Shown: positions 1 to 17,425 of the stretch, piece by piece
Layout of the letters: each line of letters opens with the position of its first letter
How positions within the stretch are numbered: the stretch's first letter is position 1
From: Pseudobacteriovorax sp.
GTDB taxonomy: Bacteria > Bdellovibrionota_B > Oligoflexia > Oligoflexales > Oligoflexaceae
Length of the DNA stretch: 17,425 nucleotides
NCBI GenBank assembly: GCA_050293845.1
Contig: JBNKNM010000109.1
Span: 1 to 17,425 of the forward strand
Direction of reading: 5' to 3'
The notes under the pieces: generated by a model
Database searches by the model: none
Told to the model about the DNA's origin: nothing
The model's input: the letters and a program-made list of their open reading frames with translations, nothing else
Translations under genes and position numbers: made by a program

Positions 1-1572
1 AAAAAGATGAGCACAAAACAATTCTATGATCCTGATGCGAATATTTTCCTGAACGGTCGTCAGGTTCAAGGAAGATGCCCTATTTTGAATTGTCCTTCAG
101 AAAAAGCATATGCAGATGAATGCTCCCTAGGTCATCAGTATATGCCAAATGAACTGCTGAACCCCCGCAGTACTTTAACGGGAAAAACCCCTGAGATGCG
201 TGATGTTACAAATTGGTTTGTCGACATGCCACGTTTCCGTCCCCTGATTAAAAAATGGACGGAACTCATCGAAAATGGAACTAAGAGTCGCAAGTTATAC
301 ATAAAGAATATCGATGAATTCTTAGAACCACCGATCATTCATGTAAAGCGTGATCAATTAGACGAGTTAAATACAATTACTTTACCTCCCCACCAAATTC
401 AGGAAGGTAAAACTAAGGCCCTGCGCATGGTGTTTGAAGACCTGGAAGAGAGAGAGCGCGCAGTTACTATTATGGCTGATAATGGCATCCGCTTTCGTAC
501 CGGCAAGACGTTGGTGCCGTTTCGATTAACAGGAAATATTGATTGGGGGCTCCCCGTTCCAACAATCGAAGATCTTTCAGACTTGACTTGGTGGGTATGG
601 CCTGAATCTTTGATTGCGCCGATATCCTTTACAGCAGCTCACTTGGAAGCAGTTGAGAGCCAAGAGACTTGGCAGGATTGGTGGTGCTCACCAGATTGTG
701 AAATTTTCCAGTTTATTGGTGAGGATAATGTATACTTCTATGGTGTTGCTGAAATCGCTATGTTTCTAGGGATGCAGGATCGAGATATAGCGAAGGTCAC
801 TGCAATTCCAGCTAAAGATCAGCTGCAACTACCGCAGCTTATTGTCAATAATCATCTACTTTTCTTAGATAAAAAGGCCAGCTCCAGCAGTGAGGTTAAA
901 CCTCCTTTAGCAAAAGAGTTACTCGAATATTACACCAGTGATCAACTTCGCGCACACTTTTTTGCCTTAGGCCTTGGGATCAAGAGCGTTAGTTTTAAAC
1001 CGAAACCGTTGAATCCACAATCCCCTGAAAAAGAAGGTGACCCCGTTTTAAAAGAAGGGAATCTATTAACTAACGTTTTCAATCGGGTCCTGCGCTCCTG
1101 TTTTTACACGGCGCAAAAATATACAGATGGTACGATTCCTTTAGGTGAAGTTTCTGAAGATGCTTTGCAACTAGCTACTTCAGCGGTTTTAAAATTTGAA
1201 CGCAGCATGTATCGCCAAGAATCTCATTTGGCAATGGCCTGCCTTGATAAGTATATTAGGGAAATCAGCAAGTTTTGGACCCATAAAAGTAAAGATGCTG
1301 ACCTGCAAAATCAAGGAACGCTTTGGGACCAGCTATTGCGCGATAGCTTCCACATGGTTCGTGTGGCAACCGTTCTTATGCATCCTATTGCACCTAATGG
1401 ATGCGAGATAGTTCGTCAGTACTTCAGGATGGACGAGAAAAATTTTTGGCGCTGGGAGCATATTCTAAAGCCTATAACAGAATTGATAACACCCCATCAT
1501 AAACTGCAACACCTGGAACCACGTACAGACTTTTTTAATAAGCACAAAAGTCAGCTAAACTTTTCGAAATAG
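1..1572 (+). CDS. metG: Methionyl-tRNA synthetase (class I), divergent type; 5' end lies outside the window
   Basis: Frame is open from base 1 (aaa aag atg) and the HIGH motif is absent, so the gene starts upstream. Recognisable MetRS segments: QFYDP..FL..R.V.G.CP..C....DEC (Zn knuckle), DWGLPVP, WVWPE (cf. YVWFD), FIGEDN (cf. FIGKDN), KASSS at the KMSKS position, and an anticodon-binding helical domain (GNLLTNVFNR...LMHPIAP). Confidence 0.85.
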   Translation, partial: KKMSTKQFYDPDANIFLNGRQVQGRCPILNCPSEKAYADECSLGHQYMPNELLNPRSTLTGKTPEMRDVTNWFVDMPRFRPLIKKWTELIENGTKSRKLYIKNIDEFLEPPIIHVKRDQLDELNTITLPPHQIQEGKTKALRMVFEDLEERERAVTIMADNGIRFRTGKTLVPFRLTGNIDWGLPVPTIEDLSDLTWWVWPESLIAPISFTAAHLEAVESQETWQDWWCSPDCEIFQFIGEDNVYFYGVAEIAMFLGMQDRDIAKVTAIPAKDQLQLPQLIVNNHLLFLDKKASSSSEVKPPLAKELLEYYTSDQLRAHFFALGLGIKSVSFKPKPLNPQSPEKEGDPVLKEGNLLTNVFNRVLRSCFYTAQKYTDGTIPLGEVSEDALQLATSAVLKFERSMYRQESHLAMACLDKYIREISKFWTHKSKDADLQNQGTLWDQLLRDSFHMVRVATVLMHPIAPNGCEIVRQYFRMDEKNFWRWEHILKPITELITPHHKLQHLEPRTDFFNKHKSQLNFSK

Positions 1573-1581
1573 ATGGGTAGC

Positions 1582-1612
1582 AGTTGGTGGGGAAACCTCC
1601 CTACCAACTTTT
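1582..1612. terminator. Intrinsic terminator hairpin between convergent genes
   Basis: AGTTGGTGGGGA-AACC-TCCCTACCAACT (12-bp stem with one G-U pair) followed by a T run, 9 nt after the metG stop and abutting the stop of the convergent minus-strand ORF. Confidence 0.75.
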
Positions 1613-2107
1613 CTATACGGTTTCACTAGCTTGACTTAATACAGAACGAAAAATGACGCGGCTCAACTCTTCAGCATCTTTTTGACTAAACCCGTTATCA
1701 TGCATCAGACGCTGTACACAGATATCAAAGTATGCCCGGCACTCGATCCCAAAATTACTAGTATCACGCCTGCATTCACCAACTAGAATTAAAGTATTTC
1801 CGCATAAACAGTCACGATGTTCAATAGCGTTACGATTGTGGTTCCTAACGGAGCTTTCTGCCGTTGAGCGTGTTTTGGTGGTTAATGCAATATACTGCTC
1901 ACGATTTTTATATTCCGTTCCACAAGCACGACATACTTTAGGAAAATGATTTTGAAAAGTAGCATCGTCTGTATACATTTGATTGAGGTCAGACTTTGGT
2001 ATAGCTTGACGCTTCACAGCAAGATTGATTTGATTTTCTAAATTCGCAATGAGGCTTTCCATACAACATATTTTAGCCTCAACTTTCTGCTCACACATTG
2101 TGTTCAT
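1613..2107 (-). CDS. Uncharacterised protein with CxxC / CxC motifs (probable Zn-binding domain) and an N-terminal coiled-coil-like segment
   Basis: ORF track 1613..2113. The likelier start is ATG at 2107, 8 nt after AAGGA. Contains FPKVCRACG...RDCLCGNTL...RRDTS..G...R..F. Confidence 0.75.
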   Translation of the reverse strand: MNTMCEQKVEAKICCMESLIANLENQINLAVKRQAIPKSDLNQMYTDDATFQNHFPKVCRACGTEYKNREQYIALTTKTRSTAESSVRNHNRNAIEHRDCLCGNTLILVGECRRDTSNFGIECRAYFDICVQRLMHDNGFSQKDAEELSRVIFRSVLSQASETV

Positions 2108-2396
2108 AATCACAGTCCTTCAGAAAGGATCGATAAGTAACATCTCGTAGTTTGCTTGGAATGACTTAAAGAAAATTTTCTGCACCTGATTTTTTATATA
2201 ATTTCAAAAAGTTAAGCCTACATTTGCACAAGGATTATTCCAAATATAGTATAAATAATTACAACAATAGGGATTCGACGAAAATTCCTAAAAATCTATG
2301 TAACTTAAAGGTATCTCATCTTTTTGGGATTATGCTACCTCCCTTAAATGGCATGTAAGATACTGAATTTACCCCTATAACCTGAGGACTTTTAAT

Positions 2397-3752
2397 GTGA
2401 AATGCTTAAATGTTATTTTTGGTGTCCTAATTGCCATTTATCCAGGTCAAATACTTGCCCAGATCAGAGTTTTAAATTTTGAAACCTTTTTAAGAGCGTA
2501 TCAAGCAAACTCATCAGAATTTATGACACAAAAACACAAGGTTTCGCAAAGTAAGATTAATAAGACAATTTCTGACACCAACTATACAAGTTCATTAAGC
2601 AGCAACTACTTTAGAAATCAGGCAAAAGACGAGCTACAGTACTATAGTTCTGATTCCTATAACATCGTCTTTGAGCAAAAGTTTGGAATGGGAACTTCCA
2701 TCTCTAATACAATTGAAAAACAAGGTTTTGGTGTGCTAACTCAATCGTCACAGTCACTGACCGTATCACAGTCGCTGTGGCGAAATGCATTCGGCCACGA
2801 GACAAAACTTAAGCAACAACTTAGTATGCAAGACCTTGCAGTCGCCCAAATTCAATACCAAAATGCTGCAATCGAAATTTGTGCAAAAGCCTCCGAAACT
2901 TATGTTTCTTTATTAATAAAGCAAGATCAGTTAGATAGAGGTACTACCAGACTTGCAGATTCCTCAAGAATTTTCGATAGGTATAAAAAATTGTACAGTA
3001 GAAATTTGGTTAGGAAAATGGACTTTCTTAATGCGAAAGATAACTATCTGAAGAGTAAGGAGGAGCAGGTAAAATTGGCCTCGGCATTTTACAACGAACT
3101 ATCTTCAATATCAGTTTTAATAAATCAGCCTGTAGATCGACTGGATAATTTTTCCTTAGAACCTCAGCATTACCCTCAATCCCAATCCTCCCTATTAAAA
3201 AGCCCTACCTTAATTGAAACCCAGAAACAAGTGTCAGCCGCAGAAACTTCCTTAGAACTCAGTAGTAATAGTGAACGTTCCGAACTGCAACTCTTTGTGA
3301 GAGGAGAGCGCATTACCAGTGAGTTAAAAAACAACCAAGAGGCAACCGCTTTTGGATTATCGATTGACATACCGATCGCCAATCCCCAGCTAAAAGCTAA
3401 AAGACTTTTAGCTTTAGAGAAACTAAAATTTGCTAAAATTAGCCAAGAAATAGCAAAGCGGCAAACGTTGCAAAATTTTTCTAAATTAGATTCCGAAATA
3501 AAAAATCTAAAGAAAGTACAACAAGAACGATCTCTTCAATTAGAAAATGCGCAAGTAAGACTTCAAGAGGCCAACAGATTACTCAATAACATTCAAATTG
3601 AAATAACTGACTATTTGAGATACAAGCAGGAGCTCAGAACCATCCAAGATACGATCTTTTCTGATAACGCTCGTATCTACCTAAAAAGCGTCCAAGCTCA
3701 AATATTGCACGGTATCTTCCCCCAACATTGCCAAGGTATTTTAGATGAATAA
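2397..3752 (+). CDS. TolC-family outer membrane efflux protein
   Basis: GTG start with GAGGA 8 nt upstream, signal peptide (MKCLNVIFGVLIAIYPGQILA), ~450 aa, duplicated helix/strand architecture (LTVSQSLWRN, FGLSIDIPI), and overlap with the start of an RND gene. Confidence 0.8.
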   Translation: MKCLNVIFGVLIAIYPGQILAQIRVLNFETFLRAYQANSSEFMTQKHKVSQSKINKTISDTNYTSSLSSNYFRNQAKDELQYYSSDSYNIVFEQKFGMGTSISNTIEKQGFGVLTQSSQSLTVSQSLWRNAFGHETKLKQQLSMQDLAVAQIQYQNAAIEICAKASETYVSLLIKQDQLDRGTTRLADSSRIFDRYKKLYSRNLVRKMDFLNAKDNYLKSKEEQVKLASAFYNELSSISVLINQPVDRLDNFSLEPQHYPQSQSSLLKSPTLIETQKQVSAAETSLELSSNSERSELQLFVRGERITSELKNNQEATAFGLSIDIPIANPQLKAKRLLALEKLKFAKISQEIAKRQTLQNFSKLDSEIKNLKKVQQERSLQLENAQVRLQEANRLLNNIQIEITDYLRYKQELRTIQDTIFSDNARIYLKSVQAQILHGIFPQHCQGILDE

Positions 3753-6700
3753 AATTATAGATTTTTTTATTAGGGAAACGTTCATCGTCAACCTGGTCTC
3801 AGGCTTCATTATTATAGTGGGTGGATTCGTATTCTGGCAAATGCACCGTGATATCCAACCTCCTATAGATGTACCCATAGTTTTTATTAACGCCACACTC
3901 CCAGGAGCTAGCCCCGAACAAGTAGAAAAGCAAGTAACTTTTCCGATTGAGGAAGCTCTTCTGGGCCTTCCTGAAATTAAGAAAATAAGTTCCAATTCAG
4001 GTACCAACCAAGCACACCTCAATGTCAGATTAAACACTTCCCCCGATAAATATCAAGACGTTGTAGAAAGTATTCGCGCTCGTCTCGACAGTATGCGATC
4101 CAGCCTCCCTCAAGAGCTAAAAACACTAGAAGTAAGCCCTTTTCTTGTAAATAAAGTCCCATTATTAGATCTCAATGTCATCAATGTTGATATCGAAAAT
4201 ACGGTACACCGTCAGTGGCTTCAAGCTATAAGTCAAAAAATACTATCAGCACCAGGAATTGTGGAAGCTAAGTTAATCATAAGCGATCGGCATATATTTA
4301 TTGATATTGATCGCGACAAGATTCAGGAATTTGAGATTTCTTTAGCCACAGTTCAACAAAAAATTGTAAATTTTTTAGAATTCAGTCCTATTGGCTCCTT
4401 CTATAAAAACGATCATATGGTTGTTGTTGAAATTTCTAATTCCCTAAAATCTCTGGAACCATTGAATAAAATTCCCATACGCAAAGCACTCGACGGTCAT
4501 ACTATTAACCTTGCTGAGATAGCTCAGATCGGGTATAGGAGTATTCGTTCTGATACTATCCGTAGGCTTAATGGAAAAACCTTTGCAAATATTGAAGTCA
4601 AAAAAGATTTGGAATCTGATGCTATAGATCTGAGTGAGCAATTAAATGACATCATTGATGAACTTAACAAAAATGCTCCAGAAGACATATCTATCGAGAT
4701 TTCGTATGATACGTCCCAACTCATCCGTAATCAATTAAAGGTCTTAACTTCCAGTGGTTTTCTAGGCTTTTTTTTGGTTTTTTTGGTCTTGTATTTTTTT
4801 CTTGGTTTCGGTCCAGCTATGATGACTGCTTTAGGATTACCTATTGCCTATCTAGGAACAATTATTTTTTTGGACTGGTTCGGTATAGGTATAGACCTTA
4901 TTTCCATCATTGGTATGATTATAGTTGTCGGTATTCTTGTTGATGATGCTATTATAGTTACTGAACGCTTTACATACATCGTGAGTAAAGGAACACCCGC
5001 CCGACAAGCTGCCCGTGAAGCAGCAGGTTCTCTCATCATTCCCGTATCAGGAACTATACTCACAACCATTGTCGCTTTTAGTCCTATGTTGGTCTTGGAT
5101 ACCGCTATCAGTCGTGTTTTCAAGGCTATTCCCTTAGTCATCATCTTTGCTTTGATTGTCAGCTGGATCGAATGTTTTTTTATACTACCCAATCACTTGC
5201 GTCATATAGTACTAAAACCGCAAAAAGCAGGACACAAGTCCGGGCTAGGAAAAAGATTAATCCAAGTATATGGAAGGAGCTTAAAATGGATCATCAAGTT
5301 AAGATACTTGGTAGTTACTGCTATGCTCCTATTCGCCTTTAGTACTATTTATATCGCTAAAGAAAAAATAATTTTCAATATGGACCTTAACTTTGGTGAT
5401 GTTTCAAAAACTTTGCTAATTGCAGTTAAGCAAGCCAATCGTGCAGAAAGTACTTACAAGCAAATAGAAGCTATTGAAGCATCACTCATTAACAAGGCCA
5501 TAGACTCTGATTTTGAAATTCATACCACAGTCGGACATGCCTGGCTTAATGGTAAAGAGATAAGAGATCCTCGATACGCAACCTTTAGAGTTTCCGGACA
5601 GGTAGATGGAGCTAATATAAAATCCATGCAAGAGAAAATAACTACCTTTATTAAATCGGAAATAGAACAAATCGATAAAAATTCCTTTGATAGGATTGAA
5701 ATTATTGATTCCCAGGGTCAAGATGATATTAACAAAGAAAACTTAGTCTCCATTTCAATAGAAGGTCGTGATCGCGTCTCATTTGATAAAATAGCGGAAG
5801 ATATCGAAGCAGCTATTAAGGACATTGACGGGCTGGAAGCCACCTATCTCAAACTCAACGATGAAGGGGAAGTCTGGCGATTTGCCCCGAATCTTCAAGA
5901 TACCGCACTATATGGAGTGTCTCTCAGAGAGATAGCTCAGCAAATTTCAAGTTTGTTTTCACCAATTGAAATCTCCCAAGGGCGATTCCAAGGCACAAAT
6001 ACCAAAGTTTATACGGAAGTAGTCAAAGATGAACCATGGCGATTTTCTGAGTTAAACAATATTCCGTTATTAACAGGACGAAATACGCAAATTAAACTTG
6101 GACAGGTAGGAAACTGGACAAAGGGTAAAATCGACACCGCTATTTACCATGAGGATGGGCAACGACACTTTTCTTTTGATATTCGTTTTAACCCTAAAAA
6201 GACTGACATTGAGAAATTTACAAAATTGGTGGAAAAACAAATTACTTCTGTTAAATCATCAAATCCAGACTACAGAATACTGGTGGAAAATGCCAACGTC
6301 CAAGCAAGTGAAGCCAAAGAATGGGCAAAAAAAATACTTATAGTGTGTATTGCTTTGATCCTTTTGGTGATGGCTATCATTTTACGATCCCTCATTCAAC
6401 CTCTATTGATAGGACTCAGTATTCCCATTGGTATATTTGGTATAGTATGGGCATTATATTTTCATGGGTATGATCTGACTTTTCTGGGCATCATCGGAGT
6501 TATTGGAGTTGCAGGTGTTGCTGTCAATGACTCCCTGATCATGTTATATGCCATCAATTCTGCTATGAAAGCCAATCCCCTGACCCCCCAAGTTGCAGCT
6601 ATTGAGGCTGCTTGCTCACGATTTAGACCTATATGGCTAACGACTCTTACTACCATTTCAGGAGTTCTGCCTATGGCTTATGGCATCGGAGGCTCCATTG

Positions 6701-6873
6701 GTTATACAGAACCCATGGCATTTTCCATTGGCTGGGGAATTCTAAGTGCCACTTTTGCAGCTTTAGTGATCATTCCTGCCTGTAATTTTATTCTGATCGA
6801 TTTACATAGTATAATTCACTGTTTTCTAAGATGGCTTAAGCCAAAAGCCAAAAGCCAAAAGCCTAAAGCCTAA
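3745..6873 (+). CDS. RND-family efflux permease (AcrB/AcrD/AcrF superfamily)
   Basis: 1042 aa. Motifs LPGASPEQVEKQVTFPIEE, TM4 GILVDDAIIVTE, GTILTTIVAFSPM, GVAVNDSLIM and RFRPIWLTTLTT..G..PMA, with the 1+5 TM pattern duplicated. Confidence 0.95.
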   Translation: MNKIIDFFIRETFIVNLVSGFIIIVGGFVFWQMHRDIQPPIDVPIVFINATLPGASPEQVEKQVTFPIEEALLGLPEIKKISSNSGTNQAHLNVRLNTSPDKYQDVVESIRARLDSMRSSLPQELKTLEVSPFLVNKVPLLDLNVINVDIENTVHRQWLQAISQKILSAPGIVEAKLIISDRHIFIDIDRDKIQEFEISLATVQQKIVNFLEFSPIGSFYKNDHMVVVEISNSLKSLEPLNKIPIRKALDGHTINLAEIAQIGYRSIRSDTIRRLNGKTFANIEVKKDLESDAIDLSEQLNDIIDELNKNAPEDISIEISYDTSQLIRNQLKVLTSSGFLGFFLVFLVLYFFLGFGPAMMTALGLPIAYLGTIIFLDWFGIGIDLISIIGMIIVVGILVDDAIIVTERFTYIVSKGTPARQAAREAAGSLIIPVSGTILTTIVAFSPMLVLDTAISRVFKAIPLVIIFALIVSWIECFFILPNHLRHIVLKPQKAGHKSGLGKRLIQVYGRSLKWIIKLRYLVVTAMLLFAFSTIYIAKEKIIFNMDLNFGDVSKTLLIAVKQANRAESTYKQIEAIEASLINKAIDSDFEIHTTVGHAWLNGKEIRDPRYATFRVSGQVDGANIKSMQEKITTFIKSEIEQIDKNSFDRIEIIDSQGQDDINKENLVSISIEGRDRVSFDKIAEDIEAAIKDIDGLEATYLKLNDEGEVWRFAPNLQDTALYGVSLREIAQQISSLFSPIEISQGRFQGTNTKVYTEVVKDEPWRFSELNNIPLLTGRNTQIKLGQVGNWTKGKIDTAIYHEDGQRHFSFDIRFNPKKTDIEKFTKLVEKQITSVKSSNPDYRILVENANVQASEAKEWAKKILIVCIALILLVMAIILRSLIQPLLIGLSIPIGIFGIVWALYFHGYDLTFLGIIGVIGVAGVAVNDSLIMLYAINSAMKANPLTPQVAAIEAACSRFRPIWLTTLTTISGVLPMAYGIGGSIGYTEPMAFSIGWGILSATFAALVIIPACNFILIDLHSIIHCFLRWLKPKAKSQKPKA

Positions 6874-6879
6874 AGCCTA
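6838..6879 (+). repeat. 7-bp tandem repeat, 6 copies: (AAGCCAA)3(AAGCCTA)3, spanning the RND stop codon
   Basis: Read directly: aagccaa aagccaa aagccaa aagccta aagccta aagccta. The TAA stop at 6871-6873 is formed at a unit junction. Confidence 0.9.
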
Positions 6880-7102
6880 AAAAAACAATATGGGCATTAG
6901 GAGCAACAGAGTCTCAAGCAAACCTTCCGGGAAAACTCAAAATTAAGATTTTCAGATTCCCGTTCAAGATTATAGAAATCATTCTTTTAAATTTTTTCTT
7001 TATTTTAGATCATTTAGAAATTCTGAATTTCTAATTACAAAGGCTCTTTAGTAAGGTTCCTACAAAACAATTAACAGTTTGATATTTTAAAGGGATTTAA
7101 GT

Positions 7103-7603
7103 ATGAAGTTTTTTCTAAGTGTAATTGCTTTTTGCGGCTTATTTTCTAACACAGTCTTCGCAAACCAGGTCATGGTGAACACTGATTTAGTTGAGATTCT
7201 TAGTGAGCCACAGGATGACTTAATCCACACCGTTTCGCTAAATCTGGATGAGAATGGGGATATAGTGGAAGTCATTCGCACAAGCGAAGAAGATGAGCTG
7301 GTCATACCAAGTGAAGACCTTATTGAAGGGGAAGTCGTGCTTGCCAGATCCCAAGACAGAGATGCTGTATTTTTGAGCTGTCCGGGCTGTACTGCTGACT
7401 TAGGAGGTGAATTAGTCGTGCGTTATATTTCCAACGGTATTTTTAATACTTATGATGAATTACACATGAACCTTGTCCGCACAGGCAACGATTGGACACT
7501 ATTCTCTGTAGATGGAGAAGAAGTTATTAATCTGCGCTTGGTTTCACGAACCATCTTCGGCCAAGTCATAGGCATTCGAGAAATCCAAATCAATTCTTAT
7601 TAA
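7103..7603 (+). CDS. Secreted acidic hypothetical protein, probably beta-rich
   Basis: Signal peptide MKFFLSVIAFCGLFSNTVFA, AAGGGA upstream, D/E-rich composition, one CxxC (CPGC). No family recognised. Confidence 0.75.
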   Translation: MKFFLSVIAFCGLFSNTVFANQVMVNTDLVEILSEPQDDLIHTVSLNLDENGDIVEVIRTSEEDELVIPSEDLIEGEVVLARSQDRDAVFLSCPGCTADLGGELVVRYISNGIFNTYDELHMNLVRTGNDWTLFSVDGEEVINLRLVSRTIFGQVIGIREIQINSY

Positions 7604-7628
7604 TCTATTGTTAGACTGGTCCGTCTAT

Positions 7629-9380
7629 TTACTCTTTATAGTCGGCCAGTGAAATAACCTTAGGCTTCCACTTACCTATTTTAGCTTGGCGCCAAGAAAT
7701 AGTAACTGGCTGGTTATCAAAGGCGACATTTTTAATGAGACGAGATCTCAACTTCACTCTGTCTGGAGAAGAAGGTTCGTAGATTGCTCGCTCCACATCA
7801 CTAGGTGTAAATAGATCTAAAGTTAATCTATCTCTTTGCAAGATATCAAAATAACCATCACCTAATTCATGATATTTCAAGTCAATTTTTTTCAATACCC
7901 AGTAATCGAAATAATCATCGCTGGTATGGAGCAAGTACTTTTTTGTCACCCAATCAATGCGACCAATAAGCAATTCCGGATTTTTCTTGAGAGTTTCTAA
8001 AATCTCTTCCCACATCCTGACAATCTCGTGACTTTCAATGGCGACTGTTTGTTCCTTTAAATAAAGCTTCGCCCGTTTCAAATACCATTCTTGGATTTCA
8101 AGCGCTGTCAGTTTTCCTCCCTGAGTTAGCTGGACTTTGGCACTAAGGCTAAGATCTCTGGTAATTGTACGCAGCGCAGATATAGGATGAGTTAATCGGG
8201 GAGCATCCTTCAAATAATGATCGTTCGCCATTCTTACAATGAGGGAGGTAACTCCAACTTTCAAAAACTCGGCTATATGGGCTCTATTGGAGTCTGAAAA
8301 GGCAACTTGTAATCTCTGGGATTTACGAAGCAATTGTGTCCAAGCACTGGTGCGAAAAAGAAAAAGCTCCCAAATAGCTAACTCATACTCCTTGATGAGG
8401 TTACCACAATCAAACAGTGGCTTGTCCATTCTATGAATGGACGTTCGCTTGTAGCTATTGATTGCTTGAGATTTTTCTGAAAAAATAAAACTACCATCTT
8501 TCAGTAAACTCCCAGCTCCGGTATATATAATGCGAGAAATGATGTGAGCATGAATCTGCTCTTGCTGCGAACGAAAAGCGAATGCGTTATAAATCATAAT
8601 AAGTGGCTTATAACTCAGCCAAAACAGGGGATAAAATACTGAGTACTCCAACATCAGAAGGAACTCTTCTGTATCGTCAGTTTCAAAATTAAATCGTCCC
8701 AGTCCCGTTTTCATCATACCCTTAATCGTTGGCATAGCAAAAATTTTGTCGGTAACTCTGACTAGAACTTGCTTCGATCCCACCAAAACAATCATTTCTA
8801 AAAAAACTTTGACTGAAAAAATCAATAAAATAAATGGAATCAAACATATCAAATATACCAGCTTCAGGCTGATGGCTATGGGAATATAGGAAATGAGCAA
8901 GACTTGCATTACCCCGTAACGCATCCCAGAAGCTAAGTCACTATCATAGTTTTCCTGACTGCCGTAGGTATTTCCTTCGTAGTCGCGGCAATTTTTTATG
9001 AGACTTAACTCACCTTCAAACCCATCCATAGCCATCATTTCTGCAGCGATGGGGGTTGCTTTTTTTAAAAGTTCTTCTTGGGCACGTTGATAAAGAACAA
9101 GCTCATGGGAAGAATGACATTCAGGGGTAGCGCACTCTATGAGCCCTTTTCTCAAGCTCTGGGGATGGTGTTCGTAATAAATAGCCCCACCATTTTGAAC
9201 AAAAAATTGATCCTGAATAAAGCTTCGTTTTCCCGGCTTTGTCTTGACAATGGTCCGAATGGCTTGCGATAGGTAATCAAAGATAACTTTATTGCCAGGA
9301 TGCTCAGAAAAAGCCTTGGGAACAAAGCGAACGGCTAATTCTGTTTCCTGCCCTAAAAGATAGCTTTTACTACTCGCCAC
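7629..9380 (-). CDS. PafA/Dop-family (Pup ligase-like, carboxylate-amine ligase fold) protein with a hydrophobic membrane insertion
   Basis: Ordered match to PafA motifs: LGQETE (GIETE), FVQNGGAIYYE (FLRNGARLYLD), ECATPEC (EYATAEC), LIKN..D..GNTYGSQENY (LFKNNTD..GNSYGCHENY), SRIIYTGAG, RLQVAFSDSN (RLHVIVGDSN), LKVGVTSL, IDWVTK, IDLKYHEL, R..LR..LI, TISW. Start is GTG 9380 (AAGGTGG upstream) or TTG 9383 as in the ORF track. Confidence 0.9.
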   Translation of the reverse strand: MASSKSYLLGQETELAVRFVPKAFSEHPGNKVIFDYLSQAIRTIVKTKPGKRSFIQDQFFVQNGGAIYYEHHPQSLRKGLIECATPECHSSHELVLYQRAQEELLKKATPIAAEMMAMDGFEGELSLIKNCRDYEGNTYGSQENYDSDLASGMRYGVMQVLLISYIPIAISLKLVYLICLIPFILLIFSVKVFLEMIVLVGSKQVLVRVTDKIFAMPTIKGMMKTGLGRFNFETDDTEEFLLMLEYSVFYPLFWLSYKPLIMIYNAFAFRSQQEQIHAHIISRIIYTGAGSLLKDGSFIFSEKSQAINSYKRTSIHRMDKPLFDCGNLIKEYELAIWELFLFRTSAWTQLLRKSQRLQVAFSDSNRAHIAEFLKVGVTSLIVRMANDHYLKDAPRLTHPISALRTITRDLSLSAKVQLTQGGKLTALEIQEWYLKRAKLYLKEQTVAIESHEIVRMWEEILETLKKNPELLIGRIDWVTKKYLLHTSDDYFDYWVLKKIDLKYHELGDGYFDILQRDRLTLDLFTPSDVERAIYEPSSPDRVKLRSRLIKNVAFDNQPVTISWRQAKIGKWKPKVISLADYKE

Positions 9381-9519
9381 CAAGATCCACCTTAGCCGAT
9401 TTTACATATTCTTCCGCCTTTGTCTGTGCATCATCCTGAACCGCTCGCAGTGCAAGAGACAAGTTATTGTTATCACATGGTGATTCGACGAACAGAGCTG
9501 TCAGTGTGTTAGATTTCAT
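9370..9519 (-). CDS. Pup/UBact-like small modifier protein, 49 aa, C-terminal GGE (not in the ORF track)
   Basis: Manual translation gives MKSNTLTALFVESPCDNNNLSLALRAVQDDAQTKAEEYVKSAKVDLGGE*. AAGGAG lies 6 nt before the ATG. The C-terminus resembles Pup (..AEDFVRAYVQKGGQ/E), and its last codons overlap the start of the PafA-like gene. Confidence 0.85.
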   Translation of the reverse strand: MKSNTLTALFVESPCDNNNLSLALRAVQDDAQTKAEEYVKSAKVDLGGE

Positions 9520-9525
9520 AGCGGA

Positions 9526-9531
9526 CTCCTT
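9526..9531 (-). promoter_or_regulatory. Shine-Dalgarno sequence of the Pup-like ORF
   Basis: Minus strand reads AAGGAG-tccgct-ATG. Confidence 0.8.
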
Positions 9532-9690
9532 CGAGTAAGACAATGTTCAACCTAACTATCGGTCGTAAATGTCGGGCACAATAGCTTTTTTTCCAGGATA
9601 CAAGGCCTTACCCATCTACCAGTAACGTAAATATCTAATTTAACAAGCTTCCAAGGTTTGTCACCATATTACAAAAAAATATTCTTTAGT

Positions 9691-9724
9691 TAAAGTAAAA
9701 GGCGCTATAGCGCCTTTTACTTTA
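9691..9724 (-). terminator. Perfect 34-bp palindrome acting as the intrinsic terminator of the collagen-like gene
   Basis: TAAAGTAAAAGGCGCTA|TAGCGCCTTTTACTTTA. It includes the TAA stop (9722-9724) and reads as a GC core plus T-tract on either strand. Confidence 0.8.
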
Positions 9725-12415
9725 TCTCTCGGTGAATGCCTCACCCGCAGCACTGCTAACCTCATGAATATATTTCAATATAATCAGCAAGTTAGAGTTT
9801 GTTGCGGCTGCATCTGTCACCCTAGCTTCGATATTGCCATTGGCAAAACGGATATCGACACCCTGTCCGCTATTTAGGGGGCGCGTAATACCTTCAGCAT
9901 CCGCGAAGGTTCCCGATATTTGCTGGATGGTTTCCGGTCCATCCCAAGGCTGCAAGGTAACAAAACTGCCAACTGTACTTGGAGCTTGACTTGAAATCAT
10001 TTGGCTCACCACAGGAGATCCCGCAATCATTGCAGTAGGCTGATAATATTGAGGTCCAATTTTAAGCAAAGGACCTTCGCTGCATATATACAAAGAATTT
10101 GTAGCTGTGCAGGGAGCGATATCACCGTCTTGAGCAAAGTTACCAGCCGGGCCTTCAGGACCCTGTGGTCCCGTCTCTCCTCGCGGGCCACGGTCTCCTT
10201 TGGGACCCACATCTCCCTGTGGTCCTGCAGGCCCTATTTGGCCCGACTCACCACGTGGACCCCGTTCTCCTGGAGGACCTGGCTCCCCTTGGGGACCTTC
10301 GAGACCCTCGGGACCTTCGGGACCCACTGGTCCTCTAGGACCTTCGGGACCTGCAGGACCATCGAAACCTATTTCACCTTTGGGTCCCCGTGGGCCTTCG
10401 GGACCCTCAGGACCTTCGGGACCTTCCAACCCTTCGGGACCTTGTGGTCCCCTTGGACCCACCGGTCCGGCTGGACCCTGCTCCCCAGGAGGTCCAACAT
10501 CACCTAACGGACCAGCAGGACCTACGGGACCTTCGAGGCCTGCTGGCCCTGTATCACCAATGTCACCTTTAGCACCTGGCGGACCTTCGGGGCCTGGCTC
10601 TCCTACGTATCCGCGAGGACCTTGAGGACCAGGGTCTCCCTGATCACCCTGAGGACCTTGCAATCCCGTTTCCCCTTGCTCTCCCTGGGGGCCAGCAGGG
10701 CCAGCAGGTCCAGTAGGGCCAATTTTTCCCTCAGGACCGCGAGGGCCTATAGGACCTTCGGGACCTTCGGGACCATCGAGACCTTGCAATCCACGAGGTC
10801 CCACGGCCCCCTCATCACCTTTAATGCCAGGATCTCCTGTATCTCCCTTTGGCCCTGCGGGACCAATGGGACCTTCATCACCTTTTTCTCCTTGAGGACC
10901 TTCAGGACCTTCTAGACCTATCAAACCTTGGGGGCCAGCAGGACCCTGATCACCAGGATCTCCTTTAGGACCACGTTCACCAATAGATCCCTGGGGACCT
11001 TCAGGACCCGGCAAGCCTTCAGGCCCTGGAGGACCATCAGCACCGATATCACCTCGGGGACCCACGGGACCTTGAAGTCCTTGGGGGCCTGGTAAGCCTT
11101 CATCTCCAGCGGGACCAGCGGGACCTGTGGGACCAATGGGGCCCTCAGGGCCTTCGGGACCTTCAGGACCTTCAGGACCTGCGTCACCCTCCGGACCAAT
11201 GAAACCACGCGGACCTTGCAATCCGACATCTCCTTTTTCCCCTTGAGGACCGACCGGTCCGCGATCTCCCGTATCACCTTTTGGACCCTGCAATCCCTGG
11301 AGACCTTGGAGTCCGATGTCTCCTTGGGGTCCTATAGGGCCTTCAGGCCCCTCATCACCTTTTTCCCCAGGCTCTCCTTGCAGACCTTCATATCCTTGGG
11401 GACCACGAGGACCTTGCGGACCTTGCGGCCCCACATCTCCTTGAGGACCTATGGGACCCACAGGCCCCCCATCCCCGGTGTCACCCTTGTCTCCAATGGC
11501 ACCTTGCGGACCTTGCGGACCAACCTCCCCTTGATATCCCCGGGGCCCTATTTCTCCTTGGGGGCCACGATCTCCTGGATCTCCCTGATAACCTCGGGGT
11601 CCGGTAAGCCCCCTCGGACCTCGTGGCCCCCTGGGACCAAGAGGGCCCTCGATACCCTGCGGACCCTGAGGCCCTAAGGGTCCTGTAGCACCAGTCTGCC
11701 CCCGATTCCCCCGCGGGCCTGCTGGTCCTTGAGGTCCTTCGGGGCCTTCTGTCCCACGAGGTCCCGAGGGGCCAGGGATACCCTCTGCTAATAAACTTCC
11801 CAGCGGCACTGTGTGAGAAATATTGCCACTTGTTAAACGTAATCCAACCTTGCGATCATTGACTTCATCCTGGGATATAGTTCGCACCTCGCCTAAAAAA
11901 AGCAGGGTCGAACAGGAACTATTGACGGTGATGGGCGTTTCATCCCCCATCCATAATATGTCCCCGGTTTCTCGGTTTACGATAGAGACTCCTAACGACA
12001 GGGACTGGGTACAGTTTGCAATACCACGACAAGGACATATCACTCCTAAATCAACGATTGCGGACTTTTTGAGAGGATCAACTTCAGCTACTACTGAGCC
12101 CAAAGACCTTGGTTCAAAAACATCTACAATATCGTTGTTGTTTAGATCAAACACAACTAGTTCTGTATCAGCAAAAATATTACCGGATACAGTTACAATG
12201 TCATCATTTTCAGCAATGTCCAAACCCTGGAGGTCCAACACAGCGGCAGTATCGGGAGTTCCGTTAACAAAAGCCTTTATAGCTGCCTCAACAGTCATTG
12301 CTGTTTGATTTGCAACGGTGAATTCAAAGCTATAAATCTTTTCTGCTGCTAACAGTGGGGGATCGCTGCGACCCAAGCACCACAAGATAGCAGAGAGCCA
12401 TATTAACATTCTCAA
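9722..12415 (-). CDS. Secreted collagen-like protein: N-terminal globular domain, long Gly-X-Y helix, C-terminal globular domain
   Basis: The ORF track starts at 12529, but AGGAGGAG lies 7 nt before TTG at 12415 (or ATG 12409), giving a signal-peptide-like N-terminus ([19 protein letters not shown]). About 897 aa. Confidence 0.9.
10145..11782 (-). repeat. Collagen Gly-X-Y repeat: 182 consecutive triplets (9-bp periodicity)
   Basis: 1638 nt from GIP-GPS-GPR to GPQ-GPE-GPA with no break in Gly periodicity. Dominated by [12 protein letters not shown] and locally GC-rich. Confidence 0.95.
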
Positions 12416-12561
12416 GGCTCTACTCCTCCTGGTAAAATGTACGTCTAAAAAAGGTTTTAGGTATACTATCCAAGACAGATCAGCTAAGCAATAAAGTATA
12501 GGTAAATAGAATGTTCGTAGAGTAGACAAATTAAGACGGGGAGTGTCTTTGCTTACTCTGT

Positions 12562-13029
12562 TTAGGATTTTTTATACTGGCAGTTTTTCACCTGACAAAC
12601 ACCAAATAGATCTAAGGAGTGGTGGGTTAGCTTAATACCATAGGTTGCTGCAATTTCTTCCTGCAACATTTCAATTTTGTCGTTTTCAAATTCGATGACA
12701 CGACTACATGTCGTACAAATCAAATGATCGTGATGCTGATTAGGTTTATTGAGCTCAAACACCGCCCGTCCATCAGCAAACTGTTTCTGTTCTACTAAAC
12801 CCGCATCTTTTAGAAGATTAAGAGTACGATAGATAGTAGCCATTCCGGCATTACAATCCTGCTCTTTTGCATATTGATGCAGTTCTTCTGCTGCCACATG
12901 ATCGTTCATTTCGATAAAGTATTCAATAACCTGATTCCGCTGTTTACTGTGCTTTAGTTTCGCCTTAGCAAGATATTCATTAAGTCGTGACCAAAACCAT
13001 TCAAATTCATTTGTCTGCTTTCTTACCAT
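12562..13029 (-). CDS. Fur-family metal-responsive transcriptional regulator (Fur/Zur/PerR family)
   Basis: [47 protein letters not shown]....C. ATG at 13029 with AGGT 7 nt upstream. Confidence 0.93.
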
Positions 13030-13072
13030 CAATATGACCTACGCAATAACAACATACTCAACCACATTTCTT

Positions 13073-13146
13073 AGTATAGGCCAGATTAAAAACGCCGTCT
13101 ATTAAAGATGACCAAGCTTGTCAAGATGCAAAGTTTTGGATAAAAC
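13073..13146. promoter_or_regulatory. Candidate back-to-back sigma70-type promoters for the Fur-family gene (-) and the CDF gene (+)
   Basis: Minus strand: TAGACG (13101-13096)-17 nt-TATACT (13078-13073). Plus strand: TTGTCA (13118-13123)-17 nt-TAAAAC (13141-13146). Pattern match only. Confidence 0.45.
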
Positions 13147-13194
13147 CACAGCGTACCGAAATCGACGATCCCGATAACTTTGAAAGTTGCTGCT

Positions 13195-14082
13195 ATGGCC
13201 TCTCATCACCACCATGAACACCATATTGATAATGACTCATCTATTAAAAGGCTCTTTTTTGCTTTCCTCTTGAATCTAAGCTTTGCAGTCGTTGAATTTA
13301 TTGGTGGCATTATATTTCAAAGCATGTCCGTGGTCGCCGATGCTATTCATGACCTAGGTGATTCCCTTAGCTTAGGGCTCGCCCTGATACTACAAAAGAA
13401 GTCTCAAAAGAGTGCCACAAGACGTTTTACTTATGGCTATAAAAGGTACTCCACCGCTGGTGCACTCATTAACAGCTTAATTCTAATTGTCGGGTCAGCG
13501 ATCGTTGTTTGGGAGTCCATTCCTCGTTTTTTTCAGACGAACGAATTACCAGATTACCAAGGCATGATGGGATTAGCCTTGATAGGAATAGCTGTGAACT
13601 CTTTAGCCGCATGGAAGCTATCTGTGGGACACAGTCACAACGAGAAAGTCATTAGCCTGCACTTGCTGGAAGATATTCTAGGCTGGGTAGCCGTTCTTGT
13701 AGGAAGTATTCTCATTCACTTCTTTGAATGGCTTTGGATTGATCCCTTACTTGCCTGTCTTATTGCGCTATTTATCTTAAAAAATGTTTGGCATAGTTTT
13801 ACGACAACCGCACGCATTTTCTTACAATCTATTCCCGACAATATCGATATGGATCATATAGAAGACGCCATTAGTAATATAGAAGGGGTAAAGCAATTAA
13901 CCAATATCCATGCTTGGACATTAGATGGTGACGACCATGTTTGCACTTGCACTATCGTGCCGAGCGTTCCCAGCAGCTCCTATTCCGCAGTAAAAGCTCA
14001 AATTCGCAGTTACTTACGACAATACCGCTTCAAACATGTCACCATTGAAGTTGCCACAAATTCCGATGAAGTTTGCCATTAA
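13195..14082 (+). CDS. Cation diffusion facilitator (CzcD/ZitB-type Zn/Cd/Co exporter)
   Basis: His-rich N-terminus (SHHHHEHH), ADAIHDLGD (TM2 HxxxD), FTYGYKR, HLLED (TM5 HxxxD), WIDPL, C-terminal HAWTLDG..HVTIE. ATG 13195 is preferred over TTG 13180. Confidence 0.93.
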   Translation: MASHHHHEHHIDNDSSIKRLFFAFLLNLSFAVVEFIGGIIFQSMSVVADAIHDLGDSLSLGLALILQKKSQKSATRRFTYGYKRYSTAGALINSLILIVGSAIVVWESIPRFFQTNELPDYQGMMGLALIGIAVNSLAAWKLSVGHSHNEKVISLHLLEDILGWVAVLVGSILIHFFEWLWIDPLLACLIALFILKNVWHSFTTTARIFLQSIPDNIDMDHIEDAISNIEGVKQLTNIHAWTLDGDDHVCTCTIVPSVPSSSYSAVKAQIRSYLRQYRFKHVTIEVATNSDEVCH

Positions 14083-14489
14083 TCTCCTATGGAAGCATAG
14101 TGAGGCAGCTTCACACCTGCAAATGAATTAGCCGTTTTACTTTATTTAGGGTTTTACGCGATACATTACTCAAAATCGTGCTTCCGATAATTTAGTTCCA
14201 TAAAGTCGGGAAATTGAACGCCAGCAAAATTGACACCGTAAAAATAGTTACGTCATTTTTCATTTTTTTACAGATTTTTATTTTATTTTTTTCCTTTATG
14301 AGATATTCCTAAATAGCGAGTCGCATTTTGATCTTTTTTATAAATTTCATTGATATTTATAAAAGAGAGATTAAAAAAAGACTCCTTAAATGATGCAGAG
14401 TTTTCCAAACTGTGCATTTTTTTAAACGCCATTCTAGCCTGACCGGCCAGATAAGGCGAGCTTCAAGTTCACTTCAACGAGGTATTAAC

Positions 14490-17195
14490 ATGAGTACAAA
14501 ATTTGGTGACGCTTCAATAGCGGGAGCCCTGATCCTGGCGATGACAGGTGGTGGCTATGCCCAAGGAACACAAAAAGATTCCATAGAAAAAGTGGAGAAA
14601 ATTTCCGTTGTTGGCTCTAGGATTAAAAGGATCGACATCGAAGGAACAACACCCATAAAGATTATCGACAGAGAAGAGATAGAAAATAGCGGTCTTGTTA
14701 GTATAGGCGACATTATTCGAAAATCCGCTCTCGCTAGTCCTACAGGAAACTTTTCAGGATCTTCCAGATTTATTGCGGCTGGCTCTTCTAGCATCGACTT
14801 ACTCGGCCTTGGTAGTGATCGCACGTTGATTCTATTAAATGGCAAACGCTTACCACCATCAGCAAATGGTGGACTAAATTCAGTTAACATTGACAATATT
14901 CCCACAGGATTAGTGGAGCGTATTGAAATCCTTTCAGGAGGGTCTTCAGCCGTTTATGGAGCTGATGCTGTTGGGGGTGTTGTTAACGTTGTTCTTAAAA
15001 AGGATATGAGTGGTTCTGAAGTATCTGCCTTCAGATCCGTTACTAATGAAGGTGGCGGCGATGAAACAGAGCTAAGCGCTTCCTATGGTGGCAAGCTAAC
15101 AGATAAATTAAGCCTAACGTTTTCCCTTGGCTATCGGGGTCGTTCTCGTCTTTTTAAAAACAATCGTGATCTTTCGTTCGGAGAAGCGCCACGGGATTTT
15201 ACTGTAACAAACCCACCTGAAGGCACTTATAGCTATAGACCCATTGATTTGGACGCTACCGACAGTATATTTCTTGACTGGCAACCCAGTAGCAACTGCC
15301 CCGAGCAGAACCGTGTAGCGACTGTTCCCACAAGCCCTAATAATGTTTACTGTGCAGGTCCGCGAAGCGGCCCGCCTACAGAATTAATTCCCCGAAAAGA
15401 AGAATTCCACGGCTCTCTCTACCTAGACTATGACATCTCTGATGATTGGAAGCTTAGCGGCCTAGTAAACGGCAGTAGCAGCTATAACTCGTCTAACACT
15501 GGAAATTTCTTAAGCTATATCGATAGTCCTTACGACAACGCGAATGTTCTGGTCACTGGCGATAGGGCCCGCGAATTAGGAATAGATGTTTCTGACGATA
15601 TCGAATATGTGCAACTTATCACCAAAAGTTTTGAATCTCCTGATAGAAAATCCCGCGCCCGCAATACTTCTTTCGGCGGCATCGCGAATCTTGAGGGAAG
15701 CTTGGCCAATGACTGGAATATTGAATTCAGCAGTTCCTACTTTAGAACTAAAGGAACCCGCGAAGGTGTTAACTATATCAACTCTGATAAACTCTATAAC
15801 ATCGTCGTCAATCCTAACGACGAAAACGGCGCGAACCCTGCTTGGCTTGCCATTGACCCCAACCGTGACAACAGCCTGCTCTTAGACGTATTTGATGGTT
15901 TAAAATCTAGTGAGATCAATAGTCATCTCTCTGCAGATGCCTTTCTTAGCAATGAATTCTTTGCATTGCCGGGTGGCCTCGTTTCCGCAGGCTTTGGTGC
16001 CTCTGTTACAAATGAGACCTACAATCAAATAGCTGACCAGAAAGACCAGCAATTCAATGCTGTCAACACTCCTGTTTTTACGGGATCTTTCGCTTCAGAA
16101 GGCAAAGGGGATAGGCAAGTCGGCGCACTCTTTGGTGAGTTCCTAGCTCCTGTAACAAGCCAAATTGATGTTGAAGGTGCCCTACGTTTTGATTCCTACA
16201 GCGACTTTGGTGATTCCCTCAACTTTGGCTTAGGAACTAAAGCCGAACTTATTCCAGGCTTAGCTGTCCGTGGACGCGTCGCCTCCAGCTATAAAGCCCC
16301 ACCCCTTAGTTTCATCCACAGAAAAGGTTCTGGAGGTTACTTAACTATCCGCGATACCGTCAATTGTCAGAGAGAGAACGATGCTGGCCGAACATGTGAT
16401 CCATCCTCTCCTACTCGCCAAGTGCTCGTAGCCGATTCCGGCAATAAGGACCTTAATCCCGAAACAGGTCTTAGTCAGACTCTTGGACTCATCTTTGAAC
16501 CCAGCTCAAACTTAAACCTAATCGGTGACTTTTATGCTATTGATTTAAAAGACACCTATCAACAAGATGACATTCAGGAGCTAGCTGATAAGTGGTACAA
16601 GCAAAACCCCGGCAATACACAAGGTGGCCAAATCGATGACAATGGTATAGAGGTTGATAAGGACGGTGTTATTACACAAATCCTCAGACCCTATCGAAAC
16701 TTAGGGAAAATCAGAGTTAGAGCGACCTCTCTGCAAGCCAATTTCTCTCAGAAGTTTGGAGGGCTAAAACTCGGAGCCAGCTCAAGATATTTCCGGATGT
16801 TATCCTATAAGGTCCAAGAAACTGTAGACGCTCCTGTGAGAGAGCAGGTTGGCTACGATGGTGTTCCAGATTGGAGGGTTAGTAATCAGATAAACTTTGG
16901 CTTTGGAAGCCACACCATTACTCTTTACTCTAGTACTATTGCAGGCCAAAGTATCGATCCAGAACTAGAAACAGCTGCTAGTAAGGATACCCATATAGAT
17001 AAGTACACCGAATATGATGTGAGCTACAACTGGGATACACCTTGGGACTCCAACCTAGTATTAGGTGTGAATAATGTTCTGAACACTATTGGAGGAATCG
17101 ATAATGGTACCTTCAATAAATCAGAGAGTATTAATACTAGCCTATATAGCTACAGTGGGCGAACATTCTTCGCAAGGTTGACCCAGAGATTTTAA
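14490..17195 (+). CDS. TonB-dependent outer membrane receptor
   Basis: GAGGT before ATG 14490, signal peptide ending GYA, TonB-box region EKISVVGSRIKR, plug motifs LGSDRTLILLNGKR and IP..LVERIEILSGGSSAVYGADAVGGVVNVVLKK, LNPETG, GVNNVLN...GRTFF, C-terminal Phe. Confidence 0.95.
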   Translation: MSTKFGDASIAGALILAMTGGGYAQGTQKDSIEKVEKISVVGSRIKRIDIEGTTPIKIIDREEIENSGLVSIGDIIRKSALASPTGNFSGSSRFIAAGSSSIDLLGLGSDRTLILLNGKRLPPSANGGLNSVNIDNIPTGLVERIEILSGGSSAVYGADAVGGVVNVVLKKDMSGSEVSAFRSVTNEGGGDETELSASYGGKLTDKLSLTFSLGYRGRSRLFKNNRDLSFGEAPRDFTVTNPPEGTYSYRPIDLDATDSIFLDWQPSSNCPEQNRVATVPTSPNNVYCAGPRSGPPTELIPRKEEFHGSLYLDYDISDDWKLSGLVNGSSSYNSSNTGNFLSYIDSPYDNANVLVTGDRARELGIDVSDDIEYVQLITKSFESPDRKSRARNTSFGGIANLEGSLANDWNIEFSSSYFRTKGTREGVNYINSDKLYNIVVNPNDENGANPAWLAIDPNRDNSLLLDVFDGLKSSEINSHLSADAFLSNEFFALPGGLVSAGFGASVTNETYNQIADQKDQQFNAVNTPVFTGSFASEGKGDRQVGALFGEFLAPVTSQIDVEGALRFDSYSDFGDSLNFGLGTKAELIPGLAVRGRVASSYKAPPLSFIHRKGSGGYLTIRDTVNCQRENDAGRTCDPSSPTRQVLVADSGNKDLNPETGLSQTLGLIFEPSSNLNLIGDFYAIDLKDTYQQDDIQELADKWYKQNPGNTQGGQIDDNGIEVDKDGVITQILRPYRNLGKIRVRATSLQANFSQKFGGLKLGASSRYFRMLSYKVQETVDAPVREQVGYDGVPDWRVSNQINFGFGSHTITLYSSTIAGQSIDPELETAASKDTHIDKYTEYDVSYNWDTPWDSNLVLGVNNVLNTIGGIDNGTFNKSESINTSLYSYSGRTFFARLTQRF

Positions 17196-17232
17196 ACTAA
17201 TAGTTTAGAAAACGAAGCCAACATAATAAACA

Positions 17233-17265
17233 AAGGAGGGCCCTCTAGGGCCCTCCTTCTTTTTT
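17233..17265 (+). terminator. Intrinsic terminator after the TonB-dependent receptor
   Basis: AAGGAGGGCCC-TCTA-GGGCCCTCCTT followed by CTTTTTT. Confidence 0.88.
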
Positions 17266-17425
17266 AGCACTTTTCCCACAAAAGACTCCATTTTTGAAAG
17301 AATAGAGAGCTTCTTGACTAGCAATGATAACGGATAAACTTGAGATATTTATATTAATAGCATGGAAACCACTCAAGCTGGATTCTAATGTCACCAGACT
17401 GTTTAACTACGGCAGATCCATTGCC

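Follow-up and report, generated by a model that had tools for sequence, protein, structure and literature searches.

The 17,425-nt window, meaning the whole stretch of DNA analysed here, carries on its minus strand a small open reading frame (ORF) followed by an overlapping gene for a PafA/Dop-family enzyme. The features of this locus are as follows.

7629–9383, minus strand: PafA/Dop-family enzyme gene, encoding 584 aa when read from the TTG at 9383 (PF03136, E 1.8e-69)
8529–8936, minus strand: hydrophobic helical insert of about 130 residues (ligase residues about 150–285), predicted membrane anchor
9370–9519, minus strand: gene for a 49-aa Pup-like peptide, stop codon at 9370–9372, conserved C-terminus AKVDLGGE
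9526–9531, minus strand: ribosome-binding site AAGGAG, as read from the sequence, 6 nt upstream of the peptide ATG
9557–9592, minus strand: upstream motif AAAAAA..CTA..G-N16-CCGATA, made up of the invariant columns of a four-genome comparison, possible promoter

Translation of the minus strand from the ATG at 9517–9519 gave the peptide MKSNTLTALFVESPCDNNNLSLALRAVQDDAQTKAEEYVKSAKVDLGGE followed by a stop, which confirmed the originally predicted 49-aa product ending in GGE and supplied its strand, left unstated in the original prediction. The AAGGAG site proposed for this gene was found as described, and AGGAG and AAGGAG, respectively, occupy the equivalent position in two related genomes. The frame had also been reported as missing from the supplied ORF track, and this is explained by its length: the ORF list holds it only as 9370–9543, a 57-aa reading from an upstream TTG, which falls under the 60-aa default. 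Around the upstream motif the spacer is otherwise poorly conserved among the four genomes, and the motif may serve as a promoter. At the other end of the peptide gene, relatives conserve a GTG start of the ligase, here at 9378–9380 and within the Gly-Gly codons of the peptide, so that the two genes overlap by 11–14 nt.

The pairing of the two genes is strictly conserved. A small GGE-ending ORF lies directly 5' of the ligase gene in all eight related genomes in which the 5' end of the ligase gene is on the contig (a ninth ligase of the phylum is interrupted by a contig end and stands outside this count), and the reverse test with a peptide profile picked out eight of 131 genomes at E ≤ 1.5e-9, every one of which carries the ligase. 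Among 72 metagenome loci, a clean GGE-ending ORF precedes the ligase in 70; in another the motif is there but lacks a stop, and the last shows no such ORF. Pairwise comparison of the last eight codons in four genomes showed 25 synonymous and 0 non-synonymous differences. GGE is terminal in 15/15 peptide homologues of 47–49 aa and invariant in 77/77 aligned family members, and 83 of the 93 representative matches to the peptide are proteins of 30–74 aa with a GGE end. Nine long proteins (973–3678 aa) among the matches were set aside as chance, because they matched the N-terminal half only or had no single passing stretch. Judged from this conservation, the peptide gene is a real, conserved small gene for a Pup-like tag, and the central observation of the original prediction, a Pup-like peptide ending directly in Glu and coupled to a PafA/Dop-family enzyme, is genuine.

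A relative of the ligase was present in 334 metagenome stretches, and the peptide in 83 representative clusters. Named members of the clade belong to the Myxococcota, Acidobacteriota (Vicinamibacteria), Leptospiraceae, and Oligoflexales and include Chondromyces crocatus; the cultured Pseudobacteriovorax antillogorgiicola also has the peptide–ligase pair. The usual C-terminus of the family is VP-x-GGE, and that of the Pseudobacteriovorax peptide is AKVDLGGE. M1 is the sole position of the N-terminal half conserved in at least 90% of the 77 members, Oligoflexales peptides share a fairly conserved MK-x-N-x-L-x-A N-terminus, and Cys15 recurs in only 1 of 14 other close relatives. In databases, the small protein is labeled 'hypothetical' or left uncalled, and it belongs to no database family.

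Scoring against Pup and UBact models, as the original prediction had suggested, gave no match to either, fitting a peptide outside both. Pfam, NCBIfam, and PADLOC scans returned zero matches for the 49-aa peptide (none to the Pup models PF05639/TIGR03687 at E ≤ 1), the same Pup models matched 0/15 close relatives and 0/77 family members at E ≤ 10, and TIGR03687 run against all six frames of the genome did not pick up the peptide; as a positive control, Nonomuraea Pup matched the Pup model at E 1.5e-30. The UBact model NF033388 had no match in the genome at E ≤ 10 and matched 0/77 family members. BLASTP against canonical Pup left the peptide without a match, peptide profiles searched against PDB sequences met chance-level matches only and no Pup chain, and an ESM Atlas search with the peptide yielded no usable match. 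Profile alignment by hhalign with the canonical Pup of Nonomuraea gerenzanensis (...AEEFVRSYVQKGGE) gave a probability of 61% and an E of 7.9e-5, with 33 aligned columns extending to the C-terminus. In this alignment AEEYVKS is paired with Pup AEEFVRS and a one-residue gap opens in Pup before GG, in line with the proposed parallel to a Pup helix with one extra residue. The peptide also proved less acidic than Pup, as had been stated, with a net charge of −3 and 16% D/E compared with −13 and 30% for Nonomuraea Pup. The claim of a 'distinct modifier family' holds in that neither the Pup nor the UBact models recognise the family, but its novelty was overstated, since Iyer et al. 2008 already describe the arrangement.

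The partner enzyme scores far under both equivalog cut-offs, reaching 166.8 bits against 551.3 for PafA (TIGR03686) and 143.3 bits against 492.3 for Dop (TIGR03688), and six other clade members likewise fall under both, so the sequence leaves ligase versus hydrolase undecided; it is called the ligase here. Its AF2 model (pLDDT 90.3) has Dop and PafA as best Foldseek matches at E 1e-26 to 1e-27, with YbdK and GCS as distant structural matches. The GhExE motif is conserved as G11-E13-E15, and E13, E15, E71, Q143, and E144 are invariant across 32 clade members. Glu71 aligns with the catalytic Asp (D94 of Acidothermus cellulolyticus Dop), a conservative change in an N-terminal alignment that is weak at 13.9 bits. 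It is followed by His72, and Table 1 of Hecht et al. 2020 gives a His after the catalytic position in Dop. The clade was placed by its model scores together with the same paper, in which single-copy planctomycete homologues were used as the outgroup to both PafA and Dop.

The defining feature of the enzyme, overlooked in the original prediction, is its hydrophobic insert. Hydropathy analysis marked a stretch at residues 157–204 with a peak of 2.64, and in the AF2 model the insert forms helices 153–165, 167–203, 206–214, 218–230, 237–268, and 271–283, which sit between the strand 144–149 and the rest of the ligase fold. A comparable hydrophobic stretch occurs in 82/82 clade members as against 0/9 canonical PafA/Dop proteins. 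The insert is predicted to anchor the ligase in the membrane by two to four helices.

Co-folding of peptide and ligase, a check suggested with the original prediction, gave an ipSAE of 0.85, the best of three controls reaching 0.00; of 157 solved complexes 116 attain the ipSAE mark applied, and of 215 mismatched pairs 2 do. The partner pLDDT was at least 68, and contact agreement between runs was at least 68%. Peptide residues 19–49 contacted ligase residues 15–21, 71–73, 125–143, and 473–520, with residues 35–49 lying on the beta-sheet cradle and no confident contact by residues 1–18. The model supports binding of the peptide by the ligase, with the qualification that structures of PafA–Pup and Dop–Pup complexes exist, so the pass may reflect likeness to known structures and not independent evidence.

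The genome contains a single PF03136 gene, hence no separate Dop, and the stated absence of a dop gene is borne out. No PF00227 match to a proteasome was found in the genome, and the best genome match to the Mpa model, at 143.7 bits, stayed under the 504.75-bit cut-off. Since the genome is 96% complete and in 741 contigs, these partners count as not found, their absence being unproven. No proteasome genes lie within the window, no conserved third gene or linked reader was found across the loci, and no linked protease or AAA gene in 79 loci. At this locus there is no same-strand gene 3' of the ligase, and an ORF encoding a hydrophobic segment lies downstream in only 10/68 loci. The upstream collagen-like gene was rejected as a part of the module; it is conserved only within four Pseudobacteriovoracaceae genomes and reflects lineage synteny. 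A defence-system reading was rejected as well, PADLOC giving no match.

Directly supported are a real gene, its strict coupling to the ligase, an enzyme with the PafA/Dop fold and an insert, a predicted mode of binding, and proteasome partners that were looked for and not found; how the tag is attached, to what, and with what effect is inferred. The pair is probably a proteasome-independent, membrane-associated pupylation module, in which the peptide would be conjugated by a membrane-held PafA/Dop-family enzyme. The two genes would form a self-contained, translationally coupled module. The peptide alone is presumably mostly unstructured; its C-terminal residues, about 30, would occupy the Pup groove of the enzyme, and the terminal Gly-Gly-Glu would reach the ATP-binding beta-sheet cradle. 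As PafA does, the enzyme would then phosphorylate the gamma-carboxylate of the terminal Glu before transferring the peptide onto an amine. The acceptor would most likely be a lysine in a protein located at the inner face of the cytoplasmic membrane or close to it, the site at which the hydrophobic insert would hold the enzyme. No deamidase would be needed, because the peptide already ends in Glu, and the same single enzyme may also take the tag off. As neither Mpa nor a proteasome was found, the tag would be no proteasome signal; it would serve for regulation or lead into some other pathway instead.

The original prediction held that the N-terminus recruits a reader other than ARC/Mpa. This idea is left unsupported, since family members do not share a conserved N-terminus; moreover, residues 1–18 made no confident contact in the co-fold, and no reader gene is linked. 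A related, unlikely reading is that the tag is a degradation signal for a protease other than the Mpa–proteasome, such as the membrane AAA protease FtsH. The genome does encode generic AAA proteins, the best of which owes its 143.7 bits to the AAA core of the Mpa model, a membrane location would be compatible with a membrane protease, and the Oligoflexales peptides keep their fairly conserved N-terminal motif. Over the 77 members, however, the N-terminal half is unconserved, residues 1–18 being short and variable, and the 79 loci offer no linked protease or AAA candidate.

The acceptor could instead be a non-protein amine, such as the phosphatidylethanolamine head group or an envelope precursor, and the same chemistry would then yield a lipid-anchored peptide. 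The predicted membrane location of the ligase and the lack of a linked gene for a protein partner or reader are in keeping with this, as is the wider superfamily, which couples carboxylates to small amines and to which the distant matches YbdK and GCS point. Nevertheless, the closest characterised relatives, PafA and Dop, use protein lysines, and nothing in the data points to a lipid, which makes this purely inferential route improbable.

There is a slim chance that the enzyme is a hydrolase or deamidase, or that the peptide is a bound but unconjugated regulator or substrate mimic. The near-equal scores to the PafA and Dop models and the Dop-like His72 (Table 1 of Hecht et al. 2020) would suit such a role, but a hydrolase in a genome without a ligase has no substrate to strip, a Glu-terminated peptide requires no deamidation, and the invariance of GGE in the family argues against it too. 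That the ORF is a chance, non-coding frame in the ligase leader, as its shortness and the lack of Pfam or NCBIfam matches might suggest, is refuted by protein conservation across phyla with 83 short GGE-ending representatives, the conserved ribosome-binding site, the exclusively synonymous differences in the last eight codons, and the strict co-occurrence with the ligase.

The favoured membrane-associated pupylation module can be extended into a joint reading, unlikely as a whole, in which a single enzyme embedded in the membrane would attach the tag and also remove it, perhaps with Glu in place of Asp as the catalytic base, and would mark targets at the membrane, whether lysines on membrane proteins or the amine of a lipid, in a near-ancestral state of the pathway. 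Because single-copy homologues serve as outgroup to PafA and Dop in Hecht et al. 2020, the clade may be close to the ancestral state of pupylation. Marking at the membrane, if true, would make the system a bacterial equivalent of lipid-anchored ubiquitin-like tags. The module is widespread in metagenomes, combining a ligase predicted at the membrane with no proteasome partner found, and since the pair is present in Pseudobacteriovorax antillogorgiicola, which is in culture, a proteasome-free role of a Pup-like tag is directly testable.

Pupylation is understood almost wholly as the actinobacterial proteasome route. With the actinobacterial Pup–PafA–Dop–Mpa–proteasome system, the module shares the PafA/Dop fold, the GhExE motif, and the C-terminal Gly-Gly-Glu, and the 33 C-terminal peptide residues align by hhalign, at 61% probability, with the ligase-binding half of Pup; the groove predicted to bind the peptide is the same. 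In contrast, the peptide is shorter and far less acidic than actinobacterial Pup, has one extra residue before GG, and lies outside PF05639/TIGR03687, while the single enzyme carries a membrane insert and, according to a weak alignment, Glu at the catalytic Asp position, and no Dop, Mpa, or proteasome was found in the 96% complete genome. UBact is a small Pup-like modifier of Gram-negative phyla that adjoins PafA/Dop-type genes, and its loci include Mpa and proteasome genes, whereas the present peptide family is unmatched by NF033388 and Mpa/proteasome genes were not found here. A Pup ligase without a 20S proteasome is shared with Corynebacterium glutamicum, whose genome, used as a control, had a PF03136 match and no PF00227 match; that species differs in having canonical Pup, scoring above the TIGR03687 cut-off, together with soluble PafA and Dop and an Mpa-type ATPase.

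The closest parallel comes from Iyer, Burroughs and Aravind (2008, Biol Direct 3:45), who described by computation, in Plesiocystis pacifica and Rhodopirellula baltica, Pup together with a Pup ligase that bears a transmembrane insert and is not linked to a proteasome. They predicted membrane-anchored pupylation for such an architecture and counted the small proteins as Pup orthologues. A literature search on the small protein found nothing beyond this prediction and no experimental test. The locus resembles the system of Iyer et al. 2008 in that a small G[EQ]-ending ORF adjoins a single PafA-family gene, the enzyme has a transmembrane insert following core strand 4, and proteasome genes are not linked; it differs in its host, a Pseudobacteriovorax-like member of the Oligoflexales, and in lacking their linked membrane-protein gene. 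From this architecture, the peptide family would be the same as that of Iyer et al. 2008, and the module is a new member, from the Oligoflexales, of the arrangement described in 2008.

Translation of the minus strand and inspection of the region 5' of the ATG confirmed the original prediction of a 49-aa open reading frame that ends in GGE and is preceded by an AAGGAG ribosome-binding site. In the ORF list, this frame is present only as a 57-aa ORF with a TTG start (9370–9543).

Features of the window
9370–9519, minus strand: Pup-like peptide gene, translation MKSNTLTALFVESPCDNNNLSLALRAVQDDAQTKAEEYVKSAKVDLGGE followed by a stop
6 nt 5' of the peptide ATG, minus strand: ribosome-binding site AAGGAG, read from the sequence
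7629–9383, minus strand: ligase gene, 584 aa (Pfam Pup_ligase PF03136, E 1.8e-69, 235 bits)
9722–12529, minus strand: collagen-repeat protein, 935 aa, with a hydrophobic N-terminus (PF01391, E 1.2e-84), directly upstream of the peptide gene
12562–17195: metal-homeostasis cluster with Fur (PF01475), a cation-efflux protein (PF01545), and a TonB-dependent receptor
2397–6873: RND efflux pair
1613–2113, minus strand: 166-aa ORF, no family match
7103–7603, plus strand: 166-aa ORF, no family match, with a signal-peptide-like N-terminus, converging on the ligase gene
running off the window start: methionyl-tRNA synthetase

The ligase gene is the next gene after the peptide gene on the same strand, and the two reading frames overlap, with both candidate ligase starts in the window, TTG (9381–9383) and GTG (9378–9380), lying within the Leu-Gly-Gly codons of the peptide. 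In two relatives GTG is the ligase start and the TTG position is a stop codon, and in a third the ligase ATG overlaps the peptide stop codon. Judged from the reading frames, the junction carries the usual signature of translational coupling. The spacer 5' of the peptide gene (9557–9592, minus strand) contains AAAAAA..CTA..G-N16-CCGATA, invariant in four genomes, and we take its CCGATA box to be reminiscent of sigma-28-type -10 elements.

The peptide gene is real, as borne out by both its conservation in related genomes and a codon comparison. Five of 41 relatives, and nine of 131 genomes across the phylum, carry the ligase, and a GGE-ending ORF of 47–54 aa lies directly 5' of it in all genomes with the ligase 5' end on the contig (8/8); the ninth ligase-bearing genome was left out of this count because its ligase begins at a contig end. 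Reversing the test, the peptide-family profile matched eight genomes at E ≤ 1.5e-9, each a ligase holder (8/8). An extra weak match (E 0.001) within a 215-aa frame was taken as chance. The peptide has diverged faster than the ligase (identity 41–49% versus 55–66%), yet AKVDLGGE is kept, and its last eight codons, compared pairwise across four genomes, display 25 synonymous and 0 non-synonymous codon differences.

Used as the query in a word-based search, the peptide alignment retrieved 15 proteins of 47–49 aa, all ending in GGE (15/15) and named 'hypothetical protein' wherever a name exists. A HMMER search of 1.84 billion representatives (E ≤ 0.001) gave 93 matches, 83 of which are proteins 30–74 aa long that end in GGE and follow the consensus ...IR-x-DA-xxx-P-xx-YL-x-[ED]-[ST]-x-VP-x-GGE. 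Nine long proteins were set aside as chance matches, and the remaining one, P0037 from an ENA contig, is a peptide–ligase fusion that reads ...YVKSCKGGFGWR... and then runs on as ligase, resembling a one-base frameshift. Scanning metagenomes with a 32-sequence ligase alignment yielded 334 stretches encoding a relative, of which the best 80 were kept; five were dropped as the match starts deep inside the ligase and three for having <150 nt upstream. Among the 72 loci thus scored from the best 80 of 334, a clean GGE-ending ORF abuts the ligase in 70. Locus L083 (285-) carries a ...VPEGGE motif without a following stop on a contig of ~2.5x coverage, and locus L091 (1/72) has no GGE motif before the ligase. 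The peptide running into the ligase frame in P0037 and L083 reflects either assembly errors or natural fusions.

At a threshold as loose as E ≤ 10, the Pup and UBact models recovered neither the peptide nor a single one of the 77 relatives aligned with it. The positive control, a canonical Pup taken from a record of Nonomuraea gerenzanensis, scored 1.5e-30 on PF05639. The family profile found no Pup chain in the PDB, and BLASTP of the peptide against Nonomuraea Pup gave no match. By these sequence-based HMM criteria, the peptide falls outside the Pup family. Alignment of the 77-member profile with Nonomuraea Pup by hhalign (probability 61%, E 7.9e-5) paired peptide residues 16–49 with Pup residues 37–69 through to the C-terminus, with AEEFVRS of Pup facing AEEYVKS and a single gap in Pup, so the predicted parallel helix with one extra residue holds. 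The apparent homology to Pup is weak. In the Nonomuraea record, the Dop-like frame adjoining canonical Pup (L104, 5950–7503, plus strand) itself ends in ...ALTGGE. The original proposal that the peptide represents a distinct family and recruits a reader through its N-terminus is only partly supported. The peptide lies outside the Pup and UBact HMMs, but the N-terminal half is unconserved across the family, and no linked reader gene was found near the pair.

The AF2 model of the ligase is confident (pLDDT 90.3, pTM 0.89), and in the PDB it comes closest to Dop (7oxy, E 3.4e-27) and PafA (4bjr, E 6e-26), while the sequence is equidistant from both (93.5 bits to Dop, 93.3 bits to PafA). It scores far below the NCBIfam equivalog cut-offs of PafA (166.8 versus 551.3) and Dop (143.3 versus 492.3), as do six other members of its clade. 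Hecht et al. 2020 describe single-copy planctomycete homologues of PafA and Dop used as an outgroup, in line with a third clade. The ATP motif, GhExE, is present as G11-Q-E13-T-E15. Glu71, which does not vary among 32 clade members, aligned with D94, the catalytic Asp of A. cellulolyticus Dop, in a weak segment (13.9 bits); Table 1 of Hecht et al. 2020 lists V93, H95, and A96 as the neighbours of D94.

A co-fold of the peptide and the ligase, with a separate alignment for each partner, gave an ipSAE of 0.85 (runs 0.84, 0.86, and 0.85) versus 0.00 for the best of three controls; the benchmark mark is reached by 116/157 solved complexes and 2/215 mismatched pairs. Partner pLDDT did not fall below 68, and at least 68% of contacts agreed between runs. 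Peptide residues 19–49 are predicted to contact E15, residues 71–73 and 125–143, and the C-terminal-domain groove (473–520); none of residues 1–18 is named in the interface. Since structures of PafA–Pup and Dop–Pup complexes already exist, resemblance to these may account for the pass.

The ligase holds ~130 extra residues, a feature that the original prediction overlooked. They follow the strand that ends at residue 149, precede the conserved KSQRLQV segment, and are modelled as long helices 153–165, 167–203, 206–214, 218–230, 237–268, and 271–283. Mean hydropathy peaks at 2.64 in a 48-residue stretch (157–204), and a comparable stretch (peak ≥ 2.1) occurs in 82/82 clade members (P0017–P0098), whereas it occurs in 0/9 canonical PafA/Dop, two of the nine having a single weak window (1.63–1.82). 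This contrast argues for a membrane-anchored ligase, with two or four passes predicted. An ORF encoding a hydrophobic segment follows the ligase at only 10 of 68 loci, the window not among them. In some lineages, a membrane protein of ~180 aa with 5–6 hydrophobic segments or of 406 aa with 9–11 segments comes right after the ligase (loci L041, L051, and L066; L020 and L021), and these may be the linkage noted by Iyer et al. 2008.

The genome holding the window (6.68 Mb, 741 contigs) contains one PF03136 gene. No PF00227 match was obtained in this 96.4% complete genome by a search positive in 10/14 control genomes, so neither a proteasome nor HslV was found, and the Mpa model gave nothing near the cut-off (best match 143.7 bits versus 504.75). 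Across 79 loci, no conserved third gene accompanies the pair. The collagen-like gene occupies the same position in relatives' loci (a neighbour cluster over six loci; upstream in at least the related genomes G002 and G005) and is missing from the broader set of metagenome loci.

The literature searched, which covered few subscription journals, contained neither follow-up nor experimental studies of this variant. The peptide gene is conserved and encodes a predicted Pup-like modifier; it is coupled to the gene of a single-copy PafA/Dop-family enzyme that is predicted to be membrane-anchored. Iyer, Burroughs and Aravind 2008 described Pup orthologues together with Pup ligases from Plesiocystis and Rhodopirellula and proposed pupylation of membrane-associated proteins; the pair is a new member, in Oligoflexales, of the kind predicted computationally in 2008.

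Follow-up and report, generated by a model that had tools for sequence, protein, structure and literature searches.

A tag gene and a Pup-ligase family gene share one locus

The window (i.e., the whole stretch of 17,425 nt of Pseudobacteriovorax sp. DNA that was analysed) carries, on its minus strand as are all features located below, a gene for a 584-aa protein of the Pup-ligase family (7629..9383), which may start at either a TTG at 9383 or an in-frame GTG at 9380. Upstream of it lies a small gene for a Pup-like tag of 49 aa (9370..9519), which ends in GGE followed by the stop codon and is overlapped by 11–14 nt by the ligase start. An AGGAG ribosome-binding site (9526..9530), read from the sequence, is situated 6 nt ahead of the tag ATG, and tag and ligase are predicted to be translationally coupled.

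Directly after the upstream collagen-like gene, a hairpin followed by a T-run was found (9691..9724) with a folding energy of −21.7 kcal/mol and a z-score of −6.9 (0 of 200 shuffles being equally stable). This hairpin is likely a terminator that sets tag and ligase apart as a unit of their own; a terminator consensus scan returned four sites vs. 2.6 expected, which is not above chance, and the hairpin was not among them. A weak promoter-like site (GTGACA, a 16-nt spacer and TAAATT, preceded by TG; 9637..9664) lies ahead of the tag gene, in a region where a promoter consensus scan yielded seven sites vs. 6.8 expected by chance. The pair is flanked by the terminator-separated collagen-like gene and by a convergent gene, whose 166-aa product has a hydrophobic N-terminus resembling a signal peptide.

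In a profile search, the 584-aa protein matched PF03136 over residues 52–567 with 235.3 bits (cut-off of 25), and its AlphaFold2 model (mean pLDDT of 93.5, pTM of 0.92) had PafA–Pup (4bjr) and Dop (4b0r and 7oxy) as its best Foldseek matches, with E-values of about 1e-26 and target TM-scores of 0.72–0.83. As modelled, the protein has the carboxylate–amine ligase fold of PafA and Dop. It scored far below the equivalog cut-offs of both PafA (TIGR03686; 166.8 vs. 551.3 bits) and Dop (TIGR03688; 143.3 vs. 492.3 bits). Its best-scoring named homologues were from Pseudobacteriovorax and Oligoflexus, which led us to drop an early idea, derived from the collagen-like neighbour and a GC content of about 40%, that it might be a Legionella-type effector.

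The tag and its modelled complex with the ligase

Of 80 related loci, 79 had an equivalent small frame ending in G[EQ] upstream of the ligase, with GGE as the ending in 77 of these 79 frames. The idea that the tag is a Pup homologue by sequence was rejected, as the Pfam Pup profile (PF05639) matched none of 78 tag sequences, a Pup profile searched against the own genome gave no match at E-values up to 10, and a tag profile searched against the PDB found no Pup chain.

Modelling of the ligase–tag complex yielded an ipSAE of 0.87 in three runs (vs. 0.00 for the best of three controls), with at least 83% of the contacts agreeing between runs and a partner pLDDT of at least 72. Of 157 solved complexes, 116 reached the mark applied to such models, as did 2 of 215 mismatched pairs, although passing it may here reflect likeness, because PafA–Pup and Dop–Pup complexes have already been solved. 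In the model, tag residues 35–49 contact ligase residues 15–21, 71–81 and 129–143 and the C-terminal helices 473–520, with no confident contact to the insertion described below, and the tail of the tag is placed in the ligase active site. By these modelled features the tag corresponds to a Pup in the functional sense, i.e., a small G-[EQ]-ending protein, encoded next to the ligase, whose C-terminal part would occupy the ligase groove.

A hydrophobic insertion interrupts the ligase catalytic domain

The catalytic domain of the ligase is interrupted by a 136-residue insertion (residues 147–282; 8538..8945) between its ENY motif (residues 144–146; 8946..8954), which marks the end of the preceding core strand, and its SRIIYTGAG motif (residues 283–291; 8511..8537), where the core fold resumes and where R284 is nearly invariant and G289 and G291 are invariant. 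Since the canonical distance is 20 residues, the earlier note, which had counted about 135 vs. about 20, was right about this feature; the coordinates that it gave (8574..8936) correspond to residues 150–270. The insertion begins directly after the ENY strand, so that the chain leaves the core 2–3 residues past the metal-binding E144 and re-enters it just before R284.

Relatives of the ligase were confirmed by tblastn in 241 genome stretches, from which 80 loci were kept with labels from Oligoflexia/Bdellovibrionota, Myxococcota, Leptospirales, Acidobacteriota, Verrucomicrobiota and Planctomycetota. An insertion of 113–147 residues was present in all 79 relatives chosen as near-full-length. 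In an alignment of 31 sequences (A1; 27 insert-bearing and four canonical PafA/Dop-type sequences, i.e., P0081, P0082, P0085 and P0087), the segment from ENY to SR..TGAG measured 20 residues in the four canonical sequences and 113–147 in the other 27, and in a quick tree a single branch (SH-aLRT of 100) parted the two groups. These comparisons indicate that one clade of the PF03136 family has conserved the insertion throughout.

Both of the apolar stretches claimed by the earlier note are indeed present (residues 158–202 and 241–270), the first being strong and the second only moderate in this protein. The first belongs to hydrophobic block 1 (residues 157–203; 8775..8915), which is the main membrane-spanning candidate and reached a 19-residue Kyte–Doolittle maximum (KD19) of 2.64, with 30 windows of at least 1.6. 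For comparison, the maxima of membrane proteins encoded in the window were 3.01 (AcrB-type pump) and 2.15 (CDF transporter), vs. 0.98, 0.68 and 1.21 for its soluble or outer-membrane proteins (MetRS-like protein, Fur and TonB-dependent receptor, respectively). The hydrophobicity of block 1 is on par with that of the true membrane proteins of the window and far past chance. Moreover, its KD19 was at least 1.6 in all 79 relatives (median of 2.72, lowest value of 1.93), and P168 was conserved in 66 of the 79. Within this block, residues 161–201 form a nearly charge-free stretch of 41 residues, with about 1% K/R and 0.6% D/E over the 79 relatives, bracketed by arginine-rich segments; the basic flanks of the insertion comprise R160 (K/R in 82%) and residues 271–275 (K/R in about 50%).

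Block 1 is followed by a charged connecting loop (residues 204–240; 8664..8774) with 6 K/R and 6 D/E in this protein and a family median of 5 K/R per 31 residues (K+R fraction of 0.158). Hydrophobic block 2 (residues 241–270; 8574..8663) is a proline-rich return helix, running into the basic cluster 271–275, with prolines conserved at P256 in 43 and at P260 in 48 of the 79 relatives. Its KD19 maximum was 1.02 here vs. a family median of 1.72, with 50 of 79 relatives at 1.6 or above, and no favourable window was found in block 2 of this protein on a membrane-insertion free-energy scale.

AlphaFold2 modelled block 1 as helices 153–165 and 167–201, the connecting loop (pLDDT of 65–79) with short helices at 204–214 and 218–228, and block 2 within helix 235–268. 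In the models of both this ligase and the 37%-identical P0029, the insertion consists of two long helices with a short charged joint (pLDDT mostly above 90). The comparison with PafA structures proposed by the earlier note matched the PafA/Dop core (4bjr, 4b0r and 7oxy), and in both models the insert helices, 34–45 residues long, sit outside this core. AlphaFold2 takes no account of membranes, however, so that any orientation of the active site towards a bilayer can only be deduced.

Based on these models and profiles, the insertion most likely ties the ligase to the cell membrane, be it through two passes, four passes or a monotopic hairpin. The catalytic domain must be cytoplasmic, because both ATP and the ribosomally made tag are required. 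According to the positive-inside rule, loops rich in K/R favour the cytoplasmic side, and the K/R-rich connecting loop therefore argues against the two-pass layout suggested by the models. Its charge pattern would fit a cytoplasmic loop, i.e., two hairpins.

Active-site positions

The ligase has retained the glutamates of the ATP-binding GhExE motif along with most residues of the core, and G11, E13, E15, E83, E88, N131, D134, E144, R284 and R357 are common to the ligase and the canonical sequences (E144 being invariant in 31/31 of alignment A1). Three positions that are invariant among the canonical sequences are changed in all 27 insert-bearing ones, with E71 in place of an Asp and Q143 and Q359 each in place of a His. 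E71 (9171..9173) occupies the position of the PafA/Dop catalytic Asp, which is Glu in 27/27 insert-bearing and Asp in 4/4 canonical sequences of A1; E71 is also invariant in alignment A2 and contacts the tag in the complex model. The alignments indicate that the catalytic aspartate of the PF03136 family is replaced here, by what is a conservative change. Because E71, Q143 and Q359 replace canonical-invariant residues throughout the insert-bearing sequences, PafA chemistry is an assumption for these ligases. Comparison with Table 1 of PMC7947786 marks some of the positions around E71 as Dop-like (i.e., a His after the catalytic residue and a T-P-E motif). In an alignment with Dop, residues 63–148 corresponded to Dop residues 86–160, and since only 62 N-terminal residues precede this block vs. 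85 in Dop (23 fewer), the ligase has no space for a Dop-loop.

Genome context

The own genome, with a completeness of 96.4%, contains a single PF03136 match, i.e., no second PafA/Dop gene, and the same number was found in each of five other module-bearing genomes. No match to PF00227 (20S proteasome) was obtained in the own genome, where the best score for Mpa (TIGR03689) was 143.7 vs. a cut-off of 504.75. As far as a genome of this completeness can tell, the tag–ligase module thus appears to be proteasome-independent and Mpa-free. None of five related genomes exceeded the bacterial 20S beta cut-off either, although the control genomes did not exceed it and this result is hence weak.

Relation to predicted and characterised systems

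Iyer, Burroughs and Aravind (Biol Direct 2008, PMC2588565) predicted Pup ligases with a transmembrane insert next to a Pup gene in Plesiocystis pacifica and Rhodopirellula baltica. In that computational paper, the ligases are proposed to be anchored at the cytoplasmic face and to target membrane proteins without proteasome linkage, four transmembrane segments are counted and a linked membrane-protein gene is reported. As at the present locus, the insert in those cases directly follows core strand 4 (i.e., the ENY strand), the ligase is adjoined by a small gene ending in G[EQ] and proteasome linkage is absent. The differences from this account are that two long helices were obtained in our two AlphaFold2 models vs. 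the four segments counted, and that no linked membrane-protein gene is present in the window. The Plesiocystis ligase (locus L056) is 36% identical over residues 9–583 and has the LWLYR, AFAFRRVRR and SRPVLTGAG motifs in common, and sequence comparison places the present ligase in the same clade. The 584-aa protein is a PF03136 relative of PafA, of the transmembrane-insert Pup-ligase kind, and the module is of the kind predicted in 2008. The membrane anchoring put forward by the earlier note fits the predicted features (the nearly charge-free 41-residue stretch, its arginine flanks, its conservation and the helices outside the core), but is not a new idea, as PMC2588565 already proposes it; the feature itself is real. 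Literature searches retrieved only this paper, essays in which it is cited and studies of soluble PafA/Dop, with no experimental study of membrane-insert Pup ligases among them.

Characterised PafA and Dop are soluble. With PafA (4b0t, 4bjr), the ligase shares the fold, the GhExE, ENY and TGAG motifs, the modelled path by which the C-terminal helices and tail of the tag enter the active site and the lack of a Dop-loop, whereas PafA has 20 residues instead of 136 at the insertion site, Asp instead of E71 and His instead of Q143 and Q359. PafA moreover partners with Mpa and the 20S proteasome, both of which this genome is without. With Dop (4b0r, 5lrt, 7oxy), it shares fold and family, the His after the catalytic residue and the T-P-E motif; in contrast to Dop, it has no Dop-loop, its tag already ends in Glu and it is the sole family member in its genome.

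A putative membrane-anchored tag ligase

The reading that we favour, at a probability of roughly 0.72, is that the insertion serves the ligase as a built-in anchor in the membrane, with the tag module acting at the cytoplasmic face, ligating the tag to lysines and working independently of a proteasome. The insert helices would enter the inner membrane and exit on the same cytoplasmic side (through two or four passes or as a monotopic hairpin), so that the catalytic cradle would be kept at this membrane's inner face. As with PafA, ATP would activate the gamma-carboxylate of the terminal Glu of the tag, which would then be joined to lysine residues of membrane or membrane-associated proteins; with Glu as the encoded last residue of the tag, no deamidase would be required. 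The outcome of tagging, independent of a proteasome, might be regulatory or consist of a hand-over to another protease.

That the insertion instead lies outside the membrane, where a soluble enzyme would bury it as a helical bundle or use it as an oligomer interface, would agree with the high confidence at which AlphaFold2 packs its helices against each other and with the merely moderate hydrophobicity of block 2 in this protein. We nevertheless regard this as extremely improbable, given the nearly complete lack of charge in the 41-residue stretch, the arginine clusters on either side of it and a hydrophobicity equal to that of the AcrB and CDF transporters; helices of 34–45 residues with these properties would resemble a membrane anchor more. 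It is less far-fetched, although still unlikely, that the insertion merely localises an enzyme that is mainly a (depupylase-like) hydrolase or performs another ligation with its altered active site. The changes to E71, Q143 and Q359, the Dop-like positions near E71 and scores far under both equivalog cut-offs could be read this way. However, since the ligase is the sole family member in its genome and the tag is ligation-ready, an enzyme that only hydrolyses would find nothing to remove, and there is no space for a Dop-loop. Moreover, a single enzyme could both ligate and remove the tag, as PafA can also remove or transfer Pup according to PMC5358908.

A variant of the anchored enzyme in which the acceptor is a membrane amine (phosphatidylethanolamine or another lipid-linked amine), leaving the tag lipid-anchored like Atg8-PE, was raised as a speculation by the earlier note. 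Because the insertion exits 2–3 residues past E144 and re-enters just before R284, its flanking of these residues should bring the active site near the bilayer, and such an acceptor would also agree with the clade's own active-site substitutions, with the lack of any known protein substrate or reader and with a genome without a proteasome. Against this, no result of the analysis points to a lipid, the tag groove and tail are modelled as in PafA–Pup and no lipid-metabolism gene is conserved beside the tag–ligase pair among 81 loci. Moreover, every characterised PafA/Dop family member acts, to our knowledge, on protein lysines or Pup glutamine. A lipid acceptor is therefore highly improbable, and it is even harder to credit that the bilayer-placed active site joins the GGE tag to a lipid amine with the E71, Q143 and Q359 changes reflecting that acceptor. 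Atg8/LC3 lipidation joins its tag to phosphatidylethanolamine via an E1/E2/E3 thioester cascade, which is unrelated to the ATP-dependent carboxylate–amine ligase described here; if the lipid acceptor were real, the likeness would consist of a small tag with a Gly-rich C-terminal end joined to a membrane amine, and the module would amount to Atg8-type lipidation in a bacterium, driven by ATP.

Pupylation has nearly always been studied as a proteasome route in actinobacteria. Under the favoured reading of a membrane-anchored, lysine-ligating enzyme, the module would represent pupylation-type chemistry in proteasome-free bacteria that is apparently tied to the membrane; the module is widespread, as judged from the 241 genome stretches. 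The present copy adds no new principle, but offers a clean two-gene unit suited to a first experimental test.

When 3535 ORFs from 81 loci were clustered, neither a substrate nor a conserved third gene emerged, with the best non-overlapping cluster present in 16 of the 81 loci. The two largest clusters after the ligase (68 and 60 loci) were antisense frames within the ligase gene. A Fur-like gene occurred in five loci and a collagen-like gene in three, and both were found upstream together solely in the window, L002 and L003.

A Pup-ligase family protein with an insert in its catalytic domain

The ligase gene (7629..9383, minus strand) encodes 584 residues, and its product matches the Pfam Pup-ligase family (PF03136) with 235 bits (cut-off of 25), scoring far below the NCBIfam equivalog cut-offs for both PafA (166.8 vs. 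551.3) and Dop (143.3 vs. 492.3). With the AlphaFold2 model of the ligase (79 sequences as input; mean pLDDT of 93.5, pTM of 0.92), Foldseek matched 4bjr, a PafA-Pup complex, as well as several structures of Dop (E about 1e-26). The target TM-scores of these hits (0.72–0.83) exceeded the query TM-scores (about 0.65), which is consistent with a match over the core but not over the insert.

Residues that the ligase shares with canonical (PafA/Dop-type) sequences include both glutamates of the GhExE motif (E13 and E15), E83, E88, N131, D134, E144, R357, and the nearly invariant R284. In contrast, E71 (9171..9173, minus strand) is Glu in 27/27 insert-bearing sequences vs. the catalytic Asp in 4/4 canonical ones, while Q143, preceding ENY (8955..8957, minus strand), and Q359 in the R-L-H motif (8307..8309, minus strand) are Gln in all 27 vs. 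His in all four. An extra loop of eight residues follows E71. As judged from the alignment with Dop, the ligase has no room for a Dop-loop, since the aligned block begins at ligase residue 63 vs. Dop residue 86 and the Dop-loop of M. smegmatis Dop measures 37 residues according to Hecht et al. (PMC7947786). In the same work, a single-copy planctomycete homologue of both Dop and PafA serves as the outgroup of the tree, a choice that fits the intermediate residue pattern of the ligase.

The insert is conserved and hydrophobic

Between ENY (residues 144–146) and SRIIYTGAG (residues 283–291), the ligase carries 136 residues. An alignment of 31 family members revealed exactly 20 residues at this site in four canonical sequences (deliberately picked from among the lowest-ranking hits) and 113–147 in the other 27, bearing out the enlarged gap described in the earlier note, whose hydrophobic insertion (8574..8936) corresponds to ligase residues 150–270. 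Both apolar stretches it reported were found as well, although only the first is strongly hydrophobic here: block 1 (residues 157–203) reached a Kyte-Doolittle 19-residue maximum (KD19) of 2.64, whereas block 2 (residues 241–270) is moderate at 1.02. For comparison, the AcrB-type pump and the CDF transporter, both membrane proteins of the window, reached 3.01 and 2.15, and the MetRS-like, Fur and TonB-receptor proteins 0.98, 0.68 and 1.21, respectively.

Homologue searches with the ligase yielded 87 matches in a word-indexed search and, in an exhaustive one, 2753 proteins at E ≤ 0.001 (300 at E ≤ 1e-30), from which 79 near-full-length relatives were selected, leaving out fragments and most split alignments. 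In this chosen sample of good matches to an insert-bearing query, the insert was present in 79/79 (113–147 residues, median of 130), with a block 1 KD19 of at least 1.93 in each and a block 2 KD19 reaching 1.6 in 50. Column statistics revealed a conserved arrangement: G153 and L156 followed by an aromatic residue and R160 (K/R in 82%), P168 (84%), about 1% K/R and 0.6% D/E over residues 161–201, prolines at 252, 256 and 260 in block 2, and a basic cluster at 271–275. The loop after block 1 is variable and rich in charges of both signs, frequently with Pro-Pro and several Arg at its start. Moreover, a quick, unrooted IQ-TREE tree with just four canonical rows contained one branch (SH-aLRT of 100) dividing the 27 insert-bearing from the four canonical sequences. 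The insert is thus old and defines a clade, being neither a local accident nor a sequencing artefact.

Possible topologies of the insert

In every layout, the number of membrane crossings is even or zero, because the insert is flanked by two halves of one catalytic domain, which depends on ATP and on a tag from the cytoplasm. AlphaFold2 predicted a helix (153–165), a very long helix (167–201) and a second long helix (235–268) in the ligase, and likewise a very long (166–210) and a second long helix (226–259) in P0029, a 37% identical relative with a 114-residue insert. In both models, one or two short helices occupy the charged segment between the long helices, and the second long helix is followed by the canonical helix leading into the SR..TGAG strand. 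Read literally, both models would describe a two-helix stalk that passes the membrane twice, with the charged segment on its far side. However, this connecting segment is rich in K/R (median of 5 in 31 residues), and its K+R fraction even exceeds that of the catalytic domain (0.158 vs. 0.133).

According to the positive-inside rule, K/R-rich loops fit the cytoplasmic side, so that the composition of the connecting segment would fit two in-in hairpins joined by a cytoplasmic loop. This layout also comes closer than the two-pass stalk to the count of Iyer et al. (PMC2588565), who gave four segments, and a monotopic hairpin may be a third candidate. An insertion free-energy scale (summed with no positional weighting) indicated one clearly favourable core at about 169–195 and none in block 2 of the ligase. 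Overall, the insert is real and conserved, and it most likely serves as a membrane anchor. The anchoring proposed in the earlier note is supported, though by prediction only, and PMC2588565 had put forward the same in 2008; the further suggestion in the earlier note of a lipid amine as acceptor seems very improbable.

A predicted Gly-Gly-Glu tag gene precedes the ligase

A 49-codon frame (9370..9519, minus strand), with AGGAG 6 nt ahead of its ATG and a C-terminal Gly-Gly-Glu (GGE), overlaps the ligase start by 11–14 nt. Related loci were scanned for frames of at least 30 codons whose stop lies no more than 400 nt ahead of, or 90 nt beyond, the point where the ligase match begins (lengths being upper bounds, because frames run from stop to stop), and 79/80 had such a frame ending in G-[EQ]. 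This end was GGE in 77 and Glu-Gly-Glu or Asp-Gly-Glu (i.e., Gly-Glu without GGE) in loci L070 and L074, while the scan of this span gave no such frame in locus L024. When the last 45 residues of the tags were aligned, Ala, Tyr and Val positions proved nearly invariant, and the GGE was the same throughout. The tag cannot be recognised as Pup from its sequence: Pfam gave a Pup match in 0/78 tag sequences, the Pup model had no match in the genome at E ≤ 10, and the tag profile found no Pup chain in the PDB.

All three complex predictions of tag and ligase reached a score of 0.87 (contact agreement of at least 83%, partner pLDDT of at least 72) vs. 0.00 for the best of three controls. The mark used was reached by 116/157 solved complexes and 2/215 mismatched pairs, counts that are only rough here because our own alignments served as input; moreover, the pass may stem from likeness to solved complexes, since PafA-Pup and Dop-Pup complexes have been solved. 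In the model, tag residues 35–49 face ligase residues 15–21, 71–81 and 129–143 and helices 473–520, i.e., strands of the active site and the groove at the C-terminus, and none of the confident tag contacts involves the insert.

A predicted proteasome-independent module

The window is an entire contig of an assembly of 6.68 Mb (rated completeness of 96.4%), in which PF03136 had one match and PF00227 none; this assembly therefore contains neither a 20S proteasome nor HslV. In a search for Mpa, its best AAA protein scored 143.7 vs. a cut-off of 504.75. Five further genomes with the module (two Oligoflexia MAGs, Plesiocystis pacifica, Chondromyces apiculatus and a Leptonemataceae MAG) each had one PF03136 match, and none exceeded the cut-off of the bacterial 20S beta model, a weak negative because no control genome did so either. 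Relatives of the ligase are encoded in 241 stretches of the genome collection, the 80 kept ones being labelled as Oligoflexia/Bdellovibrionota, Myxococcota, Leptospirales, Acidobacteriota, Verrucomicrobiota, Planctomycetota and others. The distribution is patchy, with the gene in 3/61 sampled genomes of the same class (this genome counted).

Iyer, Burroughs and Aravind (Biol Direct 2008, PMC2588565) described Plesiocystis and Rhodopirellula Pup ligases with a four-transmembrane-segment insertion immediately C-terminal to core strand 4, adjoined by Pup and a membrane-protein gene and not linked to proteasome genes, and proposed probable anchoring at the cytoplasmic face and pupylation of membrane-associated proteins. 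The Plesiocystis ligase (locus L056) shares the motifs around and within the insert with the ligase studied here. The ligase and GGE tag are predicted to form a proteasome-independent, membrane-proximal tagging module, one more case of the type predicted in 2008 and experimentally untouched in the literature found; a search largely outside subscription journals brought up no experiments on Pup ligases anchored in the membrane.

Local genomic setting

A strong hairpin with a trailing T-run (–21.7 kcal/mol, z-score of –6.9), a likely terminator, directly follows the upstream collagen-like gene and sets it apart from the tag-ligase pair, so that tag and ligase look like a separate two-gene unit. 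A promoter-like site lies at 9637..9664, such sites being no commoner in the region than expected by chance. When 3535 ORFs neighbouring the pair in 81 loci were clustered, no third gene proved to be conserved, and collagen-like and Fur-like genes upstream of the pair recur only in the closest two loci (L002 and L003).

The product of the collagen-like gene (9722..12529, minus strand) has 935 residues with collagen repeats (278 bits to Pfam Collagen) and a hydrophobic N-terminus; the gene raises the local GC to about 0.60 vs. about 0.40 elsewhere. Beyond it lies a metal-homeostasis cluster (12562..17195) comprising a Fur-family regulator (12562..13032, minus strand), a CDF cation-efflux transporter (13180..14082, plus strand) and a TonB-dependent receptor (14412..17195, plus strand). 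Convergent with the ligase, 7103..7603 (plus strand) encodes a protein of 166 residues whose N-terminus is hydrophobic and signal-peptide-like; it matched neither Pfam nor NCBIfam and was found in 0/80 related loci; a putative 166-aa open frame at 1613..2113 (minus strand) has no Pfam match. At 2397..6873 (plus strand), the genes for an outer-membrane efflux protein and for an RND pump of the AcrB type overlap by 8 nt (3745 vs. 3752), with no periplasmic adaptor gene seen between them, and the same pair adjoins the ligase in locus L002.
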